Shown one piece after another: positions 1 through 64,000 of a stretch of DNA of 64,000 nt. Under the pieces are notes generated by a model. That model had not been told where the DNA came from. It was given only the letters and a program-made list of their open reading frames with translations, and did no database searches. The position numbers were made by a program, and so were the translations under genes. How positions within the stretch are numbered: position 1 is the stretch's first letter; each line of letters opens with the position of its first letter. The stretch lies in contig OX597823.1 in assembly GCA_951406725.2 (NCBI GenBank), positions 42,842,001-42,906,000 of the forward strand, read 5' to 3'. Source of the DNA: Octopus vulgaris. Taxonomy: Eukaryota.

Positions 1-125
1 AGTGGTGCCGTCGTTGCCTCTGCTGCTGCTGCTGTTGTTGTTGTTGTTGCTGGTGGTGGTGGTGGTGGACGTCGTCGCCGTGATGGTAATGGTGGTAGTG
101 ATGGTAGTGGTGTTAGTCGTGATAG
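1..125. repeat. Compound triplet microsatellite (CTG/TTG/GTG)n
   Basis: Directly visible triplet runs; they explain the poly-L/V ORF 2..196. Confidence 0.9.
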
Positions 126-367
126 TATGCAGACTTTCACTAGAATCAATAGACACATACAGAAGAAACCAATTCATCTCGATTTTCTATGTATAATTCG
201 TGCACATTTTGTTTTTTCAGACATTTTCATATTTGTTGTTAATCCTTTTGTTGCCGAATCTCAGCTGAGCCGTGATCGAGTAAGATACGTAATGGTATAC
301 GTTACAAATACGACCACCCTGTTTGTTCTCAGGAACATCTAATAACGCAATATCCAATGTACCCTTC

Positions 368-487
368 CTCAGTCATTTGACTGCCGGCCAAGCTGGAGCA
401 CCGCCTCAAAGAGTTTTAGTCCCAAGAAATCGACCCCAGGATTTATTCCTTGTAAGCCCAATTCTATCGGTCTTTTGTCGAACACCA
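368..487 (-). mobile_element. 3' part of SINE family B (CORE-like tRNA SINE)
   Basis: Reverse complement matches the 3' half of the copy at 39839-40235 (gaccgatagaat...ggcggtgctccagc...gcagtcaaatgactga). Confidence 0.8.
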
Positions 488-619
488 AAGTACATACATA
501 CACACATAGGTATTTATATAAAATACGCTTTAATTGAAATAATGTCTTCCCAAAATTAAACTTATCTCATATGATAAATGTGAATGTCAGTGCGTCACAC
601 TTTTTCAACTTTAACAAAC

Positions 620-825
620 CTTTTCCACTGGAAGAACAAGGCCTCAAATTCAGAGGAAAGGGATTAAGTTGACTCCAATACATAACTGGTACTAATTTCA
701 TCGACCCCAAAGGATGAAAAGTAAAGTTGATCTCGGGGGAATTCGAACTCAAATCCTAAAGGCGGATGAAATAACGCTAAGCATTTCGACCGGCGTGCTA
801 ACGATTCTGCCAGATCGCCGCCTTA
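620..825 (-). mobile_element. SINE family A (tRNA-derived; central gtcgactttgcctttcatcctttcggggtcgataaattaagtaccag domain)
   Basis: Minus strand begins aaggcggcgatctggcagaatcgttagcac (A box) with B box gagttcgaattcc; homologous to at least 8 other copies in the window. Confidence 0.9.
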
Positions 826-972
826 ATATAATATAATATAATATAATATAATATAATATAATATAATATAATATAATATAATATAATATAATATAATATA
901 ATATAATATAATATAATATAATATAATATAATATAATATAATATAATATAATATAATATAATATAATATAAT
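826..972. repeat. (ATATA)n pentamer microsatellite
   Basis: About 29 perfect ATATA units. Confidence 0.95.
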
Positions 973-989
973 AGTAATAATAATAACAT

Positions 990-1135
990 CGAAAAATACC
1001 TTAGGAATGAGAACCCAGGTTCGAAATTTCCCTAAGATACCTGTAGAAGACTGGGGCCGAAACGTTGTGTTAACAACAAACAAGTTGAGGACAAATATCC
1101 GTCGAATGTAAATAATGTAAATATTGTAAATAATG
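990..1135 (+). mobile_element. Short repeat with a degenerate HHR-like core (Penelope pLTR-like relic)
   Basis: ctgtaga (decayed CTGANGA) at 1041-1047, GAAAC at 1059-1063, followed by a tgtaaataa-repeat tail. Confidence 0.4.
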
Positions 1136-2004
1136 AGCCGAGTGATTGTTTTATTACTTTAAAACAATTGGTATGATTTGAGTGAGGCTGAACTAGGCTA
1201 CTTGCCTAGTACTGGATATATCCCCGTTCTTATCCAGTTCTATTAATCTTGTATTCTAGAATACAAGCTTAATCTATTAGCCTCGGATCATATATTAATA
1301 GAATTTACTTGTTAAGAGAATGGTATTTCAATTTTGCGCTTGGTTGGAAAGACAATCAAAGACAAACCGTCCTGAAGCTGACCTTGTGTAGAAAGGGCAT
1401 GTTATTGAAGAGATCGTGAATGGCGATGAAAGGACTTTGACAAATTGACTGATAGACTAACCAAATGATTAAGCAAACTATCGATTAGTTTATTGGTTAA
1501 ATAGTTGACCAATTGGCGAATAATAAACAAGTGAAATAAAACCAATGTGCGTGTTTATTATTAGCATCCGATTGGAACGTAATATTTTAACTGGTGAGCA
1601 GAAATGGAATATCCACATAGTCCCAACCAAATACAGAGATGACAAGTTAAAACCTAGGCTAGAGCTGACAATGACATATAATCTTATAAGTATAGATGAT
1701 ACAACGCTGCTGTTTGACTTCAGAATAGTGATTCTTCCTCTTCTCCTCCTCCTCCTATGATAGATCGCCACGGTCCACCCACCTATGTCCTCTATTGAAA
1801 TCTGGCGGAATTTGGGTTTAGCTCACCGTCTTTCTGGACTTCAAATAAAATGTCTATCACAACCCAACACTAATAGGAGTCGATTAAATCGACTGCACAT
1901 TTCCCTTCGAAAATTGAATCATTTGCTAATTTGAGAAACCCACTTCTCTCTCCTCACCTGTTCTTTCACTTCAACTTTATTTTTCATTATTATAAACTTC
2001 ATTG

Positions 2005-2205
2005 AAGGTGGCGAACTGGCAGAATCGTTAGCACGCTGGACGAAATTCTTAGCAGTATTTTACCCATCGCTCTGTTCTGAGTTCAAATTCCGCCGAGGTC
2101 GGCTTAGTCTTTTATTGTTTCGGGGTCTATAAATTAAGCACCCGTTATATAATCGACTAGTCTCCTCCCTTAAAATTTAACGCCTTGTCCCTTTAGTAGA
2201 AATGA
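2005..2205 (+). mobile_element. SINE family A
   Basis: aaggtggcgaactggcagaatcgttagcac...gagttcaaattccgccgaggtc, (att)n tail. Confidence 0.9.
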
Positions 2206-2499
2206 TTATTATTAATTTGCTTTATATCTGCCCTTTTCCCCTTCAAAATGCGCACGAATAACAAAACACCAGTGCTCGTTTTATTCTTTACTTACACATA
2301 AAATGTATATTTTAAACAAACTATTAAAACGCATAACAGCTCAGTTTGCTCGAATATGAGGTCTGGATGTCACAACGAGGCTCAAATAGGACAATAAAGA
2401 TTTGCTTACCGTGTTTAAGTACTGTGGATAAATATTAAACATAAACAACTAAACAAGTTAATGCTGTAACCTCTCGGCATTACTATCACGAGTCTTAGA

Positions 2500-2720
2500 A
2501 CACACTCGGCCAGTTAGCCAGTGTACATGGTCTATAAGTGACAAAGATAATATTTCTCCTAAACGGGATGCCAGTCTGTCACATGGTTACTATTTACAGC
2601 TGAGCGAACTTAAGCAACATGAAATGAAGTGTTTTGCTTAAGAACACAATGCACCGCCCAGTCCGATTACGTTCTTGAGATTCTGAGTGCAACTATCTTA
2701 ACAATCCATTATGCACTTTC
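2500..2720 (-). mobile_element. SINE family C (tRNA-derived), degenerate
   Basis: gcaacatgaaatgaagtgttttgcttaagaacacaatgc is shared with 29808-30112 and 32125-32336. Confidence 0.7.
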
Positions 2721-3742
2721 ACTATTAGTGCTGTATTCAGGTTATAATATTTCAGGTGGAGACTTGTACATTCAACTTGAAATTGCCCTAAAACTGAACA
2801 TTAAATTTAAGATCTGCGAGAAGTCGATAAAAGGTGTTTAGGTACCTCACTGAATGGAGTGTCAGAGATAAATTTTTTTTTCAAGTCACCAAGAAATTCA
2901 TTTTTCTTTTTTAGATTAAGCCCACAGGCTTTGTGTATATGTGTTGAAATGATAAAATCTGGCATTAGCGCCTAAGAAGTTTTTCAAAGGCATTAGAAAC
3001 GACAAAGGAATAAAATGCCATCGATTACAAATTTATAACTGATTTGCAATCCTTGGACGTTCGTGAGTTTTCGTGCTTATCAAAATAAAATAACTCATCA
3101 GAAAATATTTTAGAGGATAAAATAATCAGAAATGTAGTAGTCTTATCAAAATGGAGTTTGACAACAACATAAGCGATTCGATACACGAACACTGCATCAC
3201 TCCATTAAAACTTCTCCAAACAGCGACTAATCGCTAAAATGAAATATGAGAATAATCAGACTAAAAGAAAAATATGTCTATATTTGGTGCTCATCCAAGT
3301 AAAGGGTCTGAATAATCAACAATTTTCGATGAAGAAGATACCACTAACATGTTAAAGATGGCGCGATTCTACTTAATATAATATTTGCAATCTGTATTTC
3401 ATTAGTCCACTTGTGCGATCAGGCACATAAACTAAGCCAGTTTCAACTGTTTATGTCTGTTTAGGTGTTGTTCGTATTTATGTAGTCAATATTTATAACA
3501 GTTGTTTACATATACAACAGCTACACTTTGTCTGTCCAGTCAATATCTAACTAGACGATACAGAAAATCAGAAAACGTCTGCTTTCGGTCAAATTTAAGT
3601 CCCCGTCTATATTTATTTAATGTATTTACTTTCCTTTCCTCTCTGTCAGAAATATAAAGTAAAAACTGAGAAAGTTACTTGAACTTACGAAAAGACGAAC
3701 AAGTTTTGAAAAACAGAATTGGTGGGAGTGCTAAGGACTTAC

Positions 3743-3892
3743 CTGAAAAGGAATGATCTGATTTTTTTATCCAATTCGGCATGCGCCGAAGTAGTATTCA
3801 TGCCAGCTTTCAGTTGAAATGTTAGTGATTTCTTCGTCATAATATACCGCTCGTTGTTCTGGTAGTTTAGCACCTCAATATCGCAGACGACC
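3743..3892 (-). CDS. Candidate internal exon (150 bp, phase 2-2) of a second lipocalin-like gene: VVCDIEVLNYQNNERYIMTKKSLTFQLKAGMNTTSAHAELDKKIRSFLF(R)
   Basis: Minus strand: acceptor ttttaccctgacaaatag, perfect donor CAG|GTAAGT, only one open frame. Weak ungapped similarity to exon 30291-30443 (Y-x-[ML]-T...TS...LF) with the same phases. Confidence 0.6.
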
Positions 3893-4390
3893 CTATTTGT
3901 CAGGGTAAAATATAAAATTGATTTTGAAAACATATTTTCTTTAGTGTACGTCTAACAGTAATTATCAACATTATTATCTGCAGAGATTATGGTTCAGGAC
4001 TACTTAGAAGAGACTTCAGGATAAACGTAGACTTGTCATCATTTAAAGAATATGATGACAGCAGAAATATTTCTAGAAAATTTGAAAGCTAAAAGACTCA
4101 TCGGTTATTGACTGTTGAATACACACACACAAACACACACTCAAATACACTCACATATACACATGAACATACGCATGTGTATATAAGTATACACACAATT
4201 CCCACACATATGCATGTTGAAATTTACAGAATACGAAAGACGAAGATAGGTGAAGGAACAAGAAACAAGTGAATTAGTTTAACGCTCAGAAGAAATGGAA
4301 AAGTCTTTGACGTTTTGAACCTGCGCTCTTCGACAGAAAGGACTGAGAGGAAACAATAGGAGAGAGAGAGAAAAAACATGTAGGGATGAT

Positions 4391-5104
4391 GCAATTTCCG
4401 TTGCCTCATCAGTAAGAACTGGCGCGAATTCTGCAGATTCCGGACTTATTTCTCCGTCAGTATATATGTTTCCCCCATAAAAATCTATGGCTGATTTAGC
4501 GAATCGCTAAAATGTATACAGAAAATTAATATAGTAATGTGAAATATTTTACCAAAAAGGAAAACTAATAGTTGTTACTGAATATGACTAGGGTGTTAGA
4601 AACAGTTACAATGCTAGAAATAAGAGCTAAAATGCTCTACTGCTGTAATGATCAGTAAGGACTAGATCGACTTCGGCAGATTCCGGACTTAATTTTCCGT
4701 CAGTATATATGTTTTCACCATAAAAATGTATGGATTCTTTAGTGGACGCTTATAGTATATACAAAAATTTCTGTTGCCTCATCAGTAAGGACAGGCTCCA
4801 GTGATGAAACTACGGAATTTGCCGAAACTAACCGGTCAGTATAGGCAATTATCGATCGGCAATTTCCGTTGCTTCATTCATAAGGACTGGTTCAACTGAT
4901 GAAGCAACGGAAATTGCCGAAACTGACCGGTCAGTATAGGGAATTCACGGTAGGTGTTTTCCGGCGATTATAGTGCCTGTCAGTATATAAGTGTACAATT
5001 ATGTGCTTTGACTCCAGCTTTAGGGTGACTAGCTCTTTTATCTAGCAATGTAGATGTTTCTAACACCCTAGGCTTATTTAGTAACAATTATAGTTTCCCT
5101 TTTT
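4391..5104. mobile_element. Composite element: ~76-bp imperfect terminal inverted repeats (4554-4629 / 5030-5104) enclosing repeated hammerhead-bearing units
   Basis: TIR core ctagggtgttagaaaca / tgtttctaacaccctag. The unit at 4391-4527 is repeated at about 4651-4770. The motif gtcagtata occurs five times. Confidence 0.75.
4896..4941 (+). ncRNA. Type I hammerhead ribozyme motif
   Basis: CTGATGA 4896-4902; stem II (a)GCAA-cggaaa-TTGC(c); GAAA 4919-4922; palindromic stem III ACTGACCGGTCAGT; GTA triplet 4934-4936. The stem I 5' strand is decayed here but is CCTTA in the inverted sister copies. A second, more decayed copy lies at 4801-4846. Confidence 0.7.
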
Positions 5105-5132
5105 CGTATAACACTGAACACTGCTCTTTATC

Positions 5133-5204
<72 letters not shown>

Positions 5205-5861
5205 TCTCACACACACATAAGCATACACAGAGACACTTACATACGCACATAAATGTCATGCATATGTATGTGCTTGTAGGTATGTGTGTGTGTTAGGTAT
5301 ATGTCTCAGCATTTCAATGTCCTTCCTGATTGTACTTATAGTTGCATAGGCTTCTTCCATTGAAGAAGGTGGGTATCATCTTGGCCAAACAAAATTTTCT
5401 ATGGCCTTACATTGCTCCATACCATGTGAGTTAAATTGAGCCGGAAGAAACTATAGAAGCTCGTTGGGTGAATTGTATCCGTAATAAGAGCACTGCCTTC
5501 TCATGCACTTTCACGCCGAGGAAATACATTCAACCAGAGGAAATATATTAAGGTTACCATGAGTCTCAAAAATACTTAGCCACCAACGCGTTAATTCATG
5601 AGGAGATAACTCAGATAGTCGAATGACAGAGATACAGTGAAAGAGCGGTGCTTAAACGGAATAAAGAAACTTCTTTCAAAAGCCTGAAAATGAATATAGC
5701 AGTCGCTAGACTTCGACCATCCTGTGTTTAGTCGAACAATTCGCGCCCAGTACTTATTTATAAACCTGGCAGTTATTTTATCCGTTCCTTTTGCTGAACC
5801 GGTTGTCAATAGATGGTGGGAGGCAAACACAAACACACATGCAAACAAACGCACGAACATG

Positions 5862-6210
5862 TGCTAAGAAACTTACTTTCCGAGTACATAGTTCCGGGTT
5901 CAGTCCCACTGCGTGGCACCTTAAAACGTTTCTTTTACTATAGCTTCGAGCCGATCAAAGGCTTGTGAGTGGATTTGGTAGATGGAAACTGTAAGAAACC
6001 CATCGTGTATATATATGCATATATCTATGTGTCTGTGACTTTGTTCTCTGTTTGTCCCCCCTCCCCAGCACTGTGGCGTGGGTGAGTCTACGTCCCTGTA
6101 ACTTAGCAGGTCGATAAAATAAGCTCTGGGTTCGATTTGTTTGACTATAACCCTTCAAGAGGGTACTCTAGCATGTCTTCAATCAAATGACTGAAACAAG
6201 TAAAAGCATA
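5862..6210 (+). mobile_element. SINE family B
   Basis: ggttcagtcccactgcgtggcacctt...gtgagtggatttggtagatggaaactg...caaatgactgaaacaagtaaaag. Confidence 0.88.
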
Positions 6211-6231
6211 TAAGCATGTGTGTGTGCGTGT

Positions 6232-6294
<63 letters not shown>

Positions 6295-6297
<3 letters not shown>

Positions 6298-6450
6298 GTT
6301 GGACTTCCACAGAGTTTCCACCAAATTCATTCACAAGGTATTGGTCGGCCCGAAGCTAAAGTAGAAAACAACTGACGTAAGTGCCACGAAATGGGACTGA
6401 ATCCGAAAGAACTGGTTTGCAAAGCGATCTTTTTAACCACACAGTCATAA
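6295..6450 (-). mobile_element. SINE family B, 5' half
   Basis: Reverse complement of the family B head (ttcagtcccatttcgtggcac...ccttgtgaatgaatttggtggaaac). Confidence 0.75.
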
Positions 6451-8564
6451 ATATGCCTATAATTATATCAAAAAGGTTTATTAATCTCGGTTTAAAATCC
6501 TAATCATAGGTAAGTATGAACATTTTCAAATAGACTCTAACCCTGAATATCTAAATATCTACAGTTCACTACGAATAGATCCTGAGTTGATCCAAGTACG
6601 ATTCAGTTACATATACCCTCGTTTAATACGAGTGTTCGCTTTTTAAAAGCCCACCGTGTTAAATGAACCAGTTATAAACTAATAGCAGAATATATGGGAA
6701 AATTGGTTTTGTTTCGAGACCTCAGACGACGCTTTGTGGATGGCTACTAACGCAACCTTTTGCGGTCCAATTATAATCTTTGACTGATTGTCAACCTGTG
6801 TTATCACAGATGAATTTGAGATGAGCGTAACAAATCAGTATAGCGTTTTGTATCAAATCAGTGATGAATGGATCCGCGATATACTAGCGTAGATGTACTT
6901 CGAAATATGTTTAATAGTTATATGATGTATTATGTCTCCAACTTTGTAATGTAATACCGCACTTGCAATTACTTATTTAGTACGTCTAGAAGAGATACTG
7001 TAATGTTGCATCTTGGAGTTAGCTTTTTAATTAATAACACTGTAAACCAAAACTAGGAACTGACATTCTGTATCATTGAAGCTCAGCGCATGAAAGAATT
7101 AACCAGTTTAACACTCACAATACAAACGATAAAAAGCAGCAGCAACAGCATTAATCATTATCCCCAACGGCAACAGCAACAAGTGCTACAAATACAATTG
7201 TTATTATTATTATTACTACTATTACTATTGGTACTACAAAAGCAATGCTGTAAGAAGCAGCTAATCACAAAAGCAAATAGTGTCCTCTGGAAGCAGAGTG
7301 TAAACAGATTAATTTTTAATCCACAAGATCAACAGTGAATACAGAAGAAATCAATCAAACTATATTAACAACCATAAAACCAGTTTGCAATTACAACGTC
7401 AGAAACAACAACAATAATAGCAATCGCACCAGCAACTATCAGAATCAAACAGCAAAAGGAAATACATACAATTAAACACAAATTATAGTAGTAGAAGTCA
7501 CTTGTCCAGGGTGCTGCGCCTCCGGGGCAGAAGAAGGCCAGACCAACAGAAATTTGAAGGACGAAAGAGTGGGACTAGATCTGCACAAATCCCCACGATA
7601 AGAATACAAAAAGACTAAAGTAGTAAGTCCCTACTGGAAATCCGGAGGGAGAGCCCGAAGGTAGATATATACGGTTATTCTTAAACAATATTCGGTACAC
7701 TTGTGGCTCCATGTATTGACCTGTTTTTTCATTATGATGTATCCCTGAATGGAGGAGGGCTGATAGTGTACTAAGCGGCTAGGTACAAGCTTCTGGGAAC
7801 TGCAAAGAAGTATAAGTTACTGTCTCTGCAATACCGTCGAGTACGATGGTGTTTTTTGTTGTTTAATTCATGGTCGGTTGTATAAATACAAGTGTTTTAA
7901 ATATCAATCCGTTGTATTTAGGAGGTTATTATGGGCATTTAATGGATGAACATTTTAGTGATACTATCGCCCTATGAAAAAAAAAGACAAAAATAAGAAA
8001 CTAATCTATTAATATCATCCAGACTGTAATTATCGTAACTATAAGAGAAGTCCCACTTCAAAAAAGTTTTAACTTATACACTTCAGATGATGTCATTCTG
8101 ATGATATCTAAAAAGGATGAAATGGTGCTATACATAATTACCTAAGACGAGAAATTTTAATACCTTCATAACAAGTAAGAATACATGATTAAATAATCAA
8201 GTTTTGTATCTCTCTTTCTTTATTCGATAATTTCAAATACTAATCTCTAATCTCACCAAGTGTTATGAAGAAATTATTATATTCCTTGTGCTAACATTCT
8301 GCCAAGGAAATCCAGAAGTTCGACAAAGGAAGCATTTCTGAAGAACTGAATGCGAGTGTAACACTTTTAGCATTTACTGAATGTCTGTCTTTCACCTCAA
8401 TAGACAGACAAACATATGTCAGGAGATGAAATATAGTATGATAAAATTAAATAAATGTTGGTTTGTCACTTCCAATGAATATTTCACTTTAGTAGTTAGT
8501 TCTTCATTTAAGAAAATAACAAGTATGAAATAGTGTCGTTGATATAATACCGAGTAAACGAGTA

Positions 8565-8623
8565 ATAATAATGATGAGGATCATGCTAAAATTAATAAAG
8601 ATAAGAATAACAGCGATGCTGCT

Positions 8624-8654
<31 letters not shown>

Positions 8655-8768
8655 TTCATGGTAGCAATATTGACGACGTTAACAATAATAAGACTAATAA
8701 AAACAAAAGAAAGGGGTGGAAAATTGGAAGGAAAAGACGGAGTCGTAGTAGCAGCAGTAGTAGTAGTG

Positions 8769-8823
<55 letters not shown>

Positions 8824-8970
8824 AGGAGGAGGAGGAGGAGAGAAAAGAAGAAAAGGAAGAGGGAGGAGAAGAAGAAAAAGAGTAGATGGAGAAGAGGAAT
8901 AAGAAGAGGATAAAGTGAAAGGAGAGGAGGAGAAGGCTAAGAAGAAGAAGAAGAAATGAAGAAGGAAGCG
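8565..8970. repeat. Compound triplet microsatellite (GCT/GAT/GTA/GAG/GAA)n
   Basis: Visible runs; they explain ORFs 8571..8885 and 8656..9048. Confidence 0.9.
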
Positions 8971-9584
8971 GCGACGTCTGTTTATGGGAGGCATGGCAGA
9001 CGAACTATAAAGCAATAACAGGCCTAGTGGCGCCCTCTTTCGTGCCATAAATTTCCATTATATTTACGAAATAAATATAAAAGTCTCCTCAGTCGCTTCG
9101 ATTTGCTACACTCTGTTATGATGATTGTGTCAAAGCGCCTTGCGAAAACTATGACAGTTTAGAGTTGAATTCTTTAACAGTTGTAAATTTTACATGTTAG
9201 AATTCGTGATATTTCCTAACAAAAGATTGTATCATGCTTTCATTTTACTTTCAATTGATGTTGTTTTAGCTCTCTTTTAGCTTTGGGTATCTCCCATTGC
9301 ACAAAGTAAGATTTGCTCAACGCAAACGGCTCGTGACCTCCATAGAATAAACCGATCGAGTATTTTGAATCTATACCGAGCGAACAAACATGTCTTTTGT
9401 ATGGGAGAATATATATATATATATATATAAATGAATATGTATGTGTGTGTATACATACAATATGTGTGTGTGAGGGGTAACGTGTTTATCTACTACTCTG
9501 TATCTATGTATTATGTACGTATGTAAGCGTGTACGTAGGTGTCAATGTGTGCGTGTATGTGTGTGTGTGTGGGGAGGTGCGTGT

Positions 9585-9801
9585 AAGGCTGCGAGCTGGC
9601 AGAAACGTTAGCACGCCGGGCGAAATGCTTAGCAGTATTTCGTCTGTCTTTACCTTCTGATTTCAAATTCCGCCAAGGTCGACTTTGCCTTATATCATTT
9701 CGGGGTCGATAAATTATGTACCAGTTACGTACTGGGGTCGATCTAATTCACTAGTCCACTCCTTCAAAATTTCGGGCTTTGTGCTAAGAGTAGAAAAGAA
9801 T
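9585..9801 (+). mobile_element. SINE family A
   Basis: aaggctgcgagctggcagaaacgttagcacgccgggcgaaatgcttagc...gtcgataaattatgtaccag. Confidence 0.9.
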
Positions 9802-12344
9802 GTGTGCGTGTGTGTGTACATATTTATACATAGATATACATTTAAACACGTGCATTTATTTATAGGTATCTATATTTATACAAAAATTGGGTGGATGGAT
9901 GGATGGATGGACAGACGGACGTATGCATATATGTATTCATACATGTATACAAATTGGTATGAGTACATACACATGGGTACGCAATCAAGTGTGCCTATAT
10001 GTGCATGTAAATGCGCTTTGCTGGGGTTTAAAATTATTTACCCTCGATTCACATTTGATACGAACAAATTTGAAATTACTTTTGTTTGCCGTAGTTAAAA
10101 TCAACCAGAAATATATGGATACTATTACATCTACACATACTAAATAATGTAAGAGATATAAAATGTCTTTGGAGATGAATAAAAAATATATGAGGTGGAT
10201 TGGCAGAAGTGCAAGGACGGCGAACAAGCTACCCCTCAGTGTTTGTTTCTGTTCTTTGCATCCTGAGTTCAAATCTTGCAATGTTCTACTTCGGTGGTAA
10301 ACTTAACCAGTAGCTCGGTTCAACAGCTCAACCCCCTAGCACGTTGAGTGTTGTAAGCCGAATCGTTGCAAACATTCGGCTCAGGTTTCTGGTTTGAGGA
10401 TGCCATACTCTTTTCATCTCATGAGTCTCGGACACCCGTTGAAAGATCACAGTCATTGAACACCTCACCAAAAAGGGTTCGATCTCGGAATGAAGTCGTT
10501 GCGAAGCGAAATTCGTAAGCCCAAACAATCAAACCCGAGCCTATAACTAGAAATCAAAAACCTAAAGAATGCGGATGGCCATTAAAAATATATCTGCAGA
10601 TATACGATTTCTATTTTTGTGTTCTGTCCGCCACCGCTATGACCGTTGTTGCATCTGAGTCTATCATCAGAGGGATTTGAACTGACGGCATAAAAATACG
10701 CAACAATATATCGTAAAGTATTATCTCCGACATACTTTACCAATGCTGCTAAATCCGGCCAGTTTCTTGCCTCAATGTATGAAGAAATTAAAAAGGGAAA
10801 TTACGAAAGAATTTTTTCCAGGAAATTTAAACCTGCTCGACTAATTGAAATATGTTCTCTTAACAACAACATATATACTACACAAAGTGTTGAAACTAGC
10901 TAATCTCTAAACTGTACATTGTCTCTAAACTGTAGATTCGTTCCGCACCCACTACGCATTTTAATCATTTCGAATGCTATCTGAATAAATGCTCTATTCT
11001 TCCTCTATAACTTATGCTTATCGTATTTGGAATTTGAATTAAATTTTACCTGCTTTTCAGACATATATAGAAGTACGACGTGCAAAAAAAAGCGAACGAA
11101 TTTATCTGACAACCCAATTATTTTCATCGCAACAGCAGTATGTCGCATTTGCATGCTTGTGTAAATGATAGGCATCTTAGAATCAATATTTAAGATACAG
11201 AAACAGTCAGAATATTAACAAGATTACAACAACAGCGCCAATATAATCAGTTATAGAAAGAGCAATGGGAAAACAATAACCAATCTAGTGAGAGAGTTCA
11301 TAGATAGTTAGTAAGCCTGATATTTTTTATCGTTGAATTTCATTTATCAAGCTTCTGACCGTTAAAAAATATTAATTACATAAAGATGCACGGATTTATC
11401 GTAATTATGTTCCTGCCCATTCGAACGTTACTGGTACTCACTGCAGGAATTTTTGTCCTGGAGAACAACGCTACCAACAGAATTTGTTTCGAAAAGCACA
11501 CCAATCTCCAAATTATGCCATCGGTCTATCATACACCGCTGTTTTACCTCAATTTCTTTTCTTCAGTTGTAGACACTGCTTCGAGCTTTCTGAACGAAAC
11601 AGGAACTTATGTTCTTATATATAAATCATCAAACAATTCGTTTACTGTTATTTTCTGAAACTTGCCAGACTGGAATTAATTCAGCACAAGCATATGAAAC
11701 AGCAAGGATAAAAATATCCATGTGTACATTTGTTTTTAGGGCACACCCTGCGCGATTTTTGCACCCCAGTACAACTCACATTCGACATTGTGCGAGAAAA
11801 AATAAAACACTAAGCTTCAAATGATATCAAAAGATTCTGAGACAAGAGCTTTGCACTTTTTCACCTATTCGTTGATAAACATAATTTTTATTGAAGTCTT
11901 AAATATTTAGGCAGTTTGCTTTATGGCTAAAAAATTTTTTTTATGAAACACGGTATTATACAGATTCAAATTATGGATCATTTATGTTTTTTTATCAGAG
12001 CCACAGATTTACTGACACGTGTTATCCAGCCATGTAAACAGCAACAAAACATTAACAACAACTAAAACAAAGGTGATAGGGAACATTACAACAGCAATAA
12101 GAACAACGATAATAGTAATAACATTAAACATCAACAAACACACGAAACACATTATTCCTAATATCATCTTTTGGAAATTAAAAAAATCCAATAATATTAA
12201 GTGCGATGTCTTGATAGCCATGGTTTTCCGAAAGGCGATCGCTTGTAACAGAAGCGAGATGACTTCAACTTTGAGCCAGAATAGAATTTTTACGCATTTT
12301 ATTCCCCAGAAACAGTATTAACATAGGCACAAGGCATGTCTGTA

Positions 12345-12890
12345 TTGTTAGATAGCACATTTTGCAACAACATGGTTTCGTATTCAGTCCCACTGCGCAG
12401 CATCTTGGGCAAATTTCTTCTGCAGACGTGAGCCAACCAATAACTAAAGTGTTACTTTGGCCGACGAGAACTGTGTGGAAGTCCCTCGTATATTAAACAT
12501 GCGTGTGTGTGTGTGCGTATGTTTGTCTCTGTGTATGCGTGTGTATGTGCTTTTGGGTGTGTGTGTGTGTTTGTGTTTTTCTCTTCCTTCGTATATTAAA
12601 CATGCGTGTGTGTGTGCGTATGTTTGTGTCTGTGTATGCGTGTGTATGTGATTTTGGGTGTGTGTGTGTTTTTGTGTTTTTTCTCTTCTACCGCATATCA
12701 ACTGGTATTGGTCCGCTTATGTACCCGCAATCTAGAGGTTCGCCAAAATACGCTTTTAGAATAAATGCCAGACTTAACAAAAAAATTAAGTACTACTGTT
12801 CATTTGTTCAAGTAAATTCTTCAAGTGATGGTCTACGATGGCCGCAGTCCAGTGACTGAAACAAGTAAAAGATGAAAGATAAAAGAATAT
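12345..12890 (+). mobile_element. SINE family B with an internal ~105-bp tandem duplication of its (TG)-rich linker
   Basis: Head ttcagtcccactgcg, tail gtgactgaaacaagtaaaagat; tcgtatattaaacatgcgtg occurs at about 12487 and 12589. Confidence 0.75.
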
Positions 12891-13196
12891 GGATAATACC
12901 AGTAAGACCAACGTCACCCGAGAAAAGTCAATTAGGTACCTGAGAAACCAAATTAAGGATTGTCTGTGTGATGGCTAGATTTGCAAAAGATATCAACCAA
13001 ATTTTCGTTAAATTACATCCAACTGTCTTAAAAGGTATCAGTTATTGTAGTTTTAGATGTACACAACTTGAAGAATGAAAGCAGATGTAATGAGCTCGGC
13101 TGTAAGGATTTAGATTATTATTTTGCTTCATTAGGGAGGAATGGGCGAAGCAACAAGAGAGAGAATATTTACTAAATTTGATAAAGCTACCGTTGT

Positions 13197-13248
<52 letters not shown>

Positions 13249-14098
13249 GATGATGATGATGATGATGATGATGATGCTATAAGCAAGATGATACCATACT
13301 ACATCTCTATTCCAGCATAACTGATTTGATGGTTGTTAAAGTACAGTCGAAGTAAACAAAAAAAAAGAAAAACAAAAATCATTGGGAAAATAAAATATAG
13401 CCAAAATAATTAATTAATTACTTAGGTAATTAATCGATTAATTAGTCAAAGCATAAATTGCCTTTATCACCATAAAACGGAAAATATCATAATTTTGATA
13501 TCCCAATATTTTCCTTGTAAAAAAAAAGAGAAAACACCACAATTTTGTTTTTCTTTTACAAAAGAGAGATTTTATAAAATTTAATTGAACTTATTAACCT
13601 ATGTTGATAACCTGGCCTATCAGGGTTTGGACAGACAGGATTGAGTTATACCCCACAGTTAGTAATTATGATAAAGAATAGCGGAAAGCGGATGGAAGAA
13701 GTCTGTTAGTATGCTTTCAAATCATTAACATCCTTTCGGTGTTGGGTAATTAATCATGGAAGCGGGGAGCGGTGAGAGTTGTATGTTTAATAAATCATAA
13801 TATGCTCGGTGAACGCCAAGAATACAATGACTTTGTATTTCCATTGATTCTTAATACTTTCCCGTAGATTCGAACAAAAATATGTTAATCGCTGTTGTGT
13901 TGTGTCACATGAGAACAAACCGATTCACTAGTACGAGAAATTCTGAGATTGCCGGGTTTTCGACGTCGTTATATCACTTATCAACAAAAAGTTTCCTCTG
14001 AGAAATAAATCTAACAAGAGCCGATTGTCTTTTTTATGACTTTAGAAACAAAACACTTTGCTGATCTGAGCTGATATCTGCCATCCGAAAATAAATAG

Positions 14099-14261
14099 TC
14101 ATTTGGAGAGTGAACAGTGTGAATCAAACTGACGATATACATGGTCGATTTGAGCCTGGTTACAGATTACTTCAGGAACTGTATATAAACTTGATTCAAA
14201 TGAACACCAGTAATGGAAAGGTCGCTGTATATTCTCTGCTCTTATTTTTATATCACGATTT
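14099..14261 (-). CDS. Candidate terminal exon of a lipocalin-like secreted protein: NRDIKIRAENIQRPFHYWCSFESSLYTVPEVICNQAQIDHVYRQFDSHCSLSK*
   Basis: Acceptor tgtggctgttgttcag, phase 2, 53 codons to TGA, non-repetitive composition. C-x13-C spacing matches RBP4 C160/C174. Confidence 0.6.
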
Positions 14262-15009
14262 CTGAACAACAGCCACAAATACAGATATACAAAATACACA
14301 CAACACGAATTCTTGATTTACTGAAAATATTTCTGCTTCTAGAGAATGTGACATAAATAGCAATTGGTAATCAAAACTAGCTTCGTATGAGAAGCGGAAA
14401 TCTCAAGAAACAAGAATTCTCCAAAGTTGACATAACATTAATGAAAAGTACAGTGTTATTGTAATAAACAAAAGAAGAAAGTCGTATCTCAAATGACGTC
14501 ATCAGTAACGAGAGTTTTCCAACCTAATCTCCAGTACATAAGAGACTTAAACTTATACAAAAGGAGTAAAATACATTTATGGCGTAGGTAACTTATATAA
14601 TTTAAAGAAAATCAATCTAGTCTGGCGGGTTATGTATTTTCTAAACCTACTACTAAATTAGGATATTTCTGAAGGTGAGATGGCACAAGACAGTGGACTT
14701 CGTTAAAGGAGCGCCGGTTTATCCTCAATGTTTATATCCAATGGCATCAAATATAGTCGAAAGATGTAAGCACACGTGAGCACACACACGTACGAAATAC
14801 CGTATTGGTTGTAGGTCTTGATAGTATTCATGAAAAACCGGATATGCTGCGTTCAGTACGACCAATATGGGGTAATTATATAATACAAAGTGCACACCTT
14901 TTGTTAAAGGAAAATATGAAGTATGAATTTAATATTCTTTTATTTTATCTATTACACATGTTTCTGTAAGCAACAATCGATGATGGCAAATTATAAAAGC
15001 GCATTTGAT

Positions 15010-15400
15010 CATACGTTATCCGTGATGGGACAGGGTTGGAATATCGATATCGATGTAAGAACCTACTTCGAAGAGGTTTGAGTGAAGAGGTGAGTTAGAC
15101 GATGAGGTCCAAATGAATACCCGCTGCGTCCATCTGGTCTCACACCACCAGAAGATTTACGGGGATATTTAGAACACAAATTTATGCCACAAAACTGGCT
15201 ACAGTCGACGAATTGAAGGCAGGCATTGAACGAGAATGCACACTTATGTGCGCTTCTTAATGTTTCTATTCCATTGGTTCATCTTATCAGTAGTGACTGA
15301 GCCATATTGGTCACCATTTTGAAATCAACGGTTCATGAAAAATTAAATTCAGTGTGTAGATTTTTATCAAATTTGAAAAAGGAATTTTTTTAATAAACAT
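15010..15400 (+). mobile_element. Decayed Tc1/mariner-superfamily transposase C-terminus (rosa/maT-like)
   Basis: Frameshifted remnants R*GPNEYP.RPS.LTPP...LRGYL...YATKLATVDELKAGIERECT resemble the WPPRSPDLTPLDFFLWGYLK motif. Confidence 0.6.
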
Positions 15401-15497
15401 TGACTTTATAATGAATCAATGTACATATGCATGCTTTGGGACATCAAGTATTATATATACATACACATATATATGTGTGTGTGTGTGTGAATATATA

Positions 15498-15578
<81 letters not shown>

Positions 15579-15721
15579 GCATGTATGTGAATGTACATAT
15601 GTGTGTATACGTGCATACATAGATATATACATATAATAATATATATACAAACATATGCATATATATATATGAATACATAACGTATATTTATATTTACACA
15701 ATACACGCACACACACTCGTG

Positions 15722-15769
<48 letters not shown>

Positions 15770-15770
15770 A

Positions 15771-15801
<31 letters not shown>

Positions 15802-17134
15802 CTTACATACATTTTTTTAGTTATGTACTTCCCAAAACACACAACTTTGATGAACCGATGAGAGTATATATTGCCTAACAGTTCAATCTGATTGGATAAT
15901 TCCCACGTACAGGAAACAAAAAAAAAATCAAAATCCTTATAAAATAAGAGTAAAAGAAATATTATAAATACAACCAAAAATAGCAACAAACAAACAGGAT
16001 TATCTACCACCAAAGATAGCGACGTGAGAAAATATGTTGGCAGATATAGGAATCAGTAAAATCCGTATGCAAATGTTTACCAAATATGCCAAATCTACAT
16101 CTATTTCTATCACAGCAAAATCCAATGAATGTTATATTCGGTTATTGGAAATGCTTCATCGATTGTTGCTTGAACCTAATCGATGTCACGCATGCGCATG
16201 CGTGTCTATATTTGTTGCTGAATATACGTGATTTAATATACGTATACGTTTGTCTTCTTCATTTGCATACATGTATATAAGAGGGAGATAGGTTTGTGTT
16301 TATCTTCAAATATTTGTGCTTAAATATCTCTCTATGTTATTATATATTGCATGTTTGTCTATCGTTTCTGAGCGTGGATTTTTCGTAATTTTTCTAAAAT
16401 GTACGTGCGGTGGATATGGTTGTTTGAATGTAATCAGATATTTGTGGGTTGCATGTTTGAATGTACACGTGTCTAAATATCTGAATACGCTTTACATATT
16501 TTCACACAGCTGCATTTGTATGTATGCGTGGATATTATATGTGAGTGTGTGTGTCTGTCTGTGTGCATATATATATATTATATTCATGTGAGTGTGTGTG
16601 TTTGTGTATCATTATTGCGTGTTTGTCTGAGCTGGACTTTAAAAGCATATGTGTTCGTTGTTATTTTCACATGATCAGGTGTTTATATAACAGTCTGTTT
16701 AAATACACATATGAGGTTCGTGAGTTGTTGAATATGAGAAGTAATCTGTTTGTGAGATCATATATACGTGCATATCTGTTTGCAGCAAGTATATAGTTCA
16801 TTATTTTTATACGCATTCGAACAGAACAGGTTTTATATACGTGCGCAGAGGAGTTCAGATTTGTTTAGTTGTGATTTAATTCCTATATTTGTGGGTTTTT
16901 TTAATTTTCGTGTGACTACGATTGAAGACGGTATATTGGAAAAGAAGAATTTCATAATCCAAACGTAGGAAGAGAAATATATGGCCACCATTTTCTGAAG
17001 CATGATTTTTCGCATCACTCTTTCGACGCTGTTTTGTATTAAGTTTGAATTCGAATAATATATTTCTCTTGCTATAAGAATTAACATCGCAATATCCCTT
17101 CTCCTACTATCTGCTAAGTTACTGCTTTAGGCTT

Positions 17135-17460
17135 ATCCAATTCATCCATTCCGTTTCTCCTATTCCAGGGATTGCCCTAGGGTTAGTGTCCTCAGGTACT
17201 TCCTCCATAGGGACCTAACAGAAACAATTGTCATCTTTCTTTCTGGCTGGATTACCAAGAATGACCGTCTAAGACCATGAATATCATCCAACCAACTTAT
17301 TATTTTCTATTCTTAGGTCTCCTGCCAGTTGGCTCACCTTGAACAATCCATCCTGCGATCCTTTCTTACGATATTCTAATCACATCTCCGGAGTACCGGA
17401 ACTGTGACTTTCAATGCAATGAAATAACGGCTTAATGTAGAGTTCCTCCTTGATCTCTGT
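17135..17460 (-). mobile_element. RTE-like LINE 3' ORF remnant
   Basis: Minus strand reads EIKEELYIKPL...SQFRYSGDVIRI..ERIA.....EPTGRRPK.R...WLDDI, resembling LRWFGHV.R...GKRPRGRP..RW.D. Confidence 0.6.
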
Positions 17461-17680
17461 TCAGTAATAAAAGCATAATTAAGTTACAGATTAATCAGTG
17501 GCACCTGGAGCTGGACTGTTTTACTGAATGGTGTATACCACTACATAGAAGAACCATTTCTACTGCTGCTTCGGCCCAATGCCGATCTATGGATGTAAAG
17601 GAAATATGAGATCAGAACTAATGTGGCCTGTCACACATAATTAAATCTGTGCTGATGTATTTAATGTAGTGGGCCCAACC

Positions 17681-17822
17681 CAATGGCGTACCGTGGATTT
17701 TGGCCGCACTGTGCGGTATCCAAATTGGTAGGTTCCTTTCTTAGACGTATCATTGCTTCAATTAGCGCACACGCACGTGTATAAAGGGCCGCTCACCCCG
17801 AACACCCAATACTATGCCACTT
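17681..17822. mobile_element. hAT-type MITE, decayed (142 bp)
   Basis: Ends caatggcgta / tatgccactt (CAGTGGCGTA-type TIR); flanks gcccaacc / ctccaacc form a decayed 8-bp TSD (6/8 match). Confidence 0.55.
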
Positions 17823-18094
17823 CTCCAACCACCACAAATACAATAACTTATTAAAATCACATTCGCAACGAAAAGAAAAATCACTACCTTAATGATTAAT
17901 TTGGGTCAAGAAAGGAGAGGAATTGATTTGAATGGTGTTATATAGTGGGAAGCAGGCACGAACTTTAAAAGTAGTAGGACAATTTCGGACACGTTTCGGT
18001 GTTATTAGATTTCTTCGGTGAATCAGAGTTGCTAATATTTACCAAATCCTAGCCAGGCACAGACAAAGATTGTGCGCTATTAAACATTGACATA

Positions 18095-19370
18095 CGAGGG
18101 ACGTTCAATAAGTAATGCCTCTGAACCACTTGCAGTTGTTTGATCTAGCTGAAATTTTCCATGTGCAATTATGTATATCTCAATAGAGTAAGTGGCAAAT
18201 TACAGCTCTGAATTAATTGTGGTTTCTGATTTACGGGTGTTTGAACCGAGTCAAGTGTGAAATGGAGCCTATTAAGTGTCGAGCAGTGATCCGGTTTTTG
18301 TATTTGAAAGGACGCACACCACGGGAGACTTTTGATGAAATAAAAGTAACTTATGATGATGATGCCCCATCATATGACCTTGTAAAACGCTGGCATCGTG
18401 AATTCAAACATGGTCGGGACTCTGTGGAAACAGCTCCCAGATCTGGTCGCCCCTTCTGCCATTGATGAGGCATCTGTCCGTCAAGTTGAGGCTGTCATTT
18501 TGGAAGATCGACGCATAATTAATCGCCAAATAGCCCATGAGGTCAAGATTAGTACCGGGTCTGTGGAAACTATCATTCATGACCATTTGCATATGCAAAA
18601 GGTGTCTGCCAGATGGATTCCCAGGTTGCTCACGCCTTTCCGGAAGCAAGAACGCGTCGAGTGCTCGAGGGTGAATTTGGAGATGTGCCAAGAAGATGAG
18701 TCAAAATTTTTCAAAAGACTGATTACACAGGATGAAACCTGGGTCCATTACGATGATCCAGAGACCAAAGCCCAGTCAATGCAGTGGAAGCACCGTGACT
18801 CACCCCCTCCAAAGAAGGCAAGGGTGCAGCTCTCCGCTGGCAAGGTCATGCTCACAGTAGTGAGTAGTGATGACAGATTTCCTGGCAAAGGGTAACATAA
18901 TTGCAGGAGCCTATTATGCTTCACTTTTGAGGAAATTAAGAGAAGTTATCAAAATCAAGAGGCGGGGCAAGATCAGCAAAGGCATCCTCCTCCTGCAGGA
19001 CAACGCTCCGGTCCACAACTCGCTTGTCGCCAGATCAGAAGCACAGGCGTATGGCTATGAACTCCTCCCCCATCCTCCTACTTTCCTGACCTTGCACCCT
19101 CGGATTTTCACCTCTTCCCAGCCATGAAGTTGTTTTTGAAAGGAAAGCGTTTCCCAGATGATGCAGCCTTGATTTCTGAAGTCACGTTCAGGTTGGAGGA
19201 CCAAGCTGGGGTCTTCTACAAAAACGGTCTCCAGAGCTGCATCAAACAATGGGAGAAATGCGTAACTCTGGGTGGTTGCTATGTAGAAAAAGACTAATAA
19301 CTGTGCCAAGTTTCGTTGCTCTACTGCTATGGGAAGTGGGTCAGGGGCATTACTTATTGAACGCCCCTCG
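18095..19370 (+). mobile_element. Near-complete mariner transposon (DD34D, irritans-like), 1276 bp
   Basis: 37-bp TIRs cgaggg(a/g)cgttcaataagtaatgcc(t/c)ctga(a/c)ccactt with 3 mismatches; TA duplications at 18093-18094 and 19371-19372. Confidence 0.97.
18262..19297 (+). pseudogene. Mariner transposase pseudogene
   Basis: MEPIKCRAVIRFL...RSGRP / WIPRLL...ITQDETWV / QDNAPVH / PDLAPSDFHLF...YVEKD*. The second and third catalytic Asp are 34 aa apart. Frameshifts near 18452, 18860 (loss of the FWD segment) and 19078. Confidence 0.95.
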
Positions 19371-20535
19371 TACATGCAAGTAAAAATTATAACTGGAATT
19401 AAAATACACGAATGCGTCCTCTGCGTAGAAAACTAATAGTTAAGTTGGTGTTAACATAATTTAGAGAAACAAACAATCTTGGCTTAACATTAAATTTGGA
19501 TTGAGCAGAAGAAAATTGTCATTATCGATATAATGAATTCTAGTAAAAAAATGTCATTGGGAATAAATCTTGGGATAAACATGTTAATTCAGTAAGGTTA
19601 GACTGGTAAAGATGGTTGACAGAAATATGACGAAAGTGCCATTGGAGATAAATCTTGAATTTAAGCAAAGCAAGAGTGAATAGCGGTGATGGCTTAACTG
19701 ATCTTTGATAATTAAAATGACAACACCGAATATATTCTGGCCTTCTTAACATTATTTAATTATTTCATGCATAAACAGTCATATTGGTACAGCGTGCAAC
19801 ATGTTCGGATTGTTGGTACTAAACTCGTACTCAATATGTACTAAACTCGTAAATGAATAAAGTAAGACTGATAAAGATGGTTGACAGAAATATGACCAGA
19901 TATGTCAGAAATATTACTAGATATGACAGAAATATAACTAGATATGTCAAAAGAGGCATGGACCAAGGATAGGATGAACAAGCATCCTATAATAGGAAGC
20001 GGAGTCTGGCAAATACCCGAAATCAAAGTTCGAGTGATAAGTACTGTCAGGTGATAATGGAGAGATGAAGATCTATTAATTCAAGTCATTGCCTCCCTTT
20101 TTCACAGTTGATACATTTTGTTGGGAAGGATTAACAGCTGAAATAGACTGATATTAAACTGATGCGTTTCATAATTTCTGGTCGATTCATCTTTTTATAG
20201 CATGTGACACTCTTTACCTTACCCAAAAAGTAGGATTGTTCACCCGAAACTAACTCAGGCGCTGTACTTTTGTATGTGTTATTCTCATCTGATTTCGACT
20301 TACTGCGCATTAATCTTTAAATCCCTCATTGGTGGGGAATTTTGTGATGTGAACATGCCCCACGGGTAAAACCTCATGCATAAGTAGCTGATAACGGGCC
20401 TCATGAGGCTCTTCTTGAGATAATGAGTCGTTTAAAATATTTTAACATAGATTACAAAAGCTCACACTCTAAATCAAATCGATAACTATCACACATGCGC
20501 ACATACGCACACATGTGCACCTACACACAGAGAGG

Positions 20536-20591
<56 letters not shown>

Positions 20592-21542
20592 CATGTGTGT
20601 GTGTGTGTGTATCATCCACTGCGTATGCTGGAGATGTTGCAACATTTGTCCGTCTACTATCTTACATATACATGCATGCATACTCAAATACATATTCATT
20701 CATATATTAATCTAGAATGAAATGTGGGTAGAATTGGCAACTGAATTATAAACATATTATAAAAGTGATTGATTTAGAAAATTTCTCCATAAAATAAATT
20801 ACTCTAAATAATATAATAACTGTTCAATTCCAGTGTTATTATCACTTAAGCGTTTAAATTGTTCTTCTCATACCAAGCGTTGTCTCACAGAACTACTTTG
20901 GTAATTCCCTACAGATGTTTGTTTCTGAAAGCAAACTAATTTTTGAGGCTAAAATTGAATTGAGGCATCTTCAGGGGATAAGCGAGAGAAGAATAAGATA
21001 TAAAATTAGTACCGTATCTTTAGAGGCCATGCTGTGTCAGTCGCCCCTGTAAGGTCAGAATAATACGCAAATGCATCTATGTTATGTGTGTATTAATCAA
21101 TGTGTATGTGTTTCTTTTACTCGTATTTCGTTGCGACTTGTAATTCATATATCTTGTTATCTATAAATGTTTGCCGACTTTATATTTTCGTACTATTTTT
21201 ACTTTAGTAACGTGGAGAATAAAACAAAACGTGTTATTTAATGTATAGTATTATGTAGAAGAGAGTAAAAAATGTTCTTTTTGTAAACCATTATATGGGG
21301 TGGTGCTACTGATACATAAAAACACTATAATTTTCCTAAAACAAGGTTATTTGACTAATTGAGAGGCATTCACTACAACCATTGGCTTAGAAACGCTTTA
21401 ACAATCTTCTATAGTTTTGTTAAGGTTATTTCTACAGAAGTTATAGCCAGCACTGATTTTTTGCTACAACGGTTCATACCGAAATGATAGATGTAAACAA
21501 AAAATGAAATCGAAGACAAAAATGGGTAATGAGTATATATAC

Positions 21543-21577
21543 AATATTTCGGAGGTTTTGCCCCTTCATCAGCATCC
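21543..21577 (-). ncRNA. Degenerate minimal hammerhead motif
   Basis: Minus strand: CTGATGA-aGGGG-caaaa-CCTCc-GAAA-tattGTA; stems I and III decayed. Confidence 0.45.
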
Positions 21578-21694
21578 ACCCAAACCCACTCCCGCCTCCA
21601 AACACATTGCTTATATATCCACCACATACATCGGTATTAAGTTATTGGATATACCAAATTACATAGACGTATTTCTAGGGCTGGTATGTAAACA

Positions 21695-21895
21695 TTAATG
21701 TCTTGTAGGTACGTGGTATTTCGTTTTGTAACCATAATATACTATAAATTATATGAAATGCTTTTATAAGTCAACACCACGTAATAAACACTGCTATCGC
21801 AGTAGGATGTGGTGTTGACTTATAAAAACATTTAATATATTTATAGTATATATCATGGTTGCATAACAAAATACCACGTACCTACAAGTCATTAA
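21695..21895. repeat. Fold-back inverted repeat (86/87-bp arms, 28-bp spacer)
   Basis: ttaatgtcttgtaggtacgtggtat...tataagtcaacaccac versus gtggtgttgacttata...ataccacgtacctacaagtcattaa. Confidence 0.9.
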
Positions 21896-22859
21896 CTCTT
21901 CTATTCATATTTCATCTTCTGTCAATACAATACAATGACCGAAGTCTTTCTCTCTGCTTCACTGGGTACTGGTACAAAGATCTCCCCTTCTGTGATCTAG
22001 TTACCGGTCCTCTTCAGCCCAGACAAGTCGACACACATCTCTATCTTCCCATGATTGAATTTCTTGCATTTCTTTTGTCTTTTACATTTCTTATATCTTT
22101 TAAATTTCTTTCATTTCTTACATTTCTTTCGTATGCTTAAACATATTTGGTTATTACTCCCGAGAGCCACAGGCCCCGGAATTACCATTCCTGTAGAGAT
22201 GTAAACCTATAGGTGGCTACATGAAGTTAAGCAACGTGTTGTGGTGTGAAAAAATATTTGGAATTTGAAGTAGTATAAAGTTAAGTTACCAGAATCAGAG
22301 AGAAAACGTCTGTCAAAATAGCACATGGCTTTAGATTTAAGAGCAATTTGAAGAGCAAGAAGCTACAAAATTCTTATTCAGTTAACGGCAGAGAATAAGA
22401 AAATATGGCAAAGAGATTGGTGTATATAGGAAAAACTAACGGTCCCAGTTATGAACGTAGCATACGAATTACATGATAAACTGAGTTACAGAAAGGGACG
22501 GTGAATTGTAAACGTTAAACGACTTCGGTTAAGTCCTTCACCTCTTAAACAGGTGTTGAAGTCAATAATGTACAGGGTGCAAAAGATAGTGAACCTCTTC
22601 TCCCAAGTCTCCCACTGTACCACCTCTCAGTACACAATAGGCAGCAATTTTGTGGTGAGGAAATATACTACAATGATATTATTGTATTTCTTAATGTATT
22701 TCTTTTAAAATGCTTTTTATGTATACATACTGTACTACATATCGCAAAAATCTATATCCATTTACAGAAAGTTTATAATGTTTTCATGTTATTTCCTTTC
22801 GTGTTTTGGAAACCATTGTGTCTGAACTCATTCTATTTTATAACATGGGAGACTACAAG

Positions 22860-23140
22860 AAAGTAGGTTTCTCGTTTCTGAATTCTGCAATATGACAAAA
22901 CTTTCAAGAACGCTATGTGACCGAAGCGCAACAGGCGTTTATATTCTAGGGCGGTTTTCACATCATCTTTATAGAAACTCATGTGAAACCCACCTGAAAT
23001 ATTTTCCCGCACTAATGAGGAAGGGAAATCTTTTTGATGCAGTCTCACCTGCGTTGATGATGTGTTGATGTGTTGTCTATTCACCAAAAGAGATCCTTAG
23101 TAATGGTGCTCCCTAACATTTGGAGCGAACTTGACAATTC
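22860..23140 (-). mobile_element. Highly decayed LINE reverse-transcriptase C-terminal remnant
   Basis: LGSTITKDL and KRLLRFGHI resemble the YLGS.I and LRW.GHV motifs. Confidence 0.45.
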
Positions 23141-23239
23141 TGTTCATTTACCTCTCTTGTTTAAAGTTTGAGGATATACAATAATGCCTCCTTGATATAC
23201 ACAATAACTGTGTTTTAAAGATTTCCGAAACAAGTTTTG

Positions 23240-24592
23240 TTAGAACTGCTCAAGACTTGCATGCATAGCGGGCTTGCTACCTGCAGCCTACGGTACCATG
23301 CTAACTTTTCTTTTCAACTAATACTTTCCTGAGCGTTCAGGCCTTTTGCCTCCTTGCGGTCTCTACTGGGCACTCTATTCCGATTTCCTTTATATTCCCT
23401 TAATGCTTTCTGAGACTGCCCCTGAAACCCAGGTCGTTGCAGTAACTGGTCCTAAAGCGCGACGGCATTGCTGGGATCTTTGGCACTGTACAGTGTCGAC
23501 ACGTTCCAGCGTTTGTGTAGCTTTCACTGTCAAAATTTGGCACAATCCCTTCCAGGATCTTCTAGATGGGTATTATTGCATATCTCTCCCGCTTTTGCTC
23601 CAGGGAGTAGAGTCTTAGCTGCTTCAGCCTTTCACAGTAGCTAAGGTTTCATTGTAGCTAAGCTGCAATGAGACGATCTTCTTTGTGAATCATCGCTGAA
23701 TTGCTTCAGGGTCCGCTGTTAATTTTACACTGTGAAGCGACCATAGCTGGGAGCAGAAGTCCAGGCGGCTGAGGACCATCATGATTTCCTTTTCTCTGGT
23801 TCTGAAGGTTCTCATGATCCATCAGACACGAAATATTTTAGCTTCATGCAATGTCTGGTGTGTAGAGACATTTCGACCAGTCCTGTCTGCAAGTCACTTT
23901 TTGGATCGATTTCCAGTCTGCTTTGTGGAGGTTCAGATTTGAGAGATTTTGGATCCTTCCTTTAGACTATATGTCTCTGGCTACTTTTGGTCCATACATA
24001 GACAGCTCTATTATGCTGTGATCCGAAACTGATATCGGCATCACTTTCACATTATGAACGATGTCCATATTGTTTCTGAAGCAGTGATCCAATATATTAT
24101 TAACCCTAGTTAGACTCAGCACAACTTTCTCCATGAATAGGGCATTGGTGAGGTTGAGCAGAGACTCCACTTGTACTTGTTTGCAATGAGAGTCCTTTGT
24201 GAGAGCATGAGGCCATCGGGCCATTTGCCATTGGGGAAGTTGAAATCACCCATAAGAAACACGCGCACATGATGTTCCAGTTTCATGAGGATTTCTTTTA
24301 TTCTTGTGAGGCAATCTTCAAACTTGTCTATGTGGTTTGGTACATCCGGTGGGCAATATGCATTGCATATGACTATATTGTGTTGTCTTATGTATACAAC
24401 TCGAGTGTCACAATTTTAGTATGACAGTAGGATCCTGGGTGTGAGGTCCTCACGGAAATATACAGCAACTCCACAAGGTTCCTTTCCGTTCTGTCTGTTC
24501 GCAGTATGATATATTTTGGTACTTCTGCATCCTCTAAATCAGGGCTCAGATGGGTTTCCGCGAGTGTTATGCATAGGGCTTGATTGCTTTAT
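23240..24592 (-). mobile_element. CR1-clade LINE ORF2 relic: APE endonuclease joined to the post-RT region, RT core deleted
   Basis: APE motifs LAETHL, ILRTDR, GVAVY, Y.PP, MGDFNFP, TR.NNILD, SDH (24590-23990); then WIMRTF...RLDFCSQLWS...RLKQLRLYSLEQKRERY (23823-23560). Confidence 0.88.
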
Positions 24593-24593
24593 T

Positions 24594-24640
<47 letters not shown>

Positions 24641-25680
24641 ATCTTTGTATTCAACTTTGGTTGGTTGCTTACTTGATTATTTTAGTCACGTTTTTGATAG
24701 CACATATAGAGTGAGAAGTATAAGTGGATAAAAGAGTAAAAGATAGATGCAGAAAAAGTTGATTGGGAGAAATTAAAAAAGAACGACGGCTACATAACGA
24801 TGTTTGTTTCAGAAACTTGTGTGCTGAGTTTAAACTATACTGTAGATTACTTTGGCAAACTGAACTTAGTTTTTCCCAGTTTAGCATCGCCATTTGACAA
24901 TTTGGGTGATTTTAGCGGCACCCCATCTTAGGTTTACCAGCTGAAAGTCGCTATCGATTTTCTGATGCCAGTTTATATTGGAACCCTCATGCGCTATTGC
25001 CCCTGAGGTTTTCACTTAAGGACTTAATTATCGTTTCTGTTTGTCGGGAGTCTTACGTGGCCCAAACTAACTCGGTTGACACTTGCAGGTGGTGAGAGTG
25101 ATGGAGCTGGTTTTAACCCTCCTCATTGCTGATAAAGTCGCTTCATTTGATATCTAGTATTATTAGGAAGCATCTACTTTCAAAAGTGTCTATGTTCTTT
25201 CTTTGGCAGGTTTTCAGGTGCCATGTTTCACAAACAAATACAAAGGTAGTAGACTTAATTTGTCCCTCGATTTAACACAAACAACTTCACACCTTGCTCT
25301 GTGGCAAGCTTTCCTGTCACCTCTCTCACAAGTCTCGTAGGCTCTCTCAAGGGTCATGAACTCTGTCTTCACAAAAGTACACTACCACCACCAAAAACGT
25401 AACGTAATAGCACATATTTTTGAATGTATACATTAAGAGTTCAAATTCGAACAGTGACAACCCTACAGTTTTTACTCCCTTGGGATCCTATAAAAGAGTT
25501 AGCTTTAATATAAATGCAAACAACAGCAGTTACACTATATCACACACAAAAATCTGGCATTTTGCCTCGTCAAAAGAAACAAACATGACGTTAAATTTTC
25601 ATTTGTCAGATATATGTATGTACATGTGTATATGTATGTATACATACATATTTGCGCGCGCGCGCGTGTGTGCGTGTGTG

Positions 25681-25712
<32 letters not shown>

Positions 25713-26284
25713 AGTGGGGGGTTTTTTCTACTTTGTTTCTTTTTGGTTTTCGTTATATTTAGCAGTGATATTAGTTGATTCAATCTGCAAACATATAACA
25801 CCAACGGGAATATTTCTAGGAATAAACCTCGCTGAAGCCGTCTAATGCATCAGTGCTTCTGAAAAATTAACAACTATTGGTCAGAATATATGAATAGATT
25901 AAATATGCAGGTTTCGACGAAACACTTTTAGCAACTGCGGGGAAGAATATGATATACACATTCACTTTTCTATATTACTGTGTGAATGAACACACAGGCG
26001 CGCGTGCGAGGGCTCACACACACTCACGTATGAACACACACACACACATATCTATATATATATATACTTTTACATGTGTGTGTATATATGTGTATAAATA
26101 TATGGATGTGTGAGTATCTGTGTGTGTTGCGCACGAGTGTCTGTTCATGGGCACACACCCAAAACGTGGACATGTATCTACATATAATATGCACCCACAC
26201 ATCCACAACACAGCTCCACATACACGCATAAAGATATAAGTGTATACACATACACACGCATGCATATATATGTATATATGTGTG

Positions 26285-26345
<61 letters not shown>

Positions 26346-26364
26346 TTGTGAGTGTGTGTGCGTC

Positions 26365-26417
<53 letters not shown>

Positions 26418-26615
26418 ACGTATGTGCTTGTTTATATATCTTTTTCTTTATCCATCTATCTATCTATCGAACTATCCATACACATGCGCACACACCCACA
26501 CAAATATATATTCGGTGTTAGCCAGTATACGGGTGCGTGTCTGTGTGTGTGTATATATGTATACATACATACATATAATATATACATAAACACATATAAT
26601 ATATAAATATACATG

Positions 26616-26648
<33 letters not shown>

Positions 26649-27047
26649 ACCCACACAGAGGGACTCACACAGTGGATAACACCGATTATTAAACACTCTT
26701 TTATACCCAGACACACATACATACATTCTAAGCTAGTAATATAGTCAAAGGCTCACGTAGCTCTCTTTGGGTTTAGTTTACTCTTAATGTAGCTACTGTT
26801 AGAACTGTTGGTGTTAGAAGAAAAGAAAATCGTTAGAAGTAAATCATATTTGTATGACCAGTGATATGATTGACTTTCATTTACCAGTAAATACACATGT
26901 GCACGCAATCACACACACACACGTACAGGTATACATAGCTAGCTATTCGTATACATCTTCATATATGTGTACTTCCTATATATACTCGTAGCAGCATACG
27001 GATAAGTATACAGGTATAACGTAAATGCTTATATATGAATGCATATA

Positions 27048-27099
<52 letters not shown>

Positions 27100-27102
<3 letters not shown>

Positions 27103-27262
27103 TCTGGGGAGAATCATTCTCTCTTAGTGCCTTATTATTTAACACACTCACTGGTAAAGTTTCCACTCATTTATTTTTCCTAAAGTTTTCGTTGCGTCTT
27201 GCAACTTTTCAATTGTCGTTAACTCTCTCCATTATCCGAGCTGCGTTTCTTCAGCTTGTTTG
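27100..27262 (-). mobile_element. Short interspersed repeat family D with an HHR-like core
   Basis: Homologous to 40640-40880; minus strand TTGAAAA-GTTGC-aagac-GCAAC-GAAA; flanked by (TA)n and (TATG)n. Confidence 0.6.
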
Positions 27263-27314
27263 TGCGCATGTGTGTGGATCAGTGTGCGTCCGCATACTCA
27301 TGTATGTATGTATG

Positions 27315-27348
<34 letters not shown>

Positions 27349-27845
27349 TGTATGTATGTATGTATGTATGTATGTATGTATGCATGCATGCATGTATGTA
27401 TGTATGTATGTATGTATGCACGCATGTTTGTATGTATGTACGTGTGTATGCATGTATGTATGCATGCATGCATGTATGTGTATGCATGTACGTTTGTATG
27501 TGTACATATGTATATATGTATGCATGTGTGTACCTCTGTCACCTTGTGTGTGCCTGTCTGTGTGTGTCTGTGTGTATGGATGTATGTCTTAATATGTGTC
27601 CTTGCGTGAAGTGATGTGTGTATAGAGTAACGTGTTTCAGTCTTCATTTCTGAATGCATGTGTGTATTTGTGCTTTTCTGTTCATATAACCTATGTACAC
27701 ATTCGTCTGTATGACTATCTGTTTACATTCAAATCCATTTATCTACATACATATGCATATACATATACGTATACATATATACATACATACACACATGCAC
27801 ACATGCATACATCTACATAACAACCCACTAACTATTCTACCTGTA

Positions 27846-27920
<75 letters not shown>

Positions 27921-27924
27921 TGAG

Positions 27925-28650
27925 TATGGGGGTTGATTACCTACTACTTATATTTCCTATTTAGTACTGAGGATGTTTCATTTTTGAGGACGTACTCCTA
28001 TATTTGTCTGAGTGTTGGTTCCTTTGGATGCTTAGATAAAATGCGGGTGTCAAGCTGACCAAGGTTGCCTCCATGTTGGTCCTTGGTATGTTGGTAGAGT
28101 ATAGAGAACTTTTTTTTGTCGTCATATTGGTCTCAAATGTTAAGTTAGTCTTTCTGCGATGCTGCTACATATCTCTGCTATGTATGTCATGTTCTTGTCT
28201 TTAAAAGCACCTTCTACGCACCTTATGCTTTAGACTACATTTCTAGTTCTACAGTTAATGGCAGGGTTAGTCCTACATGCCATGCAGTTATCACTGGTGC
28301 ATATGGTATTCTCAAAGGGGTACGTCCTACGTAGATGTGATCTGACGGAGTTCCCTGGCTTTTCAACAATCTTAATGTTGAGGTTTGTCTCCTTCAGAGC
28401 TTTTCTAAATCTTCGGGATAGCTATCCATGGGCTGTGACCTCTACAAACATCACTTCTTAATATTTGTCGGTATTGTACCACGGGTTCATCCCGTTTGCT
28501 TTGTCACAAGCTCTTTGTATTCTGTTCCCTTCTGTTCCCTTCTTTATTTCTATAACTAAGGCAGGTCTCACTGGTCTCGTTATCTAACCCCTTTCTAGTA
28601 CCCCTTTATGCTTGAACCCTATCTTTCTTATCATATCCGGAGAATTGCAT
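27925..28650 (-). mobile_element. Penelope-like element ORF C-terminus (Cys-rich linker plus GIY-YIG endonuclease), decayed
   Basis: Minus strand: VMFVEVT...IKIVEKPGNSVRSHLRRTYPFENTICTSDNCMACRTNPAINCRTRNVV*SIRC...TYIAEICSSIAERLT*H...VLNRK; (TA)n on both sides. Confidence 0.85.
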
Positions 28651-28657
28651 GCGGTGC

Positions 28658-28714
<57 letters not shown>

Positions 28715-28716
<2 letters not shown>

Positions 28717-29483
28717 GGGCATGGCAGAAGTAAATAGACTCCCCATAAAGCATCGTTTTATGCTTATATTAACTTGAAAAGTTTTACATTTTCATTAATT
28801 AACATGTTTTATCTTTCAAGTGCTGTATGTTATTGCTTAATCACGCCAAGTACAAAATACGCTCTCGAACTGTTCGAATTTCAAAGAGACCGTACAGTGG
28901 GTCTATCTAAAGGTGGACATACTTAGCGTAAAATCACAGATAACCTGGGGGTCCCGCTTTCTATAGTTTTACAGAGTGATTTTGCAGTTCACCAGAGAGA
29001 GGAATGAGCCCACATCATCTCGCCCAGGACAGCTAGGGCCCTCTGACAGGATCCTTCATTTTGTTAAGAGAAGTGTGGAGAATATTCATCCTTGCAAGGC
29101 CTCTAACATAACAGAACAAGTTGATGTCGGTCCCAGAACAGCTGTCAACTATCTCCACAAACTTGGCTACTATGGCAGAGCAGCAAGAAGGAAGCTAAAT
29201 CTTCGACCAGCCAATATTAAGCGAAGAAAAGATTTGGCCAGTGAGATGGTGGAGAGGCCACTAGCATTTTGGAACACTTTCATATCCTCTGATTAGTCCA
29301 TATTTGCTGTATTTTCTGATTGTGGTCGAGCGTTAGTCTGGAGAATGCGTGATCAAGAATTTGACGTGGAAAGATTGAAGCCAACAATGAAACACCTTTG
29401 CTATTCGCAGATGGCCTGTGGAGCAATTTGGGTCAATGTTCGATCAGAGCTGGTAGGGTGTGAGGGAAACATAAACCCAGATA
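28715..29483 (+). mobile_element. 5' two-thirds of a Tc1-like transposon
   Basis: Starts after (TA)n; remnants EL.EFQRDRTVGL...RPG...RAARRK..L...NIKRR...FW..FISSD*S.F...VWR...PTMKH....M.CGAI. Confidence 0.88.
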
Positions 29484-29485
29484 AC

Positions 29486-29790
29486 TCACTCATTGGATGT
29501 GCTAATAGCATTAGCTATTTGATTTATAATCAATCGCCGGTCATCCATCGGCATGTGGTGAAAACAATCAATGCTTTCCTCGGTGGTAGCAGTTGCAGGC
29601 AATCCAAACATTGGATCATCTTCACAATTTTCTCTTCTCCTCCTAAACTTTTGCACTGTTGATAAAGCTGGAGTGCCGTCCTCTAATGTAGCAATCATGT
29701 TAGCCTGTTTTTCTTTGAGGGCTAAACTCTTTTTCTGCAGGTGCTAAATTTTGTCCATTTTCAAGAGAAGTCGCTATTCCTTAATTTTGA
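29486..29790 (-). mobile_element. Mariner transposase N-terminal (HTH) fragment
   Basis: MIATLEDGTPALSTVQK..FRRRRENCEDDPMFGLPATATTEESID....DDRRL.INQIA; abuts the truncated Tc1. Confidence 0.82.
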
Positions 29791-29807
29791 ATTGTTCCTT
29801 GAGCATG

Positions 29808-30112
29808 GAACTGTACATAAAAAGTTACCCTCCGCGGCACAAGTCCGGGCAAACTTGTTTTTATGGAAGACCAGCAGTCACCCATGCATACCAGCCTCTC
29901 TTCTCTGCACCCCCAATATCATTCAAAGGAGTGACAAAGGCTGATACAGCTTGGCACCAGCGACGTCGTAACTTACTTCTGCAGTTAAGTGAACTGGAGC
30001 AACGTAAATACAGTGTTTTGCTCAAGAACACAGTACACAGCCCGATCCTCAAATCGAACTCACTACTCCATGATTGTGAACCCGAGGCTTTAACCACAGA
30101 TTCATGTACCTT
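29808..30112 (-). mobile_element. SINE family C
   Basis: gtgaactggagcaacgtaaatacagtgttttgctcaagaacac...aatcgaac (B box on the minus strand). Confidence 0.75.
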
Positions 30113-30290
30113 AAGTGAATATAATTTTACATGAATATCTATGCAAATATAGTAAGTGCATAACACGTTTATACCTTTAGTTTGATACCCATATGAATAA
30201 CTAATCTGATTGCTCAATAAGTAAAACTATTTCCATATTTTTTATACAAAATAATGGTATTCAATTATACTTTACATGTTTGCGAATTAC

Positions 30291-30443
30291 ATGCTAAATA
30301 GTCGTTGGAACTTGTTATAGACAATCACTACTTTAAAAGATGTTTCAACCAAAGTACATGTCTGCCGCATTAGTTGACAGCAGCTTGTCAGAGTATAATA
30401 TGGAAATCTCAGCAAAGCAGAAGACAATAAAAAATATTGAAAA
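30291..30443 (-). CDS. Candidate internal exon (153 bp, phase 2-2) of the lipocalin-like protein: FQYFLLSSALLRFPYYTLTSCCQLMRQTCTLVETSFKVVIVYNKFQRLFS
   Basis: Very strong acceptor ctttccttttcatttcacctttttctctgtctctcag; weaker donor AT|GTAATT; splices in frame to 14261. YTLTSCCQLMRQTC resembles RBP4 YAVQYSCRLLNLDGTC. Confidence 0.6.
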
Positions 30444-30649
30444 CTGAGAGACAGAGAAAAAGGTGAAATGAAAAGGAAAGTAACTACAAATAAATAAATA
30501 GATAAATAAATAAAATAAATAAAGCAGTTCAGCAAAAAGAAGTGGAGGATTTTGTGGTGTAATATAACTCATGTCTTTTGATGAAATTACAATCAACACA
30601 AAGAATGCTTTTTGAAATGAATGTATAAACGTTTCTGTTATTCGAAAAC

Positions 30650-30687
<38 letters not shown>

Positions 30688-31014
30688 AGTGCGTGTGCAT
30701 GTGTGTGTATGGACGTGTATGTGTGTGTGCTAAATTTTGATCTGAGATCCTAATGCGTTGTAAAATATATATAGATATATATATTTTACATAGTACAAAC
30801 TTTATCTGATATATAGCTGAATACGTTGGTTAGAATAGATTGGTGTATTTATTATGTATATAAAAAAGATGGCAGTTTATTTGTGTTTAGACATTGACTG
30901 ATCACAGCACTGCCCCTACTCTACCTCAACCTTCTCCTGTGTATATACATACATACACATACATACACACACATATATACATATGTGTATACATACATAT
31001 AAACATATATATAC

Positions 31015-31080
<66 letters not shown>

Positions 31081-31156
31081 TACATATACAAAATAATGAT
31101 AGGTTGGCCATTGATAAAATATTTTTCTCGAAAAAAAAATATCCTACATTAGTCAT

Positions 31157-31198
<42 letters not shown>

Positions 31199-32124
31199 CA
31201 CACACTCACACATACATTGCACACTATGTATGTGCATATATATGCATGGATATATGTGTGTGAAATTTTTTTATGGTTATTTCTTTGAATCAGTTAACAG
31301 CTAACAAACTTTATAGCAAAACTAATATGAAAGAATTGATAAAAAATTTCTTATATCGTCTACCCTTTTATGACCATCACCGCCATTATTATCCTTGATA
31401 CACTGTTACTGTAAACTTTCTGACCATTGCCCTTGTATTATTTCTCACTCTTTCTTTGTCGTTTTCTCTTATGTCAGCAAATATGTGATCAGTCACGCAA
31501 GCAACGAGAAATATAATATTATACATGCATTTAATGCTACCATATACAAATACTCAGGCAAATACACGCATATATCTATATATGCCCTTAATCGATTAAT
31601 TCAAGCTTGACAAAGTTGTGTACGAAACATCAAGTTTATTTTTTACTGTTTACATTCAAGACAAGCAGAATAAGCACATTCCATGTCTTATAGAGTAATA
31701 AACTGTGCTCATTAAATCCTTCGTGTGAAAACCATTTCTAGTCTTATACTGTAGAGTGTCTCTTGAACAATTTATTCCATGAGTGTTTTCTTTCAGAATA
31801 TTTGGTACATTTCAAAAATATAGAGGAAGACAAGTAATTTCTGAATGTAACATGCACCGAATTTATTTGTGTGTATATTTGATTTTGACTGAAAATAACT
31901 GTGGGGCAAAGCTAAAACTACGAAGGGACAAATTTGTCCAGAATTTAACACTAATTTACAGGTGCATTGTATAATATAAGTACGAGTTATGCACGAGTAA
32001 ATACGTTCATTTGATATGAAACCTTTATAACAAAACTCTCAGTCATCAGCAGTAGCAGCAGCAGCAGCAGCAGCAATAGCAGCAGAAATAACATCATCAT
32101 CATCGTCAACTTCTGAACTGCCTG

Positions 32125-32336
32125 AAGTTCTAGGGCTCATAGGGTCAGTCACAACATTGACCGTGAACGGGACATTAGTCTGTCACAAGGTCAGTTATTT
32201 ACAGCTGCGTAGACTGTAGCATCGCGAAATGCATTGTTTTACTCAAGAACATAATGCAGCGCCAGAGCCGGGAATCGAAACCACAACATTGCGATCTTGA
32301 GCGAAACACCCTAACAACTAAGCCACGCACCTTCAC
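32125..32336 (-). mobile_element. SINE family C
   Basis: Minus strand head gtgaaggtgcgtggcttagttgttagggtg...ggtttcgattcccgg (A and B boxes). Confidence 0.8.
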
Positions 32337-32910
32337 TATTGAAATAAATTTTATCCAGAAGCAAACTTGATTTAACCTCCTTTAGAAATTAATTGAGTCA
32401 GTCTCCCATTTCTGGATACTTCTGAACCAATGATTGGCGTGAAGAAAATCTTTACATAACGACGTCATTGTTCACAAACACATTACATAAATATTAACGT
32501 GATGAAAAGAAATGGTTTCGATTCAACGACAGAGAAATATCTAATAGAAATGGGGAACATTTTCCGATCATTCTAGTTTTTCAGATGGATTTTGAGAAGT
32601 CAATGTGTTGCTCTATTGTTATATAATGCAACAATTATGAATAATAATACAATATATTATATAACCGTTATTATATAATAACACAATTATATATAGTAAT
32701 AATATATTACATAACCAATGTTATTTAATGGTACAGCAGAATTCAATGCATCTGTACCATTAATGGCCTTCCCTTCTTAATCATCAGCAAATTAAATTAT
32801 CTACTGACAAAATGAAACTCTATTTTCTTGAAACTGTTCACAGAGAGATCGATTCTCTTTTTTGATATATTTTTGTATTGTAGCGTATATGTATGCACGC
32901 GTGTATGTGT

Positions 32911-32953
<43 letters not shown>

Positions 32954-33002
32954 TGATTCTAACAAGAAATATTATTTATTAATTGCGCTCTTATTTAATA
33001 TG

Positions 33003-33096
<94 letters not shown>

Positions 33097-33101
33097 TGAT
33101 G

Positions 33102-33168
<67 letters not shown>

Positions 33169-33169
<1 letters not shown>

Positions 33170-33770
33170 TGGTGGGAACACAAACCACCTCCAGTGCTTG
33201 AAAATGCTCACATCTCACTCCTCTGGAACTTCACCATTCAAACTGACAGAAAGATAGATGCGAATAGGCCACACATAATATTGAAAGACTTCAGACAAAA
33301 ATCATGCTTCCTCGTTGATAATGTTGTCCCAATCGATATAAACGTATCTGTCAAGACCTACCAAAAACTGAGCAAATATAAAGATCTTGAAATAGAAATT
33401 AGCAAAATGTGGAACCTGAAGACTAAAACAGTACCTGTTGTCATAGGTGCCCTGGGAATGATATCAAAAGGGGCTGATTGCTACCTAGCTGAGATACCAG
33501 GAACCCCCAAAATGGCAGAAATTCAAAAGATAGTGCTCATGGGAACTGCTCGTATCCTACGCAAAATACTTTCTATATAATCTCAAGTTTTAAAGCAAAC
33601 ATAAGTTTCTAATGGTTTCTTAAACATTCTCCAGAACAACACTATGTACAAAACCAAATATATGGCACCTAGGCATAACACCAGCATGAAATTCCAGCTT
33701 GTTGTCTCTTGAGGTCTCTGGGTGAGACTTGGAGCCAACTTGCACAAATGTAAAGCAGAAGTCAAACACA

Positions 33771-33771
<1 letters not shown>
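33169..33771 (+). mobile_element. 5'-truncated R4/Dong-clade LINE (restriction-like endonuclease C-terminus plus 3' UTR) inserted in (TAA)n
   Basis: Open frame WWEHKP..V.EN....LWNFTIQTDRKIDANRPHII...K.SKYKDL..E...MW....VPVVIGALG...LRKILSI* (stop 33580); long (TAA)n tracts on both sides. Confidence 0.93.
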
Positions 33772-33866
<95 letters not shown>

Positions 33867-34189
33867 TGATGATAATAATAATAATAATAATAGTTTCATT
33901 TATTTACCACCAAGGCGAAAAATGAGAGAACAGTAGTAGTAGTAGTTGTTGTTGTTGTAGTAGTAGTAGTTTTCTACTGTAGCCACAAGTCCTGAAATTC
34001 TGAGGGAGGGTGTGAGAGATAATAATATCGACTCCAGTACTATTATGACTGTAAAAAAATAGTTGATCATTGCTTTAGATATCAATCAACTCAACTAGTA
34101 TTGCCCTGGGGTTAAACAACATTAGTTTTTGTCATATTGTGATTAAGGAGAGGCTTAGTCGAACAAATGGGCGCCGACCTTTATGATTT

Positions 34190-34495
34190 GTTAAGGACTT
34201 GTACTTTATCTATCGGTTCTCTTTTGCTGAACCGCCAAGTTACAGAAAGGTTAATAAAGCAACACCAATTGTCAAGCAGTGGCGGAGGTCGGCGATAACT
34301 ACGAACATGAAAACACACGTTGCCAAACACATACACAAGTTTCCACACGGTCTCCGACTATTAAATTCACTCACAAGACATTTGTCGGCCCGATACTATA
34401 ATAGAAGTCACTTGCTCACTATGCTGCGCAGTTGAACTGAACCCGGTACCACGTTGTTGCAAAACTTGTTAACCACACAGCCATGACTGCACCAA
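34190..34495 (-). mobile_element. SINE family B
   Basis: Minus strand head tgcagtcatggctgtgtggttaac...cgggttcagttcaactgcg. Confidence 0.75.
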
Positions 34496-35288
34496 TGTTC
34501 TTATATGTTAGAACAAGAATTTACTTTGGCGGACAGCTCTAAATATTCATAGTGCTCTTTTGTGAGTAAAATCAAATTGAATCTCCAATTCATGTATTTG
34601 ATTTGAATGTAAGCGTGTACCGTAATGTCTGTCTTACTGTAACAATACCGTAAAAGATATACGCTGTCGGTTCCTCAACGTAACCCTGTATGTTTATGTT
34701 AAGTATACATCGTCTGACACTCTAATAGTTTAATAACGGTTGGTTAGTGATTCAGTAGATTTATTCTTATTTTATTGAGGCTATTTGTACGGTTTTCTAA
34801 ATATTTCACCTGATTCAGAAGTTTATTGTTGACAGAATTGCTTCAACTATCACACACGAGGCAAAATTTATTGTATGTTAATTCTTTTTTCTGAATCTAT
34901 AAGATTACACTTGTTAATCATGAGCTCATCAAATTCTCTATAGAGAAATCTCTATACTTCTGAAACTGCTCATAGGGAGGTTGAATTTATGGTATCTGAT
35001 TTACTCTGTTCATTTATTGTAGTGTGGTGTATGTAATTTTAACATGAAATAGTATTTCTTAATTACGGTTTTGTTCATCTTTAAATAATTCAAATTTAGG
35101 TGAATATTTTTGAAGAATCATGATTACTTTTATGAAGTATATGAAAAATACTCATTTTTTTTTAAAAAGAAGAGATGGTGGAGAAAGAGAAAGACAAAGA
35201 AAGAAAGAGAGGGAAATAAAGGCAGCTATGCATATAGATCTCAAATCATGCAAATATGTTCGTCTGTCTGTGTGTCTATAATATTTAT

Positions 35289-35590
35289 ATCACGTGACCA
35301 ACCAGTCCATCAGATGTAGTTACACATCGCTGGTCACAATGTGTTCGCATTATTTTAGCCTTCGAATTACGCCACCCCGCTGGCTAAGCGAGCAGGCCAA
35401 CAGAAGAAAGAGTGGGAGAAAGAGTGGTGAAAGGGTACAGCAGGGATCACCACCCCCTGCCGGAGCCAGCCTCGTGGAGCTATTAGGTGTTTTTGCTCAA
35501 TAAACACTCACAACGTCGGTCTGGGAATCGAAACCGCAATCCTACGACCGCGAGTCCTCCGCCCTAACCACTGGGCCATTGCGCCTCCAC
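35289..35590 (-). mobile_element. Full-length tRNA(Arg)-like SINE (family E)
   Basis: Minus strand gtggaggcgcaatggcccagtggttagggc...actcgcgg...ggtttcgattcccag: clear A and B boxes, a TCG-like anticodon loop and a ~230-bp non-tRNA body. Confidence 0.85.
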
Positions 35591-35628
35591 ACACACACAC
35601 ACACACACACATACACACACACACTCAC

Positions 35629-35680
<52 letters not shown>

Positions 35681-36053
35681 CTGACTATTATTTTTTATTG
35701 ACATCATCTTAACTACATACTAATCATTTAAATAACAAATTAAGTGTCTATATATATAAAGTGAGGGATATATACATACAATATATGTATATGTGTGTGT
35801 GTATATATACACATACATATATGCATATATATATATATATATTTATACGTATATATGTCCTTGCGTACGTACACCTAACGTTTCATTAATCCCTTTCCTT
35901 GCTATATATGTTGACCATTCAATCTCCTCCAATGCCTCTTACACACTGATACTCACACAGACAGACAGACACACACATAGAATTTCGTGTTCTTTCTATT
36001 CACCTATTGATTCCCTTAATATTTTACTGTTCTCCAGAAAACAGTTTACCATT

Positions 36054-36124
<71 letters not shown>

Positions 36125-36251
36125 TTCTTCTCCTTCCCACTCTCTACCATTCATACCAATAATCTTTTTTACTAACCCTTATTTTACTTTCTCTCTCTCT
36201 ATTCCTCCTTCTCACTCGGCATTTATGTATTACATACATCACCCTCATGAA

Positions 36252-36660
<409 letters not shown>

Positions 36661-37856
36661 GTTCTCTCTGAGTTTTTCCCTACTGTTTCTCCTCCATTTC
36701 TTTCCCCTCATTGGTAAAAGAATTGAAATAGAATGAAAACAAAATCAGAGATATTCAGTAATGACCGGCTTTTTATATTTGATATTCTTCGGTTTTTATT
36801 GTTGTTTTATTCTACCATTTTGTCTCCACACAAAAAGAAATCTTCTCCATCTTCCCTTTTTACACAATAATGCTGATCATTCTCAATACATTGTCTGCTT
36901 TCTTCAATTTATGCTTCACGAAACTACTACAGTCTCGTGGCAGATGTTAGGAATTTTTCTATATAGGCCTTCTGTATTACATTTTATTTCTTTCTATGGT
37001 CTTTCTTCGTAGTCTTTCTTCTCCGTCTACTCTTCGATTTTCTTGTTTTCGAAACCTCTCCCACACGCATGCCTTACGGCGAAGATGTCACTACATCACA
37101 ATTCGCACGCATCCACGCACGCACACACTAACACCCAAACAGAAATGCACACATACTTACTAGCACACGGTGTGGTAATAGGAATGAATAAATAAAAAAT
37201 TAAACACATACATAAATAGACGCCATTTTTTTTATTAGAAACGACTCTCGTTATTGTTGGTAGGCTTGTTGCAATTTTTCTAATATAATTTTCTATGTAT
37301 TTTTGTATTCCCTCTTAATTCATTCCATATTCATGCAAAATTCATTTGTCATTTCGCTAGCCCAATCCCCTAATTCACTTCAGTGCTATATCACGCAAAA
37401 GCGCTATAAATAACACTGCAAACACGGTTGCGATGAAGGACAACCAAATGGCCCTAGAATAGAAGGCTAGATTTACTATGTTTAAATTAACTAAAATCCA
37501 AAACGCGGATTCACTTTTCATCTCAGGCAAAAGCGCAATTAGTTTTCTAACCTTTGCTCTTAGCGCCCTCTTTTCTTTTCAGTTTGATCATCGGAATACC
37601 GTTAAGTCATTTGGCTACACTTTGAAGCAAGAAATAGAGCCAATATAATAATGAGAACATCATTACACACCAACATCTCTATGTCTCTATTTGTATGTGT
37701 ATGGATGGGTATATGTGTGTGTGTGTGAGTGTGTAGGCGTGCGTTTGTGTGTGTGTTTGCATGAATGTATGTATAAATTTGTTTATTTACCCATCTATCT
37801 TGTTATCTATCTGCCTGCCTCTCTATCTGGTTATCTCACCCACTCACTCAACCTCG

Positions 37857-37927
<71 letters not shown>

Positions 37928-38339
37928 CACATATATATATATATATGTGTGTAAATATATACACATGTATATACATATCTGTATACGTATACAAACACAC
38001 ACATATATGGACATGTATATGTATATGTATATACACGCACACATATAGTATATGTTGATATATATACATGTGTGTATATGTGTGTGCGTGTGTGTGTGTG
38101 CATGTGTGTATGTGTGTTTGAGTGTGTGTATCTGTGTGTATGTTGTGTATGTATGACGTATTTACAAACGTCAGTATGTATGATAAGGTAAGTATGTTTA
38201 CTGCGACAAAAAAACCAGAAAGCACTTAAACTGAAATCAAGAATTCTATAACGAGTCAGGACACAACAAAATATCATATATTTATTATAGCTAAATATGT
38301 CGACTAATAAATTAAGCTTCGACTTCCGGTCACAATAAT

Positions 38340-38780
38340 GGGATTTTCTTTGGTTTGAGCGGCAGTTTTTCCTAGCGGTGTCATATGAAATTGTCACCCA
38401 TAATTATGACCCTAGTATCGATCTACTGCATTTCAATCTATTTTAGGGTTAGGGTTTGTTAGGGTTAGTTAGGGTTAGGGTTAGCGTTAGGGGTGGGGGA
38501 AGGGTATCTTTTTTTCTTCACAAATGTAAATAAACCCAATCTTTTTCTTCTACGAGGAACATATTCATACGGCACAGAATGTTTTTTTACCTCAAATACG
38601 TCAGTGATTGGCTGAAATTAAAGAAAAAAACAACAAATATCTTACAATCTATAGAATTTTCTCAATAAAGCCAAGAGAAAAATATGTTTTATAAACACAT
38701 TCTACCAGTATACGAAGTTTAAAATTTTTTAGTCACCTAGAAATTATGTTAAAAACTGCCGTTCAAACCGAAAAGATCCC
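38340..38780. mobile_element. MITE with ~30-bp TIRs and an internal (TTAGGG)n tract
   Basis: gggattttctttggtttgagcggcagttttt ... aaaaactgccgttcaaaccgaaaagatccc; degenerate TTAGGG units at about 38443-38493. Confidence 0.85.
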
Positions 38781-38892
38781 AGTAAAGTAATAGGAGAATC
38801 AAACAAACGTTATGCATGCTGTGTATAAGTTTTTTCCCTTTTCCCGGAAAACTATAAGCGTTTATAGGTAGGAGTTACGCAATTTGGAATTA

Positions 38893-39289
38893 TCTATATA
38901 TATATAAAACTGTAGTTGTGTGAGTGTCTGTGCCCTTCGATTTAGATTCCTAACTACTCCCACATTTTGCGGTGCAGTTTAACCAAAACCGGATATCTTA
39001 TAGTCGGGATTCATATCGAGCCCTTCTGGGTATTAGCGCGTGTCTATGATGAGTCTACCATTTTAAAAATAATAATTTGCCATCATTTTTTTCCATTTTC
39101 ATGCATATTTTTTTAAAGGGAAGTAACTCTCTAAAAATGTCTACGATGAGTCAACGATTTAAAAAAAATTTACCATCATATTTTTTCCATTTTTAATGCA
39201 TTTTTTGCTATTTTTTGGCTACAACTCTCTAAAAATGCTGTATAGTTATTTCCCTTACAAACCCGAGCAACGCCGGGCGATACTGCTAG
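38893..39289 (+). mobile_element. Non-autonomous Helitron
   Basis: A|TC start, subterminal GC hairpin cccgagc-aac-gccggg (39262-39277), CTAG|T end, no TSD, internal direct repeats aactctctaaaaatg. Confidence 0.85.
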
Positions 39290-39789
39290 TTTTATATATA
39301 AAAGATGTTTTGAATAAAAACGAGGCTGAGCTTTGGGTCAATTAGAATATTGGAAAAATTTAACAAGACGTTCGAATTCGCCGGAACGATTTAAGAATAA
39401 TTATCAAGTTGTCGTTTTTATTCCCGCAGTTTACCGTGCATATCACGATTTAGTATCGGCTGGAATATATCAGCACAGATAACTAAACAGTCTTTTACTT
39501 AAACTATGAACAAGAGCTTCGACTCTTCTTAAATTCATTAGTGCGTGTTGCTTCTGGCTGACGTGACATAATGATGACGAAACACCGATGTTTCAAAATT
39601 CATTGTAGAAATGATTCGACTGTGTTATAAAAATACATTCGTCGTAAACGCGCAGTTGCTCGCCTATGATTAGCATATACACGTTCGAAATAAATATACA
39701 AGTCATCGTCGATAATAACAGCTATTTAACGGAAAATATGATTTTATGTATGTATGTATGTATGTATGTATGTATGTATGTATATATGT

Positions 39790-39838
<49 letters not shown>

Positions 39839-39842
<4 letters not shown>

Positions 39843-40231
39843 GTAAGTAGCTTGCTAAACAACCACATGGTTGCGGGTTCAGTCCCACTGCGTGACATCT
39901 TGGGTAAGTGTCTTCTGCTATAGCCCCGGAGCGACCAATGCCTTGTGAGTGGATTTGGTAGACGGAAATTGAAAGAAGCCTGTCGTATATATGTATATAT
40001 ATATATGTGTATGTGTGTGTATTTGTGTGTCTGTGTTTGTTCCCCTAGCATTGCTTGACAACCGATGCTAGTGTGTTTACGTCCCCATCACCTAGCGGTT
40101 CGGCAAAAAGAGACCGATAGAATAAGTACTGGGCTTACAAAAAGAATAAGTCTCGGGTTCGAGTTGCTCGACTAAAGGCGATGCTCCAGCATGGCCGCAG
40201 TCAAATGACTGAAACAAGTAAAAGAGTAAAA

Positions 40232-40235
<4 letters not shown>
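39839..40235 (+). mobile_element. SINE family B, best-preserved copy
   Basis: tgtggtaagtagcttgc...gggttcagtcccactgcgtgacatcttgggtaagtgtctt (CORE-like cttgggcaagt)...caaatgactgaaacaagtaaaagagt. Confidence 0.9.
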
Positions 40236-40309
<74 letters not shown>

Positions 40310-40625
40310 GATACAGAATGGGACAAGAACGCAAAACATCCGGACAACTAGGTGATAGAAAAAGAGACAACAAAACATCCAGAAAAACGATAATACAAAG
40401 AAAACAAGGACGGGTCATTCGAAGCCCTCTATCCTCAGTCAAGCACCTGATTATCCTCGCAATTTCGGCTGATTATTCTTGAGATTGCTCCAAACTGGCC
40501 AGCCCCAAGGAAAACTAAGCTAAGAGTATTAGATTCCCTGAAAGAAAGCAGCGAATGTATACAAAATCAAGGACGGAAAAACGGACAAAGTTACACAAAT
40601 ATAAATACAATAATAAATACAATAA
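40310..40625 (-). mobile_element. Short interspersed repeat family F next to (TA)n
   Basis: Reverse complement of 52645-52930 (ccttggggctgg...ggagcaatctc...cagccgaaattgc...gactgaggatag). Confidence 0.8.
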
Positions 40626-40639
40626 AAATGTATGTATGT

Positions 40640-40880
40640 ATATGTATCGTTTTCGTATTTGGTTTACAAGATTGTTTATATGAATTCATGTGTTGAAGCA
40701 TATTTTGTTGTATCTGGGGAGAATCATTCTGTTTTAAATTCCTTATTAATTAACACACTCACCGATTCAATTTCCACTCCTTTATTATTTCTTTCAAAGA
40801 ATTTTCGTTGCTTCTTGCAACCTCTTCAATAGATGTTGACTCTGATCGTTAACGGAGCTGCGTTCTTTTTGCTTGTTTGT
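40640..40880 (-). mobile_element. Repeat family D with an HHR-like core
   Basis: Homologous to 27100-27262; minus strand TTGAAGA-g-GTTGC-aagaa-GCAAC-GAAA (40829-40803). Confidence 0.65.
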
Positions 40881-41274
40881 TGGTTTGTTTTTTTGTGCGC
40901 CTAGGTGTGCGTCAGTGTCCATGTGTATACAAATATGTATGTATGCGTGTTTGTGCGTCTTGCCTAGATATATATATATATGTATGCATGTGTGTACGTT
41001 TCTATGTTTGTATTCTGCATATTCATGTACTTGTGTGTGCGCGTTTATGTGTTTGTATTTTGTGTATGTGTGTGTGTGTTTATTTGTGTGTGTGTTTGTT
41101 TATTTGTGTGTGTACCTCTGTCTCCATGTACATGCGTCTGTTATGCATATGTGTATCTCCATATGATTCCTTGTTTATGTGTGTAGAGTGTGCGTGTGTG
41201 TTTGCTTGTCTGTCCGTATTACCTATGTACCTATTAATCTCCTTATCTGTCTGTTTGCCTACGTATCCATTTAC

Positions 41275-41973
<699 letters not shown>

Positions 41974-42043
41974 ATATATATACTTATATATATATATCTT
42001 ATGTATGCATCTATGTGTGTGTATACATATATATGTGTATATA

Positions 42044-42107
<64 letters not shown>

Positions 42108-42173
42108 GGTCCCGGGTTGATTCGGGGTTAACCACAGTAAATAAGGTACTCAATACATAGCAGAGTAAAATTA

Positions 42174-42293
42174 ATTTATTATATAGAAGGAGCTTCTACA
42201 GGACTAGAACTGTTTCATTCAAGAGAAATCTTCAGTCCTGAAGATTTCTCTTGAATGAAACAGTTCTAGTCCTGTAGAAGCTCCTTCTATATA

Positions 42294-42299
<6 letters not shown>
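42174..42299. repeat. Perfect 62-bp-arm palindrome (2-nt spacer); each arm starts with an HHR-like core
   Basis: Arms 42174-42235 and 42238-42299; CTGAAGA-tTTC-tctt-GAAt-GAAAC reads outward from the centre on both strands. Confidence 0.9.
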
Positions 42300-42353
<54 letters not shown>

Positions 42354-42367
42354 GTATATATACATAT

Positions 42368-43140
42368 AAACAAGGCCAAAGTCATGGACTTCCACGGAGT
42401 ATCAAAGACAAACATCGGGTTGACGCGCAACTCGTTCAAGGAAATATACACACATCTGTCGTCACTCAAGGAAATTAAAAAAAGACACACGATATCCCTG
42501 TCCAGTATGTCTACATTGAAAGAAGGTGGAGTAAGCAACCTCTAGATATCATTGAGCATTATTACTAAAGCCAGAACATACTGGAGATGGTGTACAAAAT
42601 GTGAGCTTTGCATTACTGAAAATCTAAACATCATCCAATCAAAAGATTGCATCTTACGCTCCGAGATATTAAAGCGGAACCACCACCCACTCCAACGATC
42701 CTATCAGGATAGATTTTTTTCTCTGAACGTGGCCATTAAATACATAGATCATACGAAATCCACACGTAGAAGTCACATGCCCTCATGATGAACTACCTCA
42801 ACACACAAACATAAGATCATTACACACACCCAGGATATAACATAATATAAAACAAACTTATTATTCCGTGCAATGTTTTCTAAAATTCAAGTCCAAAGCA
42901 ACCCTTGGTTTCTTGTTTTATAACCAAAAATTCACGCCAGGCATAATCGTGAATTCCTATGTTTTTTCGTGTTTTAATCTAAAATGGAGATGAACACCAT
43001 TCCTCCATGTGATCGACTTGAAAAATCGTTAACATATGAAGATACTTTCTAAGCATGAAACCAATGGTAGCCTTACATAAATAAAGAATCCTTATTCACC
43101 AAAGCAGTGTTGAACACTCACTCTCATGTTCGATATTTAA
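42368..43140 (+). mobile_element. Penelope-like element 3' part: decayed GIY-YIG endonuclease plus pLTR with a decayed HHR
   Basis: KAKV....SKTNIGLTRNSFKE.Y.H.SS....K...ISLS...SIITKARTY....KCELCITE...I...RSEI; aTGAAGA...aagca-t-GAAA-CC-aat-GGTA at 43036-43069. Confidence 0.8.
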
Positions 43141-43184
43141 GTATATGTACATACATACATACATAATACATACATAATACATAC

Positions 43185-43270
<86 letters not shown>

Positions 43271-43739
43271 GGAGATATTTCGGGAGTACGCAGGACATTA
43301 TCTAATTTACCTAATGCAGCATTGAAACGTTTAATGTAAAATGTAAAATGATGGAGAATTGTCGGGTTATTTCAGAATATAATTACTGTTCTATTTTACA
43401 ATATGTATTAGATGTGTCAGGTGAAGGAGAAAATGCTATTCATATTACGGAAATAATTTAAGAAATGTATATGATTGCATTAGGCTATCACCTTCAAGGA
43501 GTAATTTCACTATAGTCATTTGGATTGTTTTAAATATAAACCATGGGTTATGTTATGATATTAGAATAATTCAAACATAGAATAATTTCTCAATGTACAT
43601 GAAGCAGAGAAAGAGTTTACGTAATCTATCGTATAACAGTGCAGCTCGACTACATTTTAGGTTGATGTATAGGGATGTTTAATAAATGTATAGGAATCTT
43701 ATATGTATGGAGAGGTTAGATCTATCTCTCGCCATGTTG

Positions 43740-43915
43740 AACCACTGAACTCAATACGTTTCTTCTTCATCTATTTATTTTCTCGTATTCCTTTCTATCG
43801 ATGAGCATAGGATCGAAACACGTAAAAGACTTTTCATTTTCCCCGAGTGCCAAACCAATACACTAATTGTTCCTACACCTGATTACGTCCTTCTTTTCCT
43901 ATAAATTTGAACTAT
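43740..43915 (+). mobile_element. Short repeat relic with a decayed HHR-like core
   Basis: cttt-cta-tcgatga-gcataggatc-GAAAC-ac-GTA-aaag (43791-43828); cttt/aaag could form stem I. Confidence 0.4.
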
Positions 43916-44509
43916 ATGGATAATTTATGGTCAAAGGATCAAATAGATAATGTATAAAGATGTTAAATAAATGTATGGGGATGGTTTATACAAACATACG
44001 TAGACGCATACATAATACATACATATATACATACATATCATTAGATGAAAAACACTTATAAAAGAAAAATTCGAAGGCTACCTATGGGACACGATAACCC
44101 AGCTTCTGTAAATATGATATGCCAGTAGTTCTACCATAGCAATAAAAGCTTTCCTACTTACAATCCTAACCAGCGATAATTGTAAGTTGTTGACGTCAAA
44201 CAATGTAGACTCTTCAGCTTTCTCTATCCACACCATTTTGACGCTATTTTATTTATATAGTTTCTCTACTTCTGGTTTTACATTACACAAAAAGAACTAT
44301 TCCACCTTTTCCCGAAGATTCTATTTGGTTGTCAAGAAGATTCTTGCGGAATTTTAAATATTGGTTTTAAATTATGTATTTTCAAATTAATTATTAAATT
44401 ACTTTGACTTTATATATAATTTTAAAGCCGGATTTTCGCTCTATCTAATCGTGTTAGACTTTTTCTTTTTGAATGATTAGGCCATTTTTTCCAGAACGTT
44501 GAATACAAC

Positions 44510-44656
44510 ATGGACAAAATGCAAATTCGCACAATTTTCTTATTCCTGTTCAAGCTAGGCCGAAAAGCTGTTGAAACAGTTCGCGATATCAACGATGCGT
44601 TTGACCCAGGAACCACTAATTAATGTCCAGCACAATGGTGGTTCAAGAAATTTCGT
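44510..44656 (+). mobile_element. Mariner (cecropia/Hsmar1-like) transposase N-terminal fragment
   Basis: [48 protein letters not shown], truncated by (GATA)n. Confidence 0.85.
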
Positions 44657-44675
44657 AGGTAGGTAGGTTTGTGTG

Positions 44676-44794
<119 letters not shown>

Positions 44795-44929
44795 GGATAG
44801 ATGGATGGATGGATGGATGGATGGATGGACAGATAGATGGATAGATAGATGGATAAATAGATAGATGGATTGATGGATGGATGGATGGATAGATAGATTG
44901 ATAGATAGACAGACAGATAGACAGACATG

Positions 44930-44960
<31 letters not shown>

Positions 44961-44961
44961 G

Positions 44962-45019
<58 letters not shown>

Positions 45020-45079
45020 TATAGATAGATAGATAGATAGATAGATAGATCTTTGTATGTGTATGAGAGTGTGTGTGTG

Positions 45080-45445
45080 TGTAAAAAAATTTTGCTTCCC
45101 ACCAAAGTTCAGTTCCACACTTTGGCCAGTGTCCTCTTCTGTAATCCCGAGCCGATTATACATTTGTAAGTGGATTTGGTAGACGGAAACTGAAAAAAAT
45201 GTGTGGTATATATGCATGTGTCTGTGCATGAGTGCGAGTATTTATGCGTGCGCGTGTGTATGGGTATGGGAGTGTGCATGCCTTGCTGTTTGGCACTCAC
45301 TATCGCTTGACAACAGGTGTTTAGGCCCCAGTTATCAAGCGGTTCGGCAAAAGGAAACCGTTTCAATAAGTAGTGGAGTCAACTCGTTCGACTAAATCCC
45401 AGCATGGCTGAAGTCTAATGTCTGAAAGGAGTAAAAGATAAAAAT
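45080..45445 (+). mobile_element. SINE family B, degenerate
   Basis: gtggatttggtagacggaaactgaaa...gcggttcggcaaaag...tctgaaaggagtaaaagat. Confidence 0.78.
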
Positions 45446-46225
45446 GTGTACACGTATATCTTTATATACACATGCACTATATGGATGGATGGATGGATGG
45501 ATGGATGGACAGATAGATGGATAGATAGATGGATGGATGGATGGATGGATGGATGGATGGATGGATTGATGGATGGATGGATGGATGGATGGATAGATAG
45601 ACAGACAGATAGCCGGACATGTAGATAGATAGATAGATAGATTGATAGATAGATAGATCTTTGTATGTGTATGAGGGTGTGTACATACATATATACATAC
45701 ATATATATATATGTGTGTGTGTGTTTGTGTGCGTGCGTGCGTGTGTGCGTGCGTGTGTGTGTGTGTGTGTGTAATATACGTCTGTGTGATTGTGAGTGTG
45801 TGCGTGTTTGTCCTGATGGATTCGTTTTTATATATTCCATTTCTGTTAATATGCTTTTTGTTTGTATTTCTAGTCAAAAGACTGTATTCTTTGTTTTTGT
45901 GTTGATCTCTGTTCCTCTCTGTCTGTTTGACGTAAATATTTTTCCTTGTCGTATATAGTTTTCTGTCATGTTTTTAGCGTTTAGACTGTTTTTTGTATTT
46001 TCCTCTTCTTGTTTACAATTACTGTCGTTTTTGAAACGAGTGGTTCTGCGAATTATATGCGGCAAAATGATATTGACACCGAATTCTGCAGTTCACGTAT
46101 TCTTCTCCGTGTTCTTCTGTATGTGAGTGTGAGAGGGGAGATGACTGTTTCTCATGTTGTTTCACGCATATTTACATACACGAAACATAGGTGAACACAC
46201 AGAAACACGCACATACACATCCATC

Positions 46226-46265
<40 letters not shown>

Positions 46266-46338
46266 AGAGGAAAAATTATAAAAAGTCAGAATACTAAATT
46301 GAAGGTAAATTTTGATAAAAATGGGTGGTATAATATAT

Positions 46339-46398
<60 letters not shown>

Positions 46399-46983
46399 CA
46401 AATGCTACAGATATCAATATGGAACGAAAGAAATAAGATAACTGTTCTCAATCAAACTCTCTGAATAAGACCTTAGGAAACACTGCGAAATGTTTCCAAA
46501 AATTCCGACCTCGTCAGTATGTTTTGCTAATTTAGACTAATGGATTGCATTCCTTGTCTGAAGTGCATTTTATATAAGTAAAACAGTCGTTATCAGGCTG
46601 ATTAGTGCCAGGAATATCTTGTCGACAGAAATATGCTTTTTGAAAACTGAGGCCTACCATTTCAAAACACCTGGGTACTTTATTACTACATTATTGGCTC
46701 TAGGATTCACTGATAGTTTAGTCTGAAGGTGACTTGCCAAGCATTCGTTCCACCAAAATATTTCCTCTCATCTGATATGAAAACTCGCCTCCAAGTTCTC
46801 TTACCTACTCCTATTCAACTAGCATTCTGTATTAAACATCGACGCTTCATATTAATCTGTCTGATCTTTTGCAGCTGTGTTGTGTGCCATTTAATATGTT
46901 AGTGGTCCCTTGGGCTTCGTGCCACATCCCCAATCAGGCCACTCTTCTCTTTTGTCAGCTTGAATCTACATAGATAAAATCAT

Positions 46984-47434
46984 CCTATTTCTTTACTACC
47001 CACAAGGGGCTAAACACAGAGAGGACAAACAAGGACAGACAAACGGATTAAGTCGATTATATCGACCCCAGTGCGTAACTGGTATTTTATTTATTGACCC
47101 CGAAAGGATGAAAGGCAAAGTCGACCTCGGCAGAATTTGAACTCAGAACGTAACGGCAGACGAAATACAGCTAGGCATTTCGCCCGGTGTGCTAACGTTT
47201 CTTATTTCTTTATTGCCTACAAGGGGCTAAGCATAGAGGAGAGAAACAAGGACAGACAAACGGATTAAGTCGATTATATCGACCCCAGTGCGTAATTGGT
47301 ATTTAATTTATTGACCCCGAAAGGATGAAAGGCAAAGTCGACCTCGGCGGAATTTGAACTCAGAACGTAACGGCAGACGAAATACAGCTACGCATATCGC
47401 TTGGCATGCTAACATTTCTGCCAGCTCGCCGCCT
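46984..47434 (-). mobile_element. Head-to-tail dimer of SINE family A
   Basis: Complete unit 47202-47434 followed on the minus strand by a unit lacking about 20 nt of head (46984-47201); the two units are highly similar. Confidence 0.92.
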
Positions 47435-47681
47435 CCTTCTCCTTTTAGATATTAACATACATTTAAAATACATCGTAGAAAACTGTACAATATACTAGTA
47501 GTAACTGATGGAAGGGAATAGAATTGCAGCTTCTATAATATATCCTTTTATCTATTGAAATTGCAGGATTATTAAAGAATGGTTCGTAATGGATACAAGA
47601 TGCCACCTACATAAAACTGAAAGCTGCTGGACAAACGAAAACATAAACTGTATAAATCTGGTGAAACTAGCCAATTCTTAC

Positions 47682-47726
47682 ATTACAATAAAGTAACATG
47701 TATGATAAGGAGAAACGAAAGTAATC
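47682..47726 (-). CDS. Possible 45-bp internal exon (phase 2-2 reading ITFVSPYHTCYFIV)
   Basis: Strong acceptor ttttttttgtcttctttcttcag and donor AT|GTAAGA; frame ambiguous (phase 0 is also open). Confidence 0.4.
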
Positions 47727-48265
47727 CTGAAGAAAGAAGACAAAAAAAAATCTTGAGACTTTAAGAAGTGTGATATGAATAAGAGATAATAGATGCGTAA
47801 ATGTGTAATGCCACTAAGAAATGGCACTATCAAAACTAGGTATTCGAAAATTACCAAAAGAACAATTTTAAGAATGCAAGTAGTACGGGCTAGCAACGAA
47901 ATAATAACATATCAATAATCTCCTTCTGAAAACAATTTTACATCAAACATGATTCTCATTTACTGATGGGAAAAGTCTCGAGATTGTTAAAAAGTGAAGT
48001 AGTACCGATAGCTCATTTCAATATATTACACAAATGTACGAGTTTAGTTTTCCTTGTGGAAAACTACACGCGCACTCACTCGCATACGCACACACATTGT
48101 TTGATGCGTTTATGTGTTGATGTATACAAACACAAATTAGCATTAAACAAAAGGATTATTCAATACATTTCAGAAGAGTACATATTTACTAAACTTTTAC
48201 AAGAAGTTTGACAATGGCTTCGACTATCTAAAGCTAAAAGTAACCTATGTAAAGCATTGCCTGAC

Positions 48266-48381
48266 AAATTTTACTTCGGCGTCAGTGGTGTATCTGTTAT
48301 AACACCAGTGACAAAGAAGACATTACCAGTTTACAATATTTGAAGAAAGGATTATTATTATTATAATTAGTAGCAGTAGAT

Positions 48382-48457
<76 letters not shown>

Positions 48458-48635
48458 CAGCAGCAGCAGTAGCAGTAGCAGCATATGCAAATATTGTCGA
48501 CTGCTGATGTCTTCTTGGTCGCTGGTGCTACAACAGATACACTACTGACACCGAAGTAAAATTTTACTTCGGCTTCAGAGTTGTATCTGTTATAGCACCA
48601 GTGACCAAGAAGACATCACCAGTTTACTATATCTG
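48266..48635. repeat. Three copies of a ~75-bp unit (forward, reverse, forward)
   Basis: Copy 1 at 48266-48342; copies 2 and 3 form a palindrome 48488-48635 centred on ccgaagtaaaa|ttttacttcgg. Confidence 0.88.
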
Positions 48636-48697
48636 TATATGTTACTACTACTGCTGCTGCTGATGATGATGATGATTATAATTGTAATAATAATACT

Positions 48698-48907
48698 CCT
48701 TTCTTCTATAGGCACAAGGCCTGGAATTTTGCGAGAGGGGGCAAGGCGATTACATCGACCCAAGTGCGTAACTGGTACTATTTTCATCGACCTCGGAAGG
48801 ATGAAAGGCAAAGTTGACCTCGGTGGAATTTGAAATTAGAACATAAAGATGGACGCAATGCCGCTAAGTCTTTCGTCCGGTGTGCTAATGATTCTGCCAT
48901 CTCACCG
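48698..48907 (-). mobile_element. SINE family A
   Basis: ggtactattttcatcgacctcggaaggatgaaaggcaaagttgacctcgg...tgctaatgattctgcca. Confidence 0.88.
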
Positions 48908-49142
48908 ATTTTTTTTATAGCTATTAAAAATAAATTGTTATATGTGTCAAAAACCACAACATTGTTGCTGGTTGCTCAGTTCTTGCTACTACAGAATAAA
49001 AAACCAAGCATGTTAGAGTTGGCCAATACTCACACTGGAGCATATGCCGTCACTATGAGGAGAAGAAGAAGGAGAAGAAGAAGAAGAAGAAGAAGAAGAA
49101 GAAGAAGAAGGGGAGGATGGGAGGGGGAGGGGAGGAGGAAGA

Positions 49143-49396
49143 ATACTGTATGGAATTCGGGAGGGTAATGTAAAATTGATACCAGTGGCGATCTGAGCGC
49201 TGAGCTGAATCTCATTGAAAATTCAAGACTTCTTAAGGCAACTAGACATCCCATGCAAGATTGATGTCTTGCAAAAAGCAGTTTTGTTGGTCACAGTGCA
49301 CATCTTATGGAAAGTAGTATCTGTCTGAGGTCCTTGTTATGACTTGGCAGATGACTAAAGACTCCGGTGCATTTTTATCTACACTGTGTCGCGAAG

Positions 49397-49397
<1 letters not shown>
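49143..49397 (+). mobile_element. Short 3' end of an R4/Dong-clade LINE with (AAT)n tail
   Basis: VKLIPVAI*AL..I......L.QL.I.....VLQKAVLL.TVHILWKVVSV*, the same terminal motif as 33169-33580. Confidence 0.8.
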
Positions 49398-49470
<73 letters not shown>

Positions 49471-49482
49471 GATGATTTATGA

Positions 49483-49516
<34 letters not shown>

Positions 49517-50132
49517 GGTGGTGGTGATGGTGATGGTGATGATGATGGTGATGATGATGATGATGATGATGATAGTATGCCCTGATGCAGTACCAGACAG
49601 TGGCTCTCGTGGCTTCTGATCTTAACTGATTGGAAGTGTTATCATGTACATTGTTATGTCTTGGTATAAAAGATGGGCTACAGCAAATATTCTGCTCAAT
49701 ACCACAGATTTGTTTGTCAGTTGTTTGATCTTAACCAGTTGGCCATGTACCTTAATGGCTGACGATATGCGCATCTCTGATCATGAGCAGAAGTAGTGGG
49801 GGAGCATCATAGCGGTGTGTTGAAAGGAATTCTTAGAGGTTTGGATAATTAACCTTTGGAAACATGGGTGTTTTGTTCAACATCCTAAAGCAACCCTTAT
49901 TCAGGGACCTTTTGAGCTGGATGGGCTACTCGACCAGATGAAAATTCTAACTGGGCCCCACGTGGAAGTTCATGTGCCGTTTATCTTGATATGAAATCAC
50001 CATGTCGCGCACATATGGTTCTGATGCATGTGCCTTGTGTACCCTTATCAAACGGGTAGTGATGATGGGTATACTGAGCTACGTATATTTTACCCCATTG
50101 CCACTTTGATGGCATGCACTGCTCTCTCACTC

Positions 50133-50199
<67 letters not shown>

Positions 50200-50205
50200 T
50201 AATAA

Positions 50206-50417
50206 TCTTTCCTACTATAGGCACAAAGTCTGAATTTTGGGGGAGGGATAAGTCAATTATATCGTTCCCCGTATCAACTGGTACTTAATTTATCGACCTT
50301 GAAAGGATGGAAGGCAAAGTCGACCTCGGCGGAATTTGAACTCAGAGCGTAGCAATGGGCGAAATACAGCTAAGCACTTCGTCCATCGCGCTAACGATTC
50401 AGCCAGCTCGCGACCTT
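50206..50417 (-). mobile_element. SINE family A
   Basis: ggcaaagtcgacctcggcggaatttgaactcag...ctaacgattcagccagctcgc. Confidence 0.9.
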
Positions 50418-50427
50418 CAATAATAAT

Positions 50428-50503
<76 letters not shown>

Positions 50504-51149
50504 GTAACAACAACAACAACGACAACAACAACAGAGAGATGCTCGCTAATTTCCCTAATCAGACTATTGCATAATATGATATCTAATTGGAAAAGCGCCA
50601 ACTATTTATTGTCAAGTCCTGTCGAATGATTGACAAATACCTCATTAGCGAGATAGTATTATATGACGAAAAGAGACAAAATATATAAATAGAATAAAAC
50701 AAATGAACTTCTTTCACTCATTATAGAGAAAAGAAATATAAACAAACTGATTTATTCATGTAGTATAGATTTACCAAACTTTCGGACATTGCAAATATGT
50801 AAATAAATTGATGCATATAATTAAACAAAATGAATAACCGATATGTATTTCAAGACGTTGGTATTTCCTGTTATCATTTTCTTATATGATTGTTCGCATG
50901 TTTTTTATCTATCGATTGAGATCACACCAGAGAGTAGAACAAAAAGTGAAAGAGAAATCACAGATGGGTAGACGTGACTAGCTACCTGGTTAAAATGCTC
51001 GCTTTCTACTATACGATATTGGGTTGAGTCATATTGTCAGGTATTCTTTATGTCATATATTCCTTAGCTTAATGGTACAGAGCGCTCGTCCGGAATTTTA
51101 GAGCTACAGTGTTCGTTCATCTGAAGAGGTTTCCTGGCCTAATTTTATG

Positions 51150-51935
51150 CCTAGGTGCGATTGTGTAGTAGGAAGCTTGATTCCCAAGCACGTGATTTTA
51201 GGTTCAATTCCACTGCGTGGGACATTGGGCGAGTGCTCTCTAATATAGCCTCAGGTCAACCAAAACCTTGTGAGGAGATTTGGTAGACGGAAACTGAAAG
51301 ACGTTCGTCGTATGTATGTATGTATGTATGTATGTATGTATGTATGTATGTATGTATGTATGTATGTATGTACGTATGTATGTATGTATGTATGTATGTA
51401 TGTATGTATGTATGTATGTATGTGCGTGTGTGTGTGACAACATGTCTTGGTGCGTTTACGTCTTTTAACTTAGCGGGTCGGTAAGAGAGGCCGATAGAAT
51501 GAGTACTAGGCTTTAAAAAATGTATTGCAATTGATTCATTCTTGAAGGCGGTGCCCCAGCATGACCACAATCTAATGACTAAAAGAATGACAAGATAACG
51601 ATGAAAGATAGTATAGCCCAGGGATGACCAATGCCTGAGGAGTGAATTAAGCAGACTGAAACTGTGCGGAAACCCGTCGTATATATACACGCACACATGT
51701 ATATGCATGAATCTATGTGTCTTTTTGTCTGGTTCCGTCACCCTATCATCACTTGGTAACCAGCGTAGATTCCTTTATGTCCCCATAATTTCGTTGTTGG
51801 TAAATGAGTCCGATAGAATATGTACCGGATGTTTTTTATGAAAAAAAAAAAGCAGAATCACTGACTGAGGTTGTATCTTTTTTCCTACTAAAACCCTTCA
51901 ATGCAGTGTTCCAGGCTGGCCACATTTAGTGACTA
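51150..51935 (+). mobile_element. Two tandem SINE family B copies (second 5'-truncated and decayed)
   Basis: ggttcaattccactgcgtgggacattgggcgagtg...gatttggtagacggaaactgaaag; second unit from about 51612. Confidence 0.78.
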
Positions 51936-52644
51936 AAAATTGTTTTTAAAATAACAGATAAACATTATCAAAATATTCATTATTTGATTATTCAGATGAT
52001 TGTGGAGGATACACCAGCCAATATGTAGAGAGTGGTCTGCTGCTCCTGCTGACGATGATGCTGACGACGAAGACGAAGACGACGACATCGACGGTGACGA
52101 CGACGACAACGACGGCGGCGACGACGACGACGACGATGATGGTGATATGAAAATGTAACATGAACGTAGCAAACAATAAAATATCATTGTAAAATAACTC
52201 TTCAAATTGATGTGACAACATTTAATGGAAGGATAATATGGAGTCCTAAAAGATAGACAGAAGGATTATATCTCCTTTTTTTTGTATATCTGGCGATTGT
52301 ATAGATAATTAAGTGTATTCCAACAGTTGATTGAAACAGAACACATTAACCCTATAGGAGCCCGAGAGTTAAGCAGAACGTGTGTAAATTCATGCATACC
52401 CGTGAGGGTGCATGTGCTTATAACGCGTGAGTGTGCGTGTATATATATACCTCTCTCTCTTCTCTCCCCACGTGACCGGTGTTCGGCCAGGCCTGACCTT
52501 TCTTTCTTGGTACAACTGCCATCCGTTTCAACATCTATATACTTTCCTGTACCTATTAAATCCTATGTCCCTGCCGTAAGGCTTTACTTCCACACACACC
52601 AGCTTAATCTAATTCGTCCTGAGTCGAAAGACACCTGTTGCTAT

Positions 52645-52925
52645 GTCGTATTAATTGCATCTGTATTTGTGTAACATTTCTCTGTTTCTTTTTTCGTCCT
52701 TGTTTTCATATACATTCACTGCTTTCTTCCAAGGAATCTAATGCTCTTAGCTTATTTTTTCCTTGGGGCTGGTCAAATTGGAGCAATCTCGGGTTTAACC
52801 AGCCGAAATTGCAAAGATAATCTAGAAGTCGACTGAGGATAGAAAACTACGAATGACACGTTCTTGTTTTCCGTGTATCGTCTGTCTGGATATTTTGGAT
52901 GTTTTGCGTTCTTGTCCCATTATTG

Positions 52926-52930
<5 letters not shown>
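52645..52930 (+). mobile_element. Repeat family F next to (TA)n
   Basis: Homologous to 40310-40625; carries CTGAGGA-TAG-aaaa-CTA-c-GAAT. Confidence 0.8.
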
Positions 52931-52973
<43 letters not shown>

Positions 52974-53445
52974 ATACATATAAAAGGGATGACCTGTAAG
53001 TGAACATCCATTATGCAAGAAGAAGATCCGCTACTGTCTAACCACTAAGAAAGGAATGCTCTCAAGAAGATTTAGCAAAACGCCAGAACGTAAGCGAGCA
53101 AGACAAATGAAAAGATACAAAATATAGATTAATCACAAACCCAATTTCGTTGCTAATGATTTACGTAATCATTTACTTAATTATCCACAGACTCTTCATT
53201 ATGATCGTCTTAGCAACTATGATTTGCAGAACAATACACGAGACGTTTGCATGAGATTGAACATGTATACATGTATACATGTATACATGTATCCAGTTTT
53301 ACCAATTGGTAAAAATATGTATGTTATATAATTTTTTTGAAACTCCAGATTTTTAAATATGTTAGACCACTGGTTTTAAATTGATATTAAGTTAATATTC
53401 AATTTTTCACCCTTATTTTAAATTTAAATTTATATATATATATAC

Positions 53446-53504
<59 letters not shown>

Positions 53505-53510
<6 letters not shown>

Positions 53511-53945
53511 TAAATAAATGGAGTTGAACGCAGATGTTATTCAAATTCTTTTACTTTCGACATATGTTTCGAAGACAACATTGGTTTTATTCCAAAGGAA
53601 TAAACTGTGTAAAATAATACAATCTTATCAGGAAAGAAAGAGAACCTATCTCAACAACAAGACATTATAACAGTTTTGCATTATTTTACGCAGTTTATTC
53701 CTTTGGAATAAAACCAATGTTGTCTTCGAAACATATGTCGAAAGTAAAAGAATTTGAATAACATCTGCGTTCAACTCCATTTATTTACTTATACTATACA
53801 AATTACTGAACATTAACCCGGCGTTTCTACTTTTGAAGAGGTCGCTACATCCTTGTTACTTGCGGGAATTTTGCTACCCTGGTAACTGTTTATTGAATTT
53901 TCCATGTTAACGGTAAACAAAGGATAATTCATTCATTCACCCATT
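53505..53945. mobile_element. Penelope-type fold-back insertion in (TA)n
   Basis: 118-bp inverted arms 53505-53622 / 53676-53793 (2 mismatches), 53-bp spacer, ~150-bp tail. Confidence 0.82.
53554..53636 (-). ncRNA. Type I hammerhead motif with a G8-to-A core change
   Basis: Minus strand: CTTTC-CTGATAA-long stem II-c-GAAAC-ATAT-GTC-GAAAG; 5-bp stem I, palindromic stem III ACATATGT, GUC triplet. Confidence 0.7.
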
Positions 53946-55129
53946 TATATATATGTATATGAACATATATGTATACACACAGACACGCACATATATATAT
54001 ATGTATGTATATATGTTCATATATATATATATATGGGGGGCGGGGTGTGCATGTGTGTGTATGTATGCATGTATGTGTATGTATGCATGTATGTTCATAT
54101 ATATATATATAGCGCGGATTTGCTAAATATTAACAATAATATACGTATATTCATTTTGAATTCTATTTTCCCTCTTTGCATCAAAATACCTATGTGTGTT
54201 TGTGCATGTGTGTGTGTGTGTGTGCGTGCTTGTGTGCGTGTGTGTTTGTGAATAAATGCATACGCGCTATAAACATGTGTACCCTCACTCGTACATGCGA
54301 ACTCACACATAAACACGTTATTCTTAACTCTCAAATACATATGGGGTTAATGAGTTCTGTAGTATCAATCAACTATTCGAGTAGATTTCATAGCCTCTAC
54401 ACTCTCAAAATAATAATAAAAAAGATACGAATCAGGTGTGTAACTGTGTACGTTTTTTTTTAGTATGTATATATGTGTATGTGTAGGAAGTACAGGCAGT
54501 ATGGTTGCGCGTTAAGAGAAGTTTCTATTGAGCTTATTCAATACGTAACATGCTAACGAAAATGATACCTATCTTGAAGTGAAATGCGGAAAACCTAACG
54601 TAATTTTATAGTAAAAACGACAGTAGACTATTAATAATTGATCTAGGTATCTAAACCAAGTTATTCTTAATGAAATAAAGCTAATTCCCTTACTAGCTTA
54701 GCGTATAGCATATTCAAGCAATATTATTACATGTCTGGTGCTCATATTATCGAAGAATAAATTCCGTTTGAACTCAACACGTCGAAAGAGAAATTTAAGT
54801 AGAAATTGTTTAGAGTCGTGTTCTAAGTAACAATTTTGCTGCCGTTACATTAAAAGAATGATCTACCAGTTTTTTTAATGGATAAAAAATATAGGTGATG
54901 GTTGGTACGTTTTGGTAATTAGAACTACTTGGTCATTACTAGCCTAAGGCTCAAATCCCATCTAACTTACGCAACATATACATTACATAAGCTTTACCTT
55001 CGTGCGAAAACGTATAACACGTCACCTGCAGCATATACGTAACAAAAATTTCCGAAACAAAGCAAAATATAAAAATAACAGTGTACATCACCAGAGCCAA
55101 ATGACAATACTGCACTAATTGCAAAATTT

Positions 55130-56981
55130 CCAAAATGCAACTGTTAGTATAGCAGAAACTTGCATTGAATGTTTGAATACTTTGACTAATAAAAAAAAAT
55201 GTGGATGTTGGATCAAGCTCTATCCATCAATTAGTAGAGTAATACCAAATCGTGGACAGTCCTTTTTATGTACAACCGGAAATTCGACAAAACAAACTCA
55301 ATGCAGGAACGGTCTGTGGATTTTTATGAGGACCCCGATAAAGGTAATGCAACAGATAATTACCGACCTATCTCCAGCTTACACTTGTTGTGGAAGTTGA
55401 GGGCAAGAATAATATCTAATTGTGAATATGACTCCTTGGGAATGAATGACACTGCCAGTGGAAGAGAAGAGACACAGGAGGAAAATCTGAGGGAAGAGGA
55501 TCATTTTCTTATAGAGAGAATGTTGCTGAATGGCTGCAAGAAAATCTTACTCATCTGGATATGGCCTGGATCGATTATATGAAAACTTATGACATGTTCC
55601 CCATTCCTGAACTTTATAAAGTATTGAATAAGTACAGTAGGTGTTTGATAACATTTTAAATCTTATCAGATCGATGAAGAAACGGAATACACAGTTAATA
55701 TCATGTGGAAAATATTTAGCGAGGGCATCAAAAGAGGCATATTTCAGGGAGATAGTCTGACACCACTGCAGTTTGGGATTTTTAAGATACCCCTAACACA
55801 GATATTACGGAAAGTGACATCGGGGTACACCTTGAAAAATGGAGAAATGATAAATCACTTGTTATATATGTATGACTTTAAAATCATCGGGAAGATTGAA
55901 AGTGAAATTAATGGACTGGTATTAACAGTGCAGATTTTCAGTAAGGATATTGGGATAGAATTTAGAATTAAAAAGTGTGGTATGCTTGTCATCAAAAAAG
56001 CAAAGTAGTGTCATCTGATGATATAAAACTATCCAACGGCGGGAGAATCAAAATTGTTAAGATGGATGGATATAAGTATATGAGTGTTTTGGAGTATGAC
56101 AAAATCAAGGAGAGTGAGGTGAAGGAAAGCCCCAGAAGAACCAAATTAATTATGGACAGTAGACTCAATAGAAAGAACAAAATTAGGGCAATGAAAACAT
56201 GGGTTATTTCTTTCATGCGATGCGATGCAGATGTTGTCAGGTGGACAAAAAAGGAGCTCAAGAAATTGATAGAAAAGCAGGAAGGTGATGACAATGGAAA
56301 GGAACTATTCTCTAAACACGACATCGGTAGATACAAGGGAAGAAGAGGCTTCATAGGTTGCAGGATCTGCGTTGTTTATGAGGAAAACAGTCTGGGATGG
56401 TACGTTAAACAGCAGATTGAACCTTTCTCGCTGTTAGAAATAACAAGATGATACTTACTGAAAATATGACACATCTAAAAACATTTAGGAAGCAAGATGG
56501 AGAACAAAGATTAAACAGCGGCAAAATGAAAACTTTGCAATACCTCAGAGAAATCGAAGGGGAAGACAAGGCCAATACATGGAGGTGGTTAAGGAAAAGT
56601 GATCTGAAAGGATGCACTGAGGCATTGATTGCAGTTCCCAGGAGCAACCTCTAAGAACTTACACCATGTTCCAATAGATAAGATCGTTGTAGGATGTGTG
56701 GCAACAAAAACGAAGCAATCTCACATATTGTTAGTGTAGCAAACTGGCAGAAAAGGAATACAAAATGAGGCACGATAATGTGGATAAATTTGTTCGCCTG
56801 AATGAATACGGTAACGGCACGAAAATAAATCAGAAGGCGTTACTGAGAATAATGAATATAAGATCTTATTGGATTTTACAATCCAATGCTACTCACTAAT
56901 TGAACTCACAAGATAAAGACGGAAGAAATGCGCTACACATTTTATTCGACTTCCTAGTGATTTTGACATCTGGCTTTCTCG

Positions 56982-56982
<1 letters not shown>
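55130..56982 (+). mobile_element. Decayed R4/Dong-clade LINE (RT, CCHC finger, start of RLE) ending at (TAA)n
   Basis: DPDKGN..DNYRPISSL..LWKL; AWIDY.K.YDM.PH; IKRGIFQGDSLTP; HLLYMYD.K; F.IKKC; G.RG; CRMCG...E..SHIVS; EYK.RHDNV; ILLDFTIQC. Confidence 0.92.
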
Positions 56983-57014
<32 letters not shown>

Positions 57015-57207
57015 CTCTCCGTTATAGTACACATGGATTGAGATTTAGAAGTGGCGTGTGATAGTTGATTACACCGACACCAAAATTTAGTTGGTACATA
57101 TCTTATCGATCCCGAAATGATGAAATGGACAGTTAAACTCGGCGGGATTTGAGCTCCGAACAAAATGAGACAGGAGAAATGTCGCTAAACATCTTGTTCG
57201 ACGTGCC
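57015..57207 (-). mobile_element. SINE family A, decayed
   Basis: ggtacatatcttatcgatcccgaaatgatgaaatgg...ctcggcgggatttgagctc. Confidence 0.7.
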
Positions 57208-58038
57208 ACATATTGATATTTAAGTAGAATTGGCTTGTTGACCTACATGAGATTTTTTTTTCTATAGACAGAGAAAACTAACAATTATACTTCAACGCTG
57301 CAACGAAGGTGGCAACTCCAAACTCCGCCAAAAATTATTTAAAGAAACAAAAAGACAAAACTATATATCTACTTATCGGCAGACAGAAATGGTATTATCG
57401 GGCTAAAATCTTTGCAAAATTGTATTATGTTGAATTGCAGTTCTATTGTGACAGAAGAAAGAAAAACATTGGTGTACAAGTTAACGGAAATCAATGGTTG
57501 AGTCGAAGAAACATCTTTAGCTAAAATTAATATGGGTTATTTGGAAATCTAGACTACTCTTTGGTGGCTAGCATTGATTTTGGAGTTGTATAGTTGTATG
57601 ACTATATATCTACAGGTCTATTGTCTATATATACAATATCTTTTCAAACACGTTCTTTCGATTTTTCATAGATCAATCCTCCCGCTCTCTCTTGCTGTCT
57701 CTCTCCGCCTGCATGACTGCCTGCCTGTTTCTCTCTCTCTTTTTCACCTTCCCTGTCTGCTTGCATATGGGTGTACATTTGTTAGTGTATATGTTTATGA
57801 ATGTGCATATATATATATATATACACACATATATATATATCTGCATGTACCTATAAACAAAAGAACACAAATATACACACATTCACGTACAAACATACAC
57901 ACGCACCACACACAAACACACACACATACACGAATATATTACAATTTCACACATATATGTATGTATATATATATACCCGTATATAAATACATATGCATAA
58001 ACATACATATATACATACATATATATATATATATATGC

Positions 58039-58072
<34 letters not shown>

Positions 58073-58288
58073 GTATGTATGTATTATTTTTAAACAACAG
58101 TGTTGTAAACAGCAACTTCGAAGTTTCGGACAGCTAAGCCATTGTCGTCGAACTGGCCGAAACTTCTAAGACACCGTTAACAACATTCCTCTTTAGGAAT
58201 GATAAATTCGTACCCCACAAGAGTATAGAGTAACCCATCAGATTGATGTTCATTTGCTTTTATCATAATTGAGCATAAAAACAAACGT

Positions 58289-58428
<140 letters not shown>

Positions 58429-58476
58429 GCAGGTAGGCAGACAGACAGACAAACAGACAGTCAGACAGACAGACAC

Positions 58477-58547
<71 letters not shown>

Positions 58548-59302
58548 TATGAACATATACCCAGCAACGATTCCTAACACCCACTGACGATATATGCATG
58601 ATTGGCATATGTTTTTTCTACCACTCAGTTACAGAATAAAGGGAAGTTCTTCAAATTCATCATTATCTGAGTGAAATAGAAATAAGTGGAAGAGAGAGAG
58701 GAAGCTATCTACAAACTAGAATTCTGGTCCGATTTCTTACACAAAGTTTCAAGCATTTGCACCAAGTGTTGGTATAAATCACTGTTAGGGATTAAATATA
58801 GTTTAGGTGGTGGTGTTAATCCCCGTGACAGATTAACGCTACCCCACCCGAAATTGAAATTGAAAGAATCGGAATAAATTACGCAAGTGGTCTGTGTGAT
58901 GTGTTGACTGTCCCACCAATTTCACTAAGATGTGCTTTATTGTATCGAACTCTAAAGGTTCACAAGCAAAAGCTGATCTTAGCTATGATTTGATAAGACC
59001 ACTGATGGAAATAAGCCAGATCAACTGCTCCATGGGGTTTTGTCTTGCATACTAAGGACAGTGCCAATTTCGGACTGATGGCAATATACACATAGTTACA
59101 TTGTGATGCTCATGATACTCCTATTGTGTTCTGTTTTATACAAAGAAACATGTCATAGCACAAATTAGTTTAAATTACTTTGAATGTTTTATTGAGCAAT
59201 ATATATTTTTAGACTTAACTTTCTCCTTTTTAGATGAGACGAGACGTGATTTGTGAAGTAATATGCATACATGGTTAAACACATATGTATATGTATGTTT
59301 GC

Positions 59303-59359
<57 letters not shown>

Positions 59360-59360
59360 T

Positions 59361-59590
59361 ATTTCTTTACTACCCACAAGGGGCTAAACATAGAGGGGAC
59401 AAACAAGGACAGACAAAGGGATTAAGTCGATTACATCGACCCCAGTGCGTAACTGGTACTTAATTTATCGACCCCGAAAGGATGAAAGGTAAAGTCGACC
59501 TCGGCGGAATTTGAACCCAGAACACTTAACGGCAGACGAAATACGGCTACGCATTTCGCCCGACGTGCTAACGTTTCTGCCAGCTCGCCG
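59361..59590 (-). mobile_element. SINE family A
   Basis: Near-identical to the units at 46984-47434. Confidence 0.93.
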
Positions 59591-59712
59591 TCTCATATAT
59601 ATACATATATATACATATATATACATATATATACATATATAGCTTAGGTGTTGCGATACCATTGACCTAGCGTGTGTGTGTGTTTATAGATACATATGCA
59701 TAGACATATATA

Positions 59713-60110
59713 CGTCGTCTGACAAATAACTATCCAGACTGCTGCCATAGGAACGAATCTAAATCATGCAGAGTAAAGCCGCTTGACTCAGATTAATCTC
59801 CATCTCTGCTGTGCATGTGCACTAAGATTTAACGTTCTAGGAGACCCGCAACCAGCAGAACTAAGGAAAACATTGCAGATGTACGTACAGCTGTGGTGGG
59901 AAATCGTCGAATCACCAACCGTAAGTTATCAGAAGATGTGCAGATTAGTTACGGTTCAGTTCAATTTATTATCACTGAAGATTTAGGTATGAGACGAGTG
60001 TCTCCCAAGTTTCTGCAAAAACTGCTTTCAGCTGACCAAAAAGACACTTGGGTTTCAGTTGTACAAGATTTTACTGTGTCGAGAACGATGAAAACTCTTT
60101 GAAATCTTTG
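59713..60110 (+). mobile_element. Internally deleted mariner fragment
   Basis: Begins after TA; RPATSRTKENIADVR..V.GNRRIT.RKLSEDV.ISYGSV..I.TEDLGMRRVSPKF.QKLLSADQK. Confidence 0.82.
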
Positions 60111-60319
60111 CGTAGGCCTCTGAGTACGTATCACCTAGCTTTTGGTAAAATTTGATGCAGATTATCTACTCAACTTTCTCTGTCATTTTCTATGCGACGA
60201 TCACAAGCAACACACACGCTACACACTTTCCTTTCAGGCACTTCTATAAAGAGTGGAAGTAAGCTAGAACGTCAAATCCAACATATCTAAAGATCAATTG
60301 CAAGCATTTAAAAACTTAC

Positions 60320-60410
60320 AAAAACACTCTTCGATAATTTTCAAAGGAGCTGACAGAACTGGAGACATTATCATTAAAATAAAAACTACCACCACCAAGA
60401 GCCATCTCAA
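60320..60410 (-). CDS. Candidate exon 2 (91 bp, phase 0-1): signal peptide and mature N-terminus [30 protein letters not shown]
   Basis: Acceptor aaaatttcag, donor T|GTAAGT; encodes a basic residue, hydrophobic core and small-residue cleavage site. Confidence 0.7.
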
Positions 60411-60532
60411 CTGAAATTTTCAAATATATATATACATATATATATATATAATATATATATATATATTTACATATATATATATGTATATATATATAGACAT
60501 ATATACATACATACATATATATAATATATATA

Positions 60533-60583
<51 letters not shown>

Positions 60584-60701
60584 ATGATATATATATATGT
60601 GTGTGTGTGTGTCTGTTAAAACACAGGTATTTATTGCATTAGTCGTAGTAGTAGTAAGTCGATGGAGAAGCAACACCGTCTTGGTCAGAAACGAAACTCA
60701 C

Positions 60702-60722
60702 CTGACTGTAAAGTAACAACAT
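60702..60722 (-). CDS. Candidate first coding exon MLLLYSQ
   Basis: ATG at 60722-60720, perfect donor CAG|GTGAGT, phase 0, in frame with exon 60320-60410. Confidence 0.62.
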
Positions 60723-63317
60723 TAAGACAAAGGAGTATATAATTTCGACAAATCGCTTCTACCATCACTTGAACATTCACGTATGTTAAACATTTAGACA
60801 CACACACTCACACACACACACACACACAAATATGCACACCCAAAGACGTATGTATTTATTTGTCCGATGCCTTCTACATCTACTCGGAATTTACGCGATT
60901 TCAATGTTTCATTCAGAACGCAGATACATCGATGTCACTTTTCTGAGAAATTTTCAAGAATTTTAAGATGGCGCTACAATATTTGCATTTTAATAGTTTA
61001 GCGAAGCACATGTGACCTACTCGTAAATTAAATTATGAGCTATAATTACATAAAGGTTACAGAATAAGGTAGATGATTCGCAATTAACGGCTACGTTCTT
61101 TCAAAGAGAAGTAATTAAAATTTTTCGAAGAGAATTAATTAAAATTTTTCAGAAGGAATTAGTTAAAGAGGGTAACTTATCCGTGTGCTGGGATTACAAT
61201 TACCAGGTTGTCAATGTGAAAGTGCTAGTATATTAAAGATGAGAATTAAGTAGATGTAACTCGCATAGGTATTAGATTTATAAACGATTTAGCACAAATG
61301 TTTTCAATTTGGCATATGCTGTTGAAAGAGAATTAAATTGGAATAACTATCAGTGTACTATACCCAACGTGTAAACTCCATTGAAAGGCGTGATAAGTAT
61401 TTGTGTATCACGCTTAACGTATTGTACAACCATTGAAAAGCATCACATTGTGCTTTTGTTTGTGTATTTTAATATACTGCAGTTTTGATTGCATTCGCCA
61501 AGTCTATTTTAGCCCGGAAAGCTTAACGCCACAGCAGTGAATTTATTATTGCCTTGTTCATTATACATAGATACAAGCAAATTTCGTCTAGGCATGTAAC
61601 GGCTGAGTACATTCTATTGACAAGGCCTAAGAAAATTGAAACGCACCTAACGTTCCGGCAAACTCGCTGCTCCGAAATATATTGGGATTTTATGACTGCA
61701 TATCTATGAAGAGAATTACATTGAGACTTTAACCACGGCATTAAACTTTTCAATGATGTGTATACCTTAATATGCTACTCAAATGACTATTTTGATTTAA
61801 TGATGCTTCAGTTAAGTACATCAAATTTATTTCCGCCTGGTAAATTCTTCGCAATATCTGTGAATTAATTATTCACTGTTCATTATATATACGAGGAAGG
61901 AATTTCGTCAAGGCATGTTTTGGCCGGGCTCACGCTCTTAACTAAGAGCAAGAAGACCAAAATGCATCTGACAATCATGTGAGTCACTCCTAGGGCGGTG
62001 TCTGCCTCACTCAGATATATATCGGTATTTGATTAAACATGTCTATGAAAAGGTTTTCTTGTTCAGACAAAAACCCCAGAATTATGCCTTTCAATGATGA
62101 ATACACGTTAGTTATCATAGATAGACGGCTATTTCAAATTAATTCCGTTTTAATTGCGCACCTGAAGTTTCATTCAGCCTTGCAAAATTTCCACAATGTC
62201 TATGAATGTATTATACCCCGTTCGCTATATATATATATATATATATAATTATATATTCGTTAGGCATGGTATAGAGATGGCAATTTTGAATGTCTTCAAA
62301 GTGAGACAATGGTAAAACCAAATTTGGAAAATAAACATTATTCACCGTGATGACAGTAATTTTCACAATTGATAGACTTACAATTAAATATTAAGTTGCA
62401 AGTGTATTACAACTTGCAAGTGTATTACAGCCCTGAATATAGTTTATATAATCATTTAACCACATGGATTATCAATAATTCTAATGGAAGATTGTGACAA
62501 GAGCAATTCATTAGAGGTATTCTTTCTAAGATGCGGCATGAAACAATTGAAGTTTCAGTGTAAAAACATTCTAATGTAAAATCCAAATCGGGCTATCAAT
62601 TATTCGAACAAATTTTAAATGGAATTTCTTTTTGTCAATTAACGGAATTTACAGCCTCAAGTCTCTTATGTAATGGACTATCAGACTAAATCACCAATAT
62701 ATGATTTTCCACTATATAAATGTCTCATATATTTAACGAGTATGCAAAGGAGTCTTCTGTTTAAATGGAATGGATAGCAACTCTGTTAGATCGCACTTTT
62801 TATCTCGTATATTTGAAACGTAAATTTTAAGCACCCAGTTTTTCAATCGTGGCCATGACCATTATGTAAGTGGAATATATCGTGCACTGGAATATGTTTG
62901 ACAACTTGAATGTTTTGAAAGTAAGCAAAAACTAAATGTTTCTCCACTTTAGTATAAAAAAATATTGACCAGCGGAGTCTATGTTTTAAGCTTCTCAATT
63001 ACACTAAAATCATAATCACTCCTGAGGCTGCTCTATGGCTTTCTATCATTACATCTATGCAGCATTTAGCTGTGGTATTATTTCCTTTATTTTACCAAAC
63101 CATCTCCGACAACGAAGTGGAATAGTTTTTGTTTCTGTATTTAGATGAATTTATATGGTTTATGGTTCAGAGTTTTGAGAACATCAAATCATAAGTGACT
63201 TCGAAGGTTACATACTCTTCTTGCTTTTACCAGTCTTCTAGCTCGTCGTTTCCTGCAAAACCGTCCAACCCATGCCAGTTTGTAAAATTGATGTTAAACG
63301 ATGACAATGATTATATA

Positions 63318-63360
<43 letters not shown>

Positions 63361-64000
63361 CGAACGCGTTTCTTATTGAAATCCGGTATTGAAAGTTTTG
63401 TGCTTAGTAGTACGAATTTTAAAGATGTAAGTAAATATCTCATCTCTGCTATACAAATTTGTTCTTCGAATGTGCTTTCAGTTTTTTTATATATATATAT
63501 ACCTTATAAGTTTTACAATTTTACAGGAAACATTACCAACACGCTTTCACTTCATTTTTTTTAGGTTTTTAAAATGTACCTTTCTTTTACATTTTTCGCT
63601 TCACTTTTTCATTTCCTTTTAAAGATAAACTTTGGTTGTATTACTGTAGTATTGCGCGATATTTCCAAGTCATTTTTTCCCTATGAGCTTTGAACTTAAC
63701 TTGTTCGACTCCAAGTGTCTAAAAGTATAATCATTTTAACAATTTATCTTTGTATTTCTTTTTTCCTATGACGAACCTTTTCTTAGTTTCATTTTAATTT
63801 GTTCGGATTTTTATCTCTCACGTGGTTTTACAGTGAGTATAAATAAAATTTCTGTAGTTCCAGTAGTAGTTTTAATGTTTCTTGTTCTTGTTTTAAATTT
63901 TATTCACTTTAAATTTAGTTCACTCGTATCGTTCTTTTTCCTTTCGATTTTTTTCTTCGTCTTTTGTATTTCTGCTGCCGAAACCAAGTCTGATCGTTAA

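Follow-up and report, generated by a model that had tools for sequence, protein, structure and literature searches.

A decayed and multiply rearranged hammerhead repeat in Octopus vulgaris, probably of a retrozyme family with Penelope-type insertion anatomy

Penelope-like elements (PLEs), together with non-LTR retrozymes, are the described mobile elements closest to the locus reported here. In the accessible text of the work on their integration, PLE insertions carry an inverted, 5'-truncated copy together with a tail of 30-40 bp at one end (PMC8557442), Penelope-like junctions are mostly head-to-head and come with palindromes (PMC3846280), and such insertions commonly contain inverted copies that meet head-to-head at palindromic junctions (PMC3846280, PMC8557442). 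Reverse transcription by the purified PLE PAc begins at two internal positions, which define the tail, and at AT-rich cuts the enzyme extends both strands (PMC11167929). A palindromic helix III and a G10.1-C11.1 pair are described traits of Penelope-type hammerheads (PMC4209133). Non-LTR retrozymes, for which a multimeric or circular template has been proposed (PMC7229834), derive from PLEs according to a preprint by Li et al. (2026), which also recognizes families dominated by monomers and applies the term 'active' to tandem retrozymes in which two or more complete hammerheads follow one another (10.64898/2026.07.22.740005). As far as the available portions of the retrozyme literature go, mobilization by Penelope-like enzymes is treated as a hypothesis, built on co-occurrence and sequence kinship.

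In the window, by which is meant the whole 64,000-nucleotide stretch of Octopus vulgaris DNA under analysis, every part of 4391-5147 maps to one of six pieces of a single cyclic 353-bp monomer, with 86-94% identity to the family consensus (Table 1). The best explanation, to which we assign a probability of roughly 80%, is that the locus consists of six rearranged and decayed pieces of a dispersed, non-coding 353-bp repeat that bears a predicted type I hammerhead where copies are intact and is likely a non-LTR retrozyme, copied in by a Penelope-like enzyme. The locus is no new kind of element, its inverted layout being typical of Penelope-like insertions. It represents a copy, decayed and rearranged several times over, of what is probably an undescribed retrozyme family (family A below) with ordinary Penelope-type insertion anatomy, and the window copy itself is likely inert. 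The first-pass annotation had proposed a non-autonomous hammerhead element in the orbit of Penelope and the retrozymes; that placement is borne out, and its variant of nested inverted Penelope pLTRs came close. Monomer positions are counted from the first base past the predicted cut, which places stem I from 308, the CUGAUGA box from 313 and GAAAC from 336.

Table 1. Repeat pieces and associated features in the window (monomer coordinates refer to the cyclic 353-bp consensus)
Feature	Position	Strand	Description
Family B piece	4216..4381	-	75% to copy in L088; hammerhead-like motif ~4309-4336; 9 bp from A1, same sense
Piece A1	4391..4647	-	monomer 77-334; ends within hammerhead stem II; carries left 'TIR'; 89% to consensus
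Piece A2	4651..4769	-	monomer 198-317; ends within CUGAUGA box; 88% to consensus
Piece A3	4766..4798	-	monomer 300-332, spanning the 5' strand of stem I, the core box and stem II; 94% to consensus
Piece A4	4801..4859	+	monomer 313/314-18; broken hammerhead (C3G, stems II and III mismatched, 5' stem I strand absent)
Piece A5	4856..4897	-	monomer 296-337; 'antisense arm'; 3-nt overlap with A6 at join
Piece A6	4895..5147	+	monomer 312-353 and 1-210; terminates at the major 3' end of the family; carries right 'TIR'
Piece A6 hammerhead core	4896-4936	+	cut predicted to follow 4936; carries G10.1A; lacks a native 5' strand of stem I
(TA)n microsatellite	5138..5203		long arm terminates in it
Family B, further copy	43774-43912	+	very abundant repeat

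The two long arms, A1 and A6, are opposite copies that have monomer positions 77-210 in common. A cassette bounded by terminal inverted repeats (TIRs) of ~76 bp and ending at 5104 had been proposed. The underlying inverted repeat exists (4555-4629/5030-5104, 75 nt, 80%), but it falls inside the common 77-210 tract, the inverted duplication extends over at least 4512-4629/5030-5150, element sequence runs on beyond both supposed TIR arms, and the 3' limit of the element lies at about 5140-5147, inside the (TA)n run. Five junctions join the pieces. The locus also holds a near-tandem pair of 95 bp (4766-4860/4861-4955, 80% alike), a direct repeat of 120 nt and, in three copies, an antisense hammerhead half of 32 nt, and the minus-strand 5' halves of the earlier reading were recovered at 4391, 4766 and 4856. 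Eight of the 11 internal ends fall at monomer 296-337, several of them non-independent given the 95-bp duplication; since the 5' ends of family arms are not enriched within the hammerhead (6/46 vs 8.2 expected), this clustering is a trait of the window locus. Three candidate end pairs (the 'TIR' ends, 4391/5140 and 4216/5140) show no target-site duplication (TSD) of more than 4 nt, and no ORF of at least 120 aa lies at the locus. When four contig sets were aligned to 4250-5135, family fragments were found, none of which spans the locus among the matches listed; the 20% divergence of the duplicated units would argue against a duplication created by assembly.

The 353-bp monomer (GC 37.7%) is a consensus built from genomic loci. 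The genome searched amounts to 2.8 Gb in 227 contigs. With 4640-5030 as query, 713 first-look candidates were obtained, 40 of which were scored to give 87 matches, while another monomer search returned 612 and a search for a second subfamily 954 first-look candidates, none of these figures being a copy number. A 37-nt stretch of the hammerhead has 58 sites at no more than two mismatches vs none for a reversed control. Pooling the 4640-5030, 612-candidate and 37-nt searches gave 90 loci, all of them top-scoring matches rather than a random sample, and 71 of these form the count set; the 19 left out are the window's own locus, repeat hits and the four loci that nearly duplicate locus L084. Identity to the consensus has a median of 87% (89 fragments). 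In many other loci the query part 12-130, reversed, directly precedes 256-384, an arrangement which indicates that the native unit is unlike the window layout and has its own stem I strand. Sequence continues beyond one monomer at 26 of the 71 loci, and the longest continuous run, at L134 in the second subfamily, reaches 720 nt; such runs point to a multimeric or circular template. Two motif sites lie 353 bp apart in L017, one of them broken; among the top matches no locus has two intact tandem hammerheads, and arrays span at most about two monomers. Words of L017 are also present in sequencing runs labelled as four organisms, and among the runs listed none is recorded as RNA. A literature search found no paper on this family, which Repbase/Dfam or paper supplements may nevertheless hold.

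The family consensus contains a complete predicted type I hammerhead motif with a conserved core, the G10.1-C11.1 pair and three stems, and the composite that the first-pass annotation had assembled from the window copies proves to be this genomic motif. Core and all stems are intact in 15 of 39 hammerhead regions (54 loci), and stem I retains at least four of its five pairs in 36 of them. The second subfamily has a different stem I, CTTAA/TTAAG, changed on both strands and fully paired (5/5) in 10 of 12 motif matches; its commonest stem III (4/12) is likewise a different palindrome. Among 22 aligned rows that include both window copies, 88% of pairing cells are paired vs 23-40% with slid partners, and three of the five stem I pairs are changed on both sides, figures that come from hand-picked rows of related subfamilies whose relatedness inflates the shuffle test. 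The predicted fold of the consensus circle has a minimum free energy of -102.5 vs -73.0 +/- 5.3 for 100 shuffles (z = -5.6).

At the window locus itself, the two plus-strand hammerheads described earlier are real motifs, neither of which is intact. The first carries C3G with stems II and III broken and the second G10.1A; in both, stem I is without its 5' strand, which went missing at an inversion junction. The core pattern matches at 4896-4923, and the whole window has six matches vs a shuffle mean of 0.52. A further hammerhead core match lies at 46492-46517 (-). The supposed cleavage-site word GTCAGTATA does occur five times (4456, 4699, 4835, 4930 and 4979), but only the copies at 4835 and 4930 stand at the predicted cleavage site, the other three deriving from monomer 43 (sense strand) or ~269 (antisense strand). 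A hammerhead scan, suggested at the outset, gave no Rfam hammerhead in 3500-6200, where the matches were only to miRNA families and driven by microsatellites or hairpins; on six family loci, Hammerhead_3 was placed over the motif in two, below threshold (E 0.024 and 0.054).

The ends of its copies bear on how the family came to be dispersed. Free 3' ends concentrate in two clusters about 48 nt apart that together hold 70 of 94: monomer 190-215 accounts for 48, a number inflated by the 612-candidate query, which needed cover to about monomer 200, and 140-165 accounts for 22, vs about seven in each under a uniform spread of ends (26-nt windows). The 190-215 cluster is also plain among the loci found with query 4640-5030. 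The 5' ends are scattered, with no pile-up at the predicted cut (5/70 passages) and no enrichment just upstream of the core (8/60 vs 48/394, p = 0.47). Adjacent opposite arms occur at 23 of the 71 loci, all head-to-head and none tail-to-tail, and the second subfamily repeats the pattern (8/23 head-to-head, 0 tail-to-tail). The earlier statement that hammerheads normally occur as direct repeats overlooks the head-to-head inverted copies described as common for Penelope-like insertions. The outer ends of the 23 inverted loci pair one long with one short end in 10 cases and two long ends in none. At 9 of 23 junctions the 5' ends of the two arms lie no more than 25 nt apart, where 4.0 would be expected (p = 0.008). 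Arms from a single locus have 47/183 variants in common vs 1213/9371 for arms of different loci; together these results suggest coupling between the arms or fold-back, with fold-back and two-ended priming not separated. A microsatellite adjoins 30 of 42 major ends and also 6 of 10 other ends, against a high background.

These features suggest a route of insertion. At targets rich in A and T, a multimeric or circular monomer RNA would be reverse-transcribed from two internal starts, one near monomer 203 and the other near 155. The two arms would then be joined at their 5'-truncated ends via short microhomology, giving rise to inverted repeats and hairpins. At the window locus, extra template jumps or fold-backs, with breakpoints mostly at 296-337, would have produced the small pieces between the long arms.

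Other histories can be written for the same DNA. The small pieces might postdate insertion, an original simple pair of arms having been reshaped by slippage and by rearrangement that the inverted repeats drove, a sequence of events that we find possible, if on the unlikely side. The 95-bp near-tandem duplication with its nearly identical junction seen twice would follow naturally, as would the one variant common to A4, A5 and A6; yet A4 and A6, with seven and four differences from the consensus, share only one, so that any duplication would be about as old as the insertion. Such a history alters the timing only, not the identity of the element. More doubtful is the proposal that an autonomous Penelope-like element has the monomer as its pLTR, with the copies being the 5'-truncated ends of that element. 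The end signature and the inversions fit a pLTR equally well, the accessible part of the 2026 preprint reports a close kinship between retrozymes and pLTRs (10.64898/2026.07.22.740005), and the search for a partner covered only 1.5 kb of flank per side with one protein probe. Within that reach, no sense ORF lies beside any of 94 loci (71 and 23 of the second subfamily), nor does an autonomous partner, that is, an RT and GIY-YIG ORF bounded by the repeat. Sequence past the 3' cluster (210-353) returns to the hammerhead with no ORF, and the 26 loci continuous for more than 353 nt also speak against a pLTR. The only PLE neighbour found among the 94 loci is a broken PLE ORF, antisense beside L084/L088, with a different pLTR; its own hammerhead is a different, minimal one, which 15 other copies of that PLE end carry as well. 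Family B, introduced below, was rejected as the pLTR of this element, the 15 copies of the PLE end being without A, B or C, and a GIY-YIG-like motif at L022 was rejected as a partner as other repeats lie between it and the monomer. A Pfam scan of the PLE-like fragments in the window gave nothing informative.

Miniature inverted-repeat transposable elements (MITEs) are short and non-coding, with terminal inverted repeats that define both ends, a TSD and many copies of one cassette. The first-pass annotation had offered a MITE that captured a retrozyme; such an element would move as DNA on ~75-bp TIRs, and the 75-nt, 80% inverted repeat does flank most of the small pieces; in being short, non-coding and bearing an inverted repeat, the window locus resembles a MITE. 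Its repeats, however, are internal monomer sequence with homology running past them, no TSD longer than 4 nt accompanies them, the family has no fixed ends on both sides, inversion points vary across the 71 loci and none of these repeats the window cassette, which leaves the idea scarcely credible. Hardly better placed, and in our view very improbable, is the suggestion that the perfect 22-bp hairpin (4856-4877/4899-4920) is a selected antisense lock that holds the second hammerhead off until release. The hairpin is present as first described, with a fold z of -7.75 for 4760-4950, and its arm has remained perfect in a locus that stands 6-14% from consensus. Folding also predicts that the arm buries the core: the penalty for imposing the hammerhead fold is 36.9 kcal/mol when the arm is present and 15.2 when it is absent, vs 3.3 in the consensus and 3.3-9.9 in three copies from the genome, values that consider secondary structure only. 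An inversion at L002 has its junction at the identical coordinates, 312/296, with a 3-nt overlap, which indicates that this junction point can recur. Against a lock stands the ribozyme itself, already broken by G10.1A and by the lack of a stem I strand. The hairpin is the inversion junction, and its exact sequence occurs once in 2.8 Gb, at the window locus, which leaves a conserved lock unsupported; nor is the hammerhead the centre of family inversions. A shared template, or conversion inside the hairpin, accounts for the G-to-A change common to A4, A5 and A6.

Returning to the retrozyme reading, the neighbouring family B piece (Table 1) raises the question of what else the enzyme may have copied. 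In family B the hammerhead-like motif shows CUGUCGA or CUGUUGA substituting for CUGANGA. Families A and B at the window may form one chimeric insertion. A more specific version has the two target ends of one insertion primed by a Penelope-type enzyme on separate RNAs (A tail at 5147, B tail at ~4216), with repeated template jumps at the folded hammerhead; we judge it unlikely. If true, it would make the locus fossil evidence that one enzyme serves retrozyme circles as well as other PLE clients, and that a ribozyme fold acts as a jump site for reverse transcriptase. Chimerism of A and B as a trait of the family was discarded, B being abundant (inside 14/71 A loci vs 3/19 control loci) and L063 likely a plain nested insertion. 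Family C, a ~290-bp repeat found upstream of L003 (L003:1150-1440) and in L032-L050, has 3287 first-look candidates and often forms tandem or inverted pieces; it was dropped as a candidate element body, with the monomer in only 1 of 19 of its loci, and the hammerhead pattern is in none of six of its loci checked.

Several further observations concern related or neighbouring sequences. Window positions 42174-42299 form a perfect 62-bp palindrome with a 2-nt spacer between TA runs, containing another hammerhead-like motif with the junction at its CUGA box, and are apparently a second, younger head-to-head insertion. The palindrome is followed at ~42370-42760 by a broken stretch, without a Pfam match, that we take to resemble the endonuclease end of a PLE. 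L084, L085, L088, L089 and L090 are near-identical, lie on three contigs (C6, C7 and, for three of them, C31) and have the broken PLE ORF and A head-to-head with B; the group is a recent segmental duplication or assembly redundancy, and a long palindrome is present in the three of its loci that were read. In the 3' region of that PLE family (L117-L131), ~60-150 bp past the ORF end, a tRNA-like stretch (by eye) and (AAT)n precede a minimal hammerhead. Elsewhere the window, which is rich in microsatellites, holds a mariner-type transposase fragment at 18386-18895 (+) (PF01359, E 1.4e-5), open frames that resemble non-LTR retrotransposon remnants by eye at 32999-33580 (+), without a Pfam match, and at 55972-56451 (+), and a two-copy tandem repeat of 217 bp at 46986-47419.

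Taken alone, the locus is a dead, scrambled repeat. The family behind it has no ORF and offers genomic evidence pointing to Penelope-type retrozyme mobilization in the form of two internal start points, a one-sided tail and head-to-head inversion, and it is a ready substrate for in vitro priming with PLE protein. Like endonuclease-positive PLEs, the family shows variable 5' truncation, a head-to-head inverted copy and palindromic junctions (PMC8557442, PMC3846280), and it shares with PLEs a one-sided tail, two fixed internal 3' end points (PMC11167929, PMC8557442) and a palindromic helix III (PMC4209133). It differs from them in having neither an RT nor a GIY-YIG ORF, in the ~48 nt between its 3' end clusters vs the 30-40 bp described for the PLE tail in the text available and, at the window locus, in having five junctions where PLE insertions are described with one. 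Compared with retrozymes, again as far as the accessible sources describe them, the sampled copies are dispersed, mostly shorter than 1.6 monomers, old (median 87%) and often inverted, and helix III, at 5 bp and 4 nt, is longer than the usual 1-2 bp. With the metazoan non-LTR retrozymes the family has in common a type I hammerhead, a low-GC monomer within 150-450 bp and the absence of ORFs and LTRs (PMC7229834; 10.64898/2026.07.22.740005), as well as tandem continuity and a predicted self-paired circle. Its 353 bp and 37.7% GC sit beside mussel retrozyme repeats of ~350-390 bp and a retrozyme GC content below 45-50% (PMC7229834; 10.64898/2026.07.22.740005).
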